A DNA stretch of 63,918 nucleotides, the filler included, from Rhabdomonas costata (taxonomy: Eukaryota): assembly GCA_019059605.1 (NCBI GenBank). It is 55 parts of 55 records of this genome, joined end to end, with 100 filler letters (N's around TTAATTAATTAA, not from the genome) between each part and the next. Parts side by side here need not be neighbours in the genome. Positions count along the whole stretch, not along the records: positions 3,495 to 4,559 come from JAHMHO010030527.1; positions 4,660 to 5,724 come from JAHMHO010030528.1; 53 more parts are not named here. The stretch is one strand, 5' to 3'. Under the pieces are notes generated by a model. The model saw nothing but the letters and a program-made list of their open reading frames with translations. It searched no databases and was not told where the DNA came from. A program made the translations under genes and the position numbers. Shown in pieces: positions 1 to 63,918 of the stretch; the stretch's first letter is position 1; every line of letters begins with the position of its first letter.

Positions 1-2
1 GT

Positions 3-176
3 TGTGGTGTGAACAGTGATACAACTACTAATAATGAAAATTTACAAGTTCAAATTAATCTTCGTACTTCTTATTCCTCTGGAGTATCTCAACTATTAGT
101 GGTTGCTCTATATGATGAACTGCTAAAAATGACGTACGATTCTGAGAAAATTGTTAACATGGAACTTGTAAGTTAA
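3..176 (+). CDS. C-terminal end of a putative Polinton/PLV-type major capsid protein (5' truncated)
   Basis: Frame 3 reads CGVNSDTTTNNENLQVQINLRTSYSSGVSQLLVVALYDELLKMTYDSEKIVNMELVS*. The alternating beta-strand pattern (LQVQINL...LLVVALYD..L.M) resembles the last strands of Polinton double-jelly-roll MCPs. It lies upstream of an adenain-like protease in AT-rich intronless DNA. Confidence 0.55.
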   Translation, partial: CGVNSDTTTNNENLQVQINLRTSYSSGVSQLLVVALYDELLKMTYDSEKIVNMELVS

Positions 177-204
177 AAATATTTTCTCAATATAAATTAT
201 AAAC

Positions 205-462
205 ATGACTACTGTTGTAGGTTCGCGTTTAATCAATGGTTCGGGAATTAAATATCATACTTGGGGTACTTCTTCAGGGTGTGGTATAGGTCAGAAAATA
301 GCATCAACAATTGTTCGAAATGCAGGTCATGCTATCGTTAATAAAATCGCCGATTCTATAGGTGGAAATGGAATAAAAATAACAGGAGAAGGACGTAAAC
401 GAAATGTTGGACGTCCAACAAAAACCAACGCTGCAGCTTATAAACGTAGACATAAAAAATAA
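205..462 (+). CDS. Small Gly-rich basic protein, putative viral core/DNA-condensing precursor (pVII/pX-like)
   Basis: Complete 85-aa ORF with a basic tail (GRKRNVGRP...YKRRHKK) and three (I/L/M)xGxG motifs (INGSG, IGGNG, ITGEG); sits between capsid-like and protease genes. Confidence 0.6.
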   Translation: MTTVVGSRLINGSGIKYHTWGTSSGCGIGQKIASTIVRNAGHAIVNKIADSIGGNGIKITGEGRKRNVGRPTKTNAAAYKRRHKK

Positions 463-545
463 TCAGTTGATGTTTTAGTTTAGAAACTTTTACACAGATT
501 GATTATAATTAATCAGATTAAGAATAATCTTATTGATTATTAATA

Positions 546-989
546 ATGAGTACAAGTTATAAAATATTAAAAGAATTTGAAAACAATTTAATTTATATAG
601 AAGACATATTAACTGCAAATAGTACAGATAATATACAATTGAATAAATTATGCACATATTTATTTGGAACTGACAAGTTTAAAGGTGTATATCCATCTGA
701 CAAAATGCCCATACTCAAGAATAACGAGATGTGCACTATAAATACAGATGATAAAAAAGGTATTCATTGGATTGCTTGCTACAAATATAAAAATAAAACA
801 TATGTATATGATTCATTTAATCGTAATGTGACTTCATTATCTCCATATTGGAAACATAAACATAATTAGGTAAATGCTAATTCAGATCGTGATCAGAGCT
901 ATTCATCTAGTATATGCGGGCAATTATGTTGTACTTGGCTCATAAGTGCACAAAAATATACACCAATAAAAATTATGAATATTATTTAG
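546..989 (+). pseudogene. Adenain/Ulp1-like (clan CE) cysteine protease of Polinton/PLV type, interrupted by one in-frame TAG
   Basis: FKGVYPSD...INTD...GIHWIA (His)...YDSF (Asp). After TAG at 867-869 the same frame continues VNANSDRDQSYSSSICGQLCCTWL (Gln...Cys-Gly) to TAG at 987-989. Confidence 0.85.
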
Positions 990-1001
990 AAAAATTAATA
1001 T

Positions 1002-1032
1002 ACTAAGATATAGTAATGTTCTATATCTTAGT
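1002..1032. terminator. Perfect 12-bp hairpin just after the protease stop, candidate transcription-end signal
   Basis: ACTAAGATATAG-taatgtt-CTATATCTTAGT, starting 12 nt after the stop codon. Confidence 0.5.
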
Positions 1033-1064
1033 TGGAAAGAAAAGATCAGGAAAGACAAAACACA

Positions 1065-1164
1065 NNNNNNNNNNNNNNNNNNNNNNNNNNNNNNNNNNNN
1101 NNNNNNNNTTAATTAATTAANNNNNNNNNNNNNNNNNNNNNNNNNNNNNNNNNNNNNNNNNNNN
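1065..1164. other. Artificial contig linker (44 N + TTAATTAATTAA + 44 N); first of ~54 copies recurring about every 1.16 kb
   Basis: Identical 100-nt spacer with stops in all six frames recurs through the window; ORF ends such as 'XXXLIN' are artefacts of it. Confidence 0.99.
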
Positions 1165-2329
1165 TGGTGGTTGGTGGGGGTGCTGCGTGGAGGCAAGGCT
1201 GAGCGCTTGAACACCCTCGCTCAGACGCCGACCTAGCTCAACGCCCCGCGTGCCTCCTCTGTCGGCCTCAGCTGCGGGTCAGGCTCAGAAGACATGAGGA
1301 GTAAAAAGAATGTGTGGGTTCCAAAACAATTCAAGTTGTGTGGAGTGGAGGGAGGGAGTATGTGCGAAACATCAGAATACAGTAAGCGAGGTAAATTTCC
1401 AAGGAAAATTCCTGCTATCACCGTTCTCAAGACAGGGTCTTGAAAAGGGTGTGGCGAAAACTGCATCGCGTGTCATCGCTTGTGATAGGCATCGGGCAGT
1501 TGTGATAGGCAGGACGCACCCCGCTTCCCATTCCGCCCTGCTTCCCCGGAACTCGTGTCGTAATGGGTGAGAGGCGGAAATTAATTTAGCGTCAATAGTG
1601 GAGGTTGTGTGTTGTGAGCGTGCATTAATTTTGGATCGTCGGCTCTTCCCGACTTTTTCACCTGGCTCTAAAACCGATAACCTTTGTGGTGGGCGGCAAC
1701 CCTCTTATGCAAAAAGGGAACCTCCTCTCTGAGCAATTGGTGCAACTGGACCGCTGCCCAGTCTCTTGTATTCAGTCACTCGACTATCCCCCCTCCCTCA
1801 AAGCGAAGCAAAACTGGCATAATTTTCCGTTCAATTTAATTTTAATATGAATTTTCCGTTCTTCATTTGCACTCGACCGACTGTGGGAAATGAATATTGT
1901 TGCAAAAGGATCGCGATGTCCTTAAACGGGCAGTCGGAGGATGTTTTCACTAGTCGATAACTGCCGGAAAACATCGGTTGCGATGTTTGACGATTTTTGA
2001 CCATACCCTTGCTACTGCGTTGGGTGCTAATTTCGGTTCGAATAATTTTCCCTTTTCTTAACGAAAAGGGAAGTAGAAACTTCTTCTCCTCAGGTCTGTT
2101 TTCTTTTTTATGACATGTTCGAGACTCCAATTGTTGTCTTTGTCAATGCGAAGAGTGGAGGTCGCCATGGGCCCTCTGTTCTGAGTGCTTACAGGTTTTT
2201 TTGTGTTTTGGTTCGTTTTCCAAAAAAACNNNNNNNNNNNNNNNNNNNNNNNNNNNNNNNNNNNNNNNNNNNNTTAATTAATTAANNNNNNNNNNNNNNN
2301 NNNNNNNNNNNNNNNNNNNNNNNNNNNNN

Positions 2330-3394
2330 GGGTGGTGGTCCCCGACGTTGAAGTTTCCATTGAAGAAGGATCATACCCCCGCCTCCGATGCCACTACTGT
2401 TCCTACCGCTTACCTTTTGGAAACATGTAGTGCCCGCCCTGTTGGATTCAGGAGCTTCAGATTGTTTCATGAGCGAAGCCATGGTCACTGAACTGCAACT
2501 GCCGCGCAAGCGTCTGAAGCAGTTGATGTCAGTCATAGTTGCTCACGGAACCACCTTGGTGGTCGACACCTTTGTCAGAGTGTCTTCCTTACTGGGCAAA
2601 ATGCCTGTGCGTATGTTCTTGCGTGTGATTTACACCCACATTCCCGTAGTTTTGGGCTACACATTTCTCCGCCGACATCAACCTTGAGTGGATTGGAGAA
2701 AGCGCCAAGTTCAGATCGTTAGGCGTGAGATCACCTACGAGATCCCCGCCCTACCTGCGTCTGACGTATTCTGAATGGCTGGAAGGCTAATCAAGACCCA
2801 CGCAATGGGGCTGCAAGACAATGACCAAGCGGTGCAGAAGCCCACACAAGTCGAAGTTACTTTCTCACCGACGAACTCCTCAGCAGGTGGAGGGCCAGAC
2901 AGAGGGAAGGCATACCCATGCAAACTCAACATTGCAGATGCCCCACTCGCTGATTGGGCGAAGTCATCGCTACCATCCGAGCTGTTTGCCATCCATTAAG
3001 AGGACGCCGAGGAACTCTCCGATCGAGACCGCCAGCAGATCACTAGTCTAGCAGCCGAAGCTAAAATCCAAGAGAAGACAAAAGCTGTCCCCACGCCGTC
3101 TCGTTGAGATGCAGCTTAACCTCAAAAACCTCGACCACAAAATCTGTGGTCCCCTGCGCCGCAAGGCTGCTGTGCCTAAGGAGGTCCTTGAACTCAACCA
3201 AGAGTTCGCGCATCTCTTCCCTGACAATCTGTCCACAGGTCTGCCCCCTCCCGGCCTACCGATCACAAAATTGACCTGGGGAAGGAAGCAAAAGTTCCAG
3301 CTCAACGACTCTACCGCATGTCCCCCCTTGAATATCAGGAGTTTCGAAAGCAGCTGAAGGAACTAGCTGATCTTGGATTCATTGAACCCACACA
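2330..3394 (+). mobile_element. Decayed Ty3/gypsy LTR retrotransposon pol fragment (aspartic protease to start of RT), copy 1
   Basis: ALLDSGASDCF and VVLGYTFL..HQP*VDW protease motifs; GLPP-[frameshift]-RPTDHKIDL...PAQRLYRMSPLEYQEFRKQLKELADLGFIEP RT N-terminus; several stops and a frameshift. Confidence 0.92.
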
Positions 3395-3494
3395 NNNNNN
3401 NNNNNNNNNNNNNNNNNNNNNNNNNNNNNNNNNNNNNNTTAATTAATTAANNNNNNNNNNNNNNNNNNNNNNNNNNNNNNNNNNNNNNNNNNNN

Positions 3495-4204
3495 TAGAGA
3501 GGGGACTCGATATAAGATCATTCTGAGAAAGTGAGCTAAGGAACCTTGTGCATAAAGCAGTTAGTATCGGAGTTCAAAACTCCGACACTAACTGCTTTTT
3601 CTCCGGAGGGTTCTGGGGATTTTAACACACAATGGTAAGTTTTACCCTCTGCAACAGGAATCACAGCAATTTAAGCAGATGTTGATGATAGCTGTGTTCG
3701 ACAAATACTTTCAGATTGCCACCTGCTTGGGAATGAATGTGCTATGGCGGACAGGTCTCCTGGCAAGTTTTATCAGCTTGACATGGAAATGGCCTTCGTT
3801 ACTCAGGAGGATATTTTCAGTATAGTAGAGCCGATTTTGTACAGACGTTTCCGTAAATTCTCAAACTACAAAATTTCTCCTCTGCCATTTCACAACATTT
3901 CCTATGAGGAAGCCATGCTCCTCTATAGCACAGACAATCCAGATCTACGGAATGTAGATGTCGTGTTCATTTTATGCGATGCAGAAGAAAAGGTCCGTTT
4001 CCTTAGAGGTAGACTTCGGGAGTATCTTGGTGTGCAGCTTGGGTTGCTAAGAATACGCTTGAACTTTTTTGGGTCATAGAGTTTCATATGCATGAGTGTA
4101 ACAGTGCTACCGGCAAGCGGCATTTTAGTTAAAATTCATTTCCAATGCCAAAAAGTGGTGTAGAGGCGATGGAGCGTGCGCGGACTCTGGAAGAGATTCT
4201 TGCG
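3495..4204 (+). pseudogene. aspS: Degraded bacterial-type (alphaproteobacterial-like) aspartyl-tRNA synthetase
   Basis: Collinear motifs across frameshifts: [24 protein letters not shown]...[85 protein letters not shown]. No introns; most of the GAD insertion domain is deleted. Confidence 0.9.
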
Positions 4205-5071
4205 CGACGCATGGATACCTAAACGACGTCATCCTGCCTCCCTGGCACCCGTGCAAGGTGTTCCAAGCCCTGCACTTGGCATGGCAATTCCCAATGATCT
4301 CTCCTCCACGGCCCTGTACACCCAGTGCGTCAACCATGCCCTGGGCTTCGGAGAGAAGCATGCGCCTTCCACCTCCGGCAACGGGGGTGTGAAGACCGTT
4401 CTGAAACCCCTAATACACTCTAGAGGTACCCCTCCCTCCCCTTTACTTCCACAGATTTCCCACTTATCCCGTCTCCAGCCCCAACCCGCCTCAACTACGC
4501 CCCACACTACCAGCACTCTCCCTTCCTCCGTTCTCAATGCACTCCATCACATCCAACCCNNNNNNNNNNNNNNNNNNNNNNNNNNNNNNNNNNNNNNNNN
4601 NNNTTAATTAATTAANNNNNNNNNNNNNNNNNNNNNNNNNNNNNNNNNNNNNNNNNNNNCCTTGATTGTGTATTGCATATTACCGATATTACGTAAGCCT
4701 GGGTTATGCCTGAAAGCTCATTGTTAAGCAAATGCACTGTCGGTCCCACTTAGAGCCTTTTATTTTTTGACACTAGGACACTATTCTCACCAAACCTACC
4801 TCCCCTTAACACAATTTTATTTGCAAGCATACTGTAAACGTCCCTTTGCCTTTGGTAGACGGGCGGGTGGTGGATATGGTTGTTTGCAGAAGGTTGCCCG
4901 TTAAATCGCGGTCTTACGCGCCAGGGAGGTTTCTAATTGTTGACCACGGATGCGGGAGACTTGGTGAAAAGCCAGCCGGAAGAATACCTCCAAACGAAAT
5001 TTTCCTTGTGCAATAAATGGGGTACGTACCTTAGCGAGTCTTAACGGTTGTGCGCAAACCTCTCTCCTCAG

Positions 5072-5724
5072 GCTGACTCTGACGGGGCTGCGCAAGCTGA
5101 AGACCCGGATGATGCGACTGCACCGCGAGGGCTGCGTGGAGGTGGGCACGGTCGCCTACGCTGTGGTGTACCTGGAGAAGCTTGTGCTGCGCCGGCGGGT
5201 CAACAAAGCCACCCGCAAGGCCACCGCGGCGGCCTGCCTGCTGCTCGCTGCGAAGTTTCTCGAGCCTCTAGGCGGCGAGAACCGCCCCATCTTGGCAAAA
5301 ATTCTGCAGGTTGCTTGCTTGCTTGCTTGCTTTAGCACACCAGCAGTTACCCCGAGTTATGTGTGCGTGTGTGTTTATTAACGACTTAGCGCTCGTGCGT
5401 GATCGGTTGCCGTGAACTGCTGTTGCAACTGCTGCGGCCGCTGCTATTGAATGGGCTGCCGCTTTTGCCGCACTGCGCTTCTCTGCCACGTGGGTCAGTT
5501 TGTGTGCCGGGGGGGGGGCTTCGCAGCTCTTGGAGGCGGAGTTCGAGGTCAGCCCCAGGGTGCTGTGCGAGATGGAGTTCACCGTGTTTGCAGAGCTGGA
5601 GTTCAGCCTCCTGCTGCCGCTGCCCCACGTCTACCCCCACTTCGAGCGCCTGCTGGCGGAGCACCTCAACCTCACCCCACAGGCACTGCGTTCCTCCAAA
5701 CCCTCTCAAAGCCCCCAACACCAC
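5072..5724 (+). CDS. CABLES: CABLES-family cyclin-like protein, C-terminal domain; exons 5072-5309 and 5527-~5700
   Basis: LTLTGLRKLKTRM...TVAYAVVYLEKLVL...NKATRKATAAACLLLAAKF joins in frame across a GT-AG intron to LLEAEFEVSPRVLCEMEFTVFAELEFSLLLPLPHVYPHFERLL, matching the CABLES C-terminal cyclin box. Confidence 0.85.
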
Positions 5725-6989
5725 NNNNNNNNNNNNNNNNNNNNNNNNNNNNNNNNNNNNNNNNNNNNTTAATTAATTAANNNNNNNNNNNNNNNNNNNN
5801 NNNNNNNNNNNNNNNNNNNNNNNNCGTTTGGGTGTATGTGTGTATGACGTCTGAGGTCTATCAAAACCTAAAAAGCTATCAAGCTATCTTCGTTGGAACC
5901 GACGCGATCCACGGCTTTCCATGCCTCTTCTGGTGATAGTGGGGGACTCCCCGCCCGCACCAGGCGAAGTGTCAACTTATCTTGCCGAAAGGCGCGTAGC
6001 CGGAGGCCAGCGACTCCAAATGGGCGGTTGATGAAAGCTCCTACTTTCCTCTTCCCTTCCTGCCTTCCCAGGGCTGCTACCTGATAGTTCTGCTGCTGGG
6101 GCTGAGGCTCGACGGCTCACTGACGTCATCATCTTCATCTTCCGCAGTAGTGATGGGGTACACCGCGCCAGCGCTGTGGGCGGGGCTGGGGCCCTGTGTG
6201 GCCCAGCTGGTGGCCACGGCCGCACTGCTGGTGCTTGCCCTGGTTGCCCTGCGGAGGCTTTCTGCGGTGTCGATGAACTACCTGGACGGGGGCTCCTCTC
6301 TGGTAGGCTGTGTGGCTGTGGGTGTTTGATCCGTTGAGGCCATCCTCGAAGAAGCTGAAGAGCTCTCATCCACCCGCGGTTCTAATGTTCTAGTGAGGTT
6401 TCCTAAGAACCTAAGAAGGCCCCAAGGAAGTGGCCATGGACGGCGGGAGAATCGATAGAAGCCCTCCCGTATGGAGGACTCCGAACGAACCTGTGCCGTG
6501 TGCACATAATGTGTGTGTGTGCGTGCTTGCGTGCGTGCGTGTGTGACCCTTCCAGGTTCCAGACAATTTGCACGCGAGGTACTTGTGTCCTAACCCAGGC
6601 GCCTGCTGGCCCCATGTTGAAGCCCTGATTGGGGTGGGGCCAGAGTTGCTTTCACCATCACGGCTGAGCGAGACGAGCGTGGCTGACTGTAGATACGGAT
6701 TCGAGCTGATTTCGGTGCCTAGCAAGATCCTTACCAGTGTTTTTTTTTTCACCCTTTGCACCCAATTCAGTGTGCGTGTGTGTAATAATCGGAATAATCG
6801 TTACTCATGACAAAACTGAGATTACCCCCTCGGCGTCCCGTCAAGGGGGTAGGGCCAGAGTGAGACAGCCAAAGCGAGTAGACCCACCCNNNNNNNNNNN
6901 NNNNNNNNNNNNNNNNNNNNNNNNNNNNNNNNNTTAATTAATTAANNNNNNNNNNNNNNNNNNNNNNNNNNNNNNNNNNNNNNNNNNNN

Positions 6990-8027
6990 GGGGGGGGGTA
7001 CCTAACGTGGCGGCAGTGAGGCCCGCGGCGAGGCTGCTGAGGGAGTGGCAGGCCGGAGTGTCCCCCACAGAGGTGTGCTTGAGGAGGGCCTGCTTGGCGG
7101 TGTCGTATGCGGTTAACTCCCCTGAGAGCACAGAAGGGTGTAGCACCGATTGACGTCAGGCAGAGCGGTCAGGGACAGACAGAATCATTCGCTTACAATT
7201 TTTGGTCGGAAATCTCTTTTATTGGTTTGTTTTCTTACGTTTTAGGTGTTAACAATTTTATTTTGGGGTAACACCAACTTTGGAGACAACCAACAAGCTA
7301 AAAAAAATGGCACAGAAAAATACGGATGAACACAAAAGACAACATGATCGGCGAACAAGGAACGCAGAGAGTCCAAAATATGAACAAATTCTCTCGCTTC
7401 ATTAGAAAGGGTGAACGAGCTCAACATTTGAAGAGGTAAAAAAAAATCCCCTGTTTGCTCAATTCAGTGCCGCCGCTCAAAGTGCTGACAGAAGCCGTTA
7501 GTTTCAATAGAGAGCCTAGAGAAACCACCCCTTCACAACGCGCGAATGAAGAGTTATGCATCGGCAGAACGTCCTTCTGACACAGATCGACCACAATACT
7601 TTACAACGAACGCAAACACAAAAAACTAGAGTGATGAAAGTCACAGCAGGGGACCACCACAGTTGCACACCCAGGTTCACAAGTGCGGCACGCTGCACAT
7701 TGGGAAGCCACCCGCGCCACATTCCCAGCACTCCCGCCTCCCGGAGAAGAGTAGCAAAGCAGTCAAAGGTTCCCTTGTACTTCGGCGGGTATCCCAGCAG
7801 CACCTGCCGACCCTGTGAAAACCACGAGGTCAGCCCTGCCCTTATGGCAAAGCGGATAAAAAAGGCTTCTTTTGCAACAAGTCCTGAATGCTGGAAACCT
7901 GAGCCTGCAGCAGCACCTTCACCAAGTCCGTCGGGCTGGCAATGAACTGAGCGATAGCCCCTCCCAGCATTCCGGCTACAACCGCCTTGTGCATCGGGAA
8001 GCTTCCGTCGCTGTCTCGGCCAATGAC
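6990..8027 (-). CDS. Mitochondrial carrier, UCP4/SLC25A27-like; exons 8027-7899, 7812-7671, 7121-6990
   Basis: AGMLGGAIAQFIASPTDLVKVLLQ (PxDxxK signature), YKGTFDCF...[29 protein letters not shown]; GT-AG introns with consistent phases. Confidence 0.92.
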
Positions 8028-9058
8028 CTGGGAAGCCCCGACAAACATAACTTTNNNNNNNNNNNNNNNNNNNNNNNNNNNNNNNNNNNNNNNNNNNNTT
8101 AATTAATTAANNNNNNNNNNNNNNNNNNNNNNNNNNNNNNNNNNNNNNNNNNNNGGGTTTTTTGGAGTAAATCAGAGCAGCGGTGTTGTTTTAGGAAGGG
8201 AGTTTCGGAGGTGGCTGAGCTTCGTCGGCACATAGAGCGATTGCTTTCGTCTCACACCACCGATTGCCCTCTACCCAGCATTCCTTTGCTGCACCCTCTT
8301 CTTCTTCCTCTTTTTGTGTGCCCGTTGCAGCTGATCGTTACTTTTTCGGAACGTGTACAGGGGCTTCTTCCTTCCACAGCTCTGCGTTTCCTTTGTAGCT
8401 TTTCTTAAGCTGTTGCTGTTTGGACATGGAGAATGAGCCGCTGCAGCATTATAGCAGCATTGTTTACTGTGAATCATGACCGTGCTGTGCAGCGGCTCCG
8501 AGGGGAATTTCAATCCAGTGTTTTCACTTGACCCGTATTAGCGGAGATGTTTGCAACTGGATAGTCGGAGCACTGAAGCTAAGATGTCATCAGTGACAGA
8601 AAGATTCGCATGTAGAAAATGATGCCTGTTACAAGGAAAAATGTGCCCTGCCTTTGTTATCTCCTGGTCCCAGGCATGTTAAGTTAGATAGAGTCCCTTG
8701 CGAAGCAAATGGTGGGGACCATGAAAAGTGAGGGTGGATATTGTCGAGGGTGTGAAGGGTGACGCTTTCCTCTTTTCCCTGTCCTTTCATATTTGACGAA
8801 ATGATCCTGGGTGGGTCGTTTCATTGCGAAACTGCTTTCACGTTCCTCCTTCCAGCAGACACGATTTGCGGTTTGCATCTATACACTCATTCTTTCTGGG
8901 GTGAACAAACGGTCTCAGCCGAGCAGTGCCATCATGGCGTGCATTTTCCGAAGGCGGCTCGCTTTTTTTACTTTGCCTTCATTTTTTGCTATCTGAGCCA
9001 CCACCACCCGCTCTCATCCTTCCACCCCCATCCCATTCTTTGAAAGCAAAAGGAGAAA

Positions 9059-9161
9059 ATGGCCCAGAGCCCCACCAGTGCTTCCCCGCTGAAGTCCAGC
9101 GTGGCGACCTTCCGCAAGAACGGCGAGGTCTTTGCCATTTCACATGCCCACAAGGCGACAG
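9059..9161 (+). CDS. Probable first exon of an unknown protein (MAQSPTSASPLKSSVATFRKNGEVFAISHAHKAT)
   Basis: ATG after an A-rich context and pyrimidine tract, GC3-rich codons, ends at an AG|GTACGC donor. Confidence 0.45.
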
Positions 9162-10923
9162 GTACGCACGTGCGCTCTGTTCAGTATGCAGTGTGCTTGT
9201 AATTTTGTGACACAAACAANNNNNNNNNNNNNNNNNNNNNNNNNNNNNNNNNNNNNNNNNNNNTTAATTAATTAANNNNNNNNNNNNNNNNNNNNNNNNN
9301 NNNNNNNNNNNNNNNNNNNTCAGAGAGAGAGAGAGAGAGAAGAAAATAAGGAAGGGGGGATGGCTCAGATGGAGAGAGAAAAGCAAAAATGAGGGGGGGG
9401 GGCAAGTGGCGCGCTACCTTCTCTCCTGACATTGCGCCAGTTAGCGCGGCATGTTCCATTGTTTGTGTGTAGCAATATTCTGTAGAGATCAAGCTTTGTT
9501 GAGATTACGTTTTTCTTCCCGGCCTTTGGCGCTCCCTTCCGTTCTTTCTGATGGGTTGTTTTGCCTTTCCCTTTGGATTTTTGCTCGCACCTTCCCCTCT
9601 GCCTGTTTATTATTTTTGCTTATGCTGATGTTCTGCACCTTTTCCCGCTTTGCCCTTGTCTTTTTTTGTAGCTTTTGTGGATTGACCTCCATTCCCGAAT
9701 GAGGAAAGCAACGGGTGAAACGGGTGCTGCCATTGTCACCGGCCCGCGGCATTGGTGTTGCTTCTAGCAACTTAAGGTTTATCACTTCACCTATCGTTCA
9801 TGGCTGCTGGAAACATGGCACGCGACGATTAAGGACCATTTCATGAGTGGGTGAAATAAACGAGTGTTCATGGCGATATCATCAGATGTCCCATTCGGAT
9901 GCGCTTTTGATCCGGTTCTTTTATGTGATTTGATTTTTTCTCACCCTCCCGCCCCCCTCCCTCGGTTTCTAAACGGTGATGTTGCTTTGGACGGTAATGT
10001 CTGTCACTTTTTGAAGGGTGGACAATTCATTTCTTTCTAATTAGGGCAAAGTTGTGAAAGCGTTCCCTACCATTGGGTGCTCATCCAAGGACAGCAGACT
10101 GCCTTAAAACTTTTGCTAAATCAACTTAAACCCGGTCAGGGAAAACTTACCAGCACATCGAAATGTCTTCATTGTTATTAAGGGATGAGGTAAACTTTGC
10201 CAGTGCCCCTAAATTGTTTTGGGTAGCAGCTGAAATCCACTGCTACCTAAAGACTCGCCAGTGGCTGGGATATATGTGAACGAGTAGGACAGCATTGGTT
10301 TAGAGGCGAAGGCCAGTCCGCGCCGCGGCCGGAGCGGGCGGCTGGGGCGGGGACGTGACGTGGGGTGCCTTTAACGACGNNNNNNNNNNNNNNNNNNNNN
10401 NNNNNNNNNNNNNNNNNNNNNNNTTAATTAATTAANNNNNNNNNNNNNNNNNNNNNNNNNNNNNNNNNNNNNNNNNNNNGTGTGGGGTGTCCGGGAGCGG
10501 AGGGAAAGGGTTGGGGGGAGTGGTGTCGAGGAGAGTGGGCGGAGGCTGCGGGGCGAGGCTGAGACAGAGCTGCGAATTTGGCCTCCAGGTCGGTTTTAGA
10601 CGCTGCAACCTGGGACTGTAGCGCCAGCCTATGCTGGGAGGCCTGGATCTGCTGTACCGTCGACATCAGTTGTTGGAGCAAGGCGGTCATAGAAAGAGTG
10701 AACACGTGCTACACAAACAAAAAAGTGAATCTAGAATGAGGTGGGTGGAAAAATGGCAGAAAAAACTAAGCACCGACGTGAGCTGGCCTATCGTTCTCCA
10801 AAGAGCAACGGACCTCTTCGTGTGTGTGCGTGTGTCTGTTTGTTTGGATGGACCTGAGTTGGGGATGCGGGTACGCTTTCTGTGACTTTTTTTTTTACTT
10901 TTCTCTCTCCTCGTCTGCCGCAG

Positions 10924-11544
10924 TGTGCACGCTGTTCGTGAGAACGGGCAGCCCCACCGGCCCCGTGGTGAACATCCCCTCCATCGGTGGGGCCTACCTC
11001 CCCGTCGCCGTGGTCAACAACCGCCCGGCCTATGCCAACCCCCAGCGGGTGCTGCAGTGGATGCACGAGGACGTCAACAACCCCTCCGCAGGGGGTCGGT
11101 GGGCGATCGGCTCGCCCCCCCTCACCAAGATAAAGGCGTATGGGGTGGGGGATGTCTCCACCCCAGACCAGGTCGCGGAGTGGATGGTCTACAACTCCTC
11201 CACTAAGGCTTTCATCCTCTCGCCGGACTTCCACGTGGACTGCGTCGGTATGCCCGGACCGCGGGAGGAATGGGTGGGTGGGGGCGTTGATAGAGCGGGT
11301 GCTGCCCAAGTTTGCGTGATTGTAGCTGTGAATCACATGAAAAATGGTGTTGTATATATGCATCTGATTCTGATATTCACACCTCCAATGCGACACCCCA
11401 TCGCCGGCTCACTGCACTCGCCCCTTTGGCCTTCTGCCGTCACCCGCTTTGGCAACTCCCCGCTCCCCCCACTCGCACTTACAGGACGCTGCAACCTGTC
11501 CTGTGCGCTGTTTGCTGGGCAGGGCCCCTCGGGAAAGATCTGGC
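10924..11544 (+). CDS. Unknown, probably extracellular protein; exons 10924-11247 and 11485-11544
   Basis: Open GC3-rich exon bounded by CAG| and |GTATGC; GAY...VNNRPAY...RWAIG...PDQVAEWMVY with terminal Cys residues. Confidence 0.6.
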
Positions 11545-13008
11545 NNNNNNNNNNNNNNNNNNNNNNNNNNNNNNNNNNNNNNNNNNNNTTAATTAATTAA
11601 NNNNNNNNNNNNNNNNNNNNNNNNNNNNNNNNNNNNNNNNNNNNTACACCTGCTTCTGAGTTTTGGCAACTCTTACTCAAAGCCAAAAGACTGAGCAACA
11701 GGTATTTTTCTTTGCCCAAGAGGAGGCCCTATCCCCAGCAGTCCAGGAACACGATCACAAGGCTTCCGATGGCCCGCGATATGTGCACGGAGGTGTATCC
11801 TGTAAGTCAACTCGTACTCCTGCCAGAGCTTCTCCACGGCCGCCTTGGGGTCGCTAAAGCCCCTCTTTCACACATCCAAGTGCAGCTCAGACAGGGCCTT
11901 CTGGGTCAGGTAGCCTATCCAAGAGGCGCGAAGAACTCCACCAGATGGGGGGGAACTTATCAGTGTGCCGCAGCCGCTTCAGAAGCGCCGGGGGACCTTA
12001 CAGAAAGCAGGACTGAGTGGGGTGTGGATTCCAAGCTCTGGTCTCCGGAGTTCGTCGGGCAAATAAACAAGTCTACTGAATGCAGAGTGGCAGATAGGGC
12101 GCCCCTCGTTCCCGTTACTGTTATTAGCTTCGACGCACTTCAGTTGAATGCCATGGGGGCATAAACCAACAAAAACAATGGCCCATGGCTGCCTACGGCT
12201 AGTGGACCCGATGGGCCCATACCTCACCAAATGAACGAGTGTGCTTATTTACTCCCACATTTCTGGTGGTTTTCATGGCATATCTGCCAACACCTTGGTT
12301 GTCAACCATTGTGGAAATATCTTTTCTGTAGTGGTTGCTCTTTTGTCACTCATGCGCAAACATGAGGCGAGAGCACAAGGGGATCACCGACGAATCATAC
12401 TAGCACCACAACACGATGTGTGCGGCCGCAGTGTATCCACAGTCCACACACACAGTTTCATTTTAATTTCCGATGACTCATCGTCACCAAGAGTGACTAT
12501 ACCTTCCGGTCTTAACACTCAACATCCACACACATCAGTTGCGTGGCAATGGGAATGCGGAACACGCAATGGGTACTGATACAGGAAAATTCAAATTGAT
12601 GTTAGTAAAATGACGCTTTGCCCATTCCCGCAAGATATTGGGTGTTCCATTCCCACAGCCATTCCATATCATTACCAAAGTATCGCATCGAAAACAGTAC
12701 ACAAACCCNNNNNNNNNNNNNNNNNNNNNNNNNNNNNNNNNNNNNNNNNNNNTTAATTAATTAANNNNNNNNNNNNNNNNNNNNNNNNNNNNNNNNNNNN
12801 NNNNNNNNGGTCGGAGTAAAACAAACTTTTCACTTTCCCGAATCTTTTTTTTCTGTTTTTCTTTCTCAGAAAATCGAGAGACTTTGAAATTTAAATCCTG
12901 TATATCCATGTGGAAGCGCTGGATCTTTCGATTGAAGATGCAGGAAACACCTTGCACCGCAGCACACTCTCACAGGTTGCATGTTGTGTGTGCATTTCCC
13001 GTGTTCAG

Positions 13009-13690
13009 GTACATCGCTCCGCAGAGGCAGTCTGGGGTGCAGCAGATCCTGCGCAGCCTGCAGATTGTCGACACCGATGACGACGGCCACATCACTCTTT
13101 CGCAGTTCTTGATTGCGCAGAAGCGGCTGGGGCTGGAGCTGACCCGCGCGGAGGCGGACTCGCTGTTCTACAGCTTGCTTGCCGACGAGAGCGGTGTTTT
13201 TCGCGATTCGCCTCTTCCTTGAAAGTTTTCGCTCAAGATCTTCCATCTTTGCTTTAAAGTTCCCGTGACATCGAAGAAGTAGTAATATGAATTTTGCCGT
13301 GACCATTCCGCAGAGAGCTGTTCATCCTTGCGCAGATCCTTTTCGGGACCGTGCTGCAGTGTGCATCTCACTTGGTTTTCAGTTTTTCGGCAGCATTCGG
13401 CAGCATTCCGGAGCAGTGAAAATGATCTGTCGGCCTCCCCACTTGTGAACTCCAGGCTCAGTGATCTCCATCACGGACTTCCTGTCCGCGGTTCGAGTGT
13501 ACCAGGCTCCGTCCATCCAGAGCGACGAGGAGTTTCTGAAGCTCCTGGAGAAGCTCCGCAAGGCCGTGGATAGCCGCGGCGGGGCCTCAGCTGCGGCCCG
13601 GCTGCTCGAAGGGTACGACCAGAACGGGGACGGGCTGCTGTCTTACGACGAGTTTGACAAGTCCCTCCGCGAGCTTCTGGGAGTCAGCAT
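13009..13690 (+). CDS. EF-hand calcium-binding protein; exons 13009-13193 and 13456-~13690
   Basis: EF loops DTDDDGHITLSQF and DQNGDGLLSYDEF; phase-compatible GT-AG intron. Confidence 0.85.
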
Positions 13691-16600
13691 GAGGCCCCTG
13701 ACTTCGAAGTACGGCGTGAGTAACCAGAAATCACTGTTGACCCTTTTAAAGTGGGGTCATCACACTTGCGGCGCGTTAGTTCTGGCTAAAAAATAAACCT
13801 GCCCCGTCCTTTAAAGCTTAAAGTAAAGACGGAATTTGTTTCAATTAGCCAAAAGCGTCCGCCAAAACCACCNNNNNNNNNNNNNNNNNNNNNNNNNNNN
13901 NNNNNNNNNNNNNNNNTTAATTAATTAANNNNNNNNNNNNNNNNNNNNNNNNNNNNNNNNNNNNNNNNNNNNCAGATAGCTATGGCAACTGCATGGACCT
14001 GGAAAGCTTACTATAACCCCTGGTAATCGCTACCCCCCTACCAGTTCCACCATCAGATTGCGCTCGGCCTTTTGTCTTTTGCCGTATGGTTTTTTTACCG
14101 TCTGCGTCTGCAGTTTTCCGCTACATAAGAGTTGCAAAAGCTCCCATGGCGGCGAACCTCAGCGTGGGCTATGCCATTGGGGAGGCTGGCGTGGTGGAAG
14201 ATGGCAAGGCACCTGCGCTTCCCTCGTGGTGTACCGCGTATGTGCCCCTTCCTAGCCTGCGCCAGGAGTGTGAGTACGAATGCCTGTCCTCAACGCAACC
14301 CAACCTGCCCAACCAGCAGTAGCCCAGGCTGCGCGTCACACACCGCTCATCGTCAGACAGCTGCTCTGTAGGTGGTTGATGCAGACGTTGCTTTAGTCGC
14401 GAGGCAAAAAGAAACTGTACGCTTGAAATTCAGAAGGGATGCGTGCACTGTAGGTAACTGACAAAAAGAAGAGGGCGGGAAAGGGGCCAGAGAAGGAGAG
14501 AGAGAGGAAATGGATCGGCTCTGAGGCCGCATATACCAGGTCAGGTTCAGACCTTACGCTCTAATTAGACCGGGGCGGACTCCCCCCCTTTGTACATGTT
14601 CACTCTCGATTTTGCGGTCTGCCCTCCCTCCAGCCCACCGGCCCTTTCCACTGTTATCGTTGACATACTTTGCCTTACAGGTGGTCTGTTTGTATCGGAC
14701 AAGTATTTGGGAGCATTGGGACCCGAATCCCGTGCAATCATCTAGCATTCCTGTAAACGCTCTTGCTCAAGTTCCATTCGCTCCTCTTTTGTTTTCGCGC
14801 CGAGCCGACTTGCGTGATAACCGTACGCATGCAGAGTGCGCTACGCAACGAACTCATTGCTGCACCGCCGTCACCGCTGCTGAGACGGCGGCAGTTGCCT
14901 GTTTCCCATTTTCCCATCTGTTCCTTCTTTAGCTATGTGTGTGCGTGTGGGGGTTCCTTTTCAGGCAGCTTGTTGAGCCCCGAGACGTCCAGCTCCGTAT
15001 GCTCCTTCCCTGTGCTCACCCACTGTGCCTCGCGGTNNNNNNNNNNNNNNNNNNNNNNNNNNNNNNNNNNNNNNNNNNNNTTAATTAATTAANNNNNNNN
15101 NNNNNNNNNNNNNNNNNNNNNNNNNNNNNNNNNNNNTTGTTTTTGTCACCACGCTGGGTTTGTCCAGCCATTTCCTCCACCCGCACATATGGCAACGAGC
15201 CAGCAGTGCCATGTGTGATGTACTGTGTTCGTTTGCGTGAGAAGGCTCCTTTCGGTTGCCATCGACGTTTCGCTTCAGCCCTCCGTTGACCACTCCGAGT
15301 TTCCGGATACATCCCACGGCCCAGCTTGGGTGAGATGTGTTATTGCAGCGAATCATTCCACTCCCTTGACGGACCCAACCGCTCACCGATTCTGGGGTCA
15401 CCGTTTGATTTTCAGGTTTCCCCACTGGCCATCGCTAGGAGATTTATGGACAAAATTTAGTATGAATCAGAACTTTCATTTTGTCCAGTTGTGCTTAGAG
15501 GGCTGACGTTGCTGAACGAATGCTTGGGGCTCGGCGTTCTAAAGTGTGCCCCTTGATGTGATGGCTCGTCCTCCCCATTTGCATTTTGGTTTTTTTTGTA
15601 CTTTATTATACTTATTATACCCTGTTCGCAGTGCCGCTTTTCTTCTTTTGCAATACCATCTGAAGCCCTCTGAAGTCAAATGTGTCTTGTTTTGCTTAGA
15701 CCCCCTTGTTCTTCTTGCGTTCGTTTTTTTTGCTCCTTTCTGTGTGCCTGCGCGCTAAATAGAGCGAGAGCAATCCCGGCAATGCTGATAGGGATAGCCC
15801 GCCCCCCAAAGGTCTGTCCTCCTCCGTGCTGCACTCGGGACATCCTGCAGGCCCTGCTGGGAAAATGGTACGCAGCATACTGGTTCTACTGACTGGGACT
15901 GGCCCAACCTACAGTCAGGGGTAGTGGCGATGCCCAGCACTTCCAACCACCGCGTGGCATCACTGGCAACCCAAGAAGAATGTCGAAGCTTGGCTTTGCT
16001 GCAATGCGGTCCCTGGAAGTGCTGGCACTCGTTTGAGCAGGGGAACGATCTCCTGCGTCCCTGCCTGCGAGTCTCCCAATTTCCGAAGCGGGCTTGGCAT
16101 TATGAGCGTTTCTTCCTGGCTTTATCAGGCGACGTGCTCACGCTTTCCCTCATTTCCTTCGCAGCCCCGCGGCTAATGGTGCCCGCGGACCCCAACCACC
16201 NNNNNNNNNNNNNNNNNNNNNNNNNNNNNNNNNNNNNNNNNNNNTTAATTAATTAANNNNNNNNNNNNNNNNNNNNNNNNNNNNNNNNNNNNNNNNNNNN
16301 GTTGGTTTGTAGGAACATTATAGATGAATGACGCGCTGAAGCCGTTCGGTATATCCTGAAGAGAAGTAGGAAATACTTTCAAGGCTGACAAACAAAGAAG
16401 CTCGACGCACCAATGCGCCCAAGGCGCTGTATTACAATGGAACATTGACTAGTTGACTAACTGAACGATTCATATACTTGCAGCCATAGAAGCAAAAAAA
16501 AATGTACGATACTAGCCCTAGAAGATTACAAAATTGTGACCCCGTGCGTGAGTACTGTGGGGTGCCTGCAGGCATTGTGGACCCCGGGAGGAGCCTGATT

Positions 16601-17593
16601 TTGGTGCTGAAGACATTGTGCCAAAGCCACTAAAAGACGTCAAAAGCCAATCACTGACATGCAACTCTTTGCACGATGGAACCGGCAGCGAAGGCACAGA
16701 AGACCCCACACATGGCCTTAAGTGCACACGCAAAAGCCAAGGTGCTTCCTGGCTTTTGAGAATCAGTTTCCCGGTCACGCCGATCTGCATCTGGGCGGCC
16801 CACAGACACCCACGGGGGGCCCGCAGACAGAATCTTGTTCTGGCAGTCACCTTCGGTGCTTGTTAAGGAAAGTGCAGCCATGGCCCGTGCGGCGAGAGCC
16901 ACGCGGTTGGCTTGCTGCCTCGGGCGCCATCCGAGGCCTTGCCCCGTGCACCTCGGCCGGTGGCGTGGACGGATAGGGAGGTCTTGGGATCAGGCAAGGG
17001 CCCAGCAGGGTTTGCAGCAGAGGGTCTTCCGGAGCCGTCGGGGGTACTTTGGTAGCCAATGTCACTAAAGGTGTGGACTTTTCCAAGAGGGACAATAAGG
17101 GAGGCACCCAGCGTCCTCACTAGGGCATCCCCTGACCTTAAAAGAGGAGCAAAAAACGTTGCAAACTTAAAATCGCAACTGGGGTCGCCACCCGGAGTAA
17201 CCAATGAAAGAAAACAAGGCAAACGCGTGACAAAAGTGGGAGCCCAATAAAACGAGCACTGAACAAAGAAACACAGAACCCGTCGCAAAAAAACGGAAAC
17301 GTGCACAAACCCGGCGCTGCAGACGTCATGCCCGCTCTTCGCTGCAGCCGCAAACACCCCCCACNNNNNNNNNNNNNNNNNNNNNNNNNNNNNNNNNNNN
17401 NNNNNNNNTTAATTAATTAANNNNNNNNNNNNNNNNNNNNNNNNNNNNNNNNNNNNNNNNNNNNTGGTTGTCCATGATAGAAGCCATTGAACCCAGGTGT
17501 GCTTCGAGGCATGCATGCACCCGAATAGGAGGAGAGGTGCTACGACGGAGTGATACGATGGAGTGCAGAGAGAGAGGCTATGAGCTCGCAGAC

Positions 17594-18033
17594 CTTCACC
17601 AGGCCATCCGGGGTCAGGCCCAGGAGCTGCGGTCACGGTCGTTGAACTGCAGCTCATCGAAGGTGGACCACCCCTCGGTGAGCTTGTACAGAGGTCGGCT
17701 GATCCAGGGGTTCCACAACAGAATGTACTGGTCTGTGCCGCAGCTCCCGATAATCTGACCGCCCAGCGCACCAGAAGGGAAACGAGACGAGTTACGAGCA
17801 GCGAGTTCAGAGTGCTGATCGTCCAAGAAAACAATGAGGATGGTGACTGGGGAACTTGCTTTGGCCGTCTTACACATACGGAGTTCCTTCCCCAAAGAAG
17901 GGCCACAGCAATGCTGAGGAAGTTCAATATCGTTCCTGTATTAACCAAAAAGACCAGAAAAAGGAGCACACTGTGGGGACCTTAAGGGAGGAGCTCCAGT
18001 CGAAGGATAGGACAGAGTGGTCATGGTACTCCC
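17594..18033 (-). pseudogene. WD40-repeat protein fragment (WDR49/WDR64-like); exons 18033-17981 and 17754-17594, with a 1-nt frameshift
   Basis: HDHSVLSFDWSSSLK|IIGSCGTDQYILLWNPWISRPLYKL...LQFNDRD then, in a shifted frame, QLLGLTPDGLVK. The second exon is 161 nt, one short of in-frame. Confidence 0.6.
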
Positions 18034-18458
18034 CTGCCCCGGCAATGGCTGGGGAGCGGACCCCCAACCCAACCCATACTCCCACACTGACGAAAAAAGA
18101 AAATAAGACAAAACAGAAGCGCATGCCCGCACCGTGCAACAGGCGATGGCACCAGAGTAGGAGGATGCGGGCAAGATCGAGGCTGTAGGATTGTGCTTGG
18201 AAATCACCGATGCGATGGAGCGCAAGGCAGATCTGCCGTAGCACTGGTTGTAGTTATTGTCTTGTAAAGGCAAGGACCATTTTAAGGACGTCTCTGTGTG
18301 ATTTTTGGCAATACGCTCGTCCCTTCGTTTCTTCAAGAAAATAAGTGAGAACGCAAAAAAATGCCACTTTCCTTCAGAGATTTCACGCATACACGCAATT
18401 CTGCCGCCGGAAATTACTCTTGATATGCGTGCATATGCTCTTTCTCGGTTCGCTTCAG

Positions 18459-18528
18459 GCGAACAACCGGTACCGCAACGTCTTTGACTTCAACAAGGAC
18501 GACCCTGCGGTGCCAGAGCCTCACACCA
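18459..18528 (+). CDS. Exon of a possible TBCC/XRP2-domain protein (ANNRYRNVFDFNKDDPAVPEPH)
   Basis: TTCAG acceptor followed by GC3-rich codons; N..W/Y..V.DF...P...H resembles the end of tubulin-binding cofactor C domains. Confidence 0.4.
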
Positions 18529-19012
18529 NNNNNNNNNNNNNNNNNNNNNNNNNNNNNNNNNNNNNNNNNNNNTTAATTAATTAANNNNNNNNNNNNNNNN
18601 NNNNNNNNNNNNNNNNNNNNNNNNNNNNGTGGTGGTGGGGTGTGGCATTGATTTCATTGATTGGCTCCTTTCCTTGGAAAGTCCGAATTGTTTGCCGGAT
18701 TGCGCCATTAGTAGTAAGAAGGCTCTCCTGTCGATGTTGGCGTTGATACCCTCGGCTCTTGTTAGCCAGTCTACAAATCACACTCCTTATATGCGTGCAT
18801 TGTGCTCGCCCTTGGTGTCCTGTTTTGTTCATTTTCTGATCGGAACAGGGCATGCCCGCACAAACGGGGTGCCAATAGTAGTCTGATGTTTCTGGGGCCG
18901 CCTGTTGCAATTCGCTTCTCAAACATTGCTTCACTTTTCTTGCGGAATAGGAGTTTTTTTTCTTTTTTTTTCTCCTTTGAGAAGTTTTTCTGGTGGCCGG
19001 TTGTCCGAGAAA

Positions 19013-19692
19013 ATGGATCCATCGGCGAGTGAGAAGATGTTTTTGTACGCTAAGTCGGTGCACCCCCCGACTGGGGTGGATTGCTGCGTTCGGGCTATGT
19101 TCACTGCGCCTGGGGAGGTAAACCTTGTGCTGGGCAGGGCCAATGTCTTGGAGATCTACCTGGTCTCCCAAAATGTACCATGCCCCCCCCTCACTCCCAG
19201 TCTCTGGCTTCAGTTGTTATTTACGGGTGTGTTGGATTGCAATTATGCTTGTATTGTGCGAATCTTGTGGAAGCGGAACAGGATTTAACCCCCGGCCTTC
19301 TACCGGCAAATCTTTGCCCGTGTTATGCTTTCGGTTTTCGAGTTGGGGTACCGACATATACGAATTCATATGTGGGATGGCAAGGCAGGCCCTGGGCGTG
19401 CCAAGGCAGTTTAGTGTCAGCTTCTGAAACTTTCTGTCGAGGGCACCTCAAAGGGCGTTATTTGAAGCGCGAAATGTGCTTTGGCCTCCATCGCTCCGTT
19501 TTGACCCAGAATGTGTCAACTGGAGGATTTTGGGGGGTTTCCTGTAGCATTTTTTTCGTGTTATATTTTGTCTCTGTTTTTTCAGCCGGAAACTCCGCTC
19601 CTGCTGCGCAAACACATCGAGCTGCACGGGACGATCACCGACCTGGCCGCAGTACGCTTTCCTCGCTACTCCACGGACTGCCTACTGATTGC
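19013..19692 (+). CDS. CPSF1: CPSF160 N-terminus (CPSF1/DDB1/SF3B3 family); exons 19013-19162 and 19586-19692
   Basis: KSVHPPTGVDCCVRAMFT...NLVLGRANVLEIYL | LLLRKHIELHGTITDLAAVRF...DCLLI; the HPPTGV motif favours CPSF1 over DDB1 or SF3B3. Confidence 0.75.
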
Positions 19693-20435
19693 NNNNNNNN
19701 NNNNNNNNNNNNNNNNNNNNNNNNNNNNNNNNNNNNTTAATTAATTAANNNNNNNNNNNNNNNNNNNNNNNNNNNNNNNNNNNNNNNNNNNNTGAACTTT
19801 TTTGCGGCCTGACACTTCGACCTAATCCCTCTGCGCGTGGGGCTGAACCGTCATCGACCCCATCATCATCTGGTCCTTCTTAAACCTCCTTCACCGCCAT
19901 CTTCCTCATCCTCTGGTATCGTTCCCACTGGGCGTAACACACTTGTCTCGTACGGGATTAGATCACTTGAATGGAACACAGGAGGCGCTTTCCCCCGCAC
20001 TTCCTAATGAATGTCTAACACAAGGGGTGGTATCTGTAATCTTCTTGATGACGGTCCCCTGTCCTTTGGCATAAGCTTACCGGGTGGGTCCCCAAACCCT
20101 AATGCCTCCTCTTAAAGATCAACACATCCTCACCCTGTTCTGCTCGTCTCGCTCTGCTCTCTTTTAAGCTTGCGTCCCCTGCCTGGGGTTCGGTACCTCC
20201 CCCCACGGTCTCCCGCCTTGGTGAAAGGCAAGTGGTCGGCACCCCCCCTAGAAATCCTCTGAGATGGTATGTCTGTTGTTCCCTGCAAAGTGCCTGAATT
20301 GAAACGCAACACGCGAATCAGGGCCCCAAAACCTCACTCTAGGGGACCACATTTACCACCACGGTCTGCTTTCGGCAGGAAGGAATCTGGAAATACAATG
20401 ACACGAACCTTGCCGCGTGGAAAAGCGCCAGTGGA

Positions 20436-20487
20436 TTAGACCGCGTGTTGGTAGCTTTCAATTTAGACCGCGTGTTGGTAGCTTTCA
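20436..20487. repeat. Two-copy tandem duplication, 27-nt period
   Basis: TTAGACCGCGTGTTGGTAGCTTTCA at 20436-20460 and 20463-20487. Confidence 0.9.
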
Positions 20488-20964
20488 TCTCTGAAAGATT
20501 GGGCACCGTGTGCTTTCGAACATCTGAAAAACCAATGACATACAAAGCACCATGACCACAAAGGGGCATGCAGTGTTTACGATATCCTGTACGATATCCA
20601 CGGAAACCGACACCACCCCACCCCACCACAAACCACAAACCTACGCTACAGGCCCAACCGCATACAGCGATCACCATGCAACCCAACACACAACACATAT
20701 ATGAACAGCAACGTAGGGCCGGTGGCAGCGGGTCACGGCAGCGGGGGAAGGCCCGCCTCCCCAAAGTCGTGGGCCACTGTCGAGCTCACCGCGGCCGCCG
20801 TCATGCCTCCCGCGGCGCGCCTTCGAGAGGTCTTCCCTGGTGGCACCCCACACAAANNNNNNNNNNNNNNNNNNNNNNNNNNNNNNNNNNNNNNNNNNNN
20901 TTAATTAATTAANNNNNNNNNNNNNNNNNNNNNNNNNNNNNNNNNNNNNNNNNNNNGGGGGGGT

Positions 20965-21751
20965 GGGGGGTGCAGGAGGAGCACACCCTTTCCCGCACGG
21001 AGCTTATGGCACAAATTGAATGTCTTACGGACGAGAAGGCCGTGATTACCCGCAAAATGGCCGAGGCAGTGAACCGAGCTCAGCATTGTCAGGTCCATCG
21101 CACCACGCCACTCGCGCTGGCTTACGTAGACAATGGTACTGTAAATTGAAATGCCGAATAATTGCCCTGCAAATGCATCCCTCTGCCCGCATTTACAGCT
21201 CGGATCCAGTATGAAATTACGCCGAGATTACTTGAAATACTTTCCCTAATTACTCCTCATTAGGAAGCGAATTGTCCGGATGTCCAGGATGTCCAGTTTT
21301 CTAATGCAACACTGTTACTGTTTTTAAGTGATCCGATGATAGGATCCGAGAGGCGACCTCATGAATGCCAACATAGAAACGAGAGGAAAAATAAAAATAA
21401 ACAAAGAAATTATGTGGTCGTTTCCGAACTTTTGGTCAGATGGACCTGATGCTTGCCGAGGAGGCCCACCGGATTGTCCAGGAGGGACTGGAGGCCCAGC
21501 TCAAGGCCTCCGAGGGCATTACCTCCGCCCTGCAGGCCCAGCTCTCTGAGGCCCGGCAGGCCAGCGGGGAAGCTCAGCGCCGGGTCAGCGAGCTCAGCCA
21601 GGCCGTGGCCGAGCGTGAGGCAGTGGTGCGGGTGCAGCGGCAGACCATCCGCTCTCTGTGTGCTCTGGTAGATCGGGAGGGCTCACCCGCGGCGGCTTTC
21701 TTGGAGGCTTGTGCTCCCCCACCTCTTCCCACCGCCTCACGAACCCTTTGA
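20965..21751 (+). CDS. Coiled-coil protein C-terminus; exons ~20965-21090 and 21440-21751
   Basis: Heptad A/E/Q/L-rich GC3-rich frames; CAG|ATGGAC acceptor; ends at TGA. Confidence 0.6.
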
Positions 21752-22430
21752 ACTCCTTGGAGCATGCCCCGCAACTCAGATGTCAACATCACTGTCAACT
21801 GCTGACTGACTGAAGAAAGAAAGGAAGGAAGGAAGGACCCTGCAGGTCTAGGATACTATTTATGAACCACATCAAAGGCGCGACAACAACGCCTACAATT
21901 CCTTTGGGCACTTCCCGACCTGGGAGAAAAGCTATAAAAACGAATTGTGAACGCAATTGAATTCGGGTGTATTCCTTGCGTGTTTTCATTTCCCTGAGCG
22001 ATTGTCCATTCCCACACAAANNNNNNNNNNNNNNNNNNNNNNNNNNNNNNNNNNNNNNNNNNNNTTAATTAATTAANNNNNNNNNNNNNNNNNNNNNNNN
22101 NNNNNNNNNNNNNNNNNNNNGTTGGTTTGTGGCCTGACCCTTTTGGTGCTAGACAGCTGTACACTATAGTGAAATTTCTCTTTTGTAAACTTCTGGTTAT
22201 TGTTGTCCTTATTGGGGGGGGGGGTCGTGGAACACCAATTTAAAACAGTGCTGTTCATGGCTGCTTACGACTGACCTGACTGCCTTTGAGCTCTTATCGC
22301 CCGTGAAATGCTGCGCAGTGCTGTGTGCCGTTCTTCGTTTCTGAGCCTGTCCCTTCTATTGTTTTTGCTCATGCTCTTGTATTAGCTGTCATCATACTTT
22401 ATGTTTTTGGTTGCGGAATAACATCAATAG

Positions 22431-23142
22431 GCTCCATCTGCACCAGCACGACCAACCCTGTACCGCAGCCCTGCCCCTCAGGCACCTACAGCGACCCCGG
22501 GGCGGTGACCTGCGTAGATTGCCCTCAGGTTTCTTCCGAGTCGGGGGATATGTGTGTTTCCTAACCTCCTGCTGCTTTTTCGATGGCAGGTAACTGACCT
22601 GCCGACAAGCGGGAAGTCTCAAACCATGCATGATTTTGTTTCAAGGCAGGCTATCTTTCTTGGCCGGCTCTGTATGTATCTCCGTTGGTTGGGGACGAAC
22701 GGGCGCTGTATTCTGTCGCCAACCGACCCAAAGCCTCCACTCCATTCCGTGGATACATGCTCTGATAGTGATGACCGTGGAAATAGCCATCTCGTTGCAC
22801 GTGTCATTCCTCTGGAGTACGTTGACTGTCAACTCTGACTCATGGCAAAGACGCTGGATTAATTGTTTCCTCCCTTCATATGATTTTGCAATAAGCCCGC
22901 CGATTGCATCCCGCTTGGTCGAAGAAATGATCCCTCACAGACACAGCCCATGTGCTTCGAGCATTGGTTCTTTGAGCATCAGTGTGCTGCACCTGCCGCA
23001 CCATTCCACAGGGGATGTACTGCCCCAGCACAAGCAGCCGTCCCGTGGCCTGCCCGCCTGGCACGTACAGCGCCGTGCGGGCCACCTTCTGCATCCGCTG
23101 CCCCGCGGGGTACACCTGCGCCTCCCAAGCCAGTACCCGCTG
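22431..23142 (+). CDS. Cys-rich GCC2/GCC3 (ephrin-receptor-like) repeat protein; exons 22431-22528 and 23012-23142
   Basis: CPSGTYSDPGAVTCVDCPQ|GMYCPSTSSRPVACPPGTYSAVRATFCIRCPAGYTC; phase-0 GT-AG intron. Confidence 0.85.
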
Positions 23143-23593
23143 GTGCGTGACAATGTTCCTCTCCCTCCCATCCAATGAGGCAACNNNNNNNNNNNNNNNN
23201 NNNNNNNNNNNNNNNNNNNNNNNNNNNNTTAATTAATTAANNNNNNNNNNNNNNNNNNNNNNNNNNNNNNNNNNNNNNNNNNNNGTGTTTTGGTGTACAG
23301 ACATATTTTGATTCCGAAAACTTTGAAGGTCTTAGCGGTATCATGCACCCAAACAGGATCCAAGCCTCAGCGCAAAAAACGAAACGAAAGGAAAGGAAAG
23401 GCCGCACAGCTGGACGCACACAGCTGAGATATAAGGACAAGGACGTTTCTCGAAGAGTAAGGTGGCATGGCAGTGGGGGAGAATCCTACAAAATCTGTAA
23501 AATGATCACGAAGTGCTCACGCGCTCACGAAGCACCAACACACAAGGACGAATGGATCCCAACTTGAAGAGCCGAATGATAAGGAATGCGAAC

Positions 23594-24348
23594 CTTCTTG
23601 TGATGCTCTTTGAGCTCAATGACGGCGAGGACGAGGGTTTGGAAATGCTGAGGGCTGTTCTTGCCGTTGAGATGGCGGTTGCGCACCACCACGCCGGTCT
23701 GGCAAGAGATAAGAAAAGATGGCATAGAAACCGGGGAGAGTATGCCTGATTCTCTGCACACCATCTCAGCGAACTTCTGCGTGGCGTTCTATCCGGCAAC
23801 ACCACTTCAGGTGCCTGAAGGTTTCCTCTGCTCCGAATAAGATTTTGCCCTATCACACACTCAGCAACCCCTCCCAGCCCACACCGACAGCGCACAAAAT
23901 AGAAGTGACAGCAGCGCAGCATATGGGCACAGAAACATACCGAACTGTAGGCCGCCTGGGCGAGCACCAGGTTCAGCGCGGCCACGGCGCCCAGGCCATG
24001 CAGCAGGACATCTGAGGGCGGAGTGAGCTGCTGGCGCGTTAGCACCTCCGCCTCGAACCTTTATGCAGGCCGCAGGAGACCATGTGAAATGGGACATAGG
24101 GGACATAAAAATGCGACATACAAAGAAATGACACAAAACAATATATTACCGAAGACTTGCCGCCAAACCTCCCAGCACCTGCTCAGGTACGGGTGGTTTT
24201 GCAAAATCTCAAGCCCCCAGATGAGCCCTAGAGCTAGACCTAGACAAGCACGCATACAGCTCTTTTGCAGCCCGCTCGATGTTCTCGAAGATGAACTCGT
24301 AGGTGTCAGCAATGTCCGCCTCGGTGAACTCCAGAATTGCGTCATCCC
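23594..24348 (-). CDS. Unknown protein, three in-phase exons
   Basis: DDAILEFTEADIADTYEFIFENIERAAKEL|FEAEVLTRQQLTPPSDVLLHGLGAVAALNLVLAQAAYSS|TGVVVRNRHLNGKNSPQHFQTLVLAVIELKEHHKK with GT-AG introns. Confidence 0.6.
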
Positions 24349-24635
24349 NNNNNNNNNNNNNNNNNNNNNNNNNNNNNNNNNNNNNNNNNNNNTTAATTAA
24401 TTAANNNNNNNNNNNNNNNNNNNNNNNNNNNNNNNNNNNNNNNNNNNNGTGGTGGGTGTGTTTGGGTTTTTGGTGCAGTGCCACCCCCCTCTTTCCCCGT
24501 GGGCGGCGGTGGCGGTTGTGGTGGTGGTGGTGGGGTGGATAATTTTTATTACCACGACCATCATTACTGTCAACCAGTCAACCGTTAAAGTGTAAAGCGA
24601 GTCAACTGCAACGCAAAGAGCGATGGCGGAGGAAC

Positions 24636-25341
24636 CGCAGGCTCGACGAGCTCCGCCGCCCTGCGGTTGCCAGGACGCAGGGCCTCGGCGAAGGCGGGAG
24701 CTATGCAGGGCTGCAGCAGAGTGGCCACAGAGCAGAGCTCGGGGAGCTCCGGGACCCTCTCCGAGGCCCACACCACCGAGCCCACGGCACGGGACAGCAC
24801 CGCGCCGGTGCCTGTGGGGAGAGGTAGGGAATCGCGTGCGGGCGGGCAGGGCGTGGAAATTCACCCCAAAGTGTATTCCCGAGCGCAAATCCCCACAGGT
24901 CCCCCGCCATAACCAAATCGCACAAACAGCGCGAACACTTCGAGAACGCCGCCATGGGAAATTCTGCAACAACTGGGGAAAGGACACCAACAAAAAAAAG
25001 CATCGGACACGCTGCCCCCCACCCCAATTGCATTTGTCCACAGAAGGGGGAGGGACCTTGTAAACAACCGGTGTTGTCTCCCCCCTTGCATTTTGGCACC
25101 AGAGCCTTAAACTCGTACTCTAACCCCAACCAACAACTCGCATTCAGATGAGAGAAGGCAAAACTGACCCTGCCCAATCGATGGGTCTTACGGGAAAGGT
25201 GGTCTGTGCTTAAATTAACGGCAGACCTTTGTGAGTCTCTGGAGCATCCAAATGGGGGCCCTGAAGCAGCGCAGGGAGACCCGCCGCGATGGCCTCCAAG
25301 CATTCCTCCAGAGCACCCAGTGCAGCCGCCACACTGCCAAA
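24636..25341 (-). CDS. IST1-like (regulator of Vps4) domain, divergent; exons 25341-25227 and 24811-24636
   Basis: ALGALEECLEAIAAGL...LSRAVGSVVWASERVPELPELCSVATLL resembles IST1 'EAvssliwAapR..evpEL'; intron phases agree. Confidence 0.45.
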
Positions 25342-27394
25342 CTATCGCCCCGAGAAACGCACAAATCAAGGGAGAAAACAGGGTGCACGCGAGACGGAAC
25401 AACCCACCCGCTCACCCCCAGCAGCAGAAAGAGAAAGACAGTCCAGACAAGCCAGGCCGATTTCCAATCAAGGGTACACCTGAACAACATTTTCAGTGCT
25501 TTCCCCAAAAACNNNNNNNNNNNNNNNNNNNNNNNNNNNNNNNNNNNNNNNNNNNNTTAATTAATTAANNNNNNNNNNNNNNNNNNNNNNNNNNNNNNNN
25601 NNNNNNNNNNNNTGTTGGGTTTATCTTCACGCTGGTTTGCGCTCAGAAGCTCTGCCATGGTGAACAGAGGCGTTCTGGATATCGGTTGCTATTTTCAGCC
25701 AGTGTTCACGTTGGCGCGCGTTTCCAGTTCCATATTGCTTGAAGGAGTCGATCGGATGATTGTTTGGAACTAATGGCATCCTTCTGGTAGGTTTGTTGTC
25801 TACAGCTTGATCGCGTTGATGATCGGTCAGGTTGTTGTTCTTGTATTAGTGAATGGGTTTTTTATCGACCACAGCTTGCGAAACGTTTTCCACTTCGACG
25901 CCAAGGACTCAGAGTAGTTTGTGGATCGAAGCTGAAAACAGAAAATAAACAGGTGCAATGTACCAAAACACTTTGACAGAGTTAGACAGAGGAACGTGGA
26001 AATAGCTTTTGGATGATAATGAAGGGGTTGTGTGCCTCGAAGGTGTTGGGTGAGGCAGGTGAGACGCCTACGTAATCCGTAAGGTTGCCTGTCGACAGAT
26101 TCCGACTCGATGTTGAGGTTTCAATTTTCACGTTGGCCATTCAGCAGATGCAGTCGGAAGAATTTTATCTATTGAAGGTTTCAACGTGATCCGTAGGTAT
26201 GGGTGGTCGGCTGTGCTTTGTATTTTGATGGTGATGGGATTTTGTCCTCAGTCATTTGGTTGGTGACTTCTACCTTTTGCTCTATATAAACGTTTTCGAC
26301 ATAACTAAAAAAATGAAAGCAATTGAAAACAAAAACAAGAAAAGCCAAGTTATTCTGAGTAATTTTGTTTTCGCGTTCATTTGGAAATAATAAAATATAA
26401 ATCAAAAAGACGCACCTCAGTAGAATGGAAATCTATTGATTATACGGCTTCAAATCGTTGACTGGGATGCGAAGATTGAATCCGCGAGGTTTTGTAGATA
26501 TTTGCAAGCCCAATCTCAACTCTCTTCCTACGTTTTTCAGCTTCCCTTCTAAAATATAAAACTCTCCAGTTCTTTGGTATATTCAGCGTAATTTACAACG
26601 TTCAATTAGATAATGATTTCCCTAAAAGGCTGCAGGAATGCCTTAATCATTAAATGCACACAATATCCATAACACCNNNNNNNNNNNNNNNNNNNNNNNN
26701 NNNNNNNNNNNNNNNNNNNNTTAATTAATTAANNNNNNNNNNNNNNNNNNNNNNNNNNNNNNNNNNNNNNNNNNNNATTTCTCCTGTGGACTTTTTGTAG
26801 TATTCAGTCAGGCGCAGACGGGATGCCAGCAGGGATTGCTACTACACCGCTTGGGGATCGATGTGGTGCATACACGATAGGGAGCAGCACGTGGGTTTGG
26901 AATGAGAGAGGGAGTTGGACTCGTGGCCCTTAATGGCCCTACATTTTGAGAGTGCCGTTGCTTCACATACGTAACATACCATGGTATGTAGCGTGGGTCG
27001 CATCTGAAATAGTATTTTAGTGTCCCCCACAAAAAACACACAGAAGAGTTACACAGAGAAAGGGAGCACTTGCACAGCTTCACATCCTGTCAGCATCAAA
27101 GTACCACTCTTAGAGTCAGTTCGCCTTTCGAATCCGCCACAAGTGACAGCGAAGACTGGGCGGAAACGGAAACATTCCACGAGGCCCCATCCCACCGGCA
27201 GTAATACTACGGCTGCCTCGCGGCGACGTCAGCGGAAACCCTCGGTGAGCCCTTCGCCATGGGCACAAGGGTTCACAGATGGGTTGGTTGGGTCCTTGCA
27301 GAAAGCTACCTTCTGTCAAAAGGCCACGAACAGTAGAACAGAGCCTGACTTCATATGCCCTCCCTCCGAATCGCACGGGAAAGTGTCTTCGAGC

Positions 27395-27589
27395 TCAGAT
27401 GGGTGGGGAGGGGACAGGGGATTCCGCTGGTGGTGTGCCGGGTGCGGTTTCTGGGGCGGTCTCGGAGTCGGCGAATCTCCGGATGAAGGAGAACTCCTGC
27501 AGCCCCCCGGCGTGGTTGTACCGCCCCACCTCAGAGAAGAAGCACGTGAAGCCGTTCCGGAAGCACGCCGTGAGCATCACCAGCCAGTC
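27395..27589 (-). CDS. Terminal exon of an unknown protein
   Basis: CAG| acceptor, GC3-rich DWLVMLTACFRNGFTCFFSEVGRYNHAGGLQEFSFIRR then a Pro-rich tail and TGA. Confidence 0.5.
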   Translation of the reverse strand, partial: DWLVMLTACFRNGFTCFFSEVGRYNHAGGLQEFSFIRRFADSETAPETAPGTPPAESPVPSPPI

Positions 27590-30500
27590 CTGTAGAAACC
27601 CCGTCCAACAAGGTCCGAACCCTCAGTGTTAGACCCACAGTTCCTGTGCTGCAGAACAGTGCCAGTGCAAAGATTGAAAGCAGTTAGAGAAAAGCAAAAG
27701 GTAAAGCAAAGTTGGTTGCAGTAAGAGTGACCCGAATTGACTCGAAAACCAGCTTAGGTCCCATTAATGTACCACGCACCACACCGGCAGGGAAACGCGG
27801 AAATTACTTCCAATATCTCGCAGTGCTCCCCCCCAACCCCNNNNNNNNNNNNNNNNNNNNNNNNNNNNNNNNNNNNNNNNNNNNTTAATTAATTAANNNN
27901 NNNNNNNNNNNNNNNNNNNNNNNNNNNNNNNNNNNNNNNNTTTGTTGGTGGGGGTGATTCTGATGGGAATTAGGAACAGGGTCTGAGTAGCAGGAAGGTC
28001 TGGGACACGGGCCTGTGTTGGGAGAGGTTGGGCTTGGGGAAGGAGGGAAAGCACGTCCGCAGAGCTGATGGATCGGTGGGCCTGCACGGGTGTGGAGAGT
28101 GTCGCCAATGGGATGGTCGCGGGGCCTCCCTGCAGGTCCGCCAGGAGGGCCATTGCGGAGGCCCCAAGCCCAGGCGCCAGGGCCTTAAAGACCTCTCGGC
28201 AGAGGTGCACTCTCTGTGGGCATCGAGCAAGCAATCAAAAACAGGAAAAGAATTCAATGGTAATGGTGCACCCTCTGACGCTGACGAAGCACGTGAGTCA
28301 GCACATGGGCGCTCACAGAAATCAAAGTCAGTGTGTACCAAGACGGGGTTGAAGGAGTGACTTACTAAGTTGTCAAAAAAACAAGGTGCTTCATGGTGCA
28401 AAGTCCTTTCCTAGCGTATTACTTGAGACGCTGTTCCAGGGCTCGTCTATGAGGCCCCGCATTTTCGTAAGTTAGTGTGGTGGGTCCAGGGGAGGGGGGC
28501 AGGCACGTCATTCAGCGGCAGAGCTCAATCTCCGAGGCATCCACGTCTCTGGTCTACACTGCAAAAAGACGCCATTACCATAAAGAAACATAAGGGAGCA
28601 GGGGCACATCAGGGTATGGAAGAAGCAAGGCCTCTGTTTGCAAAAGAATCAAAATTGGCCGAAAGTGGGTGAGGTACAACCTTGCAGTCCCGCCCAAACC
28701 GACACCCATTCCGCTGGTGCAACAGGCAGATCTGCGAGGGCCGAATCGCCACCTCGGAGGCACCCAGGGTGCCCGTCATGGCGGCCTCCCAGAACGCGCT
28801 GACTGCAATGCGCTGCAGGGGAATGTTGGCCTGCGAACATTCAGAGGAGGACAAAAGGTTTCGAAATCACTCCCCTCGGACCCAAGATCAGGAAGCGAGG
28901 ATTGGCGCCTAGTTTCCAGTCACTAGACCAGAGTGAGTGATCAATAAACAAGGTAGCGAAAAATACCATCATTCGTGCTTCAAAAGACTTCGAAAACACA
29001 AACCNNNNNNNNNNNNNNNNNNNNNNNNNNNNNNNNNNNNNNNNNNNNTTAATTAATTAANNNNNNNNNNNNNNNNNNNNNNNNNNNNNNNNNNNNNNNN
29101 NNNNGGGTGGTTGGGCCGCGAAGGCAGCTGGAGCGGCCACCAAAGCGGTGAGCTGCTCCATCACTGCCTCTGCGCTGCCGCTGCCCGCTGACTCTGCCGG
29201 GCTGGCCTGCAGCACGCTCAACTGCTGCCGCGCGGCCGGGGACATCACTGCCAAGGGGATGTCCTGCACCGCGCTGACCAACGGGTGGCACGCAAGCGGG
29301 GGAACCCCTGCGACAGTCCCCCAGTGCGCCCCTCCTCACCAGTACAAGACACTTTCCAAAAATACTACGCAGGCTTTCTTTCAGGAAAGAATGAGATTTA
29401 GACCAAAAAGCATGAGACTTTTTCCAAAAAATGGTGAGACGTTTTCCAAAAGGTATCAAAGGTACGAGATGTAGTTGCTGGATAGTTTTAGAAAGTGTGT
29501 GAAGACGAACAGCCATTTTCGTGCGCCAAAAGTTGCAATCCACAAAACAAAGGAAAATGGTGTCATACTATTTTCAGGCATTTACGGACCAAGCCACATA
29601 ACGTACACTACAAACGATTCAATCCTTGTCTGGGGCTGAATCTTTTCCTTCTTTGCTCTTTCGTTGTCGTTTGAGAAAAAGCCTATTACTTTAGCACTTC
29701 CCCACATGCGTCGGACTCACATCGGGGATTCTTACAAGAAAAGGTCTTCACGGGTATTTCGTCTTTGTGGATGCACGAAACTTGCAGGGCTTGCTGGGTG
29801 GAATCTCTCTCTCTGGCAATCAGACAATCATCTGAGTTCCTAATCCCTGGTCAGATTCTCACCTTTAGTTCTTGTTCATGGACAGGGGAACAGAAACCAA
29901 CTCAAGAAACATTTGGCGGCTGTTGTCATGTGCAGGACTGAGGATGTCCCGAAGCTCGACGGAAACCAGTGACTCCAAACAATGTAAAACCTGTGGGATA
30001 TTATTAAAATCATTGATTCTGTGATTCCTGTGAAGGGCGGGACACTCCAAATCTCACCGCTGCGGGCGCACACCTCCAGGTTCCTCCACAAAGCCTTTCT
30101 TCAGCAGCCCTGGGGAAAGTCCGGCAGGCCTTCCCCCCACCACCCCTGCGAGGCCGTTCCCGTTGGCCNNNNNNNNNNNNNNNNNNNNNNNNNNNNNNNN
30201 NNNNNNNNNNNNTTAATTAATTAANNNNNNNNNNNNNNNNNNNNNNNNNNNNNNNNNNNNNNNNNNNNGTTGTGTTGGGAAGCTGGGACACGCGCATCGC
30301 TACCTAAGGATTTTCTGCCTAAAGTCCCTAAAATGTGCTGAATAAGGGTTTCTATAATGTGCCTGCGCTCCTTCTTCGCGGGACGGTTTGCATCGGAGTA
30401 TGACCGTAAACTCAGACCATGTTTTCGTCTCAGTCTCATTAGAGCGCTTGAAACATGTGAGATGCGGGATCATGATGTCACATGCGGGATTTGTGCCTTT

Positions 30501-30721
30501 TGAATTCCTATGGTTTTGAGGCAACTCAAAGCTTTCAGGTGTGTAAGACGGGTCATGTTCGCCACACACTGCTTTTAGGGAAAATCAGGAATCAGGAATC
30601 AGATCAGAAATCAGGAAAATCAAATGGGGGCTGTGGTGCAGACACTCTGATATCGAAGGTATGAAAGGCTCTCCTGCTGCCTCGCTGTTCCCGCTTTTGC
30701 TGCCTTGAGTGCTACCTCTAG

Positions 30722-30892
30722 CTCTGACGTCGCCCACGTCACCCCGTGTGTCCTGGAGTATGCACTGACAGCCTCCGCGGCAGTGGGGAACTACAGCGGC
30801 TCTGTGGGCGCCCTTGGGCTGCACTTCGACCTGAAGGCCAGCAAGCACCTGGAGATCCTGGGTTACGCGCTTATGGCCAAAGCCTCCGTGAG
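30722..30892 (+). CDS. Internal exon of an unknown protein (weak PHR-domain-like look)
   Basis: TAG| ... |GTATGC boundaries; NYSGSVGALGLHFDLKASKHLEILGYAL, GC3-rich. Confidence 0.4.
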
Positions 30893-31604
30893 GTATGCAT
30901 CGACCCTGTTGCGGGTGCTTTAGGAGCCTGCCATCGGATCCCCATTTCTGGCTGCTTTCTTGCGTGAATCATAGGTTTTTGTGGATAAAATGGATCAGAA
31001 ATGGTTGGCTCTCTTTCGTGTTTGGAATTCCAAAGGGGTATGTGTTCACATACATAATGTAACCCATGGTCACATACAAATGCACATGCACGCACACAGG
31101 TACTGCGTAATGTGACCGTCGTAACAGGTGTTGCAGGCAGGGGGGGGGGTTCGGCAACCCCTGCTTTTCCTCTTCCGGTCCACTATCCAGTCCCTTGACG
31201 GCGCATGTGCCGATTCTTGCCCCATTACTAGGAGGGTTTCTCGACGGAACCCACAATGAATAGCAGCCAAGCCCACTGCCCCCGCTTCAAAGCGTCAATG
31301 GCGGGGGGGGGGGCAGCCAACTACACCACACANNNNNNNNNNNNNNNNNNNNNNNNNNNNNNNNNNNNNNNNNNNNTTAATTAATTAANNNNNNNNNNNN
31401 NNNNNNNNNNNNNNNNNNNNNNNNNNNNNNNNTTGTGGTTGGTGTACGCTTGTGCAATAAAAAGTGGTAAGAAAACACACACTCTCTCTCACGTCAGGGA
31501 AAAGCTGCCCCTAACCTATCACACAGAGCGATGAACAAAAGAAGACAAAATGTATATTCCCAACCCAGGGACTACTAAGCCGACGCAAAGAGGGGGCAGA
31601 CATA

Positions 31605-32311
31605 CCGGCGAGGTTCTTCTGGCTCAGATCCTCAACCCGGAAGTCACACTTCTGCCTCTCCTCCTGCAAGTTTCGGCTGAACTGCACAGCCCCCCAACGA
31701 CACATCACCCCAATCTCGTGGCATCCTTCCCATTCATTGGTAAGCTAGCCATCAATTCCATGTACGCTGACAGGAAGCCGGAGTAAAAATTAAGAAAAAT
31801 TAAGAATCACTTCGCGTCTGGTGACCTGGAGCGTAGACAGCTCAGAAGAACCGCTGCCTCATGTCCACATTGTACACCGCTCCAACCGTACACTTCTGAT
31901 TCCGACCCACCCGTTTGATTTGCCCCTCCTATTCGCCCCTCCTTTTGTGAAGCCTTCGAAAATTTCTTCGAAAATTACGGCGGTGAAATCGCCCAAAAGG
32001 CGTCTACCGATGGCGGAGGTGCGCGTGTGGGTATGTGTGTGTGCTGGACGCACTGGCTGTTTGCCTAATTGGCTGTTAATTACCAACATCGACTGATGGG
32101 CGCATCGCTGTTGGCCGTTGGCCGCTGCTGGTTGCTCTGTGTGTTTGAGAGTCTGTTGAGCGCTAAATGGTTGTGAATCCGCCCGTGGGGAGGGAGAGAT
32201 GGGCAGAGGGGATGGGACCTCCTCGGACCGCTGCTTCAGCTTGGCCTTGAGGTAGTCCACCTCCGCGATAGCCTCCCCACTCCGCAGATATGACCGCCAA
32301 GTGATGTACAC
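31605..32311 (-). CDS. Coiled-coil protein exons (~32311-32219 and ~31682-31605)
   Basis: YITWRSYLRSGEAIAEVDYLKAKLKQRSEE|FSRNLQEERQKCDFRVEDLSQKNLA with GT-AG boundaries. Confidence 0.5.
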
Positions 32312-32627
32312 TGCGTGATATGCCCGTGGGTCCCATGCACAGGGGTGTGAGAGGTGCGATGCGACAAAGGCAACACATCAAAGTTTGACATGTTCTAAAC
32401 CATGTCGCCATCCTCTCCCGAGGGTAAAAGGTAATCTCTTTTGCGTGCTGATTGTACTGTATGACCTCACCCTACCTAATCTCTCCACCCCAACCNNNNN
32501 NNNNNNNNNNNNNNNNNNNNNNNNNNNNNNNNNNNNNNNTTAATTAATTAANNNNNNNNNNNNNNNNNNNNNNNNNNNNNNNNNNNNNNNNNNNNGTTTG
32601 TGTTGGTCTATCTAATCTTCATTTTCT

Positions 32628-32822
32628 CCTGATTTAATACCACAAATAAAAGGAAGATTAGATAGACCAACACAAAAAGCAAATACATTATATTTAGAAT
32701 ATTACATTATAGACGAAACAATAGATGTAACTTGTTTAATGAAATTAGATATATGTTCTGAATTTGTCAAGAAATATCTTCTTCCGTTATCATCTTTTTA
32801 CAGTATTGCTATTCAGCAATAA
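32628..32822 (+). CDS. C-terminus of an SF2/SNF2-like helicase, giant-virus-like (5' truncated)
   Basis: PDLIPQIKGRLDRPTQKANTLYLEYYIIDETID carries helicase motif VI (QxxGRxxRxxQ) followed by the SNF2-type 'TI(D/E)' element; very AT-rich and intronless. Confidence 0.7.
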   Translation, partial: PDLIPQIKGRLDRPTQKANTLYLEYYIIDETIDVTCLMKLDICSEFVKKYLLPLSSFYSIAIQQ

Positions 32823-32971
32823 TATTTATATTTTTGATATAATTTTGTTTTATTTAATAAAATTTAAATTAAATAAAAAAATTATTTTATTATTTTAAAT
32901 AATAAAGTAATACAATAATAAATAAATTTATACTACTATTACTAAAAAATATATATAAATATATTTTATTG

Positions 32972-33659
32972 ATGAGCAATACTGACGTGTTAAATAAAAC
33001 GACAGAATCTATAAATAATGTTTCAAAAATATTATCAAATGTATCAAATATTTTAGATGAATATAAACAAATCGATAAAGCAATATCAGTTACACAAGAA
33101 AAAATGTTAACCTCATTGTCATCTCAAACAGTACATGTTAAAGGAAATCATGTTATAAATACTAATCCAGCATCTATTTTAGGTATGTATTTTGATAATT
33201 CGTCGTGGTGGAAAGATGATTATCGTAAAGATGGTTTTACACAATTTGGTTTAAATAGTAAACATATAGCACATGAAACTAGAAAAACATGTATAATTGA
33301 CACAAATGATAAATTACAATGTTGCGATGATTATAAAAATTGTAATTATAAATTAGTTAACGGTGGAACAAATGTTCCACAGTTTACAAATATTACAATA
33401 AGTGATAATAAATTATGTGGTATTGATATAAATAAAAATGTATTTTGTTCTGATGATTTAAAATCACCATATACAAATATTACTTTTACCAAAGTCCCAA
33501 ATGTATCATTTATTGCAGATTCACGTAGAAAAACAATCTCTAAAAGTGGTAATGTTTTATGTGGTGTTGATTCTACAGGAAATATTAAATGTACAGATAA
33601 TGTAACATCTCCAACATGGAAAACAATAGCATCATTACCAAATACAAATGAAAAAACGA
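32972..33659 (+). CDS. Asn/Lys-rich protein with an N-terminal coiled coil and tectonin/beta-propeller-like repeats, giant-virus-like (3' truncated)
   Basis: Uninterrupted >225-aa ORF; repeats ISDNKLCGIDINKNVFCSD / SGNVLCGVDSTGNIKCTD / KTCIIDTNDKLQCCD; AT-rich codons. Confidence 0.7.
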
Positions 33660-35710
33660 NNNNNNNNNNNNNNNNNNNNNNNNNNNNNNNNNNNNNNNNN
33701 NNNTTAATTAATTAANNNNNNNNNNNNNNNNNNNNNNNNNNNNNNNNNNNNNNNNNNNNACCGCTCTCCCAAGTGCGATTTTCTCTCGTTTTGTTTTTTT
33801 GCTTTTTGGAAGGGTTTTCCTTGCTTCAAGACTCTCTCCTTTTGTGCAGTCTCAGGCCTTTTATTTTCGAGGGAGAGGGTGGGCGTTCCCATTCGTTGAG
33901 GCAACCGGAGTTTCTCTTTTGGTTTTGCCCTCATCGAATCGGTTCCCCAGGTCTTGTAATCCTTTTTGTATCGTATGACTCAGAGAGGAAAAGATACTCC
34001 GTTGCAGCGCTTAGCGCCGCGGCGTGTATGCATTGGCAGTTGTGGAGGTCTCTCCTGCTTCTGCTGGTGCCGTCTCTGAGTTCGTGTTGGTGTGTGTTAT
34101 CGAGGAGTCCGTGTGGCGTCGCCCTCTCTCCCTACCGGTTTTGCCGTGCCCTCTCTGCTCCTCTCGTGACAGCACGTGCTCGCCCACTGCTGGAACAGCT
34201 TTTTTTCGTAGTCTGAATACTTAGCCGCGATTGCGGCCCAAATGTACGTTTCTTTCTGTTTTTTTTGCAATAGAGATTTGTACCTGGAATGTGATCCATG
34301 TGCACCGGTCATGTTCAGCTCTGCTTCACTTCGAGCGTTCTTCTTCCGCCATGTTGTTGTGTTCATTTTGGGTTTTTTGGATTCCGCAAAGCCTTTCTCT
34401 CCCCGAGCTTGGCTTTTGTTTTTTCTGTGCACATATGTTAGACTTGTTCTATATACGCCGTGTGCTCGCCGCGCTCTGGCGAAGTCAAGCTATGTTCCAT
34501 TTTTGTTCATGTTCTCATCTCATCATTACGGTAGATCGCCCTTGCGTTGTGATTACTTTCTATGTTGCTGTGTTTTTACGGGACTGAATTATTGAACATC
34601 GTTGGTGGCTCTGTTCCTCGATTTGTGACGAGGGTTGAGGAAGTTAAGCAATAATTGGCATAGCTTTACTCTTGTACTCCCCCTAAGTGGGAACATGAGC
34701 AAGGCTTCCTAACCCCCTTTTTCTGAATAAAGGGAATGAAAAAAGAGGCACAATCACTGAAAATAGCCGTCCCGAATGTGCTCGCAGAGTTTCAAAAGGG
34801 CAAAATCTTCTATTGGAATCCCANNNNNNNNNNNNNNNNNNNNNNNNNNNNNNNNNNNNNNNNNNNNTTAATTAATTAANNNNNNNNNNNNNNNNNNNNN
34901 NNNNNNNNNNNNNNNNNNNNNNNGTGGTGGTGGAGTGTGCACCTTATCGTGACTCAGCACCACCCCCGCGGTGAGTGCGGAGTCACGATAAGGTGCACAC
35001 TCCAGCACCCTCACCCCTCACCCTCACTTCACTCAGAACCGGCCTTTGACCTTCGATTTGTGGTTTCACGCAAGCGCGCACACATCCGCGCACACGCACT
35101 CAGGGTGGAGAGTGAGAACAACCGTTCTCACCGAAGATAGCAACAAAGTGGCGTATATGCCGACGGGTTCACCTCGAGTCACACACGTGAGACTGGTGTC
35201 TGGGGTGTGGCAAAGAGGCAGAATGCGGGGCGGGCATGTATGTGACGTGTGGTTGATGTCATATGCATGATGCGAGAGCGTCGGGAAACCCGAGGGGCGT
35301 GAAAAGCCGCGAGAGATGCGGTGTGCGTTGAGCTCAACACGGCTTCGCGCCAAATGTGGTGTTCCAGATCTGTTGCAGATATGGAACCCGGGAAAAGGAG
35401 AGGTGCGCTGATCCCGAGCGAGCCGTACACTGGACATACACCTGGCTGACAGGGTACAGGGTACACACAAATGTCGATGTTGTGGTGGCTCCGGCGGTCT
35501 AGCCCGTGTCGGTGAGAGTAGGGCTTCGCAAGAAGGACGGGTGAGAGAGAATGGGTTGACCTCAGCGCTTGAGCAGCTCTTGGGTGTGGCACGTTGGAAA
35601 AACACCACCGATCACTTTTCACAATGTTTTTTCATTTTGTGAGATAAGTTGTCAGGAGGGATCTTACCTTCCACCAGTACCTTGCACCCAAGAGTCATGG
35701 CCCCTCTTAG

Positions 35711-35974
35711 GTGAGCCCGCAGGGCTGGCTGCCCGACTTGCTCTCCCAGCAGCTTAATTTCGTCTTGACGGAGACAAACCCAACGGACGCGGACTACGCC
35801 ACCGCGGCAGCCGCGGGGATGCCCCTGGCCCAGTTCCCTCTGGTTGTCACTGGGGTGGCGCTGGCGGTGAACCTGCCGCAGATCCCCACAGGGGCCACTC
35901 TGCAGTGGAGCCAGGAGGTGGTGGTGGGGGTTTTCAACGGAAGCATCGCCAGCTGGGCGCACAGCGCGATCCGT
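35711..35974 (+). CDS. PstS-like phosphate-binding (PBP type 2) domain exon
   Basis: LNFVLTETNPTDADY...LAQFPLVVTGVALAVNLPQI...TLQWSQEVVVGVFNGSIASWAHSAI parallels PstS 'DFgasD.pl...lvqfP.v.ggv...yNlp...L.l..e.l..If.G.I..W.dpaI'; CTTAG acceptor and host-like GC3. Confidence 0.8.
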
Positions 35975-36145
35975 TGAAAACCCCACANNNNNNNNNNNNN
36001 NNNNNNNNNNNNNNNNNNNNNNNNNNNNNNNTTAATTAATTAANNNNNNNNNNNNNNNNNNNNNNNNNNNNNNNNNNNNNNNNNNNNTTGTTGGGCCGCT
36101 GGTTGGTTAGCAACCAGACTGGGGGGGGGGGCAGTTTGGATATTA

Positions 36146-36211
36146 CCGGGTGTCCCAGTTACTTAATTTTATTCCAAAAACTTATTGTTACATTTTAACT
36201 TGGACACCCGG
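36146..36211. mobile_element. Tiny Tc1/mariner-type MITE relic
   Basis: ta-CCGGGTGTCCCAGTTA ... TAACTTGGACACCCGG-tg: 16-bp inverted ends with one mismatch, AT-rich core, TA on the left flank. Confidence 0.55.
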
Positions 36212-38494
36212 TGACACTACGGGACACTACGGTATATGGGGTGCTTTTTCACCGCCGTAGATCTGCAAGGCGACCGCGAGGTTGAGGTCTTCTTGGATCC
36301 TGCGCCGGACCTGTGTTACGACCGTCCCGTGGTGTGTATGTGTGTGAGTGTGTGTGTTTTCCGGCACAATGGGTGAGCGCCGCACAGGATTGGAGTTCCC
36401 TAAAAGCGCGGTAGTAACGCCATTGAAGTTTCCAGTTTCCAAGAGCCTCTGCCCAGCATCAGAGGGGTGATCCGCACCCCGTGAAGCGGCCGGACAGTAG
36501 GCAGCGGGAGAAGTTTTGAATCCCGCTGGAGGCAGAAAGAGCTCCACCAAAATCATTCCTTGTCCACACAGTGTTGTGTATTTATGAGTTGAATGCTGAA
36601 GTTGAATGGGGTTGGAATTCTTTGCCTATTAAACAGCTCATCGTTTCACATTGTTCTCCTGAAGTGTAAGGGGTGACAACACTTCCAGGTTCTCCTCTGT
36701 TTAATCTTTCATTCCTCACCCGTGTTGTTGTTCGGCAACTCAGCACATCGTGGCGCGGTACTACGGTGCTCCGGTGAGCAACCTTCTGCTCAGTGGAACG
36801 TATGCTCGCTTTACGGATTGACTTCCGCCGACCCGTGCCACCTCCACCTCCTCCTCACGCTTGTTTTTTTTTGCCGCGCTCACTCTCTTCCGTACTGATT
36901 ATTTTTTGAAGTCAGCAGAAGCAGCCTTCAGTTCAGCACCTTTTCCGCCAGACACTCACTGCGTAGCCCGTGTAGGTTGCTTGGTTAAGCTTTCCTCGTT
37001 TTGATGCCTTTGAATACACTGGGTTCTCGTGCAAACCCTTTTCGGGGTGGGCAAAAAGCCACACAGACATGATACGAAAGAGACGCCAAGTGCCAAGGGA
37101 CAACACATCCGGTGGAGGACGATAGGCCACGAAACTCTACACCAACACCCCNNNNNNNNNNNNNNNNNNNNNNNNNNNNNNNNNNNNNNNNNNNNTTAAT
37201 TAATTAANNNNNNNNNNNNNNNNNNNNNNNNNNNNNNNNNNNNNNNNNNNNTGTGGTGGGTGTGGTTGGTTGGTTTGAGTGTGTTTGGGTGTTTGGGTGG
37301 TAGGAAGTATGGAAGAATGGGAAACGCAAGGTGGGGGGAAGACATGAGTGCGATGAACTATGCGGACCGGGCACAAGGACGGGAAGGTGGTGGTGGTGGT
37401 GGGAGGAGAGATCAGAGTGGTCCTGGTGTTGGTGGGATGTTGTCAACGAGACAAGACGAAGTTGGGGCGCGCGTTGAGGTCCGAGTTCGCGAATATCCGT
37501 TTCCCGATTTCTCGTTGACCCCTCACCCCATTTCCACGGGCGGCGCACCTGAAGGTGATTCTCGCTATATTTCTGGTTGATTTGCGCACTGTGTCCATAT
37601 CAACTCGTTGCTCTTCGTGAGTGGAACGGAGGCTTTACTTGAAATGGGCTTTCTTTAATATTTCGGAAAACGGTGAATGGGGGGCTCTTGCATTTGAATG
37701 ACCACGGGAGTGTGTAATTCCAGTGTTCTTCCCCTTTTGTTTAGAGAGACCACACACCACACAGCACCAAGATGGTCAGGCACTTGCTCATATACCTTGC
37801 CATGGATAACGGTGTTGGTGGTGTGCTTATTGTAAAACGCCAAACGCTGCAAGGTCTTGTTCTTTTCTTTTTGGTGGTGGTGGGGTGCCGTCGAGACTTC
37901 TGCATCCACTTCCTACTGAGCTTCTCAAAATGTTTCGCTGATCCAACAACCGGGGCCCCCCGCGGTGTATTCAAGGACGCTGAGCGGAGGATGATGTCCT
38001 TTCACCATTACCGATGGTTGTACCCCGTTCTGGGGGTTCTACTTCTTTTGTACCCATACCGCGGTGCGCTGACGTCCAGGCTGCACCGCCCCGGGCCCTC
38101 CCCCACCGTCCTTGCTGACCCCGCGTCCTGGGGGCTCGTGGGGCGGCCGTGGACCTCGGACTTTCACCTTCACCGCGAGGTAGGAGGATCGGGGGTTGGC
38201 GAACCGAACCCTACCCCTCACCTTTGCTTCAACCTCATCATAAATCTCAGCATCCGTAATAATTGTCGTAACCCAGGAGAAAGGCGGTTTGGTTGTGCTT
38301 CCTAAGGCTCGTAAANNNNNNNNNNNNNNNNNNNNNNNNNNNNNNNNNNNNNNNNNNNNTTAATTAATTAANNNNNNNNNNNNNNNNNNNNNNNNNNNNN
38401 NNNNNNNNNNNNNNNGTAACTGGTTTAGGGCTGGCTCTGGATGCGCAAGAGTGGTTTTGAGGTGGTTTTGAACGTGCGTGAGTGGATCTTGGCT

Positions 38495-38612
38495 GGGTTA
38501 GGTTTATGGTTAGGGTTATGGTTAGGGTTACGGTTACGGTTGCGATTAGGTTTATGGTTAGTATTAGGGTTAGGGTTAGGGTTGCGAGGGTTAGTGTTAG
38601 TGTGGGGTTGGC
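38495..38612 (+). repeat. Degenerate telomere-like (TTAGGG)n tract, interstitial
   Basis: About 19 hexamers: TTAGGG mixed with TTATGG, TTACGG, TTAGGT, TTAGTG and TTGCGA; unique sequence on both sides. Confidence 0.85.
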
Positions 38613-40743
38613 TAACTTCATGTAATTTGCTGGGGAATGGTTCCGCCACCCTAAACCACCCCAAACGTGCCTCTCTTCTAACACCATGCAATCTACAGAA
38701 ACGCTGGCTTAGGGGTGCTGAAATGAAAGTAATGGCAAAAGTGGTGGTGCTGAAAGGAAAGTCTTTGACATTAATTCAGGATAAAAGATGCGCTTGTCTT
38801 CAAGTCAAAGTGCTGGGGAAACGTCTTTTGCCTGGGCAGTTGCATTTAGGTGCTGCACCGCCGTTTATCCCTGGGTTATGCACAAGCTGCATGTTGGTTG
38901 CAAAGGTATTCGTGTGCTTGGACCTTTGAAGTTTAGTTTTTGTGATCCAACATGCCTGGGAATGGAGTGTTAAGCTTTCTAGAGGTAAAAGTGCCTTTTC
39001 TTTTGTTGCAGGAAGGGCATTACGTTATTTCTAAGCTTTCAGAGTCCAAGGATCCCGCCTACCACGAGACCTTAGCCCACATCCCCATGTTCTGCCACAG
39101 AAGTCTCAAAGGTGTGTCGATTTTCACCTTGCTTGCGTTCAGCGAGTAAACTTCGATGCATTATTGAGGAGAATCTTGTGTTGCTTCCTTGATTATTTTG
39201 ATTGTGTAAGTACCCCACGACAAGAGGGTTTCCATTACTCTCAACAGTGTATGGTCTCCGAGGGTTTGCACTGTGACTGCTTCCGAGGTTTGATGCAGAA
39301 GACGGTTCCCATTGACCTCCAAACCCTCCGGTGGTGTGTGTGTGTGTGGAAAGAAGCGGCACAATGTAAAAAAGACTGTTTTCATCGTACCACCGCAGGA
39401 TTCTTGGACATACCTATGAACGAAACGACATCACGATTGATGGTAATGGAAACCCTCTTGTCGTGGGGTACCACACCACNNNNNNNNNNNNNNNNNNNNN
39501 NNNNNNNNNNNNNNNNNNNNNNNTTAATTAATTAANNNNNNNNNNNNNNNNNNNNNNNNNNNNNNNNNNNNNNNNNNNNGGGTGTGGTGGGGACACAACC
39601 TCGACACTTCACCTCTGCAGGCACTGCCGCCAGAGGTACGGCCTCCGACCGAAAGAGACCTTGCCCTTGTTACATTGCTGTCATTGCCTGCGGTCGGCAA
39701 TGGGATGCCGGAGCAGGGGAAGGACTCCTTGACAGTGCCCTGGTTATGATTGAATGTGACCCCCCATGTGGGACTTTTTGTTTCAATCAAGCAGGGAGTG
39801 TTTGTGATGTATGCGGGTGTGTGGGAGGGAAGACACGTGTTTTGGTCGTCTTTTTGGCCGTGTTTTGGGTTTTCTCTCCTAATTGTGCTCGTGAACGCGC
39901 ACAAGGTGTGTAGAACTTGTTGTTTTCCACTGCCGCTACTTGTACTTCTGAGCTGCTGTTGTATGTTGTTGTATAGCTGAAGTTCGGGCAATAAAATAGC
40001 TTGTTTCGCCGGTTGTGTCGCACCCTCGTGTCAGACATGCCTTTCTCATCGAAGATTTTATCGCCGATCCTCAGGTTGTGTTGTCATATCCCTTTGACCC
40101 GTTCACACACAGATATCTTCCCCTCCCCCCCACGTGTTCTTTCCCCAGACCACCTGTCCAGGATTGCACTCTTGGTCTCACAATTTGTGAATTGTGGTGT
40201 CTTTCACACTCTTTAATTCATTTGGATTTCCGGGAGCAGCCGTCCAGCTGCTGCTTGTCTTCACATGCCCACTCAGGCTGCTGTATTTCCCTGTTTGGGG
40301 GGATTGCTACACGCTCCCCTTCTACGTAGTATTCTCGTGTCCCTGCGACGGAGACACATGGTTAGCAGGGGAGCCCGTGCGCTGTTTGTGCTGTCATCAT
40401 GTCGCTTGTCTCTTTTGCCCGGAAGGGGTTCTAAGGGATCTGCTCTGCGGCAGTCCTGTGGTATGCGCCTCTGGAGGCGAGTGGCGCAACGGGTGAGTGG
40501 GGGCGCACGTCATGTCAAAAGGTAGAGTTACAGACAAAACGATAATTCGGCAAAAACTGACCACGGAACTTCACATGCGAGATGTGATGACACTCATGAG
40601 GTTGTTTTAATGTCCGAAGAAGCCTGAAAGTTCCACAAAACACNNNNNNNNNNNNNNNNNNNNNNNNNNNNNNNNNNNNNNNNNNNNTTAATTAATTAAN
40701 NNNNNNNNNNNNNNNNNNNNNNNNNNNNNNNNNNNNNNNNNNN

Positions 40744-40958
40744 TGTACCCGGACTGCCGTACCATGGCGGAGGTCCGCCAGAAGCTCCTGGAGCGCCGCA
40801 ACCTGCCCCGCAGGGAGAGGAAGAGGTCTCGGGCTAGCTTGGAGGAGCAAGAGGAGGGCCTTATGTGCAGCGTGGGCGGGGAGGAGGCAGAGGAGGTGGA
40901 CTTCGAGCCTCCGACCTGCCAAAAGCGGCGCAAGCTCAACTGGGGGCGAGCCTGTGCT
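40744..40958 (+). CDS. Exon of an unknown protein with acidic and NLS-like segments
   Basis: MAEVRQKLLERRNLPRRERKRSRASLEEQEE...QKRRKLNW, GC3-rich, GTACGT donor. Confidence 0.45.
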
Positions 40959-42693
40959 GTACGTGTGCATGTGTGAGAGCTTTGCTGTAATGAACGCCTT
41001 TGCTTGTGCACTGTACTGGGACTGAGACTGCCCACACAGGAGAAGATCGAAAGGTTCTCAGATTGTCCCCTTCGAAAAACGGAGAGGGATGGGGCGAGCG
41101 ATTGTCGTGCCGCCTTGCTTGTTCTTACTGTAAAGCATCTATGTCCAATTATGCATCGGCCGACTTGCACCATGTCGTGAAACCGATTAATCATCGCAAT
41201 TTTGATTGACCCCTGCTTGTATGCGCGACACTGTAAAACATGGGCCATTGGTGAAATTTCAATCTATAGTATTGGTGGACTTTTTCTGCGATGTCTTACT
41301 CTTTTACTTCCAAAGACCTCTGGACCAAAGAGAACGCGTTATTGAAAGGTACCTTGGTAGTGTTGTCAGTGTTCACTTTCAAACTCTCTGAGACGTTCAC
41401 TTGTTTGAAAAGTAGTTTGCTGCAGGTAGCTGCATAGCAAAATTGGAACTTTGGGCAGAAAGAGGGCAGAAGTGCAAAACGCAGCCTCTTTGCGGAGCTC
41501 GGATGTCAGGACCTTTTGACAGATGACGGCAAGTCGAAGACTTAGACGTTGTCTCCTGCTTGCAGCGCCTTTTTATTATCTATTTCGAATCTCATACCTC
41601 GCATTCTGACCCCATATCACACACACACACACACACACGCACGAACATCTCTTTCTCTCTGGCAAACGTACATTCCATTCCTGTCCCATTGGACAGCAAA
41701 AGGGTATCGGTATAAACGGACAGGGCTTGTACCCCAACCGGCGTTCTGGGGCTAACCGCCTCCCTCGCCTGGGCTTCGGGGATGGAGGCGGTTAGCCCCA
41801 GAACGCCNNNNNNNNNNNNNNNNNNNNNNNNNNNNNNNNNNNNNNNNNNNNTTAATTAATTAANNNNNNNNNNNNNNNNNNNNNNNNNNNNNNNNNNNNN
41901 NNNNNNNTGTGGGTGGATCAAAGATGGGGGGAAAGTGTTAACGGAGCTGGTGTCGTGTGTGTATGAGCGCATTGGTGTTGGTAGTTGCAGTGTTGGTGGG
42001 CGCACGGGAGGTTCATTGTGTCGTTGATGTGGGCAGCGTTGGTGTTGGTGCATGTGGTGTCGTTGGTGGGGAACCTGGACTGTATAGAATGTGTAAAAGG
42101 CACAGAAGGGCACTTTGGATATTTCGGCGGGATGGTGGGAGCACCCGAGCACCATGACACTCGGGAAACGGCTGCCCACGGCCAATTCACACACCCAGCA
42201 GCGCAAGCGGGGCGCGCGCGCGAGCCAACCTGGGTTTCCAGCGGGCAGCAACATGTGGTAGGTGCTGATGAGCGCAGAAACAAGGACCCCGGTGTCGTGG
42301 AAAACCTTTTCGCAAAGCAGGCACCAATTCCAAGCACCCGTCGCATGACAACTGGCTAAAATAAAACATAATATGAAAGGGGAAACCACCAGTGAAGACA
42401 TGTGTACGTTGGTTTGTCGGTTTGTAAATTAAAAGCATTAAAAGCAACACTACGATGAAAGAGACCTCGCAGGGGTTGGGTGGCGATTCACATGTCCCCC
42501 AGGACAAGACAGATGATCTCACAGGGGGTTTAGGTGGTGATTCATGTGTCCTCTGCGACATCTTCTATCATGACATCATGACCTAATGCATCCGGTAGGC
42601 TCCGTTAAATGAACTGTAAATGGGGGAGGTCCCCCAAATGCACCTGATATGTGGGGGGTACCCACAATGCACCCCCCCCCAACACACACACAC

Positions 42694-42933
42694 CTCCAGG
42701 AATCGCTCCACAGGGGCATAACCCTGGGCTGCGGCCAGACCCAGCCCTGGGCCCTCGACATGCAGCACCATGCCGTGGCGCTGGCACAGGGTGTGTAGGA
42801 AGGCCGCGCTGTCGCCGAAGGGCGCCCCTGCGGCACCACCCTCGTATCCCATCGTGGCGACGACAAGGGTGGGTACCAGGCCCGCAGCAAGGTCTTGCTC
42901 CACCAGCGCCGCTAGGCTGCCCTCGTCCAAGGC
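42694..42933 (-). CDS. PDXDC1: PDXDC1-like group II PLP-dependent decarboxylase-domain exon
   Basis: LAALVEQDLAAGLVPTLVVATMG...D...LHTLCQRHGMVLHVEG; HVEG in place of the usual HVDAA is the PDXDC1-type variant; 240-nt AG...GT-bounded exon. Confidence 0.7.
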
Positions 42934-43566
42934 CTACCCCCCTAGGCAGAAGCCCTACCTTCACCAACACCNNNNNNNNNNNNNNNNNNNNNNNNNNNNN
43001 NNNNNNNNNNNNNNNTTAATTAATTAANNNNNNNNNNNNNNNNNNNNNNNNNNNNNNNNNNNNNNNNNNNNGGGGATTGAAATAACAGATTCTGTGCCCC
43101 CAGCCTTTCAACTGCTTCCGTTTGGCACCGTTGTGGCAGTGGCGGAGCCAGGAGAAAGCGCGTATGTGGCGATGATGGTCTGCTTCTGTTGTGCAACTAA
43201 CAGGTGCCTGAATTCGGGGGATGAAGCTCATCGGTGAGGTTACCCACAAGCCCTCTGCTCCGCCAAGTGACTCTCTCAACGCGCATTTGAGGTATTCCAA
43301 ACCTGAGCTCAGTGAAGAAAACCTGAGATAGCTGAAGCAGATGCCAAAACATCCGAGCCCATTTCTCCAAGAAATTACAAGCGAGTGGAAGCAAAATGGG
43401 AAGGTGTGAACATTTCGCTTGCTTCTCGCTCCTGATGAGGTGAAAGAACACTGCTGAACGGGTTACAACGTTAACTCGTTGAACACCTCACCCCTGCCTC
43501 CTCATCCGGACTAAGTGCAAGCGCTCATTAAGGAGGCGGAGGCGGTGTGAAGGCGACAAAAAAGAC

Positions 43567-43767
43567 CTGTGCGGCGTAGAGGGCATCCGGGTCTTGGGCA
43601 AAAGTTGTCTCCCCCACGCTAGCCGCGCCCGGGAAGAAACGCCCCGGGTTCTGGCTGGCCTCGCTGGCCACTACCGCCACCACGGCGTCCTGGACGGTGA
43701 CCTCGGAGCGGTGCATCAGCCTGGCGTGGGCCTGCGCCAGCCTAACCAGCGACTCTAGGAACCGCAC
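43567..43767 (-). CDS. MCM9: MCM9 helicase, lid-domain exon
   Basis: VRFLESLVRLAQAHARLMHRSEVTVQDAVVAV...E.S...F..DPDALY..Q; 201-nt exon with canonical ends. Confidence 0.85.
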
Positions 43768-45399
43768 CTGTGGTTTGGTGAAGAGCCTCATGCGGGAAGG
43801 TGGTCGGTCTGCTTTAGGCTCGATGGGAAGTGGGGCTTCCGAACGCGTCGGTGGATTGAATGGATGGAAATCCCTCTCGTGGTGGGATGAAATGGATCCA
43901 AAGAAAAAAGCACACCATCACACCCCCGCACCCCTGGGAACAACCTGGAGTCGCGACGTGAACCACTTTCCTCTCTGGCAATCTTCCGAGCATGAGCGAT
44001 TGTGGGACACATTGCTAAACTACATCCACAAAAACTACGTCTACAGCATGAATAGTTAATTTAAGATTAGCAGCAAGCTTAGCAAACTGTACCTCCACAG
44101 CACGTTCACAAAAACCCACCACCCACACCCAACACNNNNNNNNNNNNNNNNNNNNNNNNNNNNNNNNNNNNNNNNNNNNTTAATTAATTAANNNNNNNNN
44201 NNNNNNNNNNNNNNNNNNNNNNNNNNNNNNNNNNNGGGGGGGCGATCCTACGTCCAGTTGAGCAGGATGACGAAGAGTTGAAAATAAATACTTCATACAC
44301 ACATCATAATACACACATACACACATCATCTTACACACATACCCACAACATGAATACAATCGTCTCGCAGGTTAAGAAAAAGCAGTACCCACGGGAGTCG
44401 CCACTGCCGGCCCGACCTCGCTGAAGGTGTCTTCCACACTGCCCGGCGGCGCGCAGGCTCGATCCTGCGACCGGCCTTTGGATGGGCTGCAAGGCCCAAG
44501 GGTGAGGCTGGGGGTCTGCTTCAGCCCCAGAAACACATTGCCCCCTTCCAAGGAGAACGAGGTGCTGTTGCACAGCAAGGGCACCTTGAGGCCCTGCGCA
44601 GAGGAGCGAGCGTGCGTGCTGACGTGCGGAATGAGTTCTCGGTCGTCTGGAGGTTCCTCAGTTTCAAGCTGTTCCCTGAGCAAGCCCGGTGCAGGCTCAC
44701 CTCCACCACTGGATTGGCGCATCCACTCGCAAATAGCCTGACAGGAGGATGGCCCGTCCAACGCCTCTGTCACAATGGGGTGTGTCAAGCCGAAGTTTGA
44801 GAATTGTGGGTATGTAGTAAAATGGCTAAACTGGCTGGGCACTGAGAGTTGCCCTTCTAGCTACAGTTACCCCGCGAGAAGTACGACTCGGTCCGTTTTA
44901 GAAGGGCACACCAGGAACCGGCGCGTCGAGGACATCAGATCGCGGTCGCGACGCAATTGAAATCAATGGTCCACCTTGAATTCGAAAGTGTGATCCTGTT
45001 CGACAAAGGCGTTAACAAGTCTCGTTTCTCACGAAACCCCAGTTAGCTCCATATCCAAAAACACTTTCTGAGATGCGATACTTCCGACACTTGGGCATCA
45101 GTGTTAACCGTTCGAGAGGAGACCAAGATATGGGCGCAGAGGCGGAGCTAGGTGCGCCACACAAAGATTAGAAAACAGCAAGGATGCAAAGCAGGAATTG
45201 TGACGTGGGTAACCACTAAATGTCCATTGCTCCATTGTGTTCTCTTCGAGAGGAGGACACAATGGAGCAATGGACATTTAGTGGTTACCCACAACACAAN
45301 NNNNNNNNNNNNNNNNNNNNNNNNNNNNNNNNNNNNNNNNNNNTTAATTAATTAANNNNNNNNNNNNNNNNNNNNNNNNNNNNNNNNNNNNNNNNNNNN

Positions 45400-45538
45400 G
45401 GTGCGTAGCGGCCTCCGTGGTGTCCACCCCGATCACAACAACCACTACGGCAACCATTGCGACGACAAGCGTTACGACCACTGCGAGCACGACTTCAGAC
45501 GTGTATCCGAACTTCACGACCTTTCCGGCGCCCGATCC
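45400..45538 (+). CDS. Thr-rich mucin-like exon
   Basis: STPITTTTTATIATTSVTTTASTTSDVYPNFTTFPAPDP ending at a GTAAGT donor. Confidence 0.45.
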
Positions 45539-48500
45539 GTAAGTGCTCCTCATTTTTCTGCCGCTTGCGCTTTCCGTTTCTTTCTCAGTCTCGCAGTCTT
45601 CGTGCGCCCTCAGTGTGCTCTTGTTTTGTTTGAATATTTTTAAGAATGCTTTCTCCCTCTTCTTCGTTCATCCCTTCCTGTTCAGGTTCTTTTCCTCTCC
45701 TCTCCTTGTCTAACCTCTTCCGCCCTCTCCTCGTGCCTTTCCCCCTTTAACTTAGTGGCCCGTTGTGTTATTTTGTTTTTCAGAAGCATTGTTATCACAT
45801 TGCCTTTTTTTGCGTACCCTGAGCACTCTGTGCGCTATTTCTTTTTATCTCCCGAAACTCTGCGTGGCCTATGTTGGAGTAGAGAGCCCGTTAGCCCAAC
45901 AACACGAGATATGTTGAAGGCCAGCAAACAACGGAGACAGAAAACCAAAGGCCAAAGACCGTAACCCTACCAGCACCAGTACCGAAGCCCCGCAATGCAC
46001 AAACCAGGCCAAATCAAGCTACAAAACCCATGCACAGTAACCCGCACCGCAACCAAGCCATGCACCAACACCGAACCCAGCCCCACAAAAGTTGCACCAC
46101 CAACACACACCACCGGACATAATTCAGCAATGAAGCAGCGAACCCAAACCAGCATCACCGTAAGCTACGAAAAGCAAGCTACGAAATCCCTAGACACCGA
46201 ACGCACACGACCTGACACCGCAAAAATGCACACTACACCAAATGGCACACACACGCCGTACTGCACACAGCAACAACCCAGATCCAAACTGCAGCAGAGT
46301 CAAACACCACCGTAACCAATTCAGAAAATACAAGGAAAGACTAACCCACCGCAACCACACACAACAGCACCACGCAAACCCGAACCCAGCATCAAGAACA
46401 ATAGCAACCAGCCAAAGGACACGCAAACCCACACACCGACACCAGGTATAAGTCAAAACCACCNNNNNNNNNNNNNNNNNNNNNNNNNNNNNNNNNNNNN
46501 NNNNNNNTTAATTAATTAANNNNNNNNNNNNNNNNNNNNNNNNNNNNNNNNNNNNNNNNNNNNATTGGGTTGGGTGCTAAGGGGGGGTAGGGTGCCGGAA
46601 ACATTCTCCCTCTCAGTGGGGCGGCAAACTGCCTGAGTTATGGTGTGGCAATGCAATACCCGAGGCACGGTCCCAAAAGAAGAGACAATCAACCCCAACA
46701 ACAACGCCAACAAGAAAAAACAAAAAAAGAAACTGACAGAAAACGACAGAAACCCGAACGAAGCAGGGACCAGCACATGATCCGAAACATGTAAGGTAAG
46801 TTACACCCGGAAACTCAGAAAATGGTATGTGACGGTTTTCCAATCGAAGAGCCTGTAGAAATGCCGCTGTCTGGGGACATGTTATGTGATGAATCCGGAC
46901 AGTTTTCATGACGGGCAGTTAGATATGGGATGTTGCAAAGAGACTACTGCGCCGAAGGCGCGATGTTTTCCGGGTGATTCCGTGATTGTGTTGATCTTTT
47001 GAAGCGAATTGTCAATTCTCTAACCGGCTGTTTGTTGAGAAGGTAGGTAAAGATAGGGTTTAAAAACAGCCCCCATGTGGTATGGTGGTTTACGGCGTAG
47101 CGTACTTAGGTAAAGAGATGCCATTCTTAGTGCCCAAGATCACAGATCAATACGCAGTCCTCACGGCTGAAACGTACCAGCCGAAGCCAAGTCAGAATAC
47201 AAAAAATGCTATGAAAAGCGAGAACACTCCGCAGAGCGAGTGCTCGCGTATGAGCAGGGGGTCTTAAGGCTAGCTGCCTTCGCCCTCGCGCTCACATGTC
47301 AGCTCAGTGTGCCTTCACATGGCACAGAACGTCAGACACGAAAAGAAGGCGGACTGGGAGCAGGCCGCGCAAACAGAAAAGCGAGTAAAATCAGTCTCCA
47401 AGTATCCCCCTCCCCTTGACAAGATAAAATATTCACAGGTATCTCACAGGGCAAGTATTTACACAACGGCAAAGGCACACCAAAGGCGTGGGGGCACAAA
47501 TGGTGAGGGGAGCAAAAACCAGACAGTATGCGAGGGGTGAGGGAGAAGGTGGTGATCGCAGCATCAGCCACAAAACCACGGAGTGCAGGACCTGTACAAC
47601 ACTGAACACTGGCGACACCCCCACCCCNNNNNNNNNNNNNNNNNNNNNNNNNNNNNNNNNNNNNNNNNNNNTTAATTAATTAANNNNNNNNNNNNNNNNN
47701 NNNNNNNNNNNNNNNNNNNNNNNNNNNAACGCTGGTGACCAGGGGATTACGGGCATAAGATTTCCTGGCATCTCAAGGGATACCCAGAGTATGAGAGTAT
47801 GAGGCTTGCCCTGAGAGTTAACCTTGGCGAAGTCGATGAAACGTACGTAACAAGTACCACGATCATAGGCACCCCATACGCCCATCTTGAAAACCGCAGG
47901 GTGTTCGTGGAGGCCCAGAAACAGAGGAACGTGCACTACCCTTTAACCCCGTGCAAATATAGTACAGTAATCCTGGGAAGCGTGCATCGCCCTCTAACCT
48001 GGGGATCACCGTTTGTTTCTACCGCGATGATGGAACCCACAACACCTAACCGAGGCTCTCGGCTTGGTTGACCTCTGAGCTGCGGCTGCACTGGGACAAG
48101 TGCATCCACTTCGACACCCACGTTTGTCTCCATGACTTCCACCATCCTCAGCGCATTCCTGGGAAAGTGCTGGCTTAAACGGGATTCACTGCATTTTGGC
48201 GCATCTGGTTCGTCAGAGTCTTTTGCAGACCTCTTTGCAGATCCGATTCTCTTTGCCCGCTCTCCCAACTCGTTCCATTTTGGCAGATGTGCCCGAAGCG
48301 GTATGAACGGTCGTTAAGCTTTCTAAAAAGTTTCTTTTTACTGCATAATGCCTGCACGCACAGCCGGCCTTATTTTCCGTTTGAAAAAATGTAAACAAAC
48401 ATGCGAAAGGTTCAAAGAAAAACATTGCGGGCACCGCTGCTTCTGCTGCTGCTGCTGCTACTGCCGGCAACGCTGTTGCTGGCACTATTGCTACTTCTGT

Positions 48501-48891
48501 TGGCAGGGTTAGCTGTTAGGGGTGCGGATGAGAAGAGAGAGCAATCATAAGGACAACGGAATGGCACTGTAAGGCACTGCAAGCACCATGTCCCAGCACA
48601 CAAATCGCAGCCCAAAGCATTGTTGCAGAAAACCACAAACCTGTGGAGCTGAACTACATTCAAGAGGGAAAGGTCCGCCTCATATGAGGTCTGCAGACAT
48701 CCAGTCAGTTGTGAGGGACACTAATGAGGTCAGCAAGTTGGCAGCTTCCGATGATCGTGGAAAGCGATTTTCAGGTATGGAACCCACAAAANNNNNNNNN
48801 NNNNNNNNNNNNNNNNNNNNNNNNNNNNNNNNNNNTTAATTAATTAANNNNNNNNNNNNNNNNNNNNNNNNNNNNNNNNNNNNNNNNNNNN

Positions 48892-49955
48892 GTTGTGTGG
48901 GGTTACTTTCCGATCTTCCAGATTCTCCCCCCCTCAGCCATTGATGTTCCTTCCGCTGTGGATTGGGAACACGCAGGTAAGAGCGCTGTTAGATTCCCGA
49001 GCCTCAGATTCGTTTACAAGTCAAGAAGTGGTGCAGAGATTCCGTTTGCAGAAGTACCCGTTGCAGCAAAGGCTCACGGTGAGAGTAGCGAATGGAGAAG
49101 GACTCCACGTGACCCATTTTGTGCAAATTGTCGGGAAATTAGATAGAATGCCGATTAAATTGTTCTTGAGAGTGATTCAGACGGCAATTACAGTGGTTCT
49201 GGGCTATCCGTTTTTGACAAGGCTACAGCCACAGATAGATTGGAAGCGCAGATGTGTCAATGTTTGGAGAGGCTAAAGGATTTATGACATTCAGGCGCTT
49301 CCAGCAGTTGATTCTTTCATAATTACGTGCCCAATTACAGGGATGATGGTAGCCGAGCCGGAGGAAGTTGTTCCAGAGCTTCCACATATCTCTCAAGTAA
49401 GGAAAGGGTGGGTTTTGTGCCACCCTGGTTCCAGAGTAGCAGTGGAGGAGGGGAGCAAAGCCCCAAATGACCCAGGCGTCAACACGGCTGGATATCGTTT
49501 GGTTGCAGAAAAAAGCGAGCTCATGGTGTTGACCTTTCCACAGTGTGCGGAGTCTCTTCCAGAGTTGAATCCAGAGGGTGCTATTTCCACAGTGTAGGTG
49601 GAAGAGGTCACTCCAACTAAGCAGGACCAGCGACCTATAGCTAGGGCTCAGGAGCCTAAATGGATGGTCAAAAGGAAGTTGCGAGATTCGCCCAGGAAGG
49701 AAGTAGAGAAGTTAATTAAGGAAATGGAACACAGTATTTGTGGCCCCCCTTGTGCGGTGTTACCAACACCCCCAGAGATCGAGAAGTTAAACCAAGAATT
49801 TGCACACACCTTTCCAGCGTCAGTTCCGGGAGGGTTACCCCCTTCGAGGAGGACGGACCACAGGATTGATTTGAAGCCGGACAGTAAGGTACCAGCCCAG
49901 AGGCTGTACCGAATGTCCCCGGCGGAAGATGAAGAATTGCGGAAGCAACTGAAGA
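48892..49955 (+). mobile_element. Decayed Ty3/gypsy LTR retrotransposon pol fragment, copy 2 (same family as 2330-3394)
   Basis: ALLDSRASDSF (DSG changed to DSR), VVLGYPFLTRLQPQIDW, GLPPSRRTDHRIDL...PAQRLYRMSPAEDEELRKQLK; internal stops. Confidence 0.92.
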
Positions 49956-51516
49956 NNNNNNNNNNNNNNNNNNNNNNNNNNNNNNNNNNNNNNNNNNNNT
50001 TAATTAATTAANNNNNNNNNNNNNNNNNNNNNNNNNNNNNNNNNNNNNNNNNNNNTTGTGTTGGTGTTTCTCGATCTATGCAAGGGTTGGGCTTGAGGTG
50101 TACTTCAGTGGTGCTGCTGGTTTTGGGTGTCCGCTGTTAGGGGTTTCGGCTCTTCTGTCTGGGGAAGGGTGTACAGTTGTGGTGTGGCTTCTCACGGTGG
50201 GGTTGTGAGTTCTACTGTCTCACTCGCTACTTCTGTGCTCAAAGTATCGACGATCGCTCCCAGTGTCCTGAGTAGTACGGGAGAGGTGATGTTGATATCA
50301 TGGTGCTACTGTCGAGGGTAGTGGCAGAGTGAGAGGGACCGGTGATGAAGGTGACCGGATGTCAACAGTGACCCTGAGGCAACCATCTGAAGTGAAGGCC
50401 GCAGCAGGCTCTCACTCCAAGATGCCTCAACCCACGTAGCGATGTGAGTGACTCCAACCACCTCAGGAACCATGATTGAGAGAAGATGAGAGTGAGAGTG
50501 AGAAAGACAGAAGGGTTATGCGTAACCCTGATGCCACCACTCCACTTCTTACCCCTACACAGTTGAGATGGATGTTGAAGCGGGAGGCCCTTACTACCCT
50601 TACGGCCCTTATGTTCGCGAGGGACCGACCTCCGGGTCGCCTTTTTCATCCTTTGTTGTCGCCAGTGCTGAGCTGAAGGGCGAGAGTACTCTTGCTGAGC
50701 ACGCCCTGACCCAAAACCTTCATGTAAATTGTCTGTTTCTTTTTTCACTGAGCTCCAGCCTCTCCCAGAACTCTTGTGCCGCAGTGCTGCAGTGCGCCAC
50801 CAACCGAAGCCGCTCCTAGCACTCCCATGGCACCTATCGCTCGTAGCCGCTGCCAACAGCGCGTGCGCCGTTAGTTTTCTGCCTCCATGTCAGACGACAG
50901 CCAGAACAGCCGGAGCGCTATGTGGCCAGCACGCTCACTCATTCGCGCGCGCGCACACACACACACACACACACGGACACTCACTCACATTCAAGCACGT
51001 GAGTGAAACTGGAAGCAGAAGAATCATCAAAATACATTCTCCAGGGTGCGTAGTAGCAGCTGACGGAGAGTGGAAACAACAAAACCCTAATAACAGAAAA
51101 GTTTTTCCAAACACAACACNNNNNNNNNNNNNNNNNNNNNNNNNNNNNNNNNNNNNNNNNNNNTTAATTAATTAANNNNNNNNNNNNNNNNNNNNNNNNN
51201 NNNNNNNNNNNNNNNNNNNTGAACACCGAGACCCTGATGATCATCGCCTTCATTCTCTCGGGATGCCTCCTTTTTTCGTTTTCCTATGCATTTGTGTTTT
51301 TCAGCCGCTGTTTCTTCTTTGGTGCCAGTCACTGCACTGTCACCTTAGTCCAGTTCTCACGAAAACTGCAGCAAAGAAAATATCCACTGTTCACCGAATT
51401 TCGGCAATAGGAAAGAAAATGACCCGTTTCACCACCTTCAGTGTTCTGAACAGGCTGTTTACTTTCAAACCCGAGCGGTGCCATGAAGAGACGGACAGAA
51501 CAGAGAGAAGTCAAAC

Positions 51517-51722
51517 CTTGGCAGCCACGCGGCCAGGGCGGCGATCCCGGCCAAGGTGCGAACGTAGCTGAACCCCGCCCGCAGAGCCACAGCGCCGCCC
51601 TGGCTGAACCCCGCCACCACCAGGCGGTTCGACGGCACCTCCCTGACCTCAGCTTCCAGCATGGCGTGAATTCTCCGCACAGAGGCTCCCAGGCCCGTAG
51701 CAGGGTCATCCGCGGAGAGCAT
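51517..51722 (-). CDS. Acyl-protein thioesterase/lysophospholipase (APT1/LYPLA-like) exon
   Basis: SVRRIHAMLEAEVREVPSNRLVVAGFSQGGAVAL...LAGIAALAAWLP, with the GFSQG nucleophile elbow; 5' exon boundary uncertain. Confidence 0.88.
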
Positions 51723-54700
51723 CTTTATTTGAGGTACCCGGCAACTCCGGCGGTGGAAACTCAGCAATCCGACGCGCACACTCATGAAGAAGAAGAAGAG
51801 GGTTTTGGCGGAAGCTACATCTATGTCTGGATACAACGGTGTAATCTGCGGGAGGTATGCAGAACCACTCTAAGTCAATAGCAGGGCGGTTTTTAACGGT
51901 GGTTGAAACTGCAGTTGGCGTTTTGCCCCCCCCCCAAAAGCAATTGCCTTAGGGCCGAGAAATTAAACCGCTTGCTGACAACACTAGTCGATAGAAAGAA
52001 AAAAGGAATTCCAAAGCTCAACAGGAGCAGCACTCTTTCCAGCGGAGACCAAATCTTGGGCCTTGCAAAATGGCGTGCGCGTATGTACACGCGTATGCAT
52101 GCATGTATGTACTCATAATTAAAAAGGACGGTGGCCGAGTGCTAATGGACCAAAAACCCAGTCGGAGGCTGAGGCGCCCACTATCCCCGTTTTTTTTCGG
52201 GCATTCCACCAGAGCTGCTCCCAGGACAGCGCCCTGTCTGGTGGTTTTCATGAGCGACTTTGGCTGCCCGGATGCGGAAGAAGNNNNNNNNNNNNNNNNN
52301 NNNNNNNNNNNNNNNNNNNNNNNNNNNTTAATTAATTAANNNNNNNNNNNNNNNNNNNNNNNNNNNNNNNNNNNNNNNNNNNNGTTGTGTGGTTGGGGAC
52401 GGCTACTCTGAAATTGAGTGCAGCAAGGGCTGTGCCGCACTTTCACTTTGTGTGCTGGGATGAATGGTGAATTTGTGTTCATTTTTTCATTTCATTTTCT
52501 CGTTTTTTTTCCCCTGAGTTGTGGGTGCCCTTCAAACCCTCCGGCTGCTGCGGGCAAGAAGCGGCACAAGATTGTTCAATACGTATGAGCCACCAAAAAT
52601 GGAAGTGACTGGCCTGGGGTGCAAGGACCAGCGCACAGCCTTTTCCTGTACTTCGGCTTGGCCCCAGAAATGGTGAATGCGTTAATTGGGTGCCTGGGGG
52701 CTCTTGCATTACCCTTCCTTTTCTTTTTGGGATTGTTTTACCGTCAGACGGGTTTATGTTTTTGGGGGCAAATATTTTCTCTGTGTGCAGGTGCAGGGCT
52801 TCTACGACATGTTGTCATCAAAGCTGGCTGTGCTTCGCCAGAAGCGTGAAGAGGACCGTGTGGGAAGGAAGCGCACACGCGTATGCGCAGGGCTCGATTC
52901 TGGGTGAAAGCAAACTGCGCCGAGCCTCGCACATCGCTGGGCAAAGATTGATCGCGTGGGGTGTTTTCTATTAAGATTGGATTACTTCAGGGGCTTTTTT
53001 GCCTTTTTTTTTTTGCCTTTTTTTTTGCCTTCTCTTTTTTTTTCTGCCTTTTTTGCATCGCATTTTTTGGGGGTCGGCTGGTTTCACATATCGCCCCCCC
53101 CCCTGCTTGCTTCAAGGTCCAGAAACACTGCTTCGGCCTTGAATAACATTTCATATTTAGTTTTGTCGCAGTATTCCTCGTTTTGCTTGCTTTAAAGGAT
53201 GTTTAGGACTACCAACGGTTGCTGTCTGAAGTTGAAGCATCATTTGTGCAACAATAATGTGCGCGAAATCTTATACAGTGTGTGCTAGGTTCATCAGAGA
53301 TCAGCCAAATATCAAAGCAACGGACAAGATTCGCACCAAATATCGGTGTTTACTTCGCTCCAAATGAATCCAAAGAGAGCTCTTGTTTGATGTGGTTGAT
53401 TTCTTTTCTTTCGCCCCAACTCTTTCTTTATGATGTCCAACCCCACANNNNNNNNNNNNNNNNNNNNNNNNNNNNNNNNNNNNNNNNNNNNTTAATTAAT
53501 TAANNNNNNNNNNNNNNNNNNNNNNNNNNNNNNNNNNNNNNNNNNNNACCACGATGGTCACCCCAAAGCAGCGGACTTTCAGGAAGAAGACTTTCATAAC
53601 AGAGGATCCGACAGGTCCCAAGAAGGTGCACTGCACCCAGCCAAGAAAGGGGAACCCCACTCTCTCCAGCAGAGTACAGCACACCGAAACCCGAACCCAA
53701 TCGGACCAAATCCCACAGGACCGCGCTTTGCTTTCCCGTTCCATTCAATTACCGTGCACATGGGAGACAGAGGAGGGGACACAGCTTGCAATGTTCCAAT
53801 GGACACCCAATTGTTGTTGTTGAGGTCTTGGGGCCATCGCTCGAAGGGGGCGGGGGGAGAGAAAGGATCACAATCACTGGATGGTCAGAACCGACCTACA
53901 CGCCAACCCGTCTGGCTCAAGCGTCCACACCGAGTTCCCTTTCAAGGCTTTTCGCTCTCATTCTGTCCTACTCAGCAGAATCGTGTCCAAGCATTTAGGG
54001 GAGGGGAGGGGTATAAAAAGGGGATCATCACAGCGCTTGCAGGGCTTTGCTGTGCATATCACCGTGGGGGCTCGTTGCCCGTGACAGCTCGGGAAGTAGA
54101 CGATGCTCAGAGTGACTTGTGGGTTCCATCACTGCGATTCACACCACAAAGGAAACAAAATTCGTGAAATTTGAAAACAAACAGTATGAGTGCAAGAGGA
54201 TTACTGGCTAACCTCAAAACCACTAAGCTTGTGATTTAGAGAACAAATATATCCGCGGCTTCAACTTCGAGGCCCACATCAACATGGAAAATGCAGGCGG
54301 CAAAATGAAAACACAAGTTCGGTTCAGCGCCCGGGAGGCGTTGAGTATCCGTGGGGCATAAACCCCGTTTTATGGTACGCGGTATACAGCTGCCCTCCTT
54401 TCGATGATCCATGGAACTGATCCAACCTCGTCCCTGACTCAGCACTCACTTCCTTCCCTATAATAATGCCGCCCCTATCGTCTACAGAGCAAACAAAAAC
54501 AACCGAAAAGGAACCCCGAAAATGCAATTTCATTTCTCGGCCCATGACTGCGCAAGCCGTTGTACAATATGATGGCATCACACCGGAAAGGCGGTACCCC
54601 CACCCCCCCNNNNNNNNNNNNNNNNNNNNNNNNNNNNNNNNNNNNNNNNNNNNTTAATTAATTAANNNNNNNNNNNNNNNNNNNNNNNNNNNNNNNNNNN

Positions 54701-54875
54701 NNNNNNNNNTGTTTGGACTGAGTGATGTGGTCAACGTGGCACTGAGTGACAGACATGGTATGAACGGGTCGCCCCCAGTCGTGCGAAAGTCACAACATGT
54801 CCATCATTGTCCAGGACTTTCAAGTTATTTTCCCCTAACCTTTCGCGGGGCTGAGTTTTCCTTTTGAAAAAACGA

Positions 54876-55037
54876 ATGGCGTCTCAGCCGAGCACGCAAG
54901 CTCAGATGGAGTACATCCGCAGGCATAATGTGGCGCAGCTAATTGATAACATTTGTGTGGAGCTGCTGGAGCACCAGCCTGCGGACCCGATCGACTTCAC
55001 CAAAAACATGAACATCAACCTGGCTGCTCCCGAAAGG
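54876..55037 (+). CDS. First exon of a protein with an RIIa/Dpy-30-type dimerisation-docking domain
   Basis: MEYIRRHNVAQLIDNICVELLEHQPADPIDF fits Y...H.v..l...l...ll...P.DP..f. Confidence 0.75.
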
Positions 55038-57642
55038 GTTTGTGACATCCTTGAAATGGGCTCTTGAGTGCCTCGCTTTTTGCATGGTCGCGTGTCTTGT
55101 CGGGTTGTGTCAGACAATCTATGGGGGTGTTGGCTTTGGGAAGCGGTCAATGGTGGGGTTGCCAGCCTGCAATTTCTTTTTCACTTTCATTTGAATTCCG
55201 TTTGAAACAGATGTCCCCGATGACCTTGAACTTTTGTTTTTCGAATCGGACTGAATTTCCATTGAAGGGAATGGCGTCACAGTTGGCTCTTCAGTTCATT
55301 TCTGCCAACGACAATGCACTGCATGTTTGGGATGGTTGACTCTGCTCTGTTTCTTTATCACAGGCTGTCTCGTTCAAAGTAGGCTCGGAGAAAAGGTGCC
55401 CCCCTTTCCGTTTTCTTTGTGTAACTTTTGTGCCTGGTTGTGCGAAGAACACCAAGCGCGACGGAAGTGTGGCAAGCTGGTTTGATCGTACGACCCAATA
55501 TTCCAAAAGAGCGCTGACTCATAAGGCAGTGCCGACCTTTGTGTTGCATTCCCGTGAATCATGTCGTCTGTGTGTTTTGGTGTTTCTGTTTTGCGTCAGG
55601 GCTCGGGCGAGTTCAGTCGCGAATACCCTCGCGAACGTGCCCGCGCTGTGCAACTTTTCCCCACGGAATCTCTCGAGGGTGCGTGCTCGTGCGTCCCCCC
55701 CACCTCTGCTCCGGCTATCCACGCCCCCTCTTCTCCGGGATGTGGAAGCCATTGTGGATACTCCCCACCAACCNNNNNNNNNNNNNNNNNNNNNNNNNNN
55801 NNNNNNNNNNNNNNNNNTTAATTAATTAANNNNNNNNNNNNNNNNNNNNNNNNNNNNNNNNNNNNNNNNNNNNGGGGTTGTGGTCACTCGAACATTAAGA
55901 CTGCAGCAAGTCGAAAACAAAAGATAGACGAAGACTGTTTTTCACCCTGTCCATACCCCAAGCGGGTAGACCCTCCTTGATCTTCTCGTGAACATTTCGC
56001 ATGGTGGCGAGCACCTGAAAAAGAAGAAACCGCCACCCCTTCCCACCACAATTTTCACATTGGACACGTTCTCGGAAATTTTCAAAGACCACGGTGTGGC
56101 ACGCGGTCACTGAATGTGAAAAGGGACACGTAATTCGCAGCAAGAGGCCTCAAGAGAGAGAGAGAGAGACGAAACCTGGGCGGTGCTCATCTCCTGTGGC
56201 TGCGCTTGCAGACTCCGTTCAGTTTGCACCGGCATTGTTGGGAAAGGAAGCAGGTGAGTGAAAGAAGGTGAAGTGCTAAAATGAACAACAAATGCGGTTC
56301 AGCAAGAGCTCTTCCGCAGCAACAAAGAAGAAGAACATCGTCAAACTTTTCGGGGGGGGGTGGAATGTGAGAGGGAGCGATCACGCGTAAACATCACTCG
56401 TACATGCATATAGGCACAGAAGGACAATCCATGTATAATAAGATGCCAAAAAGTAAGCTTTCAAGGGCATTGCTCAAATCAGCAAATGCATTGAATCTTC
56501 AGCCCCCCCAAAAAGTCGATAGCGTTGCAATCAATGTTCTGTCAGGGCTTTCGTCTTTTTGACATTTTTTCGTCTTTTTGACACTGAACTCTGAAAGGAG
56601 ACACGTGCATCAGCCAGCGTTCCCATGATTGACAAGCAGCTTGAAAAAAATGAATCAAAAGTTCGCAGACCATTCAGTACGAACACACAACCCATTCTCG
56701 AATCAATAACTAGAAAATTTAAGCCAAAATCAAAACACCTCGGCAATAGTTTTCAAGGCCAACACGAAAAAAGCGTGAAAATTCATCAAGTTCGCTAAAC
56801 CGTCCTAAATTTGGCAAGACATCCCGAAAAGGGGAAACAGGGGAAACAGCAACAGAATTTGTAGAATGCATACAATGCGTTGAATAAGGGCTTAACCCTT
56901 ACTGGGCTTGCAAAGACAAATGGATAGAATTAGTTGANNNNNNNNNNNNNNNNNNNNNNNNNNNNNNNNNNNNNNNNNNNNTTAATTAATTAANNNNNNN
57001 NNNNNNNNNNNNNNNNNNNNNNNNNNNNNNNNNNNNNGTGGTTTTATATCCAAGTGCAAGGCGGAGGCCTAACCTTCTTCCATTCCCTGTCATGTTTCTG
57101 ATGTTCCCTTGCGACCTTGACTTGTGAGGTGGGACTTACTATATCGGTTGGCCGGGGGCTTGCTGGCTGCTCTCTCTACCAGACACCTTGTCTTTTTGTG
57201 GGTCTTAGGGTAATTTTGGTGAACCGTACGGGGCTAAACCTGGGCAAGTCCTTCTTCATTGCCTCTTTACTGCTCTCGGAAATCCGCGGCCCGAAGTTCC
57301 CCGACTGCGCCGCGGACCGCAGTATGTGCATTCACCTTCCCGAGGCCCTGATGTCCCTCGCGGCGTTCGGTATCCCCAACAATCCCCCGTTTTTTCTGCC
57401 CCACATGTCCCGCGCAACCCTGCACCCTGGACTGTTGTAATGGTATTTGGATGCGCTCGTTTTCCATGGGCGGCGTTCTTTTACCTTGGGAGAACCGCGA
57501 GATGGTTTGGTCGATGCTGAGTCAGCGAGCCTCGAGCGAGTGGTAGGAAGAGACATTGCTACCTAGACCAAAAAAAAGTTGGAGAAGCGTGGTGTATCGT
57601 CGCGGGGTGGGATTGGTTCGACGCCATCTGGTCTGGGTTCAG

Positions 57643-57752
57643 GCCAAGCTCGGCCCGAGTATATGGGGTACCTGCGCAAGCTCTTCAACCTGCCTCATGA
57701 CCACCAGGTGGACTACGGCACCCAATTGCTGACTGACCTGCACATTCACGAG
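57643..57752 (+). CDS. Internal exon of an unknown protein
   Basis: QARPEYMGYLRKLFNLPHDHQVDYGTQLLTDLHIHE between a CAG acceptor and a GTTTGC donor. Confidence 0.4.
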
Positions 57753-59498
57753 GTTTGCACCTCATTGCTTCTGTGAAACACGTACACACACACGACAGTG
57801 GTCACCAACAATCAAGCAACCAGTCAACCAGGCGCGCAATGCGCCCAACACACACACACTTTGTTCTAGTCCTTTTCGCGGGGAAAAGACCACCGAGAAT
57901 CACACACACACACACACACACACACTCGCACGCGCGCATGCACTCACGCACGCACACCATATTCGGCGAAAGCATGTCGTGTTTGTGCCGTTCTATGGTT
58001 TTAATCTAATCATTGGCATGCCAGCTCATACATTTTTGTCCATCTCACCATTCAAAATGTAATGTCGGTTTTGTTCTCAATGAGCGAGGTTCCCACACAA
58101 ANNNNNNNNNNNNNNNNNNNNNNNNNNNNNNNNNNNNNNNNNNNNTTAATTAATTAANNNNNNNNNNNNNNNNNNNNNNNNNNNNNNNNNNNNNNNNNNN
58201 NGGTGGGGGGTGTCGCATGTGCTGGCCGGCGCGGTGCCAAAGTTGGCGCGTGTGGCCTGACAGTTGGTTTGAGGGAATTGTGAGGTCTGATGGCTTTGAC
58301 TGGCGTGTCCATGAATGAACAAAAGCCCCCAGCGTTTCCTGATTGATTTTGATGTGTACCAGGCAGCCAGAGCCTGGCCCCCGGGGATAGGCACTTTTGT
58401 GCAAGTACGTTGTGGGTGCCGTCGATGAACCCCCCGCTGTGCTGGGCAAAGACGCGGCACAAGATTAAAGAAGAAATGCAGAAAGGGCCGCGAAGGGGTA
58501 CGGGTGGGTACAGGCCTCAAACCCTCTCTTAATACAACAGACCCCGTGATCCACGAAAGTGCGCATTTTACTAGTTGCAAAGTGCGGCTTAGATGCAGGA
58601 GGGAAACAAAAGGGAAAAGAGCAACGAGAAGAAGAAGACAACAAAAATGGATGTGGCCGGAAAAGAATGAAGAACGTGGGGGCAAAGAAGCAATAAATTA
58701 AAATCACAACAGACAGACAGGGGCGGGAAAGGGGGAGGGGATGAACAAGAGTGGCACTCTCAAGAGACTCAAGAGACAGCTGAAGGTGCACGTCCATTCG
58801 ATAACCACCATTTGGAAGATGACGCCAAGTCAAAGAAGAATGCAAATGAATGAAACCCCTTGAAAAATGGCATCAAGCACCCAAGCAAGCCACTCCACTG
58901 CGCCGTAAAACTCAACTGACCTTTTTGACCATTATTGCATCAATGTTCTTTGGCCGCCGACCACCCTTGAAAACGCTCCACAACGGGCAGCGGGACAGCG
59001 ATTCATGAGGAGACCGTAAAGCCTCCTGCTCACGCGCTGTCTCCTCTCATGAGGGAGGTCACGCCCTCCTCCACACGCCCACGTGTTGTCATCTCTCCTT
59101 CGTTCCCCCCTCACGTCCCAGACTGTTTCTGTTCCTTTCGTGTTTCGTGTTTTCAGTCGACGTGTTTGGGAGAAAACAAGACTTCTATATTAATTTTGGT
59201 TTCGCCGAAGCCCCTTTGCTCGTCTATATTGTCGTCGCATTGTCTTCGACATTTCAAAAACCCATNNNNNNNNNNNNNNNNNNNNNNNNNNNNNNNNNNN
59301 NNNNNNNNNTTAATTAATTAANNNNNNNNNNNNNNNNNNNNNNNNNNNNNNNNNNNNNNNNNNNNTGTTGTTTGGAACTTGAATGAAGGGAAGAATTCTA
59401 GAATTCTATACAATTTTTTTTTAGAGCGAGAGAGCGTGTAATCCACTGGTGAAAAAACACCGAAAATGCACAGCCAAGAAGCACCGGAAATGCAATAC

Positions 59499-60427
59499 CG
59501 AAGCCATGACTTCCTTGTTGGCGCTCAGGGTTTCCTTGGCCTTTGTTGCCGATCGCAACAGCTTTGCAACAGCCTTGTAAGCATTCAGAGTATTCATCTT
59601 CAGCACATCAACACCTAACAAAAGTGTATAGAATTCTAGAATTCTTCCCTTCATTCAAGTTCCAAAAAACGAAAGTGTCAGCAACGCACCGTGTTTCTTG
59701 GCAAACTGTGAGGCGATGTGCCTCGCGAGCTGAGCATCAATGTAACGACCACCATTTTGATCGTCGTGTGCAGTAGATCGCACCTTCATGGTTCCTTAAC
59801 GCGAATTCACATGCATCGACATCACTGCACTAACACGCACCTCAATCGCCTTGCATCCAAATTTTCAAGACTAACCAAAAGGCTGACCTAAGGCATTGGG
59901 CTTTTTCGACTTCTTTCCGCCCACAGTTCCATTGACCGGAGGGACGAAAGTCACAACGGTGATTTCGAGGCTTGAAGCGCCCATGTCAAAAATAGCAACA
60001 TTCACCTCACGGTTCTCAAACCCACGGTTCTGAACACCATACTGCAAAGCAGCTGCGAACAGAAATGAACACCAGGCAAAAGCTCCCAGATCGAAGCTCA
60101 ACGCTCAACGAACAATCAAAGAACTCAACCACCTGCAGTGCTGTCGTGCATGAGGGATAGTACACTGAGATTCGCCAAAGTTGCCGCGTCCAAAACGGCC
60201 TGCCGTTGTCTCCCAGTGAAAAACGCAGGAATCTGAAGAAAAAATGAACGTAAGGAGGGGCAAGGAGGCAAGTCAGATAGTACAAAAAAACGGTACATCA
60301 TCAGACCGTAATGGCAACGTCCGTCACAGGGAACCCAGCGTGCTTTTCCGCTGTTGTTTTCATGTACAACAGAAACATAGCCATTAGCTCTTCGGCAGTG
60401 TACAGTGTACCGGGCATCACCACCAAC
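59499..60427 (-). CDS. HYOU1: ER Hsp70-family nucleotide exchange factor Grp170/HYOU1; exons 60427-60307, 60232-60133, 60052-59888, 59794-59690, 59614-59499
   Basis: YTAEELMAMFL...VTDVAIT|IPAFFTGRQRQAVLDAA...DSTAAALQYGVQNRGF...IFDMGAS...GGRYID...KAVAKLLRSATKAKETLSANKE; four GT-AG introns with consistent phase. Confidence 0.9.
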
Positions 60428-63169
60428 NNNNNNNNNNNNNNNNNNNNNNNNNNNNNNNNNNNNNNNNNNNNTTAATTAATTAANNNNNNNNNNNNNNNNN
60501 NNNNNNNNNNNNNNNNNNNNNNNNNNNTGTGGTTTTGGATGCCGAGTTGGCATTGTTCATCTTGCAAAAAAAAATGTTCCAATGGTTCACGCTCTGTCTC
60601 TGTAGCGAACCACTGGGTTCAGAACGATTTGCTTCAATTGAGGCGCAAGAACTGTGCGCGGGGAACTCAACGGGGCTTCAGAAAAAGGACTTGGGTGTGA
60701 GCGTCAACTTTCACTTATGTACTGTTGGAGTGGGAAATTGAGTGAGGCTGAAAAGAATTATTGAGTTTGCACGGTTTGAAACGGGCTCTTCCTGTGGCTG
60801 TGATCAACTTTCCTGTTCCAGACACATCTAGTTGGACAAAGGCACCCGCATTCGAGGGGTGCTTTAATTTTCTTTTTAATTTTTAACCTGCTCACTTCGA
60901 CGAATGTGGACTTCTCAGTGAGGAGAGACGCGATCCAGTACCACAGTGGTCGGTTGGGGCCTGGTTACCTGCCCATAATTAGTTTGATGGCAGCACTTCT
61001 GAGTTCTGACAACTCCTTCCTTTTGAAGGGTCCATGAGCCTTACAGCTTTCTTGACTTTTCCTTACTTCCACGGGCTGTGGGTTGCTGCACTCTGCGTTT
61101 ACTTGTTCAGCGGTATTGTGTAATTTTGAAAGGACGTTGAAACGCTCCCCGTGACACAAAATGGGACCTTTTTGAGGTCACAGTCCACACTGGGATACAG
61201 CCCCTGAGGTTTTAGAAACCTCTTGTCAACGTTAGCTCTCGACCCGACATTCCCCATTTCAAAGAGCGACGTGAATCAAAACCACCTACTCCGTACCTGT
61301 TCTAATGGGCGACTGATGTCTTTCGCAGACATTGGAAGAGGTGTAATTTTTCTTCAATTATAATTTAGTATTCATAAATATGCTTTTTATTCTTCTTTCT
61401 GTTCGTTTCAGCCAGCATGTACTCCTGGGCATGCTAAGCAGGCCGACCGAAATCTCAGGGAAAGGTCACCCAGCCCCTAGAAAATTTTTGGAGTCAAAAT
61501 GCCCTTTAAAGGGACAAAATAGTCACTCAAGGGTGTGTCGGCCAGGGAGCAGCCAACCAACTCAACTCAGGAGTACTACCACCCCCACCCNNNNNNNNNN
61601 NNNNNNNNNNNNNNNNNNNNNNNNNNNNNNNNNNTTAATTAATTAANNNNNNNNNNNNNNNNNNNNNNNNNNNNNNNNNNNNNNNNNNNNGGTTGTGTTG
61701 AGGTTCCAAAGGACATTTCTCGTTGCTGTATTATCCTTATGCGTGAAGGTCAACATGGCAATTCCTGTCATGCTATATTTCTTCTGGAGTGAAAGGAAAG
61801 GAAGCGAAAGCAAAGGAAACGCAGGTTCGACCCGATGGATAAGTCATCCCCATGACAGGAAAGACATGAAAAATGGGTGCGGGAAGTCGCAGAGCGTCTT
61901 CCTGCGTTGATATTGATATTGCTGAATTTCCAAAAAATATTTGTTGGAGGTAGAGAGCGTTGTGCGCACTACAGGTTGTCCGCGGTTGGTCCACTGCACT
62001 ACTCCCAAAATCTTGGGTACGGGAAACGTTATGGCTGTGGTCGAGAATTCGATAGAATTTTCCTTCTCCAAATATGTGCCTGCTCGCCGAGACATCAGCA
62101 CTCAGCTCACAAAGACTTTTGTTGCCCAATAAACTCAGTTGATAAACAGATGTTCCCGTACTCATTAGAAGGGAAGGGAGAAATGGCAAATCCCCCTTCA
62201 CTTTCAAATCAGTTGAAATGCAACATCGCTCAATCACTTCCTTGTTCACAGGGTGACGGGCCCTCATTTGGTGTGGTGAGGAAACCCATACCACGGGAAG
62301 GGCGGGGAGGGGGTCGACACATCGCCGGTGTCTATGAAGGCCCGCGGGGGTTGCAAACCAACCAATGAAATCATCGCTGACAGCATTCCGAGCAGAATGT
62401 AAGCGATGTCTGTGGTAAGGAACGCCTCAACCCTTCAGGATTCAGGATACGTGGCGATTGCCCCGACTCTGGTGGCGGGTATAACACGCTGGGCTGACTG
62501 ACCTAGCCCAACAGAGATTCAGGAGATGCATTTATGGGACGAAGAGAAAATGGCGCAGGTGGTTCCCATCTTAATAGTCCGGCCGCAGTGCTAAGGCGCC
62601 TAAACCTCTCAGAGATATGCTGCCACACACAAATCCCGGCGACAGCCAGCGCGCAGTCGCATGCCTTTATCGCATTGGCCGCCGCCCCGGCTTGAACGAG
62701 GGCCTGGAAAAGCTCCCCCGACGCGCTCTTTGCCGATGCCGCATAGCGCAGCGGNNNNNNNNNNNNNNNNNNNNNNNNNNNNNNNNNNNNNNNNNNNNTT
62801 AATTAATTAANNNNNNNNNNNNNNNNNNNNNNNNNNNNNNNNNNNNNNNNNNNNGTTTTAGGAATGTGCGGGCGTTTCCCCCTTCCCATTTCCCAGTCCA
62901 GGGTTCCTGAAAAGTTAGTGTGCGATTTCTGTTGAAATCTACATTTAAAAACTATGGATGCTCAACGGCACGTTGAAAAAGCAACCGGTTCGACATGTTT
63001 TGCTTGGTTGGTTCCGGCGCTGAATCGCATCCGACTCGGAATTGTTTGGAGGAGACAATTCACTTCGCACGCGCACATATCGCGAGATACTGCCCGAGTC
63101 ACAGTGAGCATTTTAGAAATTCATGTATTTGAAAAACATACTCTGAACGCGGCGTTCCATCCACAACAC

Positions 63170-63840
63170 GGAGATATATATTTGCCCGTGAAAAAGTTTG
63201 TTGTGGAACCTCCATTGAACTGCTATACTTGAACAGTATGATTGCACTGTAAACGCAGCATGATGGCATGCTTTCCTGGTGTGGTACGAAAAGTGATGGG
63301 GGGAGGGGGGTAAGATTTGTTCGGCGTTTTCCAGACATCACAATTCGTGGCCAGTTTTTGCAGTGTCATCGCTTCGCCATCACAGCCAGCATCCATTCGT
63401 AAACGCGAAGAAATTCATCCCCTAACCTCTTCTTACCAACGGTTCCCCAGGATACCCATAAAAGGAGGAAGATGCAGGGAACCTGTCACACAATCATTAG
63501 GGTTGTCTTATATAATAAAAGCCTCAAAAGCTCATCAATGCTCCCCCACAGCGGGAGCTTGCTCGACAAAAACAGGCCCCCAGCTCATGCTCCTCAGTTG
63601 ATCTGAAGGAAAGGAGACACTGTCTTCTGTGCTCAGCTGATCGAAATGTCTTTCGGTTTATGGTTCTAGTTTGCAATAGCCTTTTTGACGCTCACACCGT
63701 TGTCACGTGGGACGGCATTCACACCAACACTTCGAAATACGACAAACATTTCTGAAGTGAAGCACAAAGTATGAAGCGATCGCAGAAGAAGCCTTCCAGC
63801 CCAACGTTTTTCAGTGGTGATCTCGTGGTGCCAGAAGTTC
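63170..63840 (-). CDS. Probable multi-exon gene with short introns, unknown product (weak CUB-like segment)
   Basis: Several short AG...GT-bounded segments, e.g. NFWHHEITTEK|QMFVVFRSVGVNAVPRDN; the full phase chain was not verified. Confidence 0.3.
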
Positions 63841-63918
63841 TAGAAGTACAAGAACCAACCGTTTACCCCACAGCTTCCCGCTTTTCCGTTCGTATCCCCG
63901 CACTTACTAAGGAAAAAG

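Follow-up and report, generated by a model that had tools for sequence, protein, structure and literature searches.

A decayed aspS fragment of probable Rickettsiales origin fused to a host repeat in the genome assembly of a euglenid-type protist

Introduction

Nuclear transfers of Wolbachia DNA occur in insects and nematodes. The closest precedent for the locus described here comes from Volvox carteri, where the nucleus of symbiont-free strains contains incomplete rickettsial 16S, murB, ddlB and ftsQ sequences amid multicopy host DNA and a transposon (PMC4324946). These PCR-confirmed pieces are 88-92% identical to the known symbiont of some strains and are interpreted as genes that an endosymbiont, since lost, passed to its host. 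The same article cites 16S pseudogenes in Trichonympha and murA in Trichoplax. Among euglenozoan hosts, symbiont-bearing diplonemids harbor alphaproteobacterial symbionts, for which no recent gene transfer to the host is reported (bioRxiv 10.64898/2026.01.29.702485). The words "pseudogene" and "insertions" do not occur in the main text of this preprint, and dead fragments may thus not have been sought. Rickettsiales are described in two euglenids, Petalomonas sphagnophila and Eutreptiella (PMC8061765, section 6.4), and the main text of a study on a heterotrophic euglenid (PMC8219788) does not contain the terms Rickettsiales, rickettsia or Holosporales. Genome-level knowledge of symbioses between euglenids and bacteria is poor, and in the literature we searched, mostly without subscription papers, we found no description of a euglenid whose nucleus carries relics of Rickettsiales origin.

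Here, we analyze a contig from the Rhabdomonas costata assembly GCA_019059605.1, in which a broken bacterial aspartyl-tRNA synthetase gene (aspS) runs into a host repeat. Its arrangement resembles that in Volvox, with a broken rickettsial housekeeping gene among host repeats. It differs in that the host is of euglenid type, that the locus is known from sequence alone and that its best relative is far more distant (closest DNA match 71% over 290 nt, with 400 Rickettsiales-order genomes scored and G323 left out). With the Wolbachia, Trichonympha and Trichoplax cases, the contig would share the presence of symbiont DNA in a host nucleus, for the most part in a decayed state and close to repeats. 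The donors in those cases are known and often still present, whereas none was found in the assembly for our locus. The diplonemids again combine a euglenozoan host with an alphaproteobacterial link, but no recent transfer is reported there. We assign a probability of roughly 0.78 to the reading that the contig represents a non-functional nuclear insertion, in which an aspS stretch from a Rickettsiaceae-like member of the Rickettsiales, released by a lysed intracellular bacterium, became joined to a host repeat in a euglenid-type nucleus and decayed without selection.

Results

The window, that is the whole stretch of 63,918 nucleotides analyzed here, is made of 55 unrelated contigs of ~1,065 nt each, which are separated by N/TTAATTAATTAA spacers, and neighbors in the window are thus not neighbors in the genome. 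Positions 3495-4559 correspond to one entire contig (C30527, 1,065 nt) of an assembly that comprises 97 Mb and is split into 104,289 pieces. The main organism of this assembly has GT-AG introns and a GC content of about 52%, which is also the median of the window contigs, and its expanded 18S on contig C1946 stretches model positions 4-1116 over 1,842 nt. An 18S expansion of such size is typical of euglenids. The assembly is incomplete, and contaminant DNA is also present. Contig C63185 carries a 16S, which we take to be of actinobacterial type. In addition to the expanded 18S of euglenid type on C1946, there is an 18S of ordinary length on contig C25815, which we take to be of land-plant type. 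A piece of an RNA polymerase large subunit on contig C29018 is intronless, AT-rich and by eye of giant-virus type.

Several other contigs in the window carry reading frames of their own. The contig at 1-1064 (29% GC) contains two frames, a basic one of 88 residues and one of 110 residues that resembles a viral cysteine protease by eye, with nothing significant for these frames in Pfam, NCBIfam and PDB. A 251-residue open frame rich in Asn, Thr and Cys lies on the contig at 32596-33659 (23% GC) and matched no family at the usual thresholds. Retrotransposon-type aspartyl protease frames were found with Pfam on two separate contigs, at 2364-2684 and 48893-49273.

Beginning at the first base of the contig, homology to bacterial AspRS continues in several frames as far as ~4204. 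These 710 nt contain no intron and correspond to ~residues 132-296 and 392-476 of a Rickettsiales protein that is 598 residues long (Table 1). The class II catalytic core around motif 2 is detected by Pfam tRNA-synt_2 (PF00152) in two frames (E = 5.8e-13 and 1.5e-7), and the whole-protein model TIGR00459 scores 53.1 and 36.7 bits, below the level of functional members (curated cut-off 373.85). As the initial annotation had noted, about 700 nt of AT-richer aspS (43.2% GC in 3495-4204 versus 58.0% GC, with 41% C, in 4205-4559) are interrupted by frameshifts and stops; we count at least four frameshifts, near 3529, 3625, 3732 and 4050, and one premature stop. The large GAD-domain deletion it described is also present, PDLRN running directly, in frame, to VDVVF of VDVVFILCD. 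The motifs that it had named fared less well, since the assembly differs from them, reading FS*NSFPMPKSG and another variant 12-residue stretch. Homology stops near residue 476 and motif 3 is absent, and consequently no enzyme can be made; a single open frame containing both the GAD domain and motif 3, as expected for a functional aspartyl-tRNA synthetase, was not found. GC3 of the aspS piece is 49%, versus 18-37% in the closest loci.

Table 1. Features of contig C30527 in window coordinates
Feature	Position	Strand	Basis
Decayed aspS, ~residues 132-162 of Rickettsiales AspRS	3495..3569	+	Nucleotide alignment to loci L091 and L094; six-frame translation
Inverted repeat, 21-nt arms, 3-nt loop	3554..3598	.	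Longest in 100 shuffles, 11 nt
aspS catalytic-domain piece, ~residues 163-296, EFxTP to PDLRN, two frameshifts	3570..3953	+	
In-frame deletion (~95 codons) of the greater part of the GAD insertion domain	3953..3954	+	
aspS piece, ~residues 392-476, frameshift near 4050, TAA at 4130-4132	3954..4204	+	
Junction between aspS and host repeat	4202..4207	.	2-3 nt assignable to either side
Decayed host-repeat copy, cut by contig end	4204..4559	+	7 other contigs, 74-95%; alignments

The lesions in the aspS stretch are of different kinds. Its first part is shortened, truncated by the contig end and partly overwritten by the left arm of a hairpin. The N-terminal anticodon-binding domain and the left junction of the insertion would both lie beyond this end of the contig. 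The hairpin arm is an inverted copy of the aspS codons at 3578-3598, which replaces the original codons and probably marks a local template switch. The hairpin is spanned by record 17 of sequencing run X3, whose variant at 3586 pairs the sole mismatch. The GAD deletion is spanned without a joint by record 9 of run X2 (3693-4222), and its two ends resemble each other in relatives (DLRN and NLKN/NLQN), which would fit a join at short homology. We rejected a natural loss of the GAD domain on the donor side: the deletion is present in none of the references compared, and we found no paper on such a loss. The last aspS piece terminates in a Rickettsiales-type segment at 4160-4204.

The sequence beyond the junction had been described as an abrupt switch near 4205 to C-rich, unrelated DNA. 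The switch and the C-richness hold, but the flank is not unrelated, being a copy of a host repeat. In three of the other copies (L082, L085 and L087), the repeat continues upstream of the junction point, and the junction thus falls inside the repeat. In a further copy, at about 1489-1698 of contig C1704 (L084), the repeat begins ~9 nt upstream of the point at which aspS is joined, and a boundary at this place in the repeat may thus be recurrent. The same contig carries a glycerol-3-phosphate dehydrogenase-like exon (E = 9e-4), preceded by AG and followed by GT, which ties the repeat to spliced host genes. Better copies of the repeat encode a CX2CX3HX4C knuckle; Pfam assigned no family, and Atlas gave a zf-CCHC lead (0.85), which we regard only as a lead towards a gag-like family.

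We next consider the donor of the aspS stretch. The motifs ADRSPG and HNPFSMPQGG are common to alphaproteobacteria, some Clostridia and PVC bacteria, and with such a spread do not fix the donor. The segment between the HNPFSMPQGG and QYD motifs falls into an 18-residue and a 14-residue class. The last 15 residues of the aspS piece fit the 18-residue class ungapped, with up to 9/15 identical and the last three residues of the segment removed by the junction; their mean score is 32.8 against this class (44 sequences), and the 14-residue class (215 sequences) gives 10.4, rising to 15.4 when a gap is allowed. The initial annotation had likened the segment after the motif to the Rickettsia type. 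The 18-residue class is found in 32/56 Rickettsiales-order loci, which is not a frequency, as these loci were chosen by similarity to the query. It occurs in 0/21 Holosporales-order genomes (locus L015 counted among them), 0/74 other named loci and 0/30 further tlc-bearing alphaproteobacteria, or 0/125 outside the Rickettsiales in total. When summed scores were ranked, the top 26 of 311 AspRS sequences all belonged to the 18-residue class, including ones that NCBI names Ca. Tisiphia, Rickettsia and Orientia. These Rickettsiaceae enzymes and our aspS piece have in common a motif 2 region of the ADRSPGEFYQLD type and, following HNPFSMPQGG, the segment of the 18-residue class, and the enzymes give the best summed scores, at no more than 59% identity over 203 columns; unlike them, the aspS piece has lost most of its GAD domain and its motif 3, and contains frameshifts and a stop.

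The insertion may instead be real but derive from another bacterium (Holosporales-like, Clostridia or PVC), or from ingested or environmental DNA, which we consider unlikely. Many Clostridia are found among the best 80 loci by similarity, and our phylogenies leave such placements unrejected. In trees that exclude its first 11 residues, the aspS piece sits on a long branch and in no starred clade, and a topology grouping it with six Holosporales exceeds the quick tree by 6.9 log units (p-AU 0.617). When the piece is placed on a fixed backbone with all columns, about 99% of the weight falls on Rickettsiales branches, with no group rejected outright (best Holosporales AU 0.70), and placement without the last 15 columns resolves no donor group. 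The closest relatives of a tlc relic in the same assembly (see below) also differ from those of aspS. Against these points stand the 18-residue segment, confined to our Rickettsiales sample and matched by the contig free of gaps, and the uniform class of the top summed scores. With moderate certainty, the length of this one segment and the best scores thus point to Rickettsiales rather than Holosporales. The initial annotation had proposed a Rickettsiales/Holosporales-like symbiont; segment length favors the first of these orders and argues against the second, which the likelihood tests do not reject.

A junction between bacterial and host sequence may also form during amplification or assembly, when a co-sampled bacterium is fused to a host repeat. 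The stretch is present in contigs from three runs (X1, X2 and X3), which all come from one sample and look amplified; no RNA dataset was listed with it. The initial annotation had named a junction carried by a single amplicon as a possible artifact. The junction at 4204 is crossed by records in all three runs. By a 31-letter rule it is bridged by X3 record 18 (4155-4391), 1/22 among the records listed, and records 4 and 5 of X1 as well as 9 and 10 of X2 stop 18 nt beyond it. Junction-crossing records start at no fewer than three different points (3693, 4073 and 4155), indicating several template molecules. GT-only loose ends, which we take to resemble the adaptor of a PCR-based amplification kit, occur in all three runs (at 3614, 4073, 4155 and 4507-4555), and none of the listed X1-X3 records shows a loose end, joint or adaptor at 4204. 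The records separate into two forms with a divergence of about 4-5%, and each form continues across the junction. They differ at 7 listed sites in 4070-4222, each with a depth of 14-31 in two runs, depth here being no measure of copy number. The two forms are alleles or duplicates, and the assembly sequence seems to be a mosaic of them. Two diverged forms that cross the junction from different starts make a single amplification chimera unlikely, and the junction thus predates library preparation, in what is one sample and not independent material. The adaptor-like ends in every run, the use of one sample and the contaminant bacterial contigs in the assembly would fit a chimera, but the heavily decayed aspS part contrasts with these contaminants, whose frames are intact at 35-37% GC. 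We therefore regard an artifact as quite improbable.

The differences between the forms look neutral. The aspS part has 23 listed substitutions, and all but one fall within aligned codons; these 22 comprise 18 non-synonymous and 4 synonymous changes, as expected without selection (18/22 versus a neutral expectation of 76%; P = 2e-8 under omega 0.1). Each form carries lesions of its own. In the 12-residue motif stretch, the second form has a Glu, seen in run X2. At nine sites the variant, and not the assembly, agrees with the consensus of Rickettsiales, and at four sites the reverse is true; some of the low-depth variants may be errors.

A living but degenerating symbiont could carry aspS as a pseudogene in its own genome. 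We searched the assembly for such a bacterium, bearing in mind that it is incomplete and that the absence of donor genes is thus a result of searches rather than proof. A TIGR00459 search recovered no intact bacterial aspS and no missing 3' part; its 4 matches of 5 candidates comprise C30527 and two host exons only, the latter by their motifs presumably of AsnRS and LysRS type. This outcome, for a check that had been suggested at the outset, is consistent with a relic. Bacterial rpoC was not found in the assembly (three weak matches are of host or virus type by eye), nor were virB4 or, with a stricter first screen, a Rickettsiales-type 16S, with one bacterial 16S present. When the 20 kb around aspS of genome G316 were used as a query, only C30527 was returned and none of the neighboring donor genes. 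aspS is an essential gene. Further divergent pieces of bacterial DNA in the assembly, with a GC content near 45%, and one tlc frame open for 220 codons would be compatible with a resident symbiont, but the lack of an intact aspS, of rpoC, virB4 and a Rickettsiales-type 16S in our searches, together with a flank formed by a host repeat, renders this explanation very improbable. Least probable of all is an origin as a processed pseudogene, with an organellar AspRS encoded by the host as its parent: the stretch is intronless as expected of a retrocopy and a parent gene could be missed in an incomplete assembly, but it scores 31 bits with human mitochondrial AspRS, our sole organellar comparator, versus up to 105 bits with Rickettsiales AspRS, genome G323 again left out, its ADRSPG has one extra residue relative to the Thermus and Mycobacterium chains compared, and the two other exons in the TIGR00459 search are of other types by their motifs, so that the organellar grouping considered by the initial annotation is not what we find.

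Further searches returned intact bacterial genes. A 20-kb ribosomal-protein region matched two contigs, one intact (35% GC) and one with a 150-nt rpsC piece, and a Mur-ligase search found one intact murE-type contig. Contigs C64182, C44350 and C53989 have intact bacterial frames at 35-37% GC, encoding rplN-rplX, an NTT-like membrane protein and a Mur ligase, respectively, and are probably from one low-level contaminant.

Other bacterial pieces look like relics in host-like DNA, namely tlc (ATP/ADP translocase, on three of the four contigs matched by this family), ddl and rpsC. Their GC content is 45-51%, versus 35-37% in the three intact bacterial contigs. On C22644 (1-1232, minus strand), 220 open tlc codons run into a decayed reverse transcriptase, whose RVT_1 pieces are weak (E = 0.1-0.2). 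A second tlc is present as two broken copies, which are 95-96% alike and lie on C4147 (1133-2273), with host-like DNA upstream, and on C40640 (1-835), where a broken ddl follows downstream; a tlc-ddl adjacency was absent from 30 Rickettsiales ddl loci with 1.5-kb flanks. On C4520 (1432-1584), ~150 nt of bacterial rpsC are found in otherwise non-coding DNA. For the best preserved piece, the tlc of C22644, the best relative among 1.84 billion representatives is 46% identical, and no close relative was found in the metagenome contigs searched. In a FastTree phylogeny it groups with three proteins that fall outside the tlc sequences sampled from Rickettsiales and Holosporales. The closest genomes, G533 and G691, have a poorly matching AspRS of the 14-residue class. 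A single donor for all relics, which we also considered, is weakened by this tree and by the AspRS class of these two genomes. A second, tlc-bearing donor thus appears likely from the sequence comparisons, and the additional relics support the process rather than the same donor.

Discussion

The aspS stretch of C30527 is most likely another case of a known process, a rickettsial relic in host DNA, here in a euglenid-type protist. Its origin may be envisaged as follows. An intracellular bacterium, which we infer once resided inside an ancestor of the host, would have lysed and released DNA, and a stretch containing aspS most likely entered a chromosome at a break, through end joining that made use of short homologies. 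Decay without selection would then have produced the large deletion, the template-switch hairpin, the frameshifts and the stop, leaving a relic that now exists in two forms, which differ by about 4-5% and are either alleles or duplicates. The order of events may have been that aspS landed in the repeat, or, with equal fit, that a 5'-truncated repeat copy landed in a longer bacterial insertion. The nuclear insertion of symbiont DNA put forward by the initial annotation is thus supported by the junction to a host repeat, by the two forms and by the decay; a chromosomal position and a former residency of the donor are inferred.

The aspS piece itself is without function, and that the process has already been described in Volvox and in animals limits the surprise. 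If our reading is true, Rickettsiales DNA reaches a euglenid nucleus and there records a symbiont that is no longer detected. More tentatively, and at slightly less than even odds in our judgment, the nucleus may preserve scattered fossils of two or more intracellular alphaproteobacteria, now lost and without close sequenced relatives, one from the Rickettsiales (aspS) and one from a tlc-bearing lineage, with pieces joined to repeats or retrotransposons and partly duplicated. Should this hold, dead insertions could reveal past euglenozoan symbioses that gene-based surveys have missed.
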